This document shows positions 1-38,554 of a stretch of 38,554 nucleotides of DNA, one piece after another. The stretch lies in the IMG/VR virus record IMGVR_UViG_3300048050_000067, positions 1 to 38,554 of that record, one strand, 5' to 3'. Under the pieces are notes generated by a model. The model searched no databases and had not been told where the DNA came from. It was given only the letters and a program-made list of their open reading frames with translations. The position numbers were made by a program, and so were the translations under genes. Numbering within the stretch: position 1 is the stretch's first letter; each line of letters starts with the position of its first letter. Origin of the DNA: a virus.

Positions 1-127
1 AACAAGATAAGAAGAAACAAGATACGGAAGAGAATACTCCTTCGTCGTATTCCGTTAAACCTTGTTATACCAAGTTAGACCCCTTTTCAAGGGACCCCTA
101 TGTGGATTTCCTTTATGAGAAAGGATT
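1..127. repeat. Terminal direct repeat, copy 1 (identical to 38428-38554). It is an assembly overlap marking a circular or circularly permuted genome.
   Basis: I compared bases 1-127 (aacaagataagaag...gagaaaggatt) with 38428-38554 block by block and found them identical. The repeat lies inside an open reading frame. Confidence 0.95.
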
Positions 128-461
128 CCTGTCGGATTTCGACCATGAGGAAGCCGATCGCTATTCCGAGGTCATAGACAAACTGATCAAGGAGTTTGGG
201 GAGAGGAGTCTCCACATTTCGATCAAATATTTCGTTTCCACCTATTGCAAGCCAATCTTCGCCGAAAACCAAATAAAAGGCTTCGAGCTAAGAAAGCCCG
301 TGGAGAACAAGCTTGCCCTTTTCACCACGGCCATCACCGCCAATCTGAAGAACTTCGAAGACGGTTCTAGGAGGATCCCGGATGACGAAACCTTTAAAGA
401 AATGCTTTCCCTAGTGAGGGGGATCCATTTGAAGAAGACCGACAAAAAGGAGGCTTTATGA
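3..461 (+). CDS. Phage replisome organizer, C-terminal part. The gene starts at 37935 and wraps across the circular junction.
   Basis: The frame is open from position 3. Once the 127-bp overlap is collapsed, it is continuous with the ORF that starts at ATG 37935 and runs off the window end (combined 954 nt, 317 aa). The ATG at 102 in the ORF track is internal. Confidence 0.7.
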   Translation, partial: QDKKKQDTEENTPSSYSVKPCYTKLDPFSRDPYVDFLYEKGFLSDFDHEEADRYSEVIDKLIKEFGERSLHISIKYFVSTYCKPIFAENQIKGFELRKPVENKLALFTTAITANLKNFEDGSRRIPDDETFKEMLSLVRGIHLKKTDKKEAL

Positions 462-1033
462 GCAAACAGAGCGCTTCGGAACGTTTTGAGCAGTGGGTCA
501 ACCACCCCACCAAGAAAAAGGCGAAGCAAAGGCTGATGGACCCCCTAGATTGGGCGGTCTACCGCGTCATTGAGAAAACAACGCTAGAGCGGCATCGCCC
601 CGCGACTCTCCGAGAAATCGTGGATGCCATCGATCTCGATCTCACGCTCCCGGAAGATCTCAAGTTCGTTTGGAACGAGAAGGACCGCAATCACTGCCGA
701 GCGGTTTGGACTGTCGTTAAGCACATCAACGATTCCGATGAGGTTGAAAAAATCGTGGTGATCGATGGCTTCACCTACTGCCTTGGCAACAAGGATCAGT
801 CCTATGGCTACATCGCGAAACTGGTCCGCGATGCCCGCAAGAAGCTTGCTAGGGCCTACCGCATGAAGAAGAAAGCCGACTCGAACGGCCGTGGGAAGCT
901 TCTCAGCTGCCAAGGCAAGGAGATCGATGCCTCAAGCGAGGCGGAACCGTTCGTTGAATCATTCGTCGATTTCGTCAAATCGGTTCCCGAGGATGACGGC
1001 GATGAGGAAAGCGAGGACGATCCCGATGAATAA
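458..1033 (+). CDS. Hypothetical early protein with an acidic C-terminal tail
   Basis: 191-aa ORF whose ATG overlaps the upstream stop (ATGA at 458-461). The C-terminus is strongly acidic (EDDGDEESEDDPDE). No family recognised. Confidence 0.7.
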   Translation: MSKQSASERFEQWVNHPTKKKAKQRLMDPLDWAVYRVIEKTTLERHRPATLREIVDAIDLDLTLPEDLKFVWNEKDRNHCRAVWTVVKHINDSDEVEKIVVIDGFTYCLGNKDQSYGYIAKLVRDARKKLARAYRMKKKADSNGRGKLLSCQGKEIDASSEAEPFVESFVDFVKSVPEDDGDEESEDDPDE

Positions 1034-1403
1034 GCATCCCTTCACGAAAGCCGCCAAGAAAACCGCTAAGAACCGAGCCGAAATCAACAAAATGCTCCTC
1101 CATTACGAGGAACTTGACGGATTCGATCTCGACGTCGAGCTGAAAGCAAGCGACATTTCGAATTTCCTCATCGAAAGGCAGTTCAAGCGAAGCTCCGAGA
1201 GCCTGAAAAAGGGCAGCGACTTCGCCTTCCGGATCATCGGTTCTGCGTTCGAGGACTGTATCAAAGAACTTGATCAGCGGTTCGACATCACGGTTTTCCT
1301 TGGTTGGTACGAAATCGTCCAAGACAGTGAGGATTTCTACAATTTCGAAAAAGACAGGCACCGCAAAGAAGCGGTGGCCCAAAGCGAGATTCTAAGAAGG
1401 TAG
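1026..1403 (+). CDS. Hypothetical early protein
   Basis: ATG 1026 overlaps the upstream stop (ATGAATAA). The ORF-track start at 891 lies inside the previous gene and reads an Arg-rich stretch that looks out of frame. Confidence 0.6.
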   Translation: MNKHPFTKAAKKTAKNRAEINKMLLHYEELDGFDLDVELKASDISNFLIERQFKRSSESLKKGSDFAFRIIGSAFEDCIKELDQRFDITVFLGWYEIVQDSEDFYNFEKDRHRKEAVAQSEILRR

Positions 1404-1414
1404 GAGGCGAACAA

Positions 1415-2086
1415 ATGACCGAAAAAGAGAAGATGCTGGCTAAAAGACTCAACGACGAGGTCAGCGATGCCCTTAGCGACCCAATGACAAAGCGGGTGGC
1501 CTCCTTTCTCGTCGGCCAGTTGAAAGAGCCTTCTTGCCCCAAGATCATCACCGCCATAAAAGACAATCCTTTATTGTCATCGAAAGAGATTGGGGAAAAG
1601 GTAATTGAAATAGCCAAAAATTCAGGATCAAAGACCATGAGCACAACCCAATTTATCGAGTGGGTCTCTCAGGCGATCTACGCCATATCTTCGGAAAACA
1701 AGAAGCCTATTCCATTTGAAAATCTTGCGACCTTCGCTTCCGTTTTGAAGCTTTTTGATGAATACCAAGGAGTCAAGACGATTAAAGACAATCAGATCTC
1801 CATCAGTTGCGAGAATAGGCTTTCAAAGTCCGAGAACATCGTGAATGAGGAAACCGGGATTTTGAGATTGATGACCGTCGAAATCAAGGTTCCCGTCACT
1901 TTATCCTGCGATTTCAAAAAGACACCGATCTTCGTCAGATACGATTGCAAAACGTCCGGTGGATCCTTCAGCACGATGAAGCTAAGCGATATCAAAGCGG
2001 TTTTGCAAGCGAACGGATTCCTCAAAAAACCGAAGGAGTGGATCCAAACCAGCATTTTTGATCTGACGGGAGGCATATCCCAATGA
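1415..2086 (+). CDS. Hypothetical early protein
   Basis: 223-aa ORF with AGGAGG at 1402-1407, 7 nt upstream of the ATG. The stop overlaps the next start. No family recognised. Confidence 0.7.
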   Translation: MTEKEKMLAKRLNDEVSDALSDPMTKRVASFLVGQLKEPSCPKIITAIKDNPLLSSKEIGEKVIEIAKNSGSKTMSTTQFIEWVSQAIYAISSENKKPIPFENLATFASVLKLFDEYQGVKTIKDNQISISCENRLSKSENIVNEETGILRLMTVEIKVPVTLSCDFKKTPIFVRYDCKTSGGSFSTMKLSDIKAVLQANGFLKKPKEWIQTSIFDLTGGISQ

Positions 2087-2454
2087 GCGGAAATGAATGG
2101 AAGGACATTTCGTGGAATCCGAATTACCAAGTATCCCGGAGTGGACACATCCGAAACAAAGCAACAAAGAGGATCCTAGCGGAAAACGTCAACGGATCGA
2201 GCTCTCGTTACCTTCGCGTAACGATCGGGAAGAAGCATTACATCATTCATCGAATCGTGGCCGATCAGTTCATCCCGAATCCCCAAGGATTCGATGAAGT
2301 CGATCACATCAATCGCGACAAGACCGACAACAGCGTTTCCAATCTTCGATGGATCGATCATCGTTCGAACATTCTCTCTTTCTACATTTGCATTCAAATG
2401 GGGATCGTGGGGAAGACGCCGCGCCGGAGAAACAGGAAAGAGCAAAGGAGCTAA
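2083..2454 (+). CDS. HNH homing endonuclease (NUMOD4-like N-terminus plus HNH_3-type core)
   Basis: WKDISWNPNYQVSRSGHIRN is followed by HRIVADQFIPNP...VDHINRDKTDNSVSNLRW..HRSN. This is the usual signature of phage NUMOD4/HNH homing endonucleases. Confidence 0.75.
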   Translation: MSGNEWKDISWNPNYQVSRSGHIRNKATKRILAENVNGSSSRYLRVTIGKKHYIIHRIVADQFIPNPQGFDEVDHINRDKTDNSVSNLRWIDHRSNILSFYICIQMGIVGKTPRRRNRKEQRS

Positions 2455-2456
2455 AA

Positions 2457-2627
2457 ATGTCAGAACCTAAAACGATCAGCAAAAGAGGACTTATGCATTA
2501 CTGTCCGTGCTGCGGGGCGGCGATTGGTATCAATCGATACCCCGGAAAAATGGATCAATGCCCGATATGCCATGAAAAAATTAAATACTCTTCCGACGAT
2601 GAAACGCCGATTGGCGAAGAAGACTGA
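2457..2627 (+). CDS. Small zinc-ribbon protein
   Basis: 56 aa. AAGGAG at 2445-2450 precedes ATG 2457. Two Cys pairs are present (CPCC ... CPIC). The longer ORF-track version (2349) overlaps the HNH gene. Confidence 0.6.
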   Translation: MSEPKTISKRGLMHYCPCCGAAIGINRYPGKMDQCPICHEKIKYSSDDETPIGEED

Positions 2628-2640
2628 AAGGAACAAAAAA

Positions 2641-3165
2641 ATGGAAAACATCAGCGAAGAATTATCCGGCATGCAACTTCTTTCTAAGGAACTTGAAACA
2701 GCAAGAGGCAATGAGAAAGCCATTGGCGATTTGATCATCAAAGAATTCTCCGACGTTTCCAACGGACTTGATAAAGCTTGGAAAGAACGCGGATTAAACT
2801 TAACGAAACTTTGGGAGATGATCATGGCCGAAGCCAGGACTAATCTGAAAAGCAAAAGCGGAGCTGTTGATGACCAAACGGTTCTCGGATGGGCAAACCA
2901 CCTTATCATTGATGGAAAGATACCTGACAACAGGAAAAATCCACTCATTAATGAAGGCAAGAATTCCGAATCGGAAGGTCAAGACGATGATGGCGAAAAA
3001 TCCGATGTTTCAAAATATGTCCATTCGAAGTCGAAAAAAAGGAATAATGCTTCCGCTGAAGAAGCTAAGAAGGAATCTAAATCCGAGTCTCCTTTTATCC
3101 AGTTGAGCCTTTTCGATCTTAATTACGGAAAAACCGAAAACGCCCCGAAGGTAACGTCAAAATGA
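2641..3165 (+). CDS. PcfK-like protein
   Basis: LNLTKLWEMIMAEAR...AVDDQTVLGWANHLIIDG resembles the PcfK-like core, and the gene sits directly upstream of a PcfJ-like gene, the usual pairing. The start is ambiguous (2572 or 2641). Confidence 0.55.
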   Translation: MENISEELSGMQLLSKELETARGNEKAIGDLIIKEFSDVSNGLDKAWKERGLNLTKLWEMIMAEARTNLKSKSGAVDDQTVLGWANHLIIDGKIPDNRKNPLINEGKNSESEGQDDDGEKSDVSKYVHSKSKKRNNASAEEAKKESKSESPFIQLSLFDLNYGKTENAPKVTSK

Positions 3166-4490
3166 AATCCTCCGAGGAAAAGAAGGCAATTTCATTCATA
3201 GACCTTCCAAAAATAAGCTTTGTTAAATGCCGTGATGCATGTTTTCCGAAAGGGATCATCCTTTTTCGAAAACTAAAATCCGGGAAAAAACATTACCGTT
3301 GCACTAATTGCGGTTCAGACATTGAGATAGACCACAAATGCTGGAAAACGGCCATTTGCCCGATCTGCAAAAAGAAGTCGGATATTGAAATTGACTATAC
3401 CAAAAAGTGGGATTTTAGTAGCTATGACAATTGCCTGTTCATAGAAGCTCATGAGGGATATCAATTCGTCCGATACTTCAACATCGGAAGAAGATCGTTT
3501 GGGAGGGGATCAATGCGTTATTTCGGTTCCGAAATCATGCGCTACATTTTCGCGCCAGACGGGAGTATTTATTTTATGCGGAAGAACACGATAAGCGACT
3601 ACCGAAATGGATGGTCCTTCAATTATTCGACCCCTTTGACTTTCAGGGGGGCCGACTACGACAAATTCCAATTCGATTCGCATATCATCGGGAAACCAAC
3701 GCTTACCCCTATTTTTAAATACTTGAAGTTGTCTTCGAAAATCAGCGGATTTCTAATCGATTGGATGGTTGAGATGATGACTCCGCAGGATGGGAACAAA
3801 ACAATTTTAGAGACCCTTGCCGAAAGCAAACAATGGGATGCGATACCTCTATTTTTGGTGAGACGTTCTCCTGAAGACTACAAGAAACAAATCTTTTTAG
3901 CAATCAGAAGCAAATGGAAAATCACCGAGGAGTGGCTTGATGAGATAGACGATATTAGGGCTCTCCATCTAGATGACAAAAGCCCAAAATATCTCTTTCC
4001 TGCGAATTTAGCTACAGCCCATAAAAACCACGAAAGAAAAATCCATCGAATCAGGGACGAAAAATTTGAAAGAAAAATGCTCACCGATGCTTTGAAATTC
4101 GAAAAAAAATATGAAAGCGATCACAAAGGGCTTCTTGGACATTCGATTATTAGGGCTCCTTTCGAGATAATACCCCTTCGAACAATCAAAGATTTTTTCA
4201 ATGAAGGGATTGCCATGTCTCACTGCGTTTTTAGGAACGAGTATTACAAAAATAAAGATTCCCTTGTATTGTCTGTAAGAAATTCGAAGTCTCACGAGCG
4301 GATTGAAACGGTTGAGATCTCAATTCGGGGAAGATATATCATTCAACATTTTGGATATGCCGATTCCACAAAAGGGGAATTTCATACAAAAATAGCCGAA
4401 GTAGTTTCAGCGGCAATTCCTGAAATATTGTCTGGGATTAGTTCCTACCAATCCTATGACAACAAATCAAGTTCGGAGGCTAGTTTATGA
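3162..4490 (+). CDS. PcfJ-like protein
   Basis: 442 aa. The N-terminus has zinc-ribbon Cys pairs (CTNCGS...CPICKK). The C-terminal FFNEGIAMSHCV...LVLSVRN...ETVEISI...IIQHFGYADS matches the PcfJ-like signature as I remember it. Confidence 0.6.
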   Translation: MKSSEEKKAISFIDLPKISFVKCRDACFPKGIILFRKLKSGKKHYRCTNCGSDIEIDHKCWKTAICPICKKKSDIEIDYTKKWDFSSYDNCLFIEAHEGYQFVRYFNIGRRSFGRGSMRYFGSEIMRYIFAPDGSIYFMRKNTISDYRNGWSFNYSTPLTFRGADYDKFQFDSHIIGKPTLTPIFKYLKLSSKISGFLIDWMVEMMTPQDGNKTILETLAESKQWDAIPLFLVRRSPEDYKKQIFLAIRSKWKITEEWLDEIDDIRALHLDDKSPKYLFPANLATAHKNHERKIHRIRDEKFERKMLTDALKFEKKYESDHKGLLGHSIIRAPFEIIPLRTIKDFFNEGIAMSHCVFRNEYYKNKDSLVLSVRNSKSHERIETVEISIRGRYIIQHFGYADSTKGEFHTKIAEVVSAAIPEILSGISSYQSYDNKSSSEASL

Positions 4491-5416
4491 TCGATGAAAT
4501 CATTCTTGGCGATGCCTTCAAACTTATCAAGGAAGTCCCATCGGGATGTATCGATCTTATTTTGACATCGCCACCGTATGGCATCGGCAAAAGCTACGAG
4601 AGGAGATCTGTGACAATAGATGATTACATCAAAACGATGAAGCCGATCTGCGAGGAATGCGTGAGAGTTATTCGCAAGGGGGGGGCTCTCATATGGCAGG
4701 TTGGAAACCGAATCGAGGGAGCATCTCACGCAAGAGGAGCCAGCGCTTCGAAGGAAAAGCCGGCCCCCGAGACCATACCGCTTGAGATGCTCTACTACCC
4801 AATCTTCAAATCCCTCGGGCTTCAGTTGAGGAACCAGATTGTGTGGACGTCAAGCAATACGATCCCATTTCGAGATCAGAAGATGCTTCAGGGAAGGCAT
4901 GAGATCGTCCTATATTTCACGAAAGGTGACAATTACACATTCAATCTCGACGAAATCCGAATTCCGCAAAAATATCCCGATAAAAAATACCCGTGTTGGG
5001 GAAGGAGAAAAGGAGAGTTTAGGCTACCCAATCCCAAAGGAACCAATCCCGGGGATGTGTTCCGAAAGGATGACGAACCATCATCGGACGCCTGGGAAAT
5101 AACCTTATCGACGAATTCAAGCGAAAGGTGGGATCATCCTGCGGAATTCCCTGAGAAGCTTGTGGAACGTTTGATAAAGATGTCAACGGGGGAAGGCAAT
5201 ATCGTTCTTGATCCCTTCGCCGGCGTGGGAACGACACCCAAGGTCGCCAAAGACTTAGGAAGGCATTACTTAGCCTTCGAGAAGGAGCCTCATTACTACA
5301 ACCAAGCCATATTACGACTAGCCGGAATCGATCAAAAAGGCCAAATGTCTCTCGACACCGATTTCGAAAAAATTAAAAAGAAACTCGTCTACAGCCCAAA
5401 AGGAGAACTGTTATGA
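4487..5416 (+). CDS. DNA methyltransferase, N6_N4 type (beta class). The SPPY motif suggests N4-cytosine specificity, but N6-adenine is not excluded.
   Basis: Motif IV is DLILTSPPYG near the N-terminus. Motif I (AdoMet binding) is VLDPFAGVGTT near the C-terminus. No adjacent restriction endonuclease is recognisable. Confidence 0.85.
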   Translation: MIDEIILGDAFKLIKEVPSGCIDLILTSPPYGIGKSYERRSVTIDDYIKTMKPICEECVRVIRKGGALIWQVGNRIEGASHARGASASKEKPAPETIPLEMLYYPIFKSLGLQLRNQIVWTSSNTIPFRDQKMLQGRHEIVLYFTKGDNYTFNLDEIRIPQKYPDKKYPCWGRRKGEFRLPNPKGTNPGDVFRKDDEPSSDAWEITLSTNSSERWDHPAEFPEKLVERLIKMSTGEGNIVLDPFAGVGTTPKVAKDLGRHYLAFEKEPHYYNQAILRLAGIDQKGQMSLDTDFEKIKKKLVYSPKGELL

Positions 5417-5910
5417 AAAACATCGAAAAAATAAAAATGGCGATCGGGATAAAGATCCTTATCGAAGGAGAAGACGGTTTCAAAGCGACTTACACCGATC
5501 CGATTACAAGAAAGCAATGGTACATCATCGCTTCTTGGGGCATGGGATGGGACCATGTTTCGATTTCGAGCCCCAGCAAGACGCCGGATTGGGACCTCAT
5601 GTGTCATATCAAAGAGATCTTCTTTAAGCCCGAGGAGTGGGCTGTGGAGTATCACCCTGCGGAATCCGATTATGTCAATAACCATGAGCATTGCCTTCAT
5701 ATATGGCATCCGCTTGATGAGACGATTCCTACCCCGCCATCGATCTTGATTGGGATCAAGGGAATGTCATCAGAGGAAACGGCAGAAGGAGTGAAATCAC
5801 TCGTCGGATCCATGAGCGTTGAAAAACAACTCGAAGTGGCTAAGGAAAAATATGGATTCGTCCCCAACCGCAATGAAAGGAGGGCAATGGATGACGGAAA
5901 GCAAAAATGA
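5413..5910 (+). CDS. Conserved phage protein of unknown function
   Basis: 165 aa with an ATGA overlap to the methyltransferase gene. Motifs are WGMGWDHVSIS..PDWDLMCHIKEIFF..EEWAVEYHP..SDYVN..CLHIWHP. Confidence 0.7.
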   Translation: MKNIEKIKMAIGIKILIEGEDGFKATYTDPITRKQWYIIASWGMGWDHVSISSPSKTPDWDLMCHIKEIFFKPEEWAVEYHPAESDYVNNHEHCLHIWHPLDETIPTPPSILIGIKGMSSEETAEGVKSLVGSMSVEKQLEVAKEKYGFVPNRNERRAMDDGKQK

Positions 5911-6037
5911 GGAGAGGCTTCTCCGGGAATTGATCTTCTTCGCCCTAGATTATCGTGACGAAGGCCACCCATTCCCTAAAGAGCTTAGCGATTATGCAAG
6001 AAAGGAAATTAACGAACTCAACAAAGAGCTCCAATAG
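5891..6037 (+). CDS. Small hypothetical protein
   Basis: 48 aa from ATG 5891, overlapping the upstream gene by 20 nt. The ORF-track start at 5819 lies deep inside the previous gene. Confidence 0.45.
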   Translation: MTESKNEERLLRELIFFALDYRDEGHPFPKELSDYARKEINELNKELQ

Positions 6038-6045
6038 GACAAAAA

Positions 6046-6705
6046 ATGAAAATTAAAATCAATTACCAGACCATCAAGAAAATTCTTCTGATCATGAGCG
6101 AAACGACGCTCAAAAAAATGACGAGGCCGATTCTAACCTCCATCAACATCAAAGCCAAAAAGGAAGAAGCATCAGGGAAGGTTACTTTCCTTTCAACGGA
6201 TTCTTCCATACTTTCCAGTATTTCAATCGATTCCGAGGTGATTGAGGAGGGAACGATCAATCTCTCCTGCCTCAGTTTCCATAAGGCCTTCTCTTTCATC
6301 GAAACTATTTCGAAAATGCCTTATTCCGAAATCAAGCTGCCCATTGAAACCGTTATCCTCGAAACGGCGGTTTCCGGAAATTTCGTGATGCTGGAGATCA
6401 ACGGTGTCGGCTTTCCGATCGGTGACAACATTTCCGGAGATTTTCCCATCAACAACGATCCCAAAACTGGGATGCTTGCCGAGTCCGTCACCAAGCCCGA
6501 AAGCCGCTACAAGATTGTCTTGAACAATAACATCCTTAACCAGTTGGCAAGGCTTGCCTCAAGGAATTCGGGCTCATTAAGCGTCGTCACACTCATGATC
6601 GACACATATGCTGGTTTGAAGCCTGTTTATTTCACCATCGATTCGATTAACGGCGAAACCGATATCAAAGGAATCGCCTGCCAAGCAAGGACTGTTCGAG
6701 GGTAA
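6046..6705 (+). CDS. Short DNA polymerase III beta (sliding clamp)-like protein
   Basis: RPILTSINIKA...VTFLSTDSSILSSISIDSEVIEEGTINL parallels DnaN domain 1 (PILTGIKI..VSFTGSDSDISIE). The C-terminal LKPVYFTI...IKGIACQAR resembles the end of DnaN. At 219 aa it is about two clamp domains rather than three. Confidence 0.5.
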   Translation: MKIKINYQTIKKILLIMSETTLKKMTRPILTSINIKAKKEEASGKVTFLSTDSSILSSISIDSEVIEEGTINLSCLSFHKAFSFIETISKMPYSEIKLPIETVILETAVSGNFVMLEINGVGFPIGDNISGDFPINNDPKTGMLAESVTKPESRYKIVLNNNILNQLARLASRNSGSLSVVTLMIDTYAGLKPVYFTIDSINGETDIKGIACQARTVRG

Positions 6706-6708
6706 ACC

Positions 6709-6831
6709 ATGTCAATAGAATCCTTAGCAATCATGTCTATTACGTTAGCGGTCGTCGTTCTTTATGAGATGGGATATATCATCTTGGTTTTGCTATCTTA
6801 CGAAGAAGACCAAAGAAAGGATTCAAAATGA
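6709..6831 (+). CDS. Small membrane protein (40 aa, below the ORF-track cutoff)
   Basis: ATG 6709 has GAGGG 7 nt upstream. The hydrophobic core is LAIMSITLAVVVLYEMGYIILVLL. The stop overlaps the next ATG (ATGA at 6828-6831). Confidence 0.45.
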   Translation: MSIESLAIMSITLAVVVLYEMGYIILVLLSYEEDQRKDSK

Positions 6832-7049
6832 TCTTTATAGGCGTGATTTTAATGATTTTAGCCATCATCGGCTTCGTTGTTGCCGATGTCCGCCAATATT
6901 TCGTTCAGATCCTTTCTAATGGGAATTTCATTATTTTCCGGATTGTTCCGGATTGGTCAATTTGGCTGATCGGATTTTGCATCTTCGTTTTCATCGTCGG
7001 ATTCCTTTGCCTTTTTTTGGACACAAAAAATGAGCATCACGGTAAATGA
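6828..7049 (+). CDS. Small membrane protein
   Basis: 73 aa with two clear hydrophobic segments (IFIGVILMILAIIGFVV and WSIWLIGFCIFVFIVGFLCLF). Confidence 0.6.
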   Translation: MIFIGVILMILAIIGFVVADVRQYFVQILSNGNFIIFRIVPDWSIWLIGFCIFVFIVGFLCLFLDTKNEHHGK

Positions 7050-7245
7050 GTATCTAAAGCAAAAAAGAAATCCTAAAGGTTTCTTCCTGAAGATACAAAA
7101 AGGCAGCACGGTTTACTTCCAAGCTTCGGACAAACCTAAAACTAATGAACCTTGGTTCACGAATTGCCGCGTCCTAGCGCCACATAGCGCCATCAGTCGA
7201 TTGTCCGTTCGAACTTCCCGAAGAAATCCTCGAATGCGAGATTGA
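7030..7245 (+). CDS. Hypothetical protein with a suspect 3' end
   Basis: 71-aa ORF. The last ~25 codons read an Arg/Ser-rich tail, while another frame is open up to an ATGA junction with the next gene (see findings). Confidence 0.4.
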   Translation: MSITVNEYLKQKRNPKGFFLKIQKGSTVYFQASDKPKTNEPWFTNCRVLAPHSAISRLSVRTSRRNPRMRD

Positions 7246-7308
7246 TAAATGCCTTGAAACCAAGGAAAAGCCGAAATACGTTCTTCTGATCCTGAAGGAG
7301 AAAAACAA

Positions 7309-7494
7309 ATGAAATTAGAACAATTCTCAGGCGAATATGGAATGACTTTTCAAATCAATCCGGAAGAAGTTTCTTCTATTCAATCAACAAACGATCAAAG
7401 GATGACGCTAATCAAAATGAAAAACGGTGATTATTTCAAAGTCTATGGCGATGTCGAAACAGTCAAAAGACAATTAACCAAGGGAGGCCAATAG
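7309..7494 (+). CDS. Hypothetical protein
   Basis: 61-aa ORF with GGAG 8-9 nt upstream. No family recognised. Confidence 0.55.
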   Translation: MKLEQFSGEYGMTFQINPEEVSSIQSTNDQRMTLIKMKNGDYFKVYGDVETVKRQLTKGGQ

Positions 7495-7497
7495 CTT

Positions 7498-7704
7498 ATG
7501 AAAGAATCCAAATCGAAGAAGATCCTAGAAACGTGGTGTTATTACAGCATCGTTTCAACGATCGATTCTAAGAAATGGGGCAACGGGAGCGATGAGGAAA
7601 GCAAAGAGATCAATAAAACCCTCAAGCGCCAACTTCGCCAGCTTTTCATCTCGAAGGCCAACCGGAAAGACGCCTCCTCCGAATCGGCGATGACCGAAAG
7701 ATGA
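7498..7704 (+). CDS. Hypothetical protein
   Basis: 68-aa ORF with GGAGG a few nt upstream. The stop overlaps the next start. Confidence 0.55.
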   Translation: MKESKSKKILETWCYYSIVSTIDSKKWGNGSDEESKEINKTLKRQLRQLFISKANRKDASSESAMTER

Positions 7705-7877
7705 TGAAGGCGTTATTCGTCTCGGGGGCCTTGAAATACGATGAGATTGGCGTTTGGGCGTGTGCGAAATGCGAAGGAACCGACATCGTCCTCAAATCGC
7801 AAGATCTCGAACTTTATGGGGCGTTTGTCAGATGGATCGACGCGAATCGCGAATCAATTAACAGGAGCGGAAAATGA
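7701..7877 (+). CDS. Small hypothetical protein (58 aa, below the ORF-track cutoff)
   Basis: There are ATGA overlaps at both ends (7701-7704 and 7874-7877). I translated 59 codons by hand without an internal stop. It contains a CAKC pair. Confidence 0.5.
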   Translation: MMKALFVSGALKYDEIGVWACAKCEGTDIVLKSQDLELYGAFVRWIDANRESINRSGK

Positions 7878-8653
7878 AAAAAACAAAAATAGAATGGTGC
7901 GATTACGAGCATAACATCGTCATCGGTTGCAAAAGAAATTGTCGATATTGCTTCGCAAGGAAGATGAATGATCGTTTCCATTGGATCAAGGATTTCTCAG
8001 TTCCAAAACTAATTGAGAAAAATTTAATTCCGTTAAATCCGAAAAATCCTTGTTCAATTTTCGTGGATTCGATCAGCGATCCCGAATATTGGGAAAAAGG
8101 ATGGGGTGGTCGTTTTATCAAAATGGTTTTCAGCTCGAATTCCAATTGCTCCTTTATCCTTCTTTCGAAATCTCCAAAAACTATTTTGAATTATGGAATG
8201 TCTATCACTAAAGTTTTTACTCCTGAATTTCCATTTTCAACCATTGATATTTTCCTTGGGTATTCCTGCGGAAACGAAGATCTAATCCATAAAGTTTTTG
8301 CTGAAACCGGAGATCTTTATGCCGATTTCATTTCTGCGGAGCCTCTTCTAGAGGATATTGGCAGCTTGTCTTGTTTCAAAGAGCTTTTGGAAGACCATTG
8401 CCCGAATTTGAAACTGATCATTTTGGGAGCCGAGACAGGAAACGACTCCGGAAAAGTTCATTGCAAGAAAGAATGGATAGACCATATCGTTTCCGAAGTC
8501 GATTACATCAATAAAACCACCAATCGCCGCGTTTCGGTTTTTATGAAAGATTCCATTAAGGAGATGATGGGAAGCTTTTTTAGGAGAGACAAGCTCCCAT
8601 GGCCTTGCGAAAAACAAGATGTTAGCGCCGATTATTCCGGAGATGTTTTTTGA
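7874..8653 (+). CDS. Phage Gp37/Gp68 family (DUF5131) protein with a CxxxCxxC motif
   Basis: The N-terminus KTKIEWCDYEHNIVIGCKRNCRYCFA is the typical DUF5131 opening and includes C-KRN-C-RY-C. Confidence 0.7.
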   Translation: MKKTKIEWCDYEHNIVIGCKRNCRYCFARKMNDRFHWIKDFSVPKLIEKNLIPLNPKNPCSIFVDSISDPEYWEKGWGGRFIKMVFSSNSNCSFILLSKSPKTILNYGMSITKVFTPEFPFSTIDIFLGYSCGNEDLIHKVFAETGDLYADFISAEPLLEDIGSLSCFKELLEDHCPNLKLIILGAETGNDSGKVHCKKEWIDHIVSEVDYINKTTNRRVSVFMKDSIKEMMGSFFRRDKLPWPCEKQDVSADYSGDVF

Positions 8654-8853
8654 AGAATTGGTGGAATTCCAAAATGGAAGAAAATAGCGTTACCGCCGAA
8701 GAGGTGGAGGCCATACACACATTGATTGATTTAGGGAAAGCATTCACCGAAATCAACATGGCTATTCTCCTGTCGATAGGCTGCAAACCGATTCTAAAGA
8801 AAGAAATGGCAGATAAGGCCATCAAAGCGATTAAAACGCTGGAGGCAAAATAA
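8650..8853 (+). CDS. Hypothetical protein
   Basis: The ORF begins at TTG 8650, overlapping the upstream stop. The first ATG in frame is 8674, so the start is uncertain. Confidence 0.45.
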   Translation: MKNWWNSKMEENSVTAEEVEAIHTLIDLGKAFTEINMAILLSIGCKPILKKEMADKAIKAIKTLEAK

Positions 8854-9222
8854 ATGGAAAACAAAGAAAGCATTCAACTGAAAGTCACGAGAGCATCGCT
8901 TCTAGACAATTCGAAACCATGCGAGGAGGCCTTTGAGAGGAAATTCACCGAGATCGATGAAAGGTTCGTCGATGATCCGACTAAAATACCGGCTTACAGC
9001 GGTACTTCGGAGTGGTGGACCGAGCATGGATCGAATCACCGCATCGAGAAAGGCCATATCAAAAGAGATTTCGAGAAAATGGGCTGGTTTGTCGAAATAA
9101 AGGACTCTAACGACATTTTGGCCTTTCAGAAGAAATACGGAAGCATCATCATTCAACCCGCGCCGGAGAACCCAGCAATCACGGAAATCATCATCAACGA
9201 CATTGGAGGTACCAAAGAATGA
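8854..9222 (+). CDS. Hypothetical protein
   Basis: 122-aa ORF that starts immediately after the upstream stop. No family recognised. Confidence 0.6.
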   Translation: MENKESIQLKVTRASLLDNSKPCEEAFERKFTEIDERFVDDPTKIPAYSGTSEWWTEHGSNHRIEKGHIKRDFEKMGWFVEIKDSNDILAFQKKYGSIIIQPAPENPAITEIIINDIGGTKE

Positions 9223-9572
9223 GCCAGCCTGAAGGTCAAAAGCCTTGCCTAATCGATCAGGAAGAAAAAGAAAAGCTGTTTTCCGATCCGGAACTTCCCT
9301 CTTATAAAACCCATGAACTTAAAATATCCGATAAGTTCTATAAAGCGGTTCGGATGGATAAAAAGACTTTCGAAGTCAGGAAAGACGATCGCAATTTCCA
9401 AATGGGGGATCACATCGTTTTCAAATTATGCCATTTCTCATTTGATCAGTTGCATCAGCCTTCTTGGGAAATCGCCCCGGGCGAATGGATCATTATCTAC
9501 AAACTTTCGGCAACGGACTTTCCGGATGGGATAAAAGAAGGATATTGCGTTCTTGCAGTCCGGAAGATTTGA
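9219..9572 (+). CDS. DUF3850 (ASCH/PUA-like) domain protein
   Basis: THELKISDKFYKAVRMDKKTFEVRKDDRNFQMGDHIVFKL matches the DUF3850 pattern HELKI..YF.AV..G.K.FE.R.NDR.F.VGD. Confidence 0.65.
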   Translation: MSQPEGQKPCLIDQEEKEKLFSDPELPSYKTHELKISDKFYKAVRMDKKTFEVRKDDRNFQMGDHIVFKLCHFSFDQLHQPSWEIAPGEWIIIYKLSATDFPDGIKEGYCVLAVRKI

Positions 9573-9612
9573 GAGAAGGCAATGTAATAAAAACAATTAG
9601 CAAGGAAATAAT

Positions 9613-9768
9613 GTGAACATAAAAATAACGCCAAAACAAAAATTTGTTTTGTTGCTTGCAATAGATTTGGCTATTCAGGAATATAAAATCTCTGATGAAA
9701 CAGAAAAATTTCGAGGCGATATAAAAATTTTGAATCGATTATTGCAAAAGATTAGAAAAGAAAAATAA
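9613..9768 (+). CDS. Possible small protein (51 aa, GTG start)
   Basis: GTG 9613 follows AAGGA. I counted 52 codons to TAA 9766-9768. The region is AT-rich, so a chance ORF is possible. Confidence 0.3.
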   Translation: MNIKITPKQKFVLLLAIDLAIQEYKISDETEKFRGDIKILNRLLQKIRKEK

Positions 9769-9771
9769 AAA

Positions 9772-10659
9772 ATGACTGAGAATGAATTTATCCTTCAAGA
9801 CAGGATTTGCATCATCAACGATACCATCAATAAATGGGATATTGATAATTTCTATCTTTCTTTTAGCGGAGGTAAGGATTCTACGGTTCTTAGCAAGTTG
9901 CTTGATTTAGCCTTGCCCGGAAATCAAATACCAAGGGTTTTCATCAATACAGGAATCGAATATTTGGCTATTGTTGCATTTGTTATGGGAAAGGCCGCTA
10001 TTGACAAACGTTTTGTGATAATCAAGCCGAGCGTTTCTGCCGTGAGAATGCTTCAGGAGAAAGGATATCCTTTCAAATCGAAAGAGCATTCATCAAAGGT
10101 GGGATCATTCCAATCCGGAACATTATCTCCAAGCGTTATTCGTTATAGCAAAGGAAAAACGACCTTTGATTGTCCTAAAGAGCTTTTATATCAATTCAAT
10201 TCTTCGTTTCACTTAAAGCTTTCAAATAAGTGTTGCTATGAAATGAAGAAAAACCCAGCACGTTCATTCGAAATGCAATCCGGGAGAAGAATAGCGATCC
10301 TTGGCTTAAGAATGGCTGAAGGAGGCCAAAGGAAAAACCACAAGGGATGTGCAGTGTTCGAGGGGGGGGCATTAAGAAAGTTCAAGCCTCTCAATCCAAT
10401 AAGTGATCAATGGGAGGATTGGTTCGTTAAAAAAGAACAAATAAAACTATGCGATCTTTATTATCCGCCATTCGATTTCAAAAGAACCGGTTGCAAAGGA
10501 TGCCCTTATTCGATTGATCTTGAAAAGCAGCTTGAAATCATGGAAAGGCTTATGCCGGCAGAAGCCAAGCAATGCGAAATTATCTGGAAACCCGTTTATG
10601 AAGAATATCGAAGAATTGGCTATCGATTGAAAAAAAATACTCAAATAAAGTTGTTTTGA
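9772..10659 (+). CDS. PAPS reductase / DndC-like ATP-pyrophosphatase family protein
   Basis: It has the PP-loop FYLSFSGGKDSTVLSKLL and a C-terminal Cys cluster (KRTGCKGCPYS). Confidence 0.8.
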   Translation: MTENEFILQDRICIINDTINKWDIDNFYLSFSGGKDSTVLSKLLDLALPGNQIPRVFINTGIEYLAIVAFVMGKAAIDKRFVIIKPSVSAVRMLQEKGYPFKSKEHSSKVGSFQSGTLSPSVIRYSKGKTTFDCPKELLYQFNSSFHLKLSNKCCYEMKKNPARSFEMQSGRRIAILGLRMAEGGQRKNHKGCAVFEGGALRKFKPLNPISDQWEDWFVKKEQIKLCDLYYPPFDFKRTGCKGCPYSIDLEKQLEIMERLMPAEAKQCEIIWKPVYEEYRRIGYRLKKNTQIKLF

Positions 10660-10673
10660 TGTCAATAAATAAT

Positions 10674-10751
10674 CGTTTTAGTGCAAAAAGTTAGATTTGA
10701 GTGCAACAAATGCCATTTTGAGTTCAAAAATCATCGTTTCAGTAACAAAAA
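10674..10751 (+). promoter_or_regulatory. Four phased repeats (TTTnAGTnCAAaAA) upstream of the small recombinase gene
   Basis: AGTGCAA occurs at 10680 and 10700, AGTTCAA at 10721 and AGTAACAA at 10741. Each is preceded by a T-run and followed by an A-run, with spacing of 20-21 bp. The outer units share ATCGTTTyAGT..CAAAAAG. Confidence 0.5.
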
Positions 10752-10761
10752 GGAGAATATT

Positions 10762-11466
10762 ATGGCAAAACGATCGGAAAGTCTGACGAAGAGATCTTCT
10801 GGAAGGATGATTAAGTCTTTCCGGGGAGCGCAACGAACGCATCCAATCAAAGATCCTCAATTAAGGCAGGATTTCATCGCTTGGTTTTATCTTCGGGTCA
10901 AAAAAGCAAAAACCGAACTGAAAAAAGACCAGGCTAAAAGAGATCTCATGATTATTCTCACCGCTATGAACACCGCTTTCAGAGCTGAAGATCTTCTTCA
11001 ATTGAGGGTGAAAGACATCGACAAAGGCTTCATGTCGGTCAAAGAGAACAAAACCGGGAAGATTCAAAACTTTCCTTTGAACAAAGAGCTTTATCAAAAA
11101 TTAATTGATTACGTCAAAGACAATTCCCTAAGTCGCGAAGATTATATCTTTAATCCCCAGCAAACGAAGTCGCAAGGACGTCCCTACACCGATCCGATCA
11201 CAAGGCAAAGAATGAATCAGATCATCAATAAAGCGGTCCAAGGATCCGGAATACCCTATTCCGTAGGGTTGCATGGTTTGCGGAAAACATTTGGTTATGT
11301 ATTCATCAAAGAGAACAAAGGAAATCCTTTGACTCTCATGAAAATGTACAATCACTCGAATATGAGCGTCACGCAGCGCTATGTCGAATGGGACATCGAT
11401 GATGCCCAGAAAGAAAGGGAGAACGTCTTCATTGATTTCAAATCAGGAAAGAAAAAGAGGAAATAA
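10762..11466 (+). CDS. Small tyrosine site-specific recombinase (catalytic domain only)
   Basis: AAAGGAG lies 7 nt upstream of ATG 10762. The catalytic pattern is AFRAEDLLQLRVKDI (Arg), LHGLRKTFG (HxxR) and NHSNMSVTQRYV (His...Tyr). At 234 aa it lacks an arm-binding domain. Confidence 0.8.
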   Translation: MAKRSESLTKRSSGRMIKSFRGAQRTHPIKDPQLRQDFIAWFYLRVKKAKTELKKDQAKRDLMIILTAMNTAFRAEDLLQLRVKDIDKGFMSVKENKTGKIQNFPLNKELYQKLIDYVKDNSLSREDYIFNPQQTKSQGRPYTDPITRQRMNQIINKAVQGSGIPYSVGLHGLRKTFGYVFIKENKGNPLTLMKMYNHSNMSVTQRYVEWDIDDAQKERENVFIDFKSGKKKRK

Positions 11467-11468
11467 CC

Positions 11469-12032
11469 ATGGATCAGGAAAATGCAAACGATAATCAGAT
11501 TTTTAAATTGAAGCCTGCAACCTCCGGATTTGAGCTTTGCCCATTCAAGGCAGTCGTAAAAGTTCAAAGTCTTTATATCAAACAATTTGAGATTGAGGAT
11601 TCCGATTGCCCGGAAGGAAACATTGGTGGAGTCAATCGCTGGCTCGATTATTGGTGTGGAATCATAGATCCTGCAAATTATTCGACATTGACGCAAATCA
11701 TCGGGAACGGATCCTTCGGCCAAGATGACAGTACCTTCAAGCCGATTTGCGACAATTTGAGAAAGCTTGGCTATGTCATCATTTTGGATCCCGAAGAGCA
11801 AAAAAGACTTATTTCCGAAAGATCAAGGCTGCTTAAAACGATTAATAAACAAATTAAAACAATGACCATATCAAAGAAAACGGCAAACAAACAAATCTAT
11901 GAAGTTTTAAAAGATTTGAACCAAACAATCGAAAAAAACAAATTTGCAATACAACTAAACATCGATAGAAACTCCGAGAAAACAAATATTGGAAAACATT
12001 TGCTAGAAACGCCTATGAAAATAAAGGATTAA
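11469..12032 (+). CDS. Hypothetical protein with a coiled-coil-like C-terminus
   Basis: 187-aa ORF starting 2 nt after the recombinase stop. No family recognised. The antisense ORF 11379-11801 is treated as a shadow. Confidence 0.6.
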   Translation: MDQENANDNQIFKLKPATSGFELCPFKAVVKVQSLYIKQFEIEDSDCPEGNIGGVNRWLDYWCGIIDPANYSTLTQIIGNGSFGQDDSTFKPICDNLRKLGYVIILDPEEQKRLISERSRLLKTINKQIKTMTISKKTANKQIYEVLKDLNQTIEKNKFAIQLNIDRNSEKTNIGKHLLETPMKIKD

Positions 12033-12313
12033 ACAACCATAACTACTAGGATAAACCATGATTGATTTTCAACCCTTGAAAGTTTGCTAGATTAAGTGGA
12101 AATGGAAAGTAAATAAAACACCATTTTATCAAGATTTACTTCGATTGAATCTTACAAAACAACCTAATTTAATCCATTTTAAAAAATGCATAAATAAAAA
12201 ATCATAACGATTTAGAGAGATCCTTTGTCCGGGGAAGAAGAAAACGATCGTCCCGAGCAAAGTAACATTTAATCGAAACAATCATGCGATTATTGCCTCA
12301 ATAAAATGAAAGG

Positions 12314-12595
12314 ATGGCAAGAATGTCAAAGCAAAACAACAATGCAATTTCACAGTATCTAAGCCTACTTTCATTGATTTCAACCAAAGAGAAAGAACTC
12401 TCTAATCTTAATGTCAAAAAAGCCGAGATTGAGGTGGTGTTAGCGAAGCTAAAGAACGATAACAATGACCGTCATTTTAACGTTGTCTATGATCACCTGG
12501 TCAATGGCATTTCCTTGACTAAGTGTGCGGATAAATATAACTACACGAGAAGCGCCGTTAATAAGATTATCAGCAATTATCGAAAGAATAATTGA
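12314..12595 (+). CDS. Putative late-gene transcriptional regulator (sigma-70 region-4-like HTH)
   Basis: The C-terminal ISLTKCADKYNYTRSAVNKIISNY looks like an HTH. The gene sits after a long AT-rich gap and before the HNH/terminase genes. ATG 12323 has better spacing to AAAGGA than ATG 12314. Confidence 0.45.
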   Translation: MARMSKQNNNAISQYLSLLSLISTKEKELSNLNVKKAEIEVVLAKLKNDNNDRHFNVVYDHLVNGISLTKCADKYNYTRSAVNKIISNYRKNN

Positions 12596-12598
12596 AAT

Positions 12599-12618
12599 CT
12601 TTCCACTACTTTCCACTA
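12599..12618. repeat. Tandem 10-bp repeat CTTTCCACTA x2
   Basis: Read directly: ctttccacta ctttccacta, immediately after the stop of the regulator-like gene. Confidence 0.85.
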
Positions 12619-12663
12619 GGCAAATCGGGATAAATCTTTTCGCGTTGTGTTATTAATCATCAC

Positions 12664-12723
12664 GGAAACGGAGTTCGCGTGTGCTTTCAAGGCAGCGCTT
12701 GTGCTCATGTTGGAACCGTTTCC
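12664..12723 (+). other. Nested stem-loop in the gap before the HNH/terminase genes (candidate cos-region or regulatory structure)
   Basis: GGAAACGG (12664-12671) pairs with CCGTTTCC (12716-12723). These enclose an inner hairpin at 12677-12698 and a TGTGCT direct repeat. Confidence 0.35.
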
Positions 12724-12746
12724 TTCTTTTGCAAAAGGAGTAGATA

Positions 12747-13085
12747 GTGCCAAGTTCTCATGGTCCTAGAGTCGATGCCTTCTATCATTCGGCCGAATGG
12801 AAGAAGTGCAGGGATGCCAAGATCAGGCAGGCTCATGGTGTTTGTGAGAAGTGTGGCAAGGTCGGGACTGAAGTTCATCACATCATTCCGTTGACCGAGG
12901 CCAATATCGATGATCCTTCGATTCGAATTGGTTTGGATAACATGATGCTACTGTGCAAGCCGTGTCATGACCAAGCTAGAGCGATTACAGGGACATCGGG
13001 GAAACGATGCGTTTTTGATGAAAGTGGGAGAGTCACGGGAATGAAAGACACCCCCCCGGTTCCTTCGGCCAAATGGAGCCGTTAG
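12747..13085 (+). CDS. Terminase-associated HNH endonuclease
   Basis: GTG start with AGGAG 7 nt upstream. YHSAEWKKCRD...CEKCG...VHHIIPL...NMMLLCKPCHD is the HNH signature typical of cos-type HK97-like phages. Confidence 0.85.
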   Translation: MPSSHGPRVDAFYHSAEWKKCRDAKIRQAHGVCEKCGKVGTEVHHIIPLTEANIDDPSIRIGLDNMMLLCKPCHDQARAITGTSGKRCVFDESGRVTGMKDTPPVPSAKWSR

Positions 13086-13185
13086 GCTCACCGGGCTGGG
13101 AGTGGCGAAATAAAAATTCCCGAAAAATCCCCTTGAAGACCCGAAAACCGAGATGATCCAAAAAGAAAGGAGGTAAGCGCAAAAG

Positions 13186-13821
13186 ATGGTCCAAGAAATG
13201 AAGAAAACGAAGCGAGGAAGGCCGCTTAACATGAGCGGAGTCTTCTCTTCGAAACACCATTACACGAAAGCCGAGAAGCTTGAATTCTCTCACCGCGCCG
13301 AAACCCTCCAAAAAATGGCGGAAGGAAGCGCTCTTTTGCCTCCTTCATGGATCTCAAAAACATCGAAAGAGATCTTCGATGACGTCATTTCGGACTACAA
13401 GAAGCTCCATGCCGAGATTCTTTGCGATCTCGACATGAACGAATTAACCATGTACTGCGATTCTTTGGCCAATTATCTTTTCCACAAAGAGAATTTGCCA
13501 AAATTCCGCCAGAAGATGAATGAGTTAATCGACCAGGCTGATGGCGTGGCCGACAAAGCAAAGGAAGACGAGGACTATAAATCATACCGAGATCTTCTTG
13601 GCTCAATTCGATCTCTTTCTTATTCCATCAAAAACGAGGAAGACGAAATGTACCGACAAGAATCGCTTTTCATGCAACATGCTAACCAGCTTGGTTTGAC
13701 TCCTGAAGGAAGGGCTCGTTTGGCCGATCGGAAGAAAATCCAAGAAGAGGAAGACAAAGATCCCGGAGCGGCTTGGGCAAACAAGATCTCTATCAAATCT
13801 TCTAAGGACATCAAGGCCTGA
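13186..13821 (+). CDS. terS: Terminase small subunit (P27-family-like)
   Basis: It lies between the HNH and the large terminase. The segment EIFDDVISDYKKLHAEILCDLDMNELTMYCDSLANY resembles the P27 family. An alternative start is at 13198. Confidence 0.7.
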   Translation: MVQEMKKTKRGRPLNMSGVFSSKHHYTKAEKLEFSHRAETLQKMAEGSALLPPSWISKTSKEIFDDVISDYKKLHAEILCDLDMNELTMYCDSLANYLFHKENLPKFRQKMNELIDQADGVADKAKEDEDYKSYRDLLGSIRSLSYSIKNEEDEMYRQESLFMQHANQLGLTPEGRARLADRKKIQEEEDKDPGAAWANKISIKSSKDIKA

Positions 13822-13823
13822 TC

Positions 13824-15590
13824 ATGGAAACAACCGCTGTTGAAAAATACATAAAATCAATCGAATCCGGAAAGGAAACGGTTGGATATTGGGTTCGCAC
13901 CTGGTATCTAAATCACATTAAACCAGTGATTGAAGATAAGGATCCAAAATACTATTTCGATCCCGAAGCCTCTTCTGATTTCTACAATTTCATCGACGAT
14001 TTTTGCCTTAATACCTCAAATCCGCGATTCTATGGCAAATCTTTAAAGCTTCTCGATTTTCAAAAAGCGAAATACGATTGCCTATTAGGAATTAAAAGCC
14101 GGGAAACCGATCTCAGAAGATTCCATCGCGTGGTCGATGAGGAAGGCCGCAAAAACGGGAAGACCGGAGCGGTATATCCTTTGCCGCTTTACATGATGGT
14201 CTCAGGCGGCGGCATTCAATGCACCTGCCTCGCTTCCAAACTCGATCAAGCGAAAATCCTATGGAATATGTGCGCCAAAGCGATCCAAATGAATCCAAGC
14301 CTTGAAAAACATTTATTCGATGTTCAGAGATTCAATCCATCGATCATTTCCACAAAAGGATCTTTGAATCTAAATTCGACTTTCAAGCCTTTAGCTAGAG
14401 ATCAGTCAAAAGACGGCGGCGGAAATGATGGCTATGAATTTTACGTCGGTATCATCGACGAAATACACAAGGCAACGCAAGAGCAGCAAGACAGCATCAT
14501 CCAAAGCCAGTCAGCAATGGATGCGCCGATACTTTGGGAAATGGGAACCTGCGGAAATAAACGTTATTCCCTTTGGGACGATTTGCGCCTCATGTGCAAA
14601 AAAGTCATTCTTGGCATCCAACAAGACGATTCCCTTATGCCGATTCTCTATGAAGCCGATAGCGATGATCTCGAACTCATCCCGGAGAACGAGCGTCCGA
14701 AGAAAGACGATCCCTTTGACATCACCATTTGGGGAAAGGCCAATCCGTCGCTTGGATATATCAAAAAAATAGAGTCTCTTGATGAACAAGCTTTGATGGC
14801 CAAAAACAATCCCAATCAGAAAATCGATTTTCTGAGAAAGGATTTGAATATCATCGGCCAAGAAAGCGTTGGATGGCTTTCCAGCGATCTCATCATCAAT
14901 CATTTCGTTTACACCGAAGAGGAAATGAAGGAATTCGATAACTCAACCGTTATCGGCGCTTTCGATCTTTCGAAGACAAACGATCTAACCGCATGGGGGA
15001 CTTTGATTTTCGACAAAAAAAGAAATCAGATTTTCCTTCAGCTCCAGTGCTGGTGCACCCAAGATTTCTTGGATTCCACGTATGCGAAAGAAGCTGGCGT
15101 TCCTTGGCAAGCTTGGATCGAGCGAGGTTTCCTCAAAATTTCGGGCTCCCATTTAATCGATTATCACGATATCTCAAATCATCTTCTTGGCGAGTTTAAG
15201 CGACATGGCTACACTTTCGACAAAATCTGCTACGATCCATATTCAGCGAACTATCTTATCGAAGAAATCGATGCTTTAGGATGGTCCAAAAATGGATGTT
15301 TAACGCCTGTTCCGCAAGGTTTCAAGTCCTTGAATATTCCAATGCAGGAGGCTCATGCCCTTCTTCAGGGTAAAAAAATCGTTTTCAACGACAACCCGAT
15401 GGTAATGTGGATGTTTTCGAACGTCGAACTCGTCGAAGACCGAAACGGGAACATGATGCCCAACAAGGCCGAGGACAGAAAATGCAACAAGATAGACGGT
15501 TTCTCAGTTCTGTTGGATTGCCTCTTTGCCTATTGCCAAAACAAGGATTATTTCTTGCCGGAAGGAGGCCATGATGGGAGCGCTAAATAA
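13824..15590 (+). CDS. terL: Terminase large subunit
   Basis: 588 aa with a Walker-A-like EEGRKNGKTG. It follows TerS and precedes the portal. Confidence 0.85.
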   Translation: METTAVEKYIKSIESGKETVGYWVRTWYLNHIKPVIEDKDPKYYFDPEASSDFYNFIDDFCLNTSNPRFYGKSLKLLDFQKAKYDCLLGIKSRETDLRRFHRVVDEEGRKNGKTGAVYPLPLYMMVSGGGIQCTCLASKLDQAKILWNMCAKAIQMNPSLEKHLFDVQRFNPSIISTKGSLNLNSTFKPLARDQSKDGGGNDGYEFYVGIIDEIHKATQEQQDSIIQSQSAMDAPILWEMGTCGNKRYSLWDDLRLMCKKVILGIQQDDSLMPILYEADSDDLELIPENERPKKDDPFDITIWGKANPSLGYIKKIESLDEQALMAKNNPNQKIDFLRKDLNIIGQESVGWLSSDLIINHFVYTEEEMKEFDNSTVIGAFDLSKTNDLTAWGTLIFDKKRNQIFLQLQCWCTQDFLDSTYAKEAGVPWQAWIERGFLKISGSHLIDYHDISNHLLGEFKRHGYTFDKICYDPYSANYLIEEIDALGWSKNGCLTPVPQGFKSLNIPMQEAHALLQGKKIVFNDNPMVMWMFSNVELVEDRNGNMMPNKAEDRKCNKIDGFSVLLDCLFAYCQNKDYFLPEGGHDGSAK

Positions 15591-16794
15591 TTTCCTATCA
15601 AAAATCTTCGGGGGAAGAAAAGAAAACACTTTCCCTAAGGGCGAATTGGTCAATTTCATGAGCCTTTTCTCCACTAATGAGGTCAGATCTGATCTAAATT
15701 CGACTTTCATTTCGTGCCTCGACACTAACGCCCAATTTTTATGCAAGATAAAACCTGAAGTCCAAATCAAAGGCGATAGCGCCAAAAATAAAAAGGATCT
15801 CACTTATCTCCTATCCGTGAAGCCAAACCGAATCATGGATGCTCCGACATTCTGGGAAGCGGTGGCAAGAAGTTATTTCGAAAATAATGTTGCTATTTGC
15901 TGGGTGATTAGAGATCTTTTCTCAACTGATCTTTCTCCGATCGAAATTTACCCATTAGATATTAGCGAGACAGGACTGAATCTTGGGGTTAATCCTACCG
16001 ATGGAAACCTTTATTCCTCATTCAGAATCAACGGACAAATCCATTACGCATCATCCGAAGATCTAATTATCGTTCAGCGGAATAGATCCATCGGAGAGCT
16101 ACTTGGAAAAAGAAGCAAATCGATAGACCAGGCATTGAAGGTCATTGCCGCTGGCTATGCCGGGGCTGAAAAGGCCGTCACGGAAAGCCAATACATCCGT
16201 TTCATCGCTCAAGGATCAACGCAACTCAGTGATGAAAATCAAAAAAAATATAATGCCATTCTTCAAGATGTTCTCAATACCGCAAAAAATGGCGTTGCCG
16301 TCATTCCGTCAGGCGCAACATTAGTTCCGGCAAACAGCCAAGGAAAATGGCTTCCCGATGCCGATCTATCCGGATTCAAAAGTGATATTTATGAATACTT
16401 CGGGGTCAATGAAAAAATCGTCAGCGCCATGTTCACGGAAGACGATTATCAATCCTATTACGAGAGGACGCTTGAGCCTTTTTGCTCGAAATTAGGGGCC
16501 CAATTGACCATAAAGCTTCTATCCGAAAACGAAATATCAAAAGGCAATGAAATCGTCGTTCCAACATATCCCCTTCAAACGGTTTCGATCAAGACGAGAA
16601 TCGCCTTGGCTACCGCGATGGAAGGGCTTCCGATGGTGGTTCCAAATGACGTATTATCGCTTTTATACCAGCCCACTTATGCCGGTGGGGAAAACCCTCA
16701 AGCCTCTCTCAATTGGGTGAAGGCACAAGACCAATCTAAATATCAAACCGGAACTTCGAACGGCCCTCCAAAGATTGATTCGAAAGACGATTAG
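15571..16794 (+). CDS. Portal protein (HK97 family)
   Basis: About 407 aa, between TerL and the prohead protease. GAAGGAGG lies just upstream of ATG 15571/15574. The ORF-track start at 15526 is inside terL. Confidence 0.8.
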   Translation: MMGALNNFLSKIFGGRKENTFPKGELVNFMSLFSTNEVRSDLNSTFISCLDTNAQFLCKIKPEVQIKGDSAKNKKDLTYLLSVKPNRIMDAPTFWEAVARSYFENNVAICWVIRDLFSTDLSPIEIYPLDISETGLNLGVNPTDGNLYSSFRINGQIHYASSEDLIIVQRNRSIGELLGKRSKSIDQALKVIAAGYAGAEKAVTESQYIRFIAQGSTQLSDENQKKYNAILQDVLNTAKNGVAVIPSGATLVPANSQGKWLPDADLSGFKSDIYEYFGVNEKIVSAMFTEDDYQSYYERTLEPFCSKLGAQLTIKLLSENEISKGNEIVVPTYPLQTVSIKTRIALATAMEGLPMVVPNDVLSLLYQPTYAGGENPQASLNWVKAQDQSKYQTGTSNGPPKIDSKDD

Positions 16795-16823
16795 CCAAGC
16801 AAAAATAAGGAGGACAAAAAATA

Positions 16824-17510
16824 ATGCCTAGCAATTTAGAAAAATTAGCCGAGGAAATCAAAAATAGGCGAGATCATCCGAACGATTATCACCGAGTTTT
16901 CGATATCAGGGCCGGAGAGCCACAAACCAACGATTCCCAAAACGATCTAATCGTGGAGGGGAAAGCTGTTTCTTTCAATGACAGAACTCTTTTGTTCACT
17001 TGGGGAGATACAAAAGTATTCGAAATCATTGACCGCCATGCCTTTGACGATTCATCTGCTTACAACGATACCTTCTTTAAATATAACCACTCAGAAGAGC
17101 AATTGCCCCTAGCCAGAGTAAGAAACGGGACTCTTTCTTTAACGATAAAAGATGCCGGCTTATATATGAGGGCAAAACTAAATCCCGAAGTTCAAATAAG
17201 CCATGATCTTTTTGCCTCAATAAAGCGAGGAGATATCAATAAAATGTCGTTTGCTTTCACTACCGATGTGGAGGCCCAAGACAATTCGGTTGACGGCGAA
17301 GTTACCTTCACCGTTCAAAAAATTAGGAAGCTCTATGACGTCGCCGCTGTAATGGTGCCGGCATATGAGAATACGGAGATCTATGCGCGCAGGCAGGGAG
17401 AGGTGGAGACCTATCTTGCCAAGGTGGAGACCGAAAAGCGCGCGGAAGAACTTCGGCTGCTTCGCCTAAGAGCAGGGGCTCCTTGCCTAAATCTTGGCGA
17501 AAAAAAGTAA
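16824..17510 (+). CDS. Prohead maturation protease (HK97 family, S78-like)
   Basis: Size and position fit, as do the motifs FKYNHSEEQLPLARV...MSFAF...LYDVAAVMVPAYENTEI. Confidence 0.8.
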   Translation: MPSNLEKLAEEIKNRRDHPNDYHRVFDIRAGEPQTNDSQNDLIVEGKAVSFNDRTLLFTWGDTKVFEIIDRHAFDDSSAYNDTFFKYNHSEEQLPLARVRNGTLSLTIKDAGLYMRAKLNPEVQISHDLFASIKRGDINKMSFAFTTDVEAQDNSVDGEVTFTVQKIRKLYDVAAVMVPAYENTEIYARRQGEVETYLAKVETEKRAEELRLLRLRAGAPCLNLGEKK

Positions 17511-17527
17511 TCTAGGAGGATTACATT

Positions 17528-18724
17528 ATGAATGAAGCACAAATCAGAGCTCGCATTGTTGAAATCAACACACGAAAAGCCCAGCTTGACAGCATCATCT
17601 CTTCTTCTCAAAAAGCAGAAGACATCGTGGCCGCGAGAACGGAAGCCGATGCCCTCATCGAGGAGCGAGGAAGACTCACTGGCCAACTTACCGAAATGAC
17701 CCGAAATTCGGCTATCACTGCTCTCGAAGTGAAAGAAACGGAACAACGCTCCGCTGGAAATCAGCCTTTGCCAACTGCCAAATTGACTCTTCGTTCTGCT
17801 TTGGCGTTATCTATCGGCCTTGCCTCAAGAAAAAAGGCACCCACTGACGAACAAAAGCGAAACCTCAGCAATGCCATGACAACGACGGCAACAACTTATG
17901 TTGCTCCGACTGCCGATGTCGATGGCGTCAACAACGCCGGCGTCTTCATTGCAACCACTGCCCTTCTTGATCTTCTTAAAGAAGATAAGAAACTAACCCC
18001 GATTCTCAATGACATCCTTTTTACCAACATTAAAGGATTGACGGTTTATCCTTATCGCAAATCACGTGGAACGGCCGCCGTCAAAGCCGAGAAATCTGGA
18101 ACGAAACAGGATTCGATGGAATGGGGCACTCTTCAGCTCGTAAAAGGAACTCTCCAAATCACCTTGGAAGTTACTGACGAAATCATAGCTCTTTCCGATA
18201 TCGATCTTGGGGCTTACCTTCTTAGCGAGATTGAAAACGATCTTACCGAAGATTGGGCCTCCGAACTTATCTACGGATCTGGTGCCGACAATCACGTTTC
18301 GGGAGTCGTCAACGGCGTCACCGTTACCGTTCTAACTTCCGGATCCGAACTTGACGGCGTGATTTCGCTTCTTCACTCCCTCCCCGGAAAATTCCGTCGT
18401 GGCGCTAAGGTCTATGTCTCTCAAAAAATCTACGACAAAGTGGTGGAAACGAAAGACACCAACAAGAACTACATTTTCAACGTTTTCAACGCTGCTGGTG
18501 CATGGACTAACGTCGATGGGTCTCCTGTCATGCTCGATGAAACCCTCAATACAGGCGATGTCGTTATCAGCAACATTGCCCGTTTCTTCAAGGCTAACAT
18601 GCTTTCTCCGTTGACCTTGGAAAGCCAAAAAGAGATCACCACTGGCATCACTACTTATGTTGCCAAGGAATTCTGCGCTTCAGCTGCGGTTCTCTCGTCC
18701 GTTGCCTATGCCCATCTGAGCTAA
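17528..18724 (+). CDS. Major capsid protein (HK97 fold)
   Basis: 398 aa directly after the protease, with an N-terminal coiled-coil delta-like region (MNEAQIRARIVEINTRKAQLDSII). Confidence 0.85.
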   Translation: MNEAQIRARIVEINTRKAQLDSIISSSQKAEDIVAARTEADALIEERGRLTGQLTEMTRNSAITALEVKETEQRSAGNQPLPTAKLTLRSALALSIGLASRKKAPTDEQKRNLSNAMTTTATTYVAPTADVDGVNNAGVFIATTALLDLLKEDKKLTPILNDILFTNIKGLTVYPYRKSRGTAAVKAEKSGTKQDSMEWGTLQLVKGTLQITLEVTDEIIALSDIDLGAYLLSEIENDLTEDWASELIYGSGADNHVSGVVNGVTVTVLTSGSELDGVISLLHSLPGKFRRGAKVYVSQKIYDKVVETKDTNKNYIFNVFNAAGAWTNVDGSPVMLDETLNTGDVVISNIARFFKANMLSPLTLESQKEITTGITTYVAKEFCASAAVLSSVAYAHLS

Positions 18725-18752
18725 TCCGACCTCAAGAAAGGAGGCGGCGATA

Positions 18753-19043
18753 ATGGCTGAAGAAAAGAACATTCTGACCACTAGCGAGGCCCGCGACGTT
18801 TTGCGCCTCGATGGGGACATCCCCGATTCGGTCATTTCTTTTAATAACCAGGTAGCCACCTCCTTTGTCGATAGCCGAAGTGGAAAGAAATGGGAAGATG
18901 AAAATTCCATCGATCCGGAAGCCAAGGCTTGCGCGTCTCTCGTCCTTCAGCAGACTTTCTATCATGACGCCGATCACGATTTCAGAAGCGGCATCTTCGA
19001 TTATATCGAAGAACTGAAAATGAAAGCGGGGTTGGCCTCATGA
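18753..19043 (+). CDS. Head-tail connector (gp6-like)
   Basis: 96 aa, first gene after the capsid gene, with the opening LTTSEARDVLRLDGD typical of gp6-like connectors. Confidence 0.65.
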   Translation: MAEEKNILTTSEARDVLRLDGDIPDSVISFNNQVATSFVDSRSGKKWEDENSIDPEAKACASLVLQQTFYHDADHDFRSGIFDYIEELKMKAGLAS

Positions 19044-19435
19044 GCGATTACGCTTTTCCTAACAAAGATCACAAGATCCAAATTTATTCCGAAAAGAAGA
19101 TCCTTTGGAGAAACGAATCCAAAAAAGGGACTTATCTTAAAAGGGTTTACCTCAATCAAAAAAACATGCCGTTTTGGGCCTACATTAGACAAAATGTGGC
19201 CCAAACAAACGAGCAAAGCGATGCGACTTTCCCCGGGAACCGATATCTTATCGTCATCAATTACCGGGATGGCGTAAAAGCCAATGACTTCGTCAAATGG
19301 GGCAATAAGACTTTCAAAATTCTTTCAACGGATGAGTTCGAAGGCAAGAAGACCGAATTGAAGCTTTCCTGCCAAGAGATCGATATTGAAAAAGACTCCG
19401 GAGTTTCCGAAGTCTATGCGAAACAGTCCTTATGA
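19040..19435 (+). CDS. Head closure / head-tail joining protein
   Basis: 131 aa, called from position and size in the HK97-like order. It has an ATGA overlap with the previous gene. Confidence 0.55.
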   Translation: MSDYAFPNKDHKIQIYSEKKILWRNESKKGTYLKRVYLNQKNMPFWAYIRQNVAQTNEQSDATFPGNRYLIVINYRDGVKANDFVKWGNKTFKILSTDEFEGKKTELKLSCQEIDIEKDSGVSEVYAKQSL

Positions 19436-19860
19436 CCTCACCCGAAATCATGGCAAACGCCATGAAAGAGATCCAAAAGGCCCTAGAAGACTCCAAAACA
19501 AAAAATGGATCGACTTTGGGGATCGACGAGATCTCTAAAACAAAAAGCATCATATTTTGGTTTAACAAATGCGATTCTCCGGAAGCTGCCAAAAAAGACA
19601 CCTTCATCGTTTGGAAGATTGCCTCTCTTGACCAATCCGGAAGCGCTGACGATCGCGCCGTTGCGAGGAAGATACTAGCCTATGTCGATATTTTGACCGT
19701 AAAACAGCCTGACGATGACGCATTGATCAAAACACTCAAATCAATCGCCGATTCCTTCGAAGGCAAGGACTGGAGCTTCGAACTATCCAGTCCGCCCTAT
19801 TACGACAGTTCGAGCAAACGTTACCAGCTGAGTTATTCAGCGGAAAAACAGTTAAGTTAA
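19432..19860 (+). CDS. Neck or tail-completion protein (putative)
   Basis: 142 aa, immediately upstream of the major tail gene. The call is positional only. Confidence 0.45.
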   Translation: MTSPEIMANAMKEIQKALEDSKTKNGSTLGIDEISKTKSIIFWFNKCDSPEAAKKDTFIVWKIASLDQSGSADDRAVARKILAYVDILTVKQPDDDALIKTLKSIADSFEGKDWSFELSSPPYYDSSSKRYQLSYSAEKQLS

Positions 19861-19872
19861 GGAGGCCATAAA

Positions 19873-20460
19873 ATGGCATGCAAATTATTCAGAATATTCC
19901 CTTTCACCACAAAGGGAACTGACGGCTTCCCCGTCGTCACCGCTCCAGTTAAGCTCGTGGCGCCGGGCACCAATGAAAATGAGATTAACACGGTCTCAGT
20001 TTCCTATACCACCGAGAAAGGGACCGTGACGATTTCCGCCGATGATTCAAGGGAACAAAAAACCACGATCACCGGATATTCCGTAGCCGTCGAAGCTTAC
20101 GGCATCAATCCTGATGCCATTGCTGCCTTGGGACTGGCGGTCAAGGATGTCAACGGCAACCTCATTTTTACAACGGAAAACACCAAACATGTCTGCCTTT
20201 TCGCCAAATCGGCAAGTCAGAAAGGCCTGAAGAAGGAATCATGGTTTTATGACGTCGTGGCCCAGCCTCTTGACGAAAAATTCAAAACCCAGCTCAAAAA
20301 CGAAGTCGCGGACCTCATCACTTTGAACTTCACTGGCAGTCTCCTATCTACAACTGCTTTTGGAGATGTTCCTTTTTCCGAAGTTTTTGAAGGAAATACT
20401 GGTTATATTACCGGCGATCCTTCCGCGACTGACTTCTACAAGGGAGCGGCGGCTATCTGA
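19873..20460 (+). CDS. Major tail protein
   Basis: 195 aa, preceded by AAGGAGG, and located upstream of the chaperone and tape-measure genes. Confidence 0.65.
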   Translation: MACKLFRIFPFTTKGTDGFPVVTAPVKLVAPGTNENEINTVSVSYTTEKGTVTISADDSREQKTTITGYSVAVEAYGINPDAIAALGLAVKDVNGNLIFTTENTKHVCLFAKSASQKGLKKESWFYDVVAQPLDEKFKTQLKNEVADLITLNFTGSLLSTTAFGDVPFSEVFEGNTGYITGDPSATDFYKGAAAI

Positions 20461-20462
20461 TT

Positions 20463-20906
20463 ATGAAAACTTATGAATTCAACGGCCATAAATTGGTCGA
20501 TAACGGAAATGTCCCCGAATATTACTTCGACATTACGGGGCATGACGTTATCAACGATACGGTGGCACAAATTTCCAGTGAACCTAAGCCCGCCATTTTC
20601 TATGGCTCACTTTATGTCGCTCTCCGCCTAGCCTATCAGAACGTCGTCAAGGAAGAGGGAAAGATCGATCCCGATATCAATGGTAAATCCGTTTCGGATA
20701 TCCGGAAGGAACTCCCACTGTCGGAAATGCTCAAGCCCGATCTTATCAACATCTGCAACAAATTCATTACCAGGGACACCGACGAAAAAAAACCGCTTGC
20801 GGGGGAGGCAACGGGACTCCCTGCAAATTCATCTACGCAGTCTTCCTCGCCGTCGAGCTCGGGCTCCCCGAACGCTGGCTCTGGAGACTCAGTTTCAGCG
20901 AAGTGA
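20463..20906 (+). CDS. Tail assembly chaperone (G-like)
   Basis: 147 aa between the major tail and tape-measure genes. It contains an A AAA AAA heptamer near its 3' end, with the -1 frame open beyond its stop. Confidence 0.55.
   Translation: MKTYEFNGHKLVDNGNVPEYYFDITGHDVINDTVAQISSEPKPAIFYGSLYVALRLAYQNVVKEEGKIDPDINGKSVSDIRKELPLSEMLKPDLINICNKFITRDTDEKKPLAGEATGLPANSSTQSSSPSSSGSPNAGSGDSVSAK
20786..20792 (+). other. Candidate -1 programmed frameshift heptamer A_AAA_AAA
   Basis: The zero-frame codons are GAA AAA AAA at 20784-20792. I hand-translated the -1 frame from the slip site and it stays open to TAA 20969-20971, past the zero-frame stop at 20906. Confidence 0.4.
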
Positions 20907-20985
20907 TTGATTGGATCGTTTTCCGAAGTCCGAAAGAGGAGGATCCCGGAAGCGGCAAAGTTACGCTTTAAAAAGGAGGCATCGC

Positions 20986-21384
20986 ATGTCAGATGAGGAA
21001 TCACCCCTAACTTCTTATTTAGCTTCGATGTCCTCCTCGCTTGAGCCGTCCATTAAGGCGGTGATCAAGGATCAGATCGACAAGGAAGCGAAGGCCTGTT
21101 TCGTCAAAATGTACGATCTCACCCCGGTTCGGACTGGAGCGCTCCGGGATTCCCTTCAAATGACGAAGATCGATAAGCCAAACAAGTATGGCTGGTCAAT
21201 CGATTATATCGGCTATGACGTCCATGGCCAAGCCTACAGCGTGATTGCGAGAACGCTCAATAAAGGAGGCAAGGAAAACAGTTTCCAAGCCACCCACCAC
21301 ATCGATGCCGCCGTTCATCTTCTAAAAGGGATGGACGCCCGCATCGTGGAAAGCGTCGATGAGAAAATCAGCAAGATCTTATAG
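20986..21384 (+). CDS. HK97 gp10-like tail-component protein
   Basis: AAAGGAGG precedes ATG 20986; the track start at 20911 is a TTG. MYDLTPVRTGALRDSLQ resembles the gp10-family P.dTG.Lr.S motif. Confidence 0.5.
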   Translation: MSDEESPLTSYLASMSSSLEPSIKAVIKDQIDKEAKACFVKMYDLTPVRTGALRDSLQMTKIDKPNKYGWSIDYIGYDVHGQAYSVIARTLNKGGKENSFQATHHIDAAVHLLKGMDARIVESVDEKISKIL

Positions 21385-21401
21385 CGAAGGGAGGACCAAT
21401 C

Positions 21402-22796
21402 ATGGCGGAAACGGCGGTAACACGAAACCTATCTGAGATAGACGCGCAGCTAAAGGAGCTAAGTGCCTCTATTAAATCGTGCACCATCGATTCAAAGGGC
21501 CTTGATAAAGCTCTGAAGCTCGATCCTACAAACATGTCCCTTGCCAGCACCAAGACTGGCGTCTTAAAGGACCAAATTGAATTGACCAGGCAAAAACTGG
21601 ATGCCCTAAAGCAAAAGCAGTCCGAATATGACAAACAAATCGCCGCAGGGGTCCCAATTGATCAAGCCGAATATCGGAAATTGACGGTCCAAATCGCCGA
21701 ATGCGAAAGTCAAGTTTCTACGATGACCAAACAAACTTCGGCCTTGAATACAACGAATCTCGACACCCTTAAAACGCAATTATCGGGGGTGTCCAAGGTC
21801 GCAAAAGCCCTTTTGGCGGGAATCGTTGCTATTGCCGTTGCTTTCGCCGCTGAAGGTTCGGAAATAGCGGACAACGCTTCTGCCGTCAACGTCGATGCCG
21901 AAACTTATCAGAAGATGAGCAATATCTTCGCCAAAACCACCGGGGACGCAAGCAATTATTCTTCAGCAATGGGGAATGTCACAAGGGTCCTTGCCGGCAT
22001 CAGCAAAGGATCAACCAAAAGCCAAGAGGCTTTAGCAAGCATCGGGCTAACGATGGACGATCTCAAAGGCAAAAGCGCCCAAGAAGCTTTGGAAATTATC
22101 ACTGGGGCCTTGAGCAAAGTTACCGACGAGAGCGAAAGAACGGTTCTAGCAACGGCATTGCTTGGCGATAGCGGAACCGCAATGGCACAGGTAGCAGGAT
22201 TGACTGCAAGTCAGATCTCTACTCTCAATGACAATCTTGAAAGTACGGGCATATTGACTAATGAGCAAGTTGCTTCGGCAAAAGAGTTGAAAACCACTTT
22301 TGAAAATCTAAAAAGCAAATTTATGGAAGTTGCCGCACAACTTGGGACGGCTTTGATGCCGGCATTCGAAGCTTTTGCAAATATATTAGCTGGCCTCGCT
22401 CCATTTCTTTCCATTGTGGCGTCTGGATTAAAGGCGATCGGTCCGGCAGGGCAAATTGCTTTGATTGGAATTATTGCTTTGATCGCGGTTCTTCCAAGTT
22501 TGATTACTGGGATAGGGGCTTTAAAGGTCGCATTGGATGCCTTAGCGGCCAATCCGATCATGTTAGCTGTGGCGGCCGTCATCGCCGGGACCGCGATCAT
22601 CGGAGGTGCGGCTCTCTTGATTTCCGGATTGGCTAATTCGGCAAATACAACATCTTCTTCGAGTTCGACATCAACCACCGACAATAGCACGACAACAATC
22701 AGTGTTTATAGCGATAGCACATCTTCTTCGGACGAAATCGCGGATAAAGTCGTCACCAAAATCGTGGAAGCCAAGAAAGCGAGGGGAATGCTATGA
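21402..22796 (+). CDS. Tape measure protein
   Basis: 464 aa with a coiled-coil-like N-terminal half and a long Ala/Gly/Ile-rich hydrophobic stretch, in the canonical position. Confidence 0.8.
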   Translation: MAETAVTRNLSEIDAQLKELSASIKSCTIDSKGLDKALKLDPTNMSLASTKTGVLKDQIELTRQKLDALKQKQSEYDKQIAAGVPIDQAEYRKLTVQIAECESQVSTMTKQTSALNTTNLDTLKTQLSGVSKVAKALLAGIVAIAVAFAAEGSEIADNASAVNVDAETYQKMSNIFAKTTGDASNYSSAMGNVTRVLAGISKGSTKSQEALASIGLTMDDLKGKSAQEALEIITGALSKVTDESERTVLATALLGDSGTAMAQVAGLTASQISTLNDNLESTGILTNEQVASAKELKTTFENLKSKFMEVAAQLGTALMPAFEAFANILAGLAPFLSIVASGLKAIGPAGQIALIGIIALIAVLPSLITGIGALKVALDALAANPIMLAVAAVIAGTAIIGGAALLISGLANSANTTSSSSSTSTTDNSTTTISVYSDSTSSSDEIADKVVTKIVEAKKARGML

Positions 22797-23704
22797 GCGC
22801 AAAAAGAAAATTCTCCTTATTGGTACGCGATTTCGACTGGAACGAAATTTCCGGATATGATTTTTCCGACATCGGAACAATCAGTTCGAATGCCAAGGTT
22901 TTCTCTCCTTCAGGTATTGGGGGATTTGAGCAGGTGATCACCGTTCAGTCGGGGCCGGTCATCGATTACATTGTCCAACAAACGATAAAGAAGAACGACA
23001 TAAAGCTTAATCTCGCCTTTTTCGGCAAAGATGCGCTGGTGAAAATAGAATCTTTCAGATCATGGATCGCGGCTTACATCAATGCCTCGGTTTACCGTTT
23101 GACCTTGAATATCAATACCTCAACGGGCTTGATTGGTGATTCCGGGGTCGATCGCTACGTTGACGTCGTTTCCAAGAAATTGGAGCCTTCAGAGCTCAAG
23201 AACGGGGTGGCGCAGGCCGTTCTAACCCTTCAACCAATAACTTTGCCTTATAGCAAGGAAAGCACCGAGATCATCATCTCAATTATCACCGCTTCGAAAG
23301 CCTATCCTTACGCCTATCCTTACGCCTACGGCGGAGGAACTTATGGAAACACCGGGAAAATAACGAACAATTTCATGGAAAGAATACCGCTTATCGTTAC
23401 TTTTCATGGCCATATTTCAAACCCTCAAGCTTCATTGGTAAAAGATGGAGAGTCTTACGCGACGATAAAGTTTACAGGTATGGATCTTGCTGTGGGATGC
23501 TCTTTAAAAGTTGATGCTGTAAATGGAAGGATCATTTTCACCGACGTCAACGGAAACGAGACCGATTATTACAACGAAATCGACAAAACAGAAGACACAT
23601 TTCTTTATGCCGAGCCAGGGGAGAGCATTCTTACACCAAATCTTGATCAAACCGACGTTAGCAAGCCTTCGGTCGATGTGAAAATCGTGCAATACACACT
23701 ATAA
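22793..23704 (+). CDS. Distal tail protein (Dit-like)
   Basis: 303 aa, the first gene after the tape measure with an ATGA overlap. The call is positional. Confidence 0.55.
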   Translation: MSAKRKFSLLVRDFDWNEISGYDFSDIGTISSNAKVFSPSGIGGFEQVITVQSGPVIDYIVQQTIKKNDIKLNLAFFGKDALVKIESFRSWIAAYINASVYRLTLNINTSTGLIGDSGVDRYVDVVSKKLEPSELKNGVAQAVLTLQPITLPYSKESTEIIISIITASKAYPYAYPYAYGGGTYGNTGKITNNFMERIPLIVTFHGHISNPQASLVKDGESYATIKFTGMDLAVGCSLKVDAVNGRIIFTDVNGNETDYYNEIDKTEDTFLYAEPGESILTPNLDQTDVSKPSVDVKIVQYTL

Positions 23705-23714
23705 GGAAAAAAGA

Positions 23715-24806
23715 ATGTTCATAACCTTATTTGATAAAAACTTCCAAGCATTGGGGACCAATAAAACTTACTATTGTTCATCCTGGTCTTTGACGCGGAG
23801 ATCTTATGAGATGGATTCTTTTACCGCGACATGCGCCGAAATCGAAAACAGCGCCCTTGCGGTTTATGTCGCTCTATTTGACGAAAAAGGAAAATTGAAA
23901 TATCTTGCACTTTCCGGAAGGCCTAAGAACGAAAGCGGACTAACTAAAATAACGGCCATGGATTTAAGGCGAGTGTTTCTCCAAAAATGCTGGATCCAAT
24001 ATTCCTCTTATCAATCCAGTCCAACCGTGAAAAATTGGGTTTCCTATCTTTTGAATCGCCCAATCGCTATCTCCGGAGGGTATCTTGGAATAAGTTATTC
24101 CGTTGATTTGATCGATTTTGACACCAACGCTGTTTCTTGGATTTCGGGATCGATTGCAAGCGCCGATTCTGCCGGCGATCTTTGGGAAGAGCTTCAGGCG
24201 GCGATGATGCGATATGGATTCGTTCTTTCCGTCGAGGGAAACATTACCACCGATTCTGGAACTAATAAAACTACCGGAAGCATCACTGTCAAGGCGAAAG
24301 TCCTTTCCGGGACCTATTCGATAAAACTGTCCGATTTCGACACCGCAAGAGTGATGGATGATTCCACAGACCCTAATAGAGCCATCGCTAGATCAACTGA
24401 TGGGATGAGCCAAATCGAGTATTGGATTTTCTATTACAAGGATGGATCGGAGAAGGTTATTGAGAAAAACGCCGGTCTATCTTTAATGTCTGGGAACAGC
24501 AATATTTTCCTTCATTACCCTGCTTGTTATGAGATCTACGTTGAAGACGATTTCAACAAGGCCTGCTCAGAAGCCCAAAACGAGATGGAGAAAAACCGTT
24601 ATAAAGGATCCGTGGAGCTTCAACTCGACACTTCTTTGGCGAATCAGCTTCGAAGCGCCAATCTTTGGAGCCAAGGGCTTATTTACGGCTACAACAGCGC
24701 CGACGATAGCTCGGCGAAGCTTCTCCCCATGATGTCCATAACCGAAGATGACAAAGGAAGCATGTCATGCGTCTTCGGCCGTCTCGATGATTATTTCAAT
24801 ATTTGA
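23715..24806 (+). CDS. Tail-associated / baseplate hub protein (Tal-like N-terminal module)
   Basis: 363 aa, the second gene after the tape measure. The opening MFITLFDKNFQALG resembles tail-endopeptidase-family N-termini. No lytic domain is seen. Confidence 0.45.
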   Translation: MFITLFDKNFQALGTNKTYYCSSWSLTRRSYEMDSFTATCAEIENSALAVYVALFDEKGKLKYLALSGRPKNESGLTKITAMDLRRVFLQKCWIQYSSYQSSPTVKNWVSYLLNRPIAISGGYLGISYSVDLIDFDTNAVSWISGSIASADSAGDLWEELQAAMMRYGFVLSVEGNITTDSGTNKTTGSITVKAKVLSGTYSIKLSDFDTARVMDDSTDPNRAIARSTDGMSQIEYWIFYYKDGSEKVIEKNAGLSLMSGNSNIFLHYPACYEIYVEDDFNKACSEAQNEMEKNRYKGSVELQLDTSLANQLRSANLWSQGLIYGYNSADDSSAKLLPMMSITEDDKGSMSCVFGRLDDYFNI

Positions 24807-24821
24807 AAGGAGGCATAGATC

Positions 24822-25901
24822 ATGTCAGAAACTAATACAATCGAACTAATAAGAAAAAACGGGCAAGCCTCCGTCAGCGCTTATGATGATGCCGTCATAT
24901 TCCATGCCGCCATAGGCCATGATTGGACCAATTCGACTAGGGGAATCGTTTTCAAAAGCGTTTACAAAGAGTTCGGATGGTCTATCGACACCGTTAATAA
25001 AAAACTCTCAATTTTGGCAGGTTACGGGCAGCTTTATGGCCGCCAATTCAAATTGGCTTCCGGTTTGACTTACGATATTTCCCTTGCCACTTTGGGTGCT
25101 ACTTATTTATTGGTTTACGTCGAGATAAACGCCTCGGTCAATCCGGAAACTATTGCGATAAAAACAATTTTCGGGTCAGGGATTCCTAGCCCCGGAAACG
25201 TTGACATTTATGCCAGCGCATCTGGAATTGCGACTATGCTTCTTTATATTTTTTATTGGACCGGATCATCTCTTAGTCTTTTTGCTGATTATCGCCATAT
25301 CCGTGAGCCTGGTACTTCTGAATCGGCTTTGTCAATACCGGCTGAAGGCTATATCAACGGAACTTTGGTTGAGGATCTTGTTGAAAATGGAACCGGTTAT
25401 GTCAAAAAAACAAGAGTAGCCGATGTGGCCACAACTGCAGCATCGATGGGGCCGTCCGGCAATACAAACCAAATCGATGAAAACCTTAAATTCACAAACA
25501 AAAACTGCCGAATGCTTACGAGCCATATATGCATTTTTAATTCTTCGAGCGAGTTGGCTTCAAATGATTCCGCTGATTGCATTATAGATTCTCTCCCGAC
25601 TGGAACTATTGTTGGATTTTTCGTTAATATCGTTGGCGAGAGGCCGACCGGATCATCGACTTATGCAAATTTTTATGCCGATGGCTATATTGCGAATGGC
25701 ATTACTGAATTTTATTGCACTTCCGAGACGAGCAATGCTGTAACCAACAACAATGGAAGAATAACTTTTCTTCAAACAAATCCATCATGCTGGGCAAAAA
25801 TAACAATTGATTTATCACATAAAAAAGTGACGATACAAGCTTTAAATAACAATCTTCATTCTTTCAATATTACTTTCGCTATCTTGGCGGGAGGTGTTTA
25901 A
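24822..25901 (+). CDS. Distal tail / fibre-like structural protein, paralog 1
   Basis: The N-terminal ~150 aa align by eye with the next gene (GQLYGRQFKL / GALYGRQFEI; YLLVYVEINASV / YCLIYIEVSTKN; NVDIYASASGIATM / NADIYSSELGIAVM). Confidence 0.6.
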   Translation: MSETNTIELIRKNGQASVSAYDDAVIFHAAIGHDWTNSTRGIVFKSVYKEFGWSIDTVNKKLSILAGYGQLYGRQFKLASGLTYDISLATLGATYLLVYVEINASVNPETIAIKTIFGSGIPSPGNVDIYASASGIATMLLYIFYWTGSSLSLFADYRHIREPGTSESALSIPAEGYINGTLVEDLVENGTGYVKKTRVADVATTAASMGPSGNTNQIDENLKFTNKNCRMLTSHICIFNSSSELASNDSADCIIDSLPTGTIVGFFVNIVGERPTGSSTYANFYADGYIANGITEFYCTSETSNAVTNNNGRITFLQTNPSCWAKITIDLSHKKVTIQALNNNLHSFNITFAILAGGV

Positions 25902-27076
25902 TGGCTAATCTTGAATTGGTAACTAAAAACGGGGGAATTGCCAACGCTTTCAGCGATTCCATAATTTATCATTCTATTTTCGGTGATGACAATAGAGCTC
26001 TGACTCGCGGAGTTATTTTCAATGGGATAGGATCTTCGCTTAGTGCTTTCGTTGACCAAAGTGGTAAAAAGATAACTATCGGGACCGGAATGGGTGCTTT
26101 ATACGGAAGACAATTTGAAATAGTTTCTCCTATTGAGTTCGATCTCAGCGCATTAACAGGAATAAAATATTGCTTAATTTATATTGAAGTCTCTACCAAG
26201 AATGTTACCGCTCAAACGGCGAAGCTTAAATTGGCTTATGACAGCGGTGGTTATCCCACGATTCCAAATGCTGATATCTATTCAAGCGAATTAGGCATTG
26301 CCGTGATGCCGATTTGGCGCTTTATTCTAACTACCACTTCGTCAACGCCAATCTCAGCCTTGACTAAACTCTTCTTTGGTAAAAACCCCGGGCAGGTTTT
26401 CAAAACGAAAAGCCTTCAGGCGAGAAGCTTCATTTTTAATAACAAAGTTTCCGAGATCCAAGATCCCGGGAAAGATTACTGGCTCAAGTCTAGAAATGCT
26501 GACTTGGCAACGACTTCGGCAAGGTTTGGCGGCCATTTATTTGATGCATCTTTGAACATCGACAGTTCATGCCAGGCTTTCGCGATCGCCGACACCCAAA
26601 AGATCACTTCTGATCAGCACACGACTAATGATGGCGTTAGCGGTTCTTGCTGGCAGGATGGCGATGATGTGTCTTATAAACTTTATGATTTAACGCCTTC
26701 GAACAGCCAAGCAAAAATAAGCGGGTGGATGGTTTACATGAAACTTTCCACCGCCAAGTTTAATTGGGGATTTTTGGGCCTCGGATCTCACTGGGAATAT
26801 GACGTCAAAGATTGGGTTACCTCATTTATCATTCCGAAATCAGGTCCGACGATTTATCTCGCACAAGATGCCTTAAACCATTCCATTTATGTTAAAAACG
26901 ATCCTCCTGAAGCCGGAATTCAAATTTTGACAATAGTTCTTCCAAGCTTTCTATGCCGACAATTAACGGTTTTAGGTTTAAAAATAAATTTTTACCCTAA
27001 AGCCGAGATAATTTGCAAAAGTTCCTATCGAACTTATGGGGAGATTCATTTAACCCCTTTGTTGAATCTTATTTAG
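25901..27076 (+). CDS. Distal tail / fibre-like structural protein, paralog 2
   Basis: It shares the N-terminal module with 24822-25901. Its start overlaps the upstream stop (TAATG). Confidence 0.6.
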   Translation: MANLELVTKNGGIANAFSDSIIYHSIFGDDNRALTRGVIFNGIGSSLSAFVDQSGKKITIGTGMGALYGRQFEIVSPIEFDLSALTGIKYCLIYIEVSTKNVTAQTAKLKLAYDSGGYPTIPNADIYSSELGIAVMPIWRFILTTTSSTPISALTKLFFGKNPGQVFKTKSLQARSFIFNNKVSEIQDPGKDYWLKSRNADLATTSARFGGHLFDASLNIDSSCQAFAIADTQKITSDQHTTNDGVSGSCWQDGDDVSYKLYDLTPSNSQAKISGWMVYMKLSTAKFNWGFLGLGSHWEYDVKDWVTSFIIPKSGPTIYLAQDALNHSIYVKNDPPEAGIQILTIVLPSFLCRQLTVLGLKINFYPKAEIICKSSYRTYGEIHLTPLLNLI

Positions 27077-27088
27077 GAGAAAATCAAA

Positions 27089-28222
27089 ATGGCAATCAAA
27101 CTTCTCGAATCGATCAATTCTGAAAGCAACGACACCGTTCAGTATCCGGATGACGGCGCTCCGATAAACTTTCTTTCCGCTTACAAGAAAAACGGAAGGA
27201 TTTTCGGAGCCTCCGTGACTATCAATGGAAAGGTTCTGACTATCTCTAAGGGTCTCTTAATTGCAAGGGGATTCCGCTTGGCAATTGATGGATCCACGGT
27301 TTTGCTTGATCTAACAAATTCGGCGATGCCGGCATCTCAAACAACTTTTAATATATTGATCTCCATCATCAGGACGGGGCATAACGCCACTTTCTCGGTT
27401 TCCTATCGTAATTCCTCGCTTTCCTATTCCACCGACGCCATCGATCAGGACGAGGGAACTTACGAGCTTAAAATCGGGATTTTGACTTTGAATTCTAGCG
27501 GCATCGTTGGCTATGCCGATGCGCTAACGACGATCGCTCCCCCTTCCTCAAGCGATTCGTCTTCCGGTGTCGGATCGATGCTTCCGCCCCCTGAGCTTGA
27601 GATCGTCTCAAGAAGGGCGGGAGGAGCTTATGGCGGTTATCTTGCCATCCGGAACAAGGGGGATTATTCCGGATATGCCACTAAATACTCGGTCCGATTC
27701 CAGCTTTTCCGATTCATGAGGAAGGCCAAATACCGCGAGAGAAGTGGGTCAACAAAGGTTTATCTTAGGAAAAGCGCGTTCGTTCAGCCAGCCGTCTCGT
27801 TGGGCTGGGGGACCGCTAAAATTCCGGTCATCGTCCTTCTTTCAGATCTTCAGACGGTGACGGTGACGGCAAACGGGACCTTCAGTTACATCCGGAAAGA
27901 CATTGTTTGCCCGATTTCGAATTTCGTAACATCGATGTTCTACGTCCCCGGAACGACGAAAACAGCCGTCACTAATTCCACCAACGTTTACAGCATCCGA
28001 TCCACTCGGTCCGAGAAGAAAAAGACGATCGGGCAATATGGAAAGCACGCCAAGCACAATTTCTTCATCTTCGCCTACAAAGTCTATCTCTACAGCGGAT
28101 CGGCGAGAATAGCGGAAAGCCCATTCTCAAAAACGGTGGTGATAACCCCGAATTATCATATGAAAGTAGCGAATGGGGCTTCGACCGGAATCGCTGGAAA
28201 GTTCCGGATCCTGATTGAGTGA
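27089..28222 (+). CDS. Distal tail / fibre-like structural protein, divergent paralog 3
   Basis: The layout matches at lower identity (ISKGLLIARGFRLAIDGS..., FNILISIIRTG, TYELKIGILTL). Confidence 0.5.
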   Translation: MAIKLLESINSESNDTVQYPDDGAPINFLSAYKKNGRIFGASVTINGKVLTISKGLLIARGFRLAIDGSTVLLDLTNSAMPASQTTFNILISIIRTGHNATFSVSYRNSSLSYSTDAIDQDEGTYELKIGILTLNSSGIVGYADALTTIAPPSSSDSSSGVGSMLPPPELEIVSRRAGGAYGGYLAIRNKGDYSGYATKYSVRFQLFRFMRKAKYRERSGSTKVYLRKSAFVQPAVSLGWGTAKIPVIVLLSDLQTVTVTANGTFSYIRKDIVCPISNFVTSMFYVPGTTKTAVTNSTNVYSIRSTRSEKKKTIGQYGKHAKHNFFIFAYKVYLYSGSARIAESPFSKTVVITPNYHMKVANGASTGIAGKFRILIE

Positions 28223-28230
28223 CGAAAAAT

Positions 28231-28381
28231 GGCAGGATCCTTTCCGGAGCTCCAATTGCCCCTATTAGAGGCTGATAAGGCGCCCGAGGCCATAAGCCTC
28301 CCGAGCCCGGCCTGTTAGGGAGTCTGGCCGTGAGCCGGCACCATTAAAGGGGCGATGTGGATCTCCGGAAAGGACCTTGCC
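28231..28381 (+). ncRNA. GC-rich, strongly self-complementary element of about 151 nt (candidate structured RNA or MITE-like insertion)
   Basis: GGCAGGATCCTTTCCGGAG (28231-28249) pairs with CTCCGGAAAGGACCTTGCC (28363-28381) over 19 positions, with one mismatch and one G-U. A second 9-bp stem is 28255-28263/28349-28357, with further internal hairpins. The element is visibly more GC-rich than its flanks. Confidence 0.5.
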
Positions 28382-28436
28382 TAAAATCCGATCAAATATT
28401 ATTTCCAAAAATGTCAAACAAAAGGAGGCATTGAAA

Positions 28437-30569
28437 ATGGAAAACACACTAGAAATTCAGCTCCATGAAACTGGAGAGCTCATCCCCGTAAAGGACGGAT
28501 CGTCTTCCTTGGGGGTTGAGATGGAAAGCGGAGCGACAACTCTTCAGATTGATCTTCCGGCGTCGGCTTTCGGGATGAATCATTATCTCGAATTCGTCAA
28601 ACCTGACGGGACGGCCGTTTCATCCGCCCCGCTGATTGAAACAACCAGCGCCGCAGGGATCCATTCGATCTCGCTCTCTGCCGGCAACACCATCACAGAC
28701 ATCGCGGGCCGCTACACTATTCAATATGTAGCAAGGTCTAAGGATTCGACGCCGAAGACGCTAAAGAGCAAAATCATCTATCTCGACATTGATCCATCCA
28801 CCAATGCGGTGTCTTATATCACCGAAAGCGATCCCGATTTCATCGCTTGGGCCACCAAACAAATCGCGGAACTGACCGCGAAGGTGGGAGGGCTCGATTC
28901 CGACGAAAGCGACGATCCTGCCACCAAACAAGAATTGGGAGATGAATCGATTAGAGCTCAAGGGGCTGAACTGGACAATGCCGATAATTTGGCTCTCGAA
29001 ACCGAAAGGGCTGAAGGAGTTGAGAGTGCTCACAGTCTTTCTTTGGCTGATCATGGCAATAGAATCAAGACTTTGGAAGATCTCATTATTTCCAACACTT
29101 TTTTCTATGGAATCAAATTCTACGATGGTGAAACCACAGGCGACCGCCTCGGATCGGCGGTTGGCCTCCAATCTGGCGTCAACGGCGGTGCCAACGATTT
29201 TGACCATATGCCTATTTTTAAAGACATAACAACCTACACCGATGCAAGCGGAAACAAAATTGTCAAAGTCGGGAAGGCCTTCTATTGCAAACGATTCCAC
29301 AACGGAACCCCCGGAAATTCCGGATATTGGTTCGCGGATTGCATTTCTCCTTATCAGATCGACAGTTCGTGGGGACTGCATTATGCGTTCCTCGACAAAA
29401 ACGGAGCCAACAGGGGCTATTTCACCATCGGGGCTTATTTCGCCTCTAAGAACGTCGCAAATACAAAATTGGTAACTGTTTCCGGGGCTGTCCCAGCGAC
29501 GGCAATGACCCCAACGGCAGCGAGAGCCCTTGCGGCAACTGGGTCGGCTCATCTCGCTGAGAACCGGAAGTTCGACGCTTTAACTCTCTTGTTTAGGATC
29601 GAATTCGCGACGAACAACGGTCAGGGAGTTTTCAAAGGCATTTCGGATATCACTTGCCTTTATCCCGGTGATTATGCGGCTTATCAGCCGGCAGGATCCG
29701 GAAACATCATGATCTTTCCGTGCGCCGATTGGTTTTCCGGAGATGAGGCCGCTTGGGCCGCTGCCTTCAAGGTCGGCGCTTCTGTTAACGTTTGGGATGA
29801 CAACGGAAGCGGATTCATCGGAGAGGTGGCAAGGCATGTCACCGCCATAACTTTTGCGACGGCAGCCAATCCCACGACCGGGGTTTCCGAAAGGCAGGTT
29901 CACATCACGATTAGCGGTTCGGCGATAAATCTTCAAAACGAAAATGAATATTACGCCAACATCCAAAATTACAACCCTTTCACGGGCCAATGCGATAATC
30001 TTTCCGGGTCGAGCGCAGAAGTTGTTTCTTCATATCAAGGCGTTCGTGCTTTCTCTTACAGGGGAATTGAGAACCTTTGGGGCGAGTTCTGGCAGTTCGC
30101 CGATGGCGTTTGCTTCGTGACTCATTATGCCGCCACAACGGAGGGCATAAGCACCAAACGATTTGAATGTTTTGACCCGTCGCATTATGACGAAATCGGG
30201 GTCGCATGGACAACCAACGTTGAAAGGGCATCTAATCTTCTTCCCCATTGGATTGTTTCCTACACCTATTACGCTCAAACGGCCCCTTCGGGATGGATCA
30301 TGAACTTCGCCGATTATCCGGTTTCGGATTATTACGGTATGGACGTTGCTCTTTCCGGGGCGGGAAGCGATCTTACCTATATTCCCGATTACGTTTATAT
30401 TCCGAATCCTTACACCTCGCCTACCGAATTTGAACGCCTTTTCGTTGCTTATCGGGGCGGTGGCGCCGGCAATGGCTCTGTCTGCGGTCCTTGCCTCCTC
30501 GATGGCTTCTATGATCCTTCGCTCGACGATTCGTGTTTCGGGTTCCGGCTTTCTTATGATCCTTCGTGA
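28437..30569 (+). CDS. Tail fibre / receptor-binding protein, the DGR variable (target) protein
   Basis: AGGAGG lies 8 nt upstream of ATG 28437. It is 710 aa and the last tail gene. The C-terminus YRGGGAGNGSVCGPCLLDGFYDPSLDDSCFGFRLS is C-type-lectin/FGE-like and contains the VR. Confidence 0.85.
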   Translation: MENTLEIQLHETGELIPVKDGSSSLGVEMESGATTLQIDLPASAFGMNHYLEFVKPDGTAVSSAPLIETTSAAGIHSISLSAGNTITDIAGRYTIQYVARSKDSTPKTLKSKIIYLDIDPSTNAVSYITESDPDFIAWATKQIAELTAKVGGLDSDESDDPATKQELGDESIRAQGAELDNADNLALETERAEGVESAHSLSLADHGNRIKTLEDLIISNTFFYGIKFYDGETTGDRLGSAVGLQSGVNGGANDFDHMPIFKDITTYTDASGNKIVKVGKAFYCKRFHNGTPGNSGYWFADCISPYQIDSSWGLHYAFLDKNGANRGYFTIGAYFASKNVANTKLVTVSGAVPATAMTPTAARALAATGSAHLAENRKFDALTLLFRIEFATNNGQGVFKGISDITCLYPGDYAAYQPAGSGNIMIFPCADWFSGDEAAWAAAFKVGASVNVWDDNGSGFIGEVARHVTAITFATAANPTTGVSERQVHITISGSAINLQNENEYYANIQNYNPFTGQCDNLSGSSAEVVSSYQGVRAFSYRGIENLWGEFWQFADGVCFVTHYAATTEGISTKRFECFDPSHYDEIGVAWTTNVERASNLLPHWIVSYTYYAQTAPSGWIMNFADYPVSDYYGMDVALSGAGSDLTYIPDYVYIPNPYTSPTEFERLFVAYRGGGAGNGSVCGPCLLDGFYDPSLDDSCFGFRLSYDPS
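30451..30555 (+). repeat. DGR variable region (VR)
   Basis: A 105-bp ungapped match to 30661-30765 has 16 mismatches, all opposite TR adenines. It lies in the last 40 codons of the fibre gene. Confidence 0.93.
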
Positions 30570-30578
30570 GAGGATTCG

Positions 30579-30600
30579 TCAAGGGGAAACCTCCCCTTGA
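30579..30600 (+). promoter_or_regulatory. GC-rich hairpin downstream of the VR (DGR target-recognition-type stem-loop)
   Basis: TCAAGGGGA-aacc-TCCCCTTGA has a 9-bp stem and a 4-nt loop. It starts 24 nt after the VR end and 10 nt after the stop codon. Confidence 0.7.
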
Positions 30601-30660
30601 CATGGATTTCGTTTGATCGATAGGGCGCGTCGCATGCAAAAGCGGTTCCCTCTGCTTCGG

Positions 30661-30765
30661 ATCGGGGCGGTAACGCCGGCAATGGCTCTAACTGCGGTCC
30701 TTGCAACCTCAATGGCAACAATGATCCTTCGAACGACGATTCGAGATACGGGTTCCGGCTATCTT
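30661..30765 (+). repeat. DGR template region (TR)
   Basis: This is the invariant-donor copy. It contains 24 adenines, 16 of which are substituted in the VR. In the VR frame it carries AAC x5 and AAT x3 codons. It lies in non-coding DNA upstream of the RT. Confidence 0.93.
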
Positions 30766-30881
30766 GTTTGATTTGTGGCATGCGCCATCCTCGCTGAATG
30801 CGGAAATTGGCTATGAAGGGGCCGGTTAGTAGTCTGAAAAGATCGAAAGCCGGCTGAAGCCAAAAGAAAGGCGGTTAAATC

Positions 30882-31961
30882 ATGAAAAGAAAAGGCCATT
30901 TATTTGAAGAGATGCTTTCCGATGGATCCATTCGCGAAGCGATCAAAAACGCAAGCCGTGGAAAAATGGGGAAGCCGTCTATTCGGAGAAGGATTGATAA
31001 TCTTGATGGCACCGTTCTTTCAATAAAAAATGTTTTATCCGAATCGACTTTCAAGCCTGCCGTGATGCAAACGATGACGATCAATGAGTATGGCAAGGAA
31101 AGGTTGATTAGCAAATCTCCTTTCTTTCCGGATCAGATAATCCATTGGCTTGTCATCGATGATTTGAGGCCTCTAATACAAAGAGGCATGGACAATGGCG
31201 TTTGCGGGTCGATACCTGGTCGCGGAACCAAAGAAGTGAAGAAACTGATCAAACGTTGGTTTTTGAAAGATCGGCGTGGCACGAAATGGTGCCTAAAGAT
31301 CGACATCCATCACTATTACCAGTCTATCGACCGCTCAAAACTCATGTCAAAAATTGGCAAACTCATCAAAGACGAAAAAATGATCGATCTTCTAAAAAGC
31401 ATTGTCGGAGATCCTGGCATCGGTATCCCGATTGGAACTTATTGGAGCCAATGGTTTGCAAACCTCTATCTTCAGGACTTCGACCATTTCATCCACGAGA
31501 AACTAGGAATCCACCATTCGGTTCGGTATGTTGACGATGTGGTTATCTTCAGTTCCAACAGAAGGAAGCTTGTCAAAGCCCAAAAAGCGATGGATATCTT
31601 CCTGAAGGACGAAGGTCTTGAGATGAAACCTAATTGGGCAATTTTCAAAACATCGGATCGGGATATCGATTTCGTAGGATGCCGCTTTCATCCCAACGGA
31701 AGAATCTCCATCAGAAAAAGAATTTGGCGTGTTGCCCGGAGAACGATTCTCCGGATAGCCCATCACGGTATCGGACTGCAAAGGGCAAGAAGGCTTATGA
31801 GCTACAATGGCTGGTTTCAGGGAACAAATAATTACATCATCAAAACAAAGTATCTTCCAAAGATGGATCTATTATCGGCTAAGTCGCTTATCGCACAGTC
31901 GGCAAGAGAAAAAGAAAATAATCCGAAAAATAAAGGAGGGATGCAGTATGCAAAATCTTAA
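30882..31961 (+). CDS. DGR reverse transcriptase
   Basis: GIGIPIGTYWSQWFANLYL carries the DGR hallmark IGxxxSQ (compare Brt GVGIPIGSLTSQLFANVYG). The catalytic motif is VRYVDDVVIF. RLISKSPFFPDQIIHWL and IDFVGCRF also parallel Brt. Confidence 0.93.
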   Translation: MKRKGHLFEEMLSDGSIREAIKNASRGKMGKPSIRRRIDNLDGTVLSIKNVLSESTFKPAVMQTMTINEYGKERLISKSPFFPDQIIHWLVIDDLRPLIQRGMDNGVCGSIPGRGTKEVKKLIKRWFLKDRRGTKWCLKIDIHHYYQSIDRSKLMSKIGKLIKDEKMIDLLKSIVGDPGIGIPIGTYWSQWFANLYLQDFDHFIHEKLGIHHSVRYVDDVVIFSSNRRKLVKAQKAMDIFLKDEGLEMKPNWAIFKTSDRDIDFVGCRFHPNGRISIRKRIWRVARRTILRIAHHGIGLQRARRLMSYNGWFQGTNNYIIKTKYLPKMDLLSAKSLIAQSAREKENNPKNKGGMQYAKS

Positions 31962-32208
31962 AGGAGAATCCACAGTTGAGCCAAAAACTAAAATCATCGG
32001 CAAGAATTCTGTGGACATCAACACCAACATTTCGCAGGTAACCAAAAAAACCGGACGGGGAACTAACGCCAAAACGGAAACCATTTACGCCTACGACGTC
32101 ACAAGGTACACGCTTCAGGAATACATCGAGAAGCTTTCCGACGATTCCACAACAACAAACATAGCTGTTGCAGAACTTTCAGATCTCGTTCTCACAAAGG
32201 AGGGATAA
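31948..32208 (+). CDS. Hypothetical protein downstream of the RT
   Basis: AAAGGAGGG lies 7 nt upstream of ATG 31948. It is 86 aa and overlaps the RT 3' end by 14 nt. It is not Avd-like (not basic or helical by eye). Confidence 0.55.
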   Translation: MQNLKGESTVEPKTKIIGKNSVDINTNISQVTKKTGRGTNAKTETIYAYDVTRYTLQEYIEKLSDDSTTTNIAVAELSDLVLTKEG

Positions 32209-32210
32209 TC

Positions 32211-32369
32211 ATGGCAACCCAAAGCATCGAAGGCATCGCTAGAAACTACGCCAATCTCATTGAGCAAGGTTTTCGCACAATCGATTCCATCAAGAACACT
32301 CTCGTTAGAGATCGTGTTCAAGAAATGATCGACGAGGACAAGAAGCAAGGGGGGAAAAATGGAACCTGA
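32211..32369 (+). CDS. Small XkdX/CD1375-like protein (52 aa, below the ORF-track cutoff)
   Basis: AAAGGAGGG precedes ATG 32211. YANLIEQGFRTIDSIKNTLVRDRVQEMI resembles the Y..LI..G.kT.d.vP...r..V pattern of small proteins found before holins in clostridial phages. Confidence 0.5.
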   Translation: MATQSIEGIARNYANLIEQGFRTIDSIKNTLVRDRVQEMIDEDKKQGGKNGT

Positions 32370-32661
32370 TGTTCTTCTTTTCGCCTGTATCTCGGCCGGA
32401 GGCACGCTCGTTGCCATTGGGATGAGCATTTATTCGATCTCCGCCTCCAAACGAAACCGGGCTGTCGGCCATGCAGTTTCTGATCAAAAGACAATCGATC
32501 AAATCGATCGCATTGATGAGCGAACTCTTGATATTAAATCAACCATGGATAAGCAGGATGATAAGATCGATGGCCTTGCCGTAAAGGTCGGACAGATCGA
32601 GGGCAAGCTCGGAATCAATCAGGAGGCCGCGCAAGCGACCGCCCCACCGTCAATCAAATAA
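32359..32661 (+). CDS. Membrane-anchored coiled-coil protein (lysis-associated or holin-like)
   Basis: One N-terminal TM segment (VLLFACISAGGTLVAIGMSIYSI) is followed by a coiled-coil-like stretch. Confidence 0.5.
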   Translation: MEPDVLLFACISAGGTLVAIGMSIYSISASKRNRAVGHAVSDQKTIDQIDRIDERTLDIKSTMDKQDDKIDGLAVKVGQIEGKLGINQEAAQATAPPSIK

Positions 32662-32706
32662 TCTAATAAATTCTAAACAAGCGCTGTCCATTTGGGAGGT
32701 CCCTTT

Positions 32707-33315
32707 ATGGACACTAACATCATTCCAGAGATCATTGCCTTTCTTTCGAAATATGGTTTGCTCGTCGGCCTGTTGGCTATCGCCATCGCCGGTCTAACCG
32801 AACTCATCAAAATTCCTATTTATCGAGCCGCCAAGAAGTACCAGGCATCCACCGGCGTTGACAAATCGGTGATCACATGGACAATCACGCTTGTCGCACA
32901 GGCTTTGTCCGTTTTGGCCGCCATCATTATCGGCCTTGCTGAAACGGGTTGGAACGTCGGGGCCGTCGATTGGGCATCCATCAGCGCCACTGCCGTTTCC
33001 ATTTATGCCGGATCTACCGGATTCTATGAAATCATCAAGAAGATCATCACGGCTATCAAAGCTTTTGTCTCTTCTCAGAAGACGAAGGCCCAGCAAGCCG
33101 CCAACACCGTCCTTGAGGAGGCCGCCAAGGCCGCCTCTACGGCCGAAGCGGCAGTTGCCTCCGCCAATACCTCATCTCAGGCTAAAACGGCTTTAGCCGC
33201 TGAAACCACGAAAGCCGAGAGTAAGGAAATCCTCGTAACGCAAGAAAAAACAACTTCCGGCTCCTCTTCGGCCGAAAGCAAAGAAGCGGAAACCGAAACT
33301 AAGAAGATTTGGTAA
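32707..33315 (+). CDS. Multi-pass membrane protein, putative holin with an Ala/Ser/Thr-rich tail
   Basis: GGGAGG lies 7 nt upstream of ATG 32707. There are three hydrophobic segments, then a low-complexity C-terminus. Confidence 0.5.
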   Translation: MDTNIIPEIIAFLSKYGLLVGLLAIAIAGLTELIKIPIYRAAKKYQASTGVDKSVITWTITLVAQALSVLAAIIIGLAETGWNVGAVDWASISATAVSIYAGSTGFYEIIKKIITAIKAFVSSQKTKAQQAANTVLEEAAKAASTAEAAVASANTSSQAKTALAAETTKAESKEILVTQEKTTSGSSSAESKEAETETKKIW

Positions 33316-33316
33316 T

Positions 33317-33484
33317 ATGAAAGACCGCCTTCATCACACATGGAAAGACCATGTGAGAAAAGGCGAGTCTATGTGGAGGTTAAGGCGCCGATTCTGGAAA
33401 ACCTATTATTCAATTTTGGAGTGGCTTGACTGGTGGCCTCCCCCGGAAGACTCGCCCAATCCTTACAAAGAAAAGCCTCCGTGA
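33317..33484 (+). CDS. Possible small Trp-rich protein (55 aa)
   Basis: The ATG is 1 nt after the upstream stop, with no clear RBS. The 3' end runs into the terminator stem. Confidence 0.25.
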   Translation: MKDRLHHTWKDHVRKGESMWRLRRRFWKTYYSILEWLDWWPPPEDSPNPYKEKPP

Positions 33485-33506
33485 TGAGCGGAGGCTTTTC
33501 TTATTT
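33471..33506. terminator. Bidirectional rho-independent terminator between the convergent late operon and cargo operon
   Basis: The stem is GCCTCCG (33475-33481) with CGGAGGC (33489-33495) and a 7-nt loop. It is flanked by AAAA on the left and TTTTCTTATTT on the right. Confidence 0.75.
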
Positions 33507-33683
33507 CGAGATATGCTCTCTTATCGATTTTCGGACTAGATCGACCTTTCCGCCATCGCCAGCATTGTCGAACGCCGAAATGACGTCGGCATCCGAATTA
33601 ATGTTAAAGCGGAAAGAGAACAGTTTGGTGTTCTTTTTATTAAACTCCGCCGCTCTTTCGGCTTTTGTAATTTTCTTTTTCAT
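33501..33683 (-). CDS. Small ribbon-helix-helix-like DNA-binding protein (putative)
   Basis: 60 aa from the ATG at 33683, which forms an ATGA overlap with the upstream gene. KLFSFRFNINSDADVISAF...DLVRKSIREHI fits a beta-strand plus two-helix RHH pattern. Confidence 0.45.
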   Translation of the reverse strand: MKKKITKAERAAEFNKKNTKLFSFRFNINSDADVISAFDNAGDGGKVDLVRKSIREHISK

Positions 33684-34048
33684 AAGATTTTGCTCCATTC
33701 TTCCATTTCGGCAATGACGTCTCTCACTTTCGCTGTTTTCATGTTGGGGCGGTCTTTTTTAAATTGTTCTCTCATGGATTTCTTCTCTTTAGCCTCGCCG
33801 GCGTCGTCAAACGGATCATTGGCCAAGATCTTCTCGGTCTGAAGATCGTCGTAATACCAATCAATAATTGGCCGATATTCCGCATTCGCCCCTTGAGCGA
33901 TAGCGATAACTCTAAATTCCGGAATCATCTTGAAGGATAACGGCGAACCGCGAAGCAATAGAATTTCGGATTCTGGGGTAAGAGTACCGTCTTTGATCTC
34001 TTCTTTGATTTCCTTCAGAAGATCGGAATAATCATATGAGAGATTCAT
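33680..34048 (-). CDS. Hypothetical acidic protein (cargo operon, middle gene)
   Basis: GGAAGGAG precedes the ATG at 34048 (MNLSYDYS). There are ATGA overlaps at both ends. No family recognised. Confidence 0.6.
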   Translation of the reverse strand: MNLSYDYSDLLKEIKEEIKDGTLTPESEILLLRGSPLSFKMIPEFRVIAIAQGANAEYRPIIDWYYDDLQTEKILANDPFDDAGEAKEKKSMREQFKKDRPNMKTAKVRDVIAEMEEWSKIL

Positions 34049-34614
34049 TTGCACTCCTTCCATAATTTGGAATTCTTTCTAGGTTTCCCCGGGAGTTTTT
34101 TGATTATGCACAGACTTCCGAGGAGCTTTTGGCCGAAGCATCCGGAAACATCAACTTTCGAAGACTTTCCATTAGTCTCGGTCCAGCGTGCAATTCCGCA
34201 ATGTTCGACTTTTTTCTGATAGTTTCGGAAGTTTCCTTCCCATGAGCAATAAGATACGAATGCGTACTTCTCAATAATGGTTTTGGGCTGAGGATTCTTT
34301 TTTTCTTTTTGCTCATGCGTCAAAGCCATAATCGTGGAGATCTCTTTTTCTTCGTTGAAGGCGTAGAAATCGGTTTGATTGAGAAATTTCCCAGTATGAT
34401 GCCATTCAGAACGATCTAAGAAGGAGGCCTTCAGTTCTTCGGCCGATAGATCTTCGCAATGTTTTTCGGCATCAATGCCGTAGTGGACTTTTACGAGATC
34501 AAGGATTTCTGATTTCGACCATTTCGAGAGTGGCTTCTTTCCCTCAGAATAAGCTTCGGAAGCTCTCACGCTCATTGATTCGCCAATGTAGCCCGATTGA
34601 TTGTATGTCACCAT
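34045..34614 (-). CDS. Hypothetical protein (cargo operon, first gene)
   Basis: 189 aa with AGGAGG upstream. The N-terminal motif is SGYIGESMSVRASEAYSEGKKPLSKWSK, followed by SEWHHTGKFLNQTDFY. The C-terminus is Cys-containing and basic. Confidence 0.65.
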   Translation of the reverse strand: MVTYNQSGYIGESMSVRASEAYSEGKKPLSKWSKSEILDLVKVHYGIDAEKHCEDLSAEELKASFLDRSEWHHTGKFLNQTDFYAFNEEKEISTIMALTHEQKEKKNPQPKTIIEKYAFVSYCSWEGNFRNYQKKVEHCGIARWTETNGKSSKVDVSGCFGQKLLGSLCIIKKLPGKPRKNSKLWKECK

Positions 34615-34637
34615 TTGGTTTTCCTCCTATGACCATG

Positions 34638-34675
34638 TATATGATAGCATATAATTATTTATATGCAAGCATATA
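34638..34675. promoter_or_regulatory. Two related palindromes overlapping the likely promoter of the cargo operon
   Basis: TATATG-atag-CATATA is at 34638-34653 and TATATGC-aa-GCATATA at 34660-34675, with centres 22 bp apart. On the minus strand TTGCAT-16 nt-TATCAT falls in the same stretch. Confidence 0.5.
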
Positions 34676-34736
34676 CTTTTATTAAAGGTTTATTCGATGT
34701 TTAATTAACATATAATAATTCAGTCAATTTATTTCC

Positions 34737-34769
34737 ATTTCCTCCAAATTTCCTCCAAATTTCCTCCAA
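34737..34769. repeat. Tandem 11-bp repeat ATTTCCTCCAA x3
   Basis: Read directly at 34737-34747, 34748-34758 and 34759-34769, with a partial ATTTCC just upstream. Confidence 0.9.
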
Positions 34770-34770
34770 G

Positions 34771-34800
34771 AAAATAAAAAGTCTCGTGTTAATCGAGACT
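34771..34800 (-). terminator. Rho-independent terminator (minus strand) downstream of the integrase-lipoprotein unit
   Basis: The stem is AGTCTCG (34780-34786) with CGAGACT (34794-34800) and a 7-nt loop. On the minus strand it is followed by TTTTTATTTT. Confidence 0.6.
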
Positions 34801-34854
34801 TTAAGACATATGGAGCAAGTGACGGGAAGTTCTAAGTCTATTATCCCCAGTTTT

Positions 34855-34945
34855 GCGGATTTATGATATTCGCAAAATGGGAGCAATAATCGTAATTTAA
34901 TGAAACTGTGGATAAATGGTTTTTGATTGATTTCGCGGATTTATG
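34855..34945. repeat. Direct repeat GCGGATTTATG x2, 80 bp apart (candidate integrase arm-type sites / attP region)
   Basis: The copies are at 34855-34865 and 34935-34945, in the only long non-coding stretch next to the integrase unit. Confidence 0.35.
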
Positions 34946-35021
34946 GTTTTTATCAATATTTTTTCCTCCAAAAAACGGAGTTAACCAAAAAGCGATCCGT
35001 TATCCTCGCCGCTTTTTTAAA

Positions 35022-35411
35022 TCAATATTGTTTGGTCCATTGAATCTTGGTTACCTTCGCCGTTTTCGGAAAAGCGGAACAATAACCGATGATTGAGAAA
35101 GACCATTTTTCGAGATTCTGAACGATGCTGCTGATCGTGTTGGACCAATTCAGTATCGTCCCCGCAGCGTCATAGACATTCGCCTCGATGTAAATATCTT
35201 CGAGCGAGTATCCGGTTTGGTTTTGGACCGTTCCCGTGAGTTCATAAAAATAAGAGGCATCGTACTCCTTCGTTGAAGTAAGTTTCAGCGATCCTGAAAC
35301 GATAACGACCTCGCCGGCATTGTTATTGTTGTTTGTGGCCGTTTTGGATGAGCAAGAAACCAAAGAAAACAAACACGCAACTGATAGAATAAGCAATTTA
35401 GCTTTTTTCAT
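35022..35411 (-). CDS. Prophage lipoprotein (candidate superinfection-exclusion or moron protein)
   Basis: The signal peptide MKKAKLLILSVACLFSLVSC has an L-V-S-C lipobox. The gene is co-oriented with the integrase. Confidence 0.75.
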   Translation of the reverse strand: MKKAKLLILSVACLFSLVSCSSKTATNNNNNAGEVVIVSGSLKLTSTKEYDASYFYELTGTVQNQTGYSLEDIYIEANVYDAAGTILNWSNTISSIVQNLEKWSFSIIGYCSAFPKTAKVTKIQWTKQY

Positions 35412-35445
35412 AAATCCCCCATTTGTAAATATAATAACTCAAAAT

Positions 35446-36594
35446 TCAGGCTTTTTCTCGTTTTGAAGAAATCGAATCAAAGGCATTGGCTACCGATTTG
35501 ATCAACCTTTCTTCGTCTTCGGCTTTGACGTGATTCGCATAGGTGTTTAGAAACACGGTAGGGGAATTCCCGGTCATTTTTGCCGCCGCCGAGACATCCG
35601 AAACCGTTCGGCATTGAGCTCCGAGCCATGTTGACATCGTGTGCCTTAACCCATGTGGTGTCGAAAACGGCACTCCGGAGATCTCGCAGTAACGTTTCAT
35701 CGATCGCCTGAATGCGTTTTTCGAAAGGGGCTTGATATGATCCATACCCGTGAAAAGATAGTCATTTGAGTCTTTGGCTATCGAATCGATGTAATAATCC
35801 AAAAGGGAGGATATTTGCGCGGATAAAGGCTTGATTCGATAACTAGTTCTTGTCTTCAGACTATCGGTGTCGATGCATTTTCCGATGCCGGTTCCCTCTA
35901 TGATTTGATGGCTGAAGATGATCTTTTTTTCTTTGCGATCGTAGTCTTTAACTTTGAGGGCCAAAAACTCCCCGATTCGGCATCCGAGATAGCAAGCAAG
36001 TGAGAACATAATATAATCCGAAGATTCCTTTTCGATCGAATTCAAGAATTTCTTCTCCTCATCCATTGTCCAAACTATTTTTTCTTTGCGAGGGTGGAGA
36101 TCTTCTTTGATGTGCCTAGCTTTCCCGCAAAGAGTTTGGTAGGTATCGCTATCGATCATCTTTGCCTGCCAAGCGAAACGAATGAGATCCCGGAATCGTC
36201 CGATAACTTTGTTCGCAATGTTTCCGGAGCAGGAAGCGATAAGATTGTTATACCAATTAATTACTTTATCTTCGTTCAAGCAGTCCTTTAGAAGCATTCC
36301 TTTCCAAACTTTCATATGGGAAAAGTCGTTTTTGTCGCAATTAACTCTTGTTTGAAGGCCGATTCCATTTCTTTCACGATCGTCTTCATATATTTTCTGT
36401 AGATCTTCGAAGAAAAGCGGAAGATAGCAAGCGGAGTGGTCTCTCTTCCATTGAGCAATGGCACGATCATAATCATCGCTGGCTTCCTTTTTCGAGTGGT
36501 AACCATGAATGGTGCAGCTTTTAAATTTCCCATTTACCTTAATTTTGGTACTAATCAGAAACCCAGTCTTGCAAGGGTAAATTCCTTTTTTCAT
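35446..36594 (-). CDS. int: Tyrosine integrase
   Basis: 382 aa with an N-terminal arm-type/AP2-like domain. The catalytic pattern is LGCRIGEFLALKVKD (Arg), HGLRHTMSTW (HxxR) and LNTYANHV (Tyr). Confidence 0.9.
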   Translation of the reverse strand: MKKGIYPCKTGFLISTKIKVNGKFKSCTIHGYHSKKEASDDYDRAIAQWKRDHSACYLPLFFEDLQKIYEDDRERNGIGLQTRVNCDKNDFSHMKVWKGMLLKDCLNEDKVINWYNNLIASCSGNIANKVIGRFRDLIRFAWQAKMIDSDTYQTLCGKARHIKEDLHPRKEKIVWTMDEEKKFLNSIEKESSDYIMFSLACYLGCRIGEFLALKVKDYDRKEKKIIFSHQIIEGTGIGKCIDTDSLKTRTSYRIKPLSAQISSLLDYYIDSIAKDSNDYLFTGMDHIKPLSKNAFRRSMKRYCEISGVPFSTPHGLRHTMSTWLGAQCRTVSDVSAAAKMTGNSPTVFLNTYANHVKAEDEERLIKSVANAFDSISSKREKA

Positions 36595-36605
36595 TATTTT
36601 TTTCC

Positions 36606-36962
36606 TTAGCTTTTATCAATAAAATTAATTAGGAATGTTTCAATCTTTGCCAATTGATCTTCGGAATAGAATAAAAGTTTATTTTCCAATTTCTTTCTTA
36701 ATGAGGCGTGAATCTCTGTTTCTATTTCTTTAGGGACGTTAAGCCCAAAAAGCCATCCTGCATCGACATGATAAAAATCAGCCAATGTTTGAATGTTGTC
36801 AATTTTCATATTAGTGATTTGCCCATTTTCCCATTTGCGGACTGTTGTTTTTCCAACCCCACAGACATCTCCTATTTTTTCGAGGGAATAATGATGATCT
36901 TTTCTAAGCTCCTTTATGCGTTCTCGACATAAGGCATCGGTGTTTTTAAGGTTTTCTGACAT
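36606..36962 (-). CDS. cI-like repressor (XRE-family HTH, no peptidase domain)
   Basis: GGGAGG precedes the ATG at 36962. The HTH is YSLEKIGDVCGVGKTTVRKWENGQ. It is divergent from a Cro-like gene. Confidence 0.8.
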   Translation of the reverse strand: MSENLKNTDALCRERIKELRKDHHYSLEKIGDVCGVGKTTVRKWENGQITNMKIDNIQTLADFYHVDAGWLFGLNVPKEIETEIHASLRKKLENKLLFYSEDQLAKIETFLINFIDKS

Positions 36963-36992
36963 AACTAACCTCCCAACCAATAATATTATTAA

Positions 36993-37009
36993 GTTGCTCT
37001 CAAAGCAAC
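36993..37009. promoter_or_regulatory. Operator-like palindrome GTTGCT-ctcaa-AGCAAC in the cI/cro intergenic region
   Basis: It has perfect 6-bp arms. Related half-sites are GTTGCA at 37038-37043 and AGCAAC at 37083-37088. Confidence 0.5.
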
Positions 37010-37166
37010 AAATAAACCAAAATCGGCAATAAATGTTGTTGCAAAATGAAAACTAGTCATTAAAATAGAAAGTGCATTTTGAAGCAACTTTAATTCAAAA
37101 TTGAATTGAATTGCATGGGTCTTGCGGCGAAACAAAGGACCCGAAATTGCTACAAGGAGGAACACC

Positions 37167-37397
37167 ATGAGTTCAGTAAGTCCCATCAACAAAGACGTCT
37201 TGAAAGGAGACATTATCAAATCCCATTTCACCATTGAATCCTTTTCAAAGACACTTGGAATGGACAAGAGTCAACTTTCAAGAAGGATGAATGGCGAAGT
37301 TCGTTTCACCAGGGAAGAGATTAAAAAAATCTCCGAAGTTTTAGAAATTAGCCAAGAGGAAGTTTGGAAGATTTTTTTTGCAAGTAAAGTTGCTTAA
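37167..37397 (+). CDS. Cro-like / DUF739-like HTH regulator
   Basis: AAGGAGG lies 6 nt upstream of ATG 37167. FSKTLGMDKSQLSRRMNGEVRFTREEIKKISEVLEIS..EEVWKIFF matches the DUF739-type Cro pattern. Confidence 0.7.
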   Translation: MSSVSPINKDVLKGDIIKSHFTIESFSKTLGMDKSQLSRRMNGEVRFTREEIKKISEVLEISQEEVWKIFFASKVA

Positions 37398-37408
37398 AAG
37401 TGAACTTT

Positions 37409-37948
37409 ATGGAAAGCGCTGCCATCCAAAAACTCAATATTCTTTTCAAGCCCAACTGGTCCTATTCGGACATAGCCCTTTTCGCCGGCTATGACGATAC
37501 GAAGGCCATTTCGCTTGAAAAACAGGCCATGAAAGGCAATGGATCGATAAAGGATTGCCCCCACAGGGTGCGTATCGATCCCGTTCTCGTCGTTTTGGGA
37601 AGTTCATTGGATCTTGAGCTCTCAAAATACGCCACAGCCTTCCCTGGTCTTTTGAGAATGGATGGGGAGCCCGCTCAGCGGTTCTTTCTTCTGCAAAAGC
37701 CAAATTGGTCCTACCAAGACATCGCCGCCTTCAGCGGTTACGGGCAAGCCAAGGCTTGCGAGATCATGGCTCGGGCAATTTCCTCTTTTGATGGGAAAGT
37801 TCCTTTCAGCGCCCATCGCTCGAAGATCGATTCCGTTCTGAAGGTCCTCGGATCATCGCTAAACGAAGAGCTCCGGAAATACTCTTTCGTTTTCGTTCAG
37901 CCCGCGTCCCTTTTGACGACAAAAGGAGATAACTATGGAAGAAATTGA
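37409..37948 (+). CDS. Protein with two tandem DUF3173-like (excisionase-like) repeats
   Basis: The internal duplication is KPNWSYSDIALFAGY...RVRIDPVLVVLGSSLDLELSKY and KPNWSYQDIAAFSGY...RSKIDSVLKVLGSSLNEELRKY. GTG 37400 is an alternative start. Confidence 0.6.
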   Translation: MESAAIQKLNILFKPNWSYSDIALFAGYDDTKAISLEKQAMKGNGSIKDCPHRVRIDPVLVVLGSSLDLELSKYATAFPGLLRMDGEPAQRFFLLQKPNWSYQDIAAFSGYGQAKACEIMARAISSFDGKVPFSAHRSKIDSVLKVLGSSLNEELRKYSFVFVQPASLLTTKGDNYGRN

Positions 37949-38554
37949 ATGGATAAAAGTAAGAACTGACCTTCTCGATGGCTCTTCTTTCAAATTCATG
38001 AGAACGGCCGAGATCGGCGGGAAACCATTTCGCGACACTTTGGAGTCCATTTGGATTGAGCTTCTCACTTTGGCCGGGAAGATGAACAACAGCGGTTTCC
38101 TCGACAACGAGGAAGTGGATATCAGCACTTACGAAGACCTTGCGGCGATGATTGAGCGCAAACCGGATGAAGTGAAGCTCTGCATGGCCTTCTATTGCAA
38201 ACAAAAGATGGTCAAGGTCACCGAGAAGAAAATCGGTGATAAATCGGTGATCCGCTTCCTCATCGTTAATTTCGTCAAATACCAAAACGAAGATCACCTG
38301 TCGCTGATTAGGAAAAGGCACAAAGAAGCCCAAGCCAAATATCGCGAAAGCATCAAGGAGATAGAATCGAAAAATATCACGCGTGATATCACCGTGACAT
38401 CACCGGTGATAGATTCCTCTCAAGAGAAACAAGATAAGAAGAAACAAGATACGGAAGAGAATACTCCTTCGTCGTATTCCGTTAAACCTTGTTATACCAA
38501 GTTAGACCCCTTTTCAAGGGACCCCTATGTGGATTTCCTTTATGAGAAAGGATT
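37935..38554 (+). CDS. Phage replisome organizer, N-terminal part (runs off the window and continues at position 128 of the circle)
   Basis: AAAGGAG precedes ATG 37935. EEIEWIKVRTDLLDGSSFKFMRTAEIGGKPFRDTLESIWIELLTLAGKMNNSGFL matches the replisome-organizer N-terminal domain pattern. Confidence 0.7.
   Translation, partial: MEEIEWIKVRTDLLDGSSFKFMRTAEIGGKPFRDTLESIWIELLTLAGKMNNSGFLDNEEVDISTYEDLAAMIERKPDEVKLCMAFYCKQKMVKVTEKKIGDKSVIRFLIVNFVKYQNEDHLSLIRKRHKEAQAKYRESIKEIESKNITRDITVTSPVIDSSQEKQDKKKQDTEENTPSSYSVKPCYTKLDPFSRDPYVDFLYEKG
38428..38554. repeat. Terminal direct repeat, copy 2
   Basis: Identical to 1-127. Confidence 0.95.

Follow-up and report, generated by a model that had tools for sequence, protein, structure and literature searches.

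The window, a 38,554-nucleotide stretch of viral DNA, carries a compact set of features on its plus strand at the end of the tail module: a gene for a 710-residue distal tail (fibre-like) protein (28,437–30,569), a variable repeat (VR; 30,451–30,555) inside the 3′ end of that gene, a non-coding template repeat (TR; 30,661–30,765) and, directly downstream, a 359-residue reverse transcriptase (RT) gene (30,882–31,961). These are the parts of a diversity-generating retroelement (DGR) with a VR in a coding target and a non-coding TR adjoining the RT gene. We found 17 related loci with a recognisable VR/TR pair, at 29–67% RT identity, all of which have the same compact layout and mismatches that are adenine-only or nearly so; a blastn comparison of positions 26,000–33,000 with a GenBank phage collection returned no match.

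VR and TR form an ungapped direct repeat of 105 nucleotides at an offset of 210, leaving a gap of a further 105 nucleotides between them, and the RT start codon lies 116 nucleotides downstream of TR. Every one of their 16 mismatches falls opposite a TR adenine, with zero at C, G or T; for a TR of this composition (A 24, C 29, G 28, T 24), the probability that 16 random mismatches would all land on the 24 adenines is 2.3e-13 (hypergeometric). Scanning the whole window with a degenerate TR pattern, in which each A was replaced by N, matched VR and TR only. The VR encodes the last ~35 residues ahead of a constant GFRLSYDPS tail, the protein reading ...YRGGGAGNGSVCGPCLLDGFYDPSLDDSCFGFRLSYDPS* at its C-terminus and the stop codon falling 14 nucleotides past the VR end. 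Read in the target frame, most TR adenines sit in AAC and AAT codons: AAC gives GGC, GTC, CTC, TTC and CTC in the VR, AAT gives GAT and TAT, AGA gives TGT and TAC gives TTC, so that nine residues are recoded, and the one remaining change, CTA to CTT, is silent. An earlier reading made from this sequence only had described the gapless repeat, its 16 adenine-only differences and these codon changes; realignment reproduced the first two exactly and returned the same codon table. The stop-avoiding codon design that it proposed is not wholly stop-free, because the TR codon AGA can turn into TGA.

Comparison of independent assemblies shows that this DGR has been recently active. Three loci (L004, L005 and L006) are assemblies of the same phage from three other samples, and over 6.1–8.6 kb ten sites separate them from the window, all of them A-templated VR positions. 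L004 alone adds a further difference, an unrelated SNP, and all four assemblies have the same TR. Over the two VR alleles thus seen for this exact phage, 19 of the 24 TR adenines have been changed and no non-A site has. The sequence-only reading had proposed looking in read pileups for just such polymorphism, limited to A-templated VR sites over an invariant TR; the assembly-level comparison, as a stand-in for that check, finds it. Since near-identical genomes differ only at these sites, the one SNP aside, at least one adenine-specific rewriting event separates copies of the phage that are the same elsewhere; a single homing event would suffice, as the three assemblies other than the window have one allele in common. 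Pattern scans of metagenome and viral collections recovered no further VR alleles of this phage and, for its family, only contigs that were already known. In a sister lineage, 12 cluster members have a single backbone, save for 1–3 scattered substitutions, with differing VR residues.

The RT, which matches Pfam RVT_1 (3e-15) and PHROG 1423 (2e-86), is of the DGR type. Its best PDB match is Bordetella bRT (8ub7; E 4e-24), the best group II intron RT following at 2.5e-11, and it carries both IPIGTYWSQ, an instance of the [I/V/L]GxxxSQ motif (here IGxxxSQ), and YVDD, an instance of YxDD. Residues R74, I184-G-x-x-x-S-Q190 and D218/D219 align with bRT R74, I181, Q187 and D215/D216, in keeping with the Brt-like motifs noted in the sequence-only reading and with bRT as the best solved relative. 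The retron or group II alternative for the RT class was checked with family models, and the protein fell below every curated cut-off for the group II, retron and Drt families (bits scored and required: TIGR04416, 90 and 300; Drt3a, 70 and 200; Retron St85, 50 and 235), which places it outside the group II intron, retron and Drt/Abi RTs as those cut-offs define them; its best match in PADLOC was a generic RT model.

The target gene has a sensible start at ATG 28,437, just preceded by AAGGAGG, and its product matches PHROG 5302, ‘tail protein’ (E 1e-27). It is the last gene of the tail module, as had been claimed, coming straight after those for the tape measure and the distal tail. Homologue alignment identifies the N-terminal ~230 residues as a conserved module that is also fused to an unrelated C-terminus in another protein (P0006). 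The C-terminal variable-protein domain spans residues ~250–710 (29,184–30,566) and includes an insertion of ~110 residues (~402–511) that is absent from distant relatives. Pfam and NCBIfam detected no domain in the full-length target, and neither the C-terminal 210 residues nor a profile of the window family gave a meaningful PDB match. However, the window target family aligns with the targets of the distant relatives (hhalign probability 99.9%, E 1.8e-32), which in turn match TaqVP (5VF4; E 2.9e-12) and, over the Mtd VR, Mtd (E 0.025); a joint profile matches TaqVP at E 2.2e-12, and the link emerged only when the distant relatives were included. AlphaFold2 gave low-confidence models for residues 401–710 (5-sequence alignment; pLDDT 38) and 250–710 (15 sequences; pLDDT 40, the insert domain being the one confident part), so the CLec fold, although supported, rests on transitive profile homology. 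The C-type-lectin assignment put forward previously is supported at the level of profile homology to TaqVP and Mtd, and the lectin-like domain runs from ~250 to 710 and not from ~560. Gene order and the PHROG 5302 label suggest that the target is carried in the virion, where it would bind the receptor, and it is reasonable to infer that its variation switches tropism.

We next describe the nucleic acid structures around the repeats, which are conserved at both VR and TR. At the 3′ end of the VR, a candidate initiation-of-mutagenic-homing (IMH) segment (30,539–30,577), whose GC-rich core, CGGGTTCCGGC, gives way to sequence unlike the TR 3′ flank, is near-invariant in five lineages (alignment A3); at position 30,551 the VR has T where the TR has A in all five, despite the codon change being silent. 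An IMH function is predicted for this segment by analogy with Bordetella phage. Eight nucleotides past the stop codon lies a GC-rich hairpin of 10 bp with a 4-nucleotide loop (30,578–30,601; GTCAAGGGGA-AACC-TCCCCTTGAC), which folds as DNA at -13.2 kcal/mol (z -3.9); its stem is conserved in the five lineages, with one compensatory pair, and its loop is variable. This hairpin probably corresponds to the GC-rich inverted repeat that lies past the IMH in the Bordetella phage DGR, and the conserved VR end and hairpin together would act as VR 3′ recognition elements.

Around the TR, RNAalifold and pair counts identified a cPRT-Stop-like duplex whose upstream strand (30,622–30,637) precedes the TR and whose downstream strand (30,778–30,791) begins 12 nucleotides past the TR end. 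Three of its 14 pairs show compensatory changes, 96.5% of alignment cells are paired as against 31–46% when the partners are slid, and at 10 of 12 loci the duplex ranks in the top 0–0.5% of windows; the same bracketing arrangement recurs in distant relatives with unrelated sequences. The spacer that follows (30,792–30,869) is, by score and consensus stems, the Rfam orphan RNA RT-18 (RF03021), with a stem-loop (30,792–30,802), GAAAT (30,803–30,807) and nested stems P2, P3 and P4, the last with covariation or compensatory changes. Its score of 42.4 bits is barely over the gathering score of 41.3, and RT-18 or RT-17 occupies the equivalent site in 13 related loci, with relatives reaching 51–53 bits. 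The spacer RNA may prime cDNA synthesis in cis, and roles in closing off the TR and in directing VR replacement, respectively, may be proposed for the bracketing duplex and the post-VR hairpin. A search for the template:primer duplex and the priming nucleotide turned up nothing convincing, nor any such pairing that the lineages conserve. AGCCGG in RT-18, facing CCGGCT at the end of the TR, and an upstream GGTTCCC, facing GGGTTCC, were both considered and dropped, as lineage L011 lacks compensation in either. A promoter and terminator scan around the cassette gave nothing exceeding shuffle expectation.

The accessory protein Avd, typical of Architecture B although not universal among DGRs, is missing here: none of the phage’s 96 ORFs of 70–210 residues gave an Avd family hit, and avd was not found at the equivalent position in relatives, an absence consistent with the known Architecture A. 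This absence, the structured RT-18 spacer and the TR-bracketing duplex are all features that the sequence-only reading did not include. An acidic 86-residue ORF (31,948–32,208; PHROG 18126, function unknown) overlaps the RT stop codon. It is conserved in the close family only, the ORFs that take its place in distant relatives being likewise small and acidic but unrelated, and it is probably a phage gene, a neighbour of the DGR. A part as conserved accessory gene was considered for these stop-overlapping ORFs and rejected, their three groups lacking mutual homology.

Could the locus be something other than a working, self-contained DGR? A retron, group II intron or defence RT beside a diverged duplication or an assembly artefact would account for the weak palm-domain matches to the group II, retron and Drt models, but those matches lie far under their curated cut-offs, the closest solved relative of the RT is bRT, and an A-only pattern with P=2e-13 recurs in independent assemblies and in the 17 related loci; this reading is effectively refuted, its probability close to nil. 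A decayed or dormant element, whose VR/TR pattern is a fossil in a gene no longer diversified, is also very improbable. It would fit the observation of just two VR alleles, one of them common to three assemblies, yet the RT ORF is intact with every catalytic motif, the TR, hairpin and spacer RNA are all intact and conserved, ten A-site changes stand against none elsewhere in 8.6 kb (one in one copy), and the VR differs in nearly all sister-lineage samples.

The identity of the target and the self-sufficiency of the element leave somewhat more room for doubt. The diversified protein might be another virion protein or a lysogeny-related one and no receptor-binding fibre, with no tropism switch; the ‘tail protein’ label comes from its PHROG family alone, and the domain databases are silent on it. 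We regard this as improbable, however, since the target adjoins the tape-measure and distal tail genes, the ORFs after the RT are small, one of them membrane-protein-like, the N-terminal module is common to a protein with another C-terminus, like modular fibres, and viral DGR targets are tail proteins in most cases. The most serious competitor, which we consider unlikely though by no means negligible, is a genuine DGR that needs an Avd-like or other helper, supplied by the host chromosome or by an unannotated phage ORF. Avd is essential to cDNA synthesis in the Bordetella DGR, and the window, like all the relatives inspected, has a small acidic ORF lying across the RT stop codon. Against such dependence, the 96 window ORFs give no Avd family match, the downstream small ORFs belong to at least three families with no detectable mutual homology, the spacer offers 12 nucleotides where the Bordetella RNA has its Avd-binding stem-loop, and Wu et al. 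(2018), looking at genomes with avd-less DGRs, detected no avd encoded in trans. Our reading, which we make with high confidence, is of an accessory-gene-free DGR, made up of target gene, TR and RT; the phage carrying it is temperate and tailed, and its circular genome measures 38.4 kb. We further infer that the element is Avd-independent.

An accessory-free DGR of this kind would operate as follows. A transcript would span the sequence upstream of the TR, the TR itself and part of the spacer, and on folding its 14-bp duplex (30,622–30,637 with 30,778–30,791) would close off the TR, to be followed by the short stem-loop, the adenosine run and the RT-18 multi-stem. The RT would bind this RNA and copy the TR into cDNA, placing random nucleotides opposite adenines, and the cDNA would then be substituted for the VR in the 3′-terminal part of the last tail gene, a step directed by the conserved GC-rich VR end and the downstream hairpin. 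Up to 13 codons of a lectin-like receptor-binding tip could be recoded in this way, making ~3e12 protein variants possible and potentially letting the phage track changing host surface receptors.

Knowledge of DGRs acting on phage tail fibres goes back to 2002, and thousands have been catalogued, so the presence of another is unsurprising. This element nevertheless offers a clean natural example, in which near-identical genomes from different samples differ at A-templated VR positions (one SNP aside), and its compact Avd-less lineage, being easy to handle, could serve as a model for Avd-independent DGRs. The lineage connects a function to two Rfam RNA families that had been orphans and suggests that RNA features known from Bordetella cryo-EM persist without Avd. 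Tentatively, and with the odds in our view slightly short of even, RT-18 and RT-17 may be the cis-acting spacer RNAs of an entire Avd-free phage DGR lineage that kept the cPRT-Stop-like unit and an RT-binding multi-stem and lost the Avd-binding stem-loop, RT and RNA together forming a minimal two-component mutagenic retrohoming machine. Such an RT-plus-RNA system, if self-sufficient, would simplify engineering for targeted protein diversification.

The closest point of reference is the DGR of Bordetella phage BPP-1 (mtd-avd-TR-brt), with which the window element has in common a tail-fibre gene as target (a probable one in the window) whose 3′ end holds the VR, adenine-specific transfer from TR to VR, an RT with IGxxxSQ, YxDD and equivalents of R74 and I181, a GC-rich hairpin past the VR, and the cPRT Stop arrangement, in which a TR-flanking duplex leads into a short stem-loop and adenosines. 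Unlike BPP-1, the window has no avd and no space for an Avd-binding stem-loop, only 12 nucleotides separating the TR end from the next element as against ~46 in BPP-1; its spacer RNA is RT-18 and not RT-10; its RT has low identity to that of BPP-1 (E 4e-24); and its target domain, ~460 residues with the ~110-residue insert, is far larger, the Mtd match being weak and confined to the VR.

Within the target family, the best solved relative is TaqVP (5VF4), from a Thermus aquaticus prophage DGR (E 2e-12, residues 58–383), a link that is transitive through the distant relatives. TaqVP and the family have in common GIxxLxGNxWEW, RGGxWxxGxxAG...GxR and a VR in the same register, whereas the window protein is extended by a long N-terminal tail-attachment region and also has the insert domain; the TaqVP paper likens the prophage DGR in its genetic structure to the cassette of Bordetella, in which avd is present.

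By gene content, the element can be likened to the accessory-gene-free Architecture A class of Wu et al. (2018), which takes in the avd-less Lineage 3 and made up 29% of the DGRs surveyed: TR and RT form a core, the target lies next to it on the upstream side, and there is no homologue of avd, HRDC, MSL or CH1. The searched text of that study makes no mention of RT-18 or of a bracketing duplex. Among the Rfam RT-18/RT-17 motifs of Weinberg et al. (2017), RT-18 is by definition placed directly 5′ of an RT gene, as it is in the window, where positions 30,792–30,869 pass the RT-18 gathering score. Those authors gave RT-18 no function and tied RT-10 alone to a DGR, and they speculated that other RT motifs may act in DGRs or retrons.

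The element that closes the tail-gene region of this phage is a diversity-generating retroelement (DGR) in mechanism and family, an assignment that follows from finding every defining DGR feature that could be tested except Avd, the usual helper protein, which is not universal among DGRs. A repeat finder, together with reading of 30300–32100, delimited a 105-nt ungapped direct repeat of 85% identity, formed by a variable repeat (VR, 30451–30555) at the 3′ end of the gene for a 710-aa fibre-like tail protein (28437–30569, + strand) and a template repeat (TR, 30661–30765). Compared base by base, all 16 mismatches lie opposite TR adenines (A→T 10, A→G 4, A→C 2) in a TR of 24 A, 29 C, 28 G and 24 T; for 16 random mismatches all to fall on those 24 adenines, P = 2.3e-13. 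The adenine-only pattern noticed in the sequence-only reading was thus recovered computationally, as was, in the frame of the 710-aa ORF, its table of altered TR codons (AAC, AAT, AGA and TAC), with nine residues recoded and a single silent change (CTA→CTT). Its description of a stop-avoiding codon design needs one correction, since the template is not wholly stop-free: the AGA codon (TR 30744–30746; VR 30534–30536) can become TGA, which would end translation early, five codons ahead of the constant GFRLS segment. Some 3e12 amino-acid combinations are accessible at the VR, and since a degenerate TR pattern (A→N) matches only the VR and TR across the window, the window holds a single target.

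At position 30551, every one of the five lineages compared, and both alleles described below, has T in the VR opposite A in the TR, even though no substitution at this site would alter the protein. This constancy suggests that cDNA synthesis starts upstream of 30551, between TR offsets 88 and 100. Separately, a 25-nt stretch of the VR (TATGATCCTTCGCTCGACGATTCGT, 30510–30534) recurs with 84% identity at 30555–30579, spanning the stop codon. Each copy encodes Y-D-P-S, and the similarity is weaker in related lineages; the repeat could be an old duplication or mis-homing relic, or merely a repeated peptide motif.

Evidence of recent activity comes from close relatives of the window. The 90%-identity cluster of its target protein contains two other sequences, each differing at eight residues, all within 679–700. 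Comparison with the DNA of three other assemblies over 6.1–8.6 kb (L004, SRR11595466; L005, SRR7549134; and L006, JGI 3300036495, integrated as a prophage within a 139-kb contig) revealed differences only at ten VR positions (30471, 30472, 30480, 30495, 30501, 30508, 30511, 30522, 30523 and 30534), every one opposite a TR adenine, with a TR identical in all four; L004 alone carries one extra, unrelated SNP at 32350. Taken together, the two alleles have changed 19 of the 24 TR adenines and none of the other bases. This clean two-allele evidence of recent activity is a point of added value; because the three non-window copies carry one common VR allele, it proves that rewriting happened at least once and does not give a rate. 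In a sister lineage with a 50% identical target, 12 cluster members share one backbone bar 1–3 scattered substitutions and differ in their VR residues, which is the closest stand-in for the read-pileup test that had been proposed. A metagenome contig of another related lineage (L035, Ga0183100_1000659, 2296 nt; lineage of L002) terminates inside the VR, a break that would be expected if the VR were heterogeneous in that sample.

The reverse transcriptase (RT) gene (30882–31961, + strand) encodes 359 aa that match Pfam RVT_1 (3e-15) and the phage RT family PHROG 1423 (2e-86). Its best match among solved structures is the chain 8ub7_A (E 4e-24, against 2.5e-11 for the best group II intron RT), whose residue numbers (D138, I181, G182, Q187, D215/D216) agree with those given for the Bordetella phage RT, bRT, in a cryo-EM preprint, identifying the chain as bRT. 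Aligned with it, the window RT retains R74, the DGR signature [I/V/L]GxxxSQ as I184-G-T-Y-W-S-Q190, and the catalytic D218/D219; bRT R74 and I181 are residues demonstrated to promote adenine mutagenesis. The window RT falls far under the curated cut-offs of group II, retron and Drt models, and its top PADLOC match is a generic RT model. The parallel with bRT that had been drawn by eye is borne out.

The target itself matches PHROG 5302 (“tail protein”) over residues 263–709, and protein P0006 joins the same N-terminal module of ~230 aa to a different, unrelated C-terminus, a combination typical of modular fibres. Sequence searches of Pfam, NCBIfam and, directly, the PDB gave no match, and two AlphaFold2 runs were unusable overall (pLDDT 38 and 40), with confidence solely for an insert at residues ~407–506. 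Profile alignment was more informative: residues 250–710 of the window family align with the targets of distant relatives (probability 99.9%, E 1.8e-32), apart from a ~110-aa insertion in the window family that is without counterpart in those relatives. On their own, the distant relatives reach E 2.9e-12 with TaqVP (5VF4), which is the variable protein, of C-type-lectin (CLec) fold, from a DGR in a Thermus prophage; they also match Mtd (E 0.025), precisely across the Mtd VR; the combined profile covers TaqVP residues 58–383 (E 2.2e-12). This homology to TaqVP and Mtd supports a CLec assignment at the profile level. The fold proposed in the sequence-only reading is kept as a prediction and its size revised, from ~150 aa to a domain of about 460 aa. 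Within this lectin-like domain, the insert (window ~29640–29970, residues ~402–511) is modelled as a module rich in beta structure, its pLDDT reaching 92.

The window is the genome of a temperate tailed phage. Downstream of the large terminase gene (13824–15590) come those for the portal, protease and major head protein; the tape measure gene (21402–22796) precedes five tail-region ORFs (one a weak minor-tail match), the target, the RT and small ORFs, one of them membrane-protein-like; the target is indeed the last tail gene, as first described. Integrase (35446–36594) and repressor genes lie on the minus strand. The window ends (1–127 and 38428–38554) form an exact 127-bp direct repeat, indicating that the phage genome, about 38.4 kb long, was closed into a circle or came from a concatemer. 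Identity with the L006 prophage copy stops at about window position 34828, just before the integrase gene, and the junction lies, in L006 (16435–16508), inside a tRNA-Gly(GCC) gene adjoining a Glu/Gln-type tRNA synthetase gene; this junction indicates integration into the 3′ end of tRNA-Gly, the window showing the excised form. The sister lineage L011 adjoins a homologous synthetase gene.

Searches with the RT recovered four more lineages at 61–67% RT identity (L001/L007/L008, L002, L009/L010 and L011/L014), and remoter viral loci plus one genome bin at 29–38%; a blastn search of the GenBank phage collection with window 26000–33000 found no similar phage. At the 17 loci where a VR/TR pair was found, the repeat spans 70–115 nt with all or all but one of the mismatches at TR adenines, the VR–TR gap is 62–343 nt, and the TR lies 113–405 nt upstream of the RT gene. 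The window element therefore belongs to a wide lineage of DGRs carried by phages, in which target, TR and RT are compactly arranged. Viral DGRs with tail-protein targets are abundant in metagenomes.

Conserved RNA structure surrounds the TR. The spacer between TR and RT (30792–30869) scores 42.4 bits against the Rfam motif RT-18 (gathering score 41.3), and 13 related loci have RT-18 or the overlapping RT-17 in the equivalent place, scoring as high as 53 bits. At four loci (L020, L021, L022 3867–3955 and L023 355–443) a single stretch upstream of the RT gene exceeds the gathering scores of both motifs, which therefore look like two versions of one and the same DGR spacer RNA. In the paper defining these motifs, RT-10 was the only one linked to a DGR, that of Bordetella, the other RT motifs being left unassigned, and a literature text search found no later functional assignment; placing RT-18 and RT-17 in the TR–RT spacer of an Avd-less DGR lineage is of added value. 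Alignment of the region from stop codon to RT in five lineages, followed by folding of the alignment, yielded a 10-bp hairpin after the VR (30578–30601; DNA fold z −3.9; stem kept with one compensatory pair, loop variable), a 14-bp duplex bracketing the TR (30622–30637 with 30778–30791; three compensatory pairs), a short CGC-N5-GCG stem-loop (30792–30802), an adenosine run (GAAAT, 30803–30807), and the nested RT-18 stems (within 30807–30863; two compensatory pairs in the innermost). Across this structure 96.5% of cells pair, versus 31–46% with partners slid by 1–3 columns, and six pairs show changes on both sides. Distant relatives show this arrangement again, built from unrelated sequence: the 18 nt that directly precede the RT-18 match pair over 12–16 bp with the segment immediately upstream of the TR, a duplex ranking in the best 0–0.5% of all locus windows in 10 of 12 cases, and the stem-loop after the duplex is again trailed by AAAAT. 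No conserved template:primer pairing was found. A heptamer-like GGTTCC(C) occurs upstream of the TR (30645–30651) and at the 3′ ends of the VR (30541–30547) and TR (30751–30757); pairing of the upstream copy with the TR end, proposed by RNAalifold, was rejected as unsupported, lineage L011 showing no compensation.

The VR–TR gap is 105 nt, with just 91 nt from the target stop codon to the TR. When all 96 ORFs of 70–210 aa on both strands of the window were scanned with Pfam, they yielded HTH, HNH, head-completion and a few other families, and no Avd-type family; downstream of the RT in the close family, synteny is kept (ORFs of ~81–86, 48–52, 100 and 185–207 aa), again with no avd gene detected. 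Avd is genuinely missing here, but this is already a recognised variant: in the survey by Wu et al. (2018), 29% of DGRs are without accessory genes (“Architecture A”), one RT lineage lacks avd, and no trans-encoded avd was found. That RT and RNA suffice without any helper is a possibility we rate slightly below an even chance. In the window and every relative examined, a small acidic ORF (81–158 aa, pI 4.3–6.2) begins inside or at the end of the RT gene (window 31948–32208; L015 5010–5447; L020 5014–5490; L026 5317–5679; L031 4974–5336; and others). These ORFs, none annotated, fall into at least three groups with no mutual homology detected by phmmer or hhalign; possible identities include genes for fibre assembly, other phage genes, and DGR helpers peculiar to a lineage, like the acidic CH1 proteins of Wu et al.

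Comparison with the Bordetella element brings these features together. The bracketing duplex, stem-loop and adenosines of the window mirror the Bordetella “cPRT Stop”, which comprises the avd:Sp duplex, a short stem-loop and A-minor adenosines, followed by an RT-binding stem-loop. The spacing differs: in the window the TR ends just 12 nt short of the duplex strand, an interval that in Bordetella accommodates both the Avd-binding stem-loop and the primer strand, and so short a gap is consistent with Avd being absent. A further point of added value is that a cPRT-Stop-like RNA unit persists in an element that has no Avd-binding stem-loop. The element is a further example of an already known DGR class, working like that of the Bordetella phage but with an accessory-free architecture.
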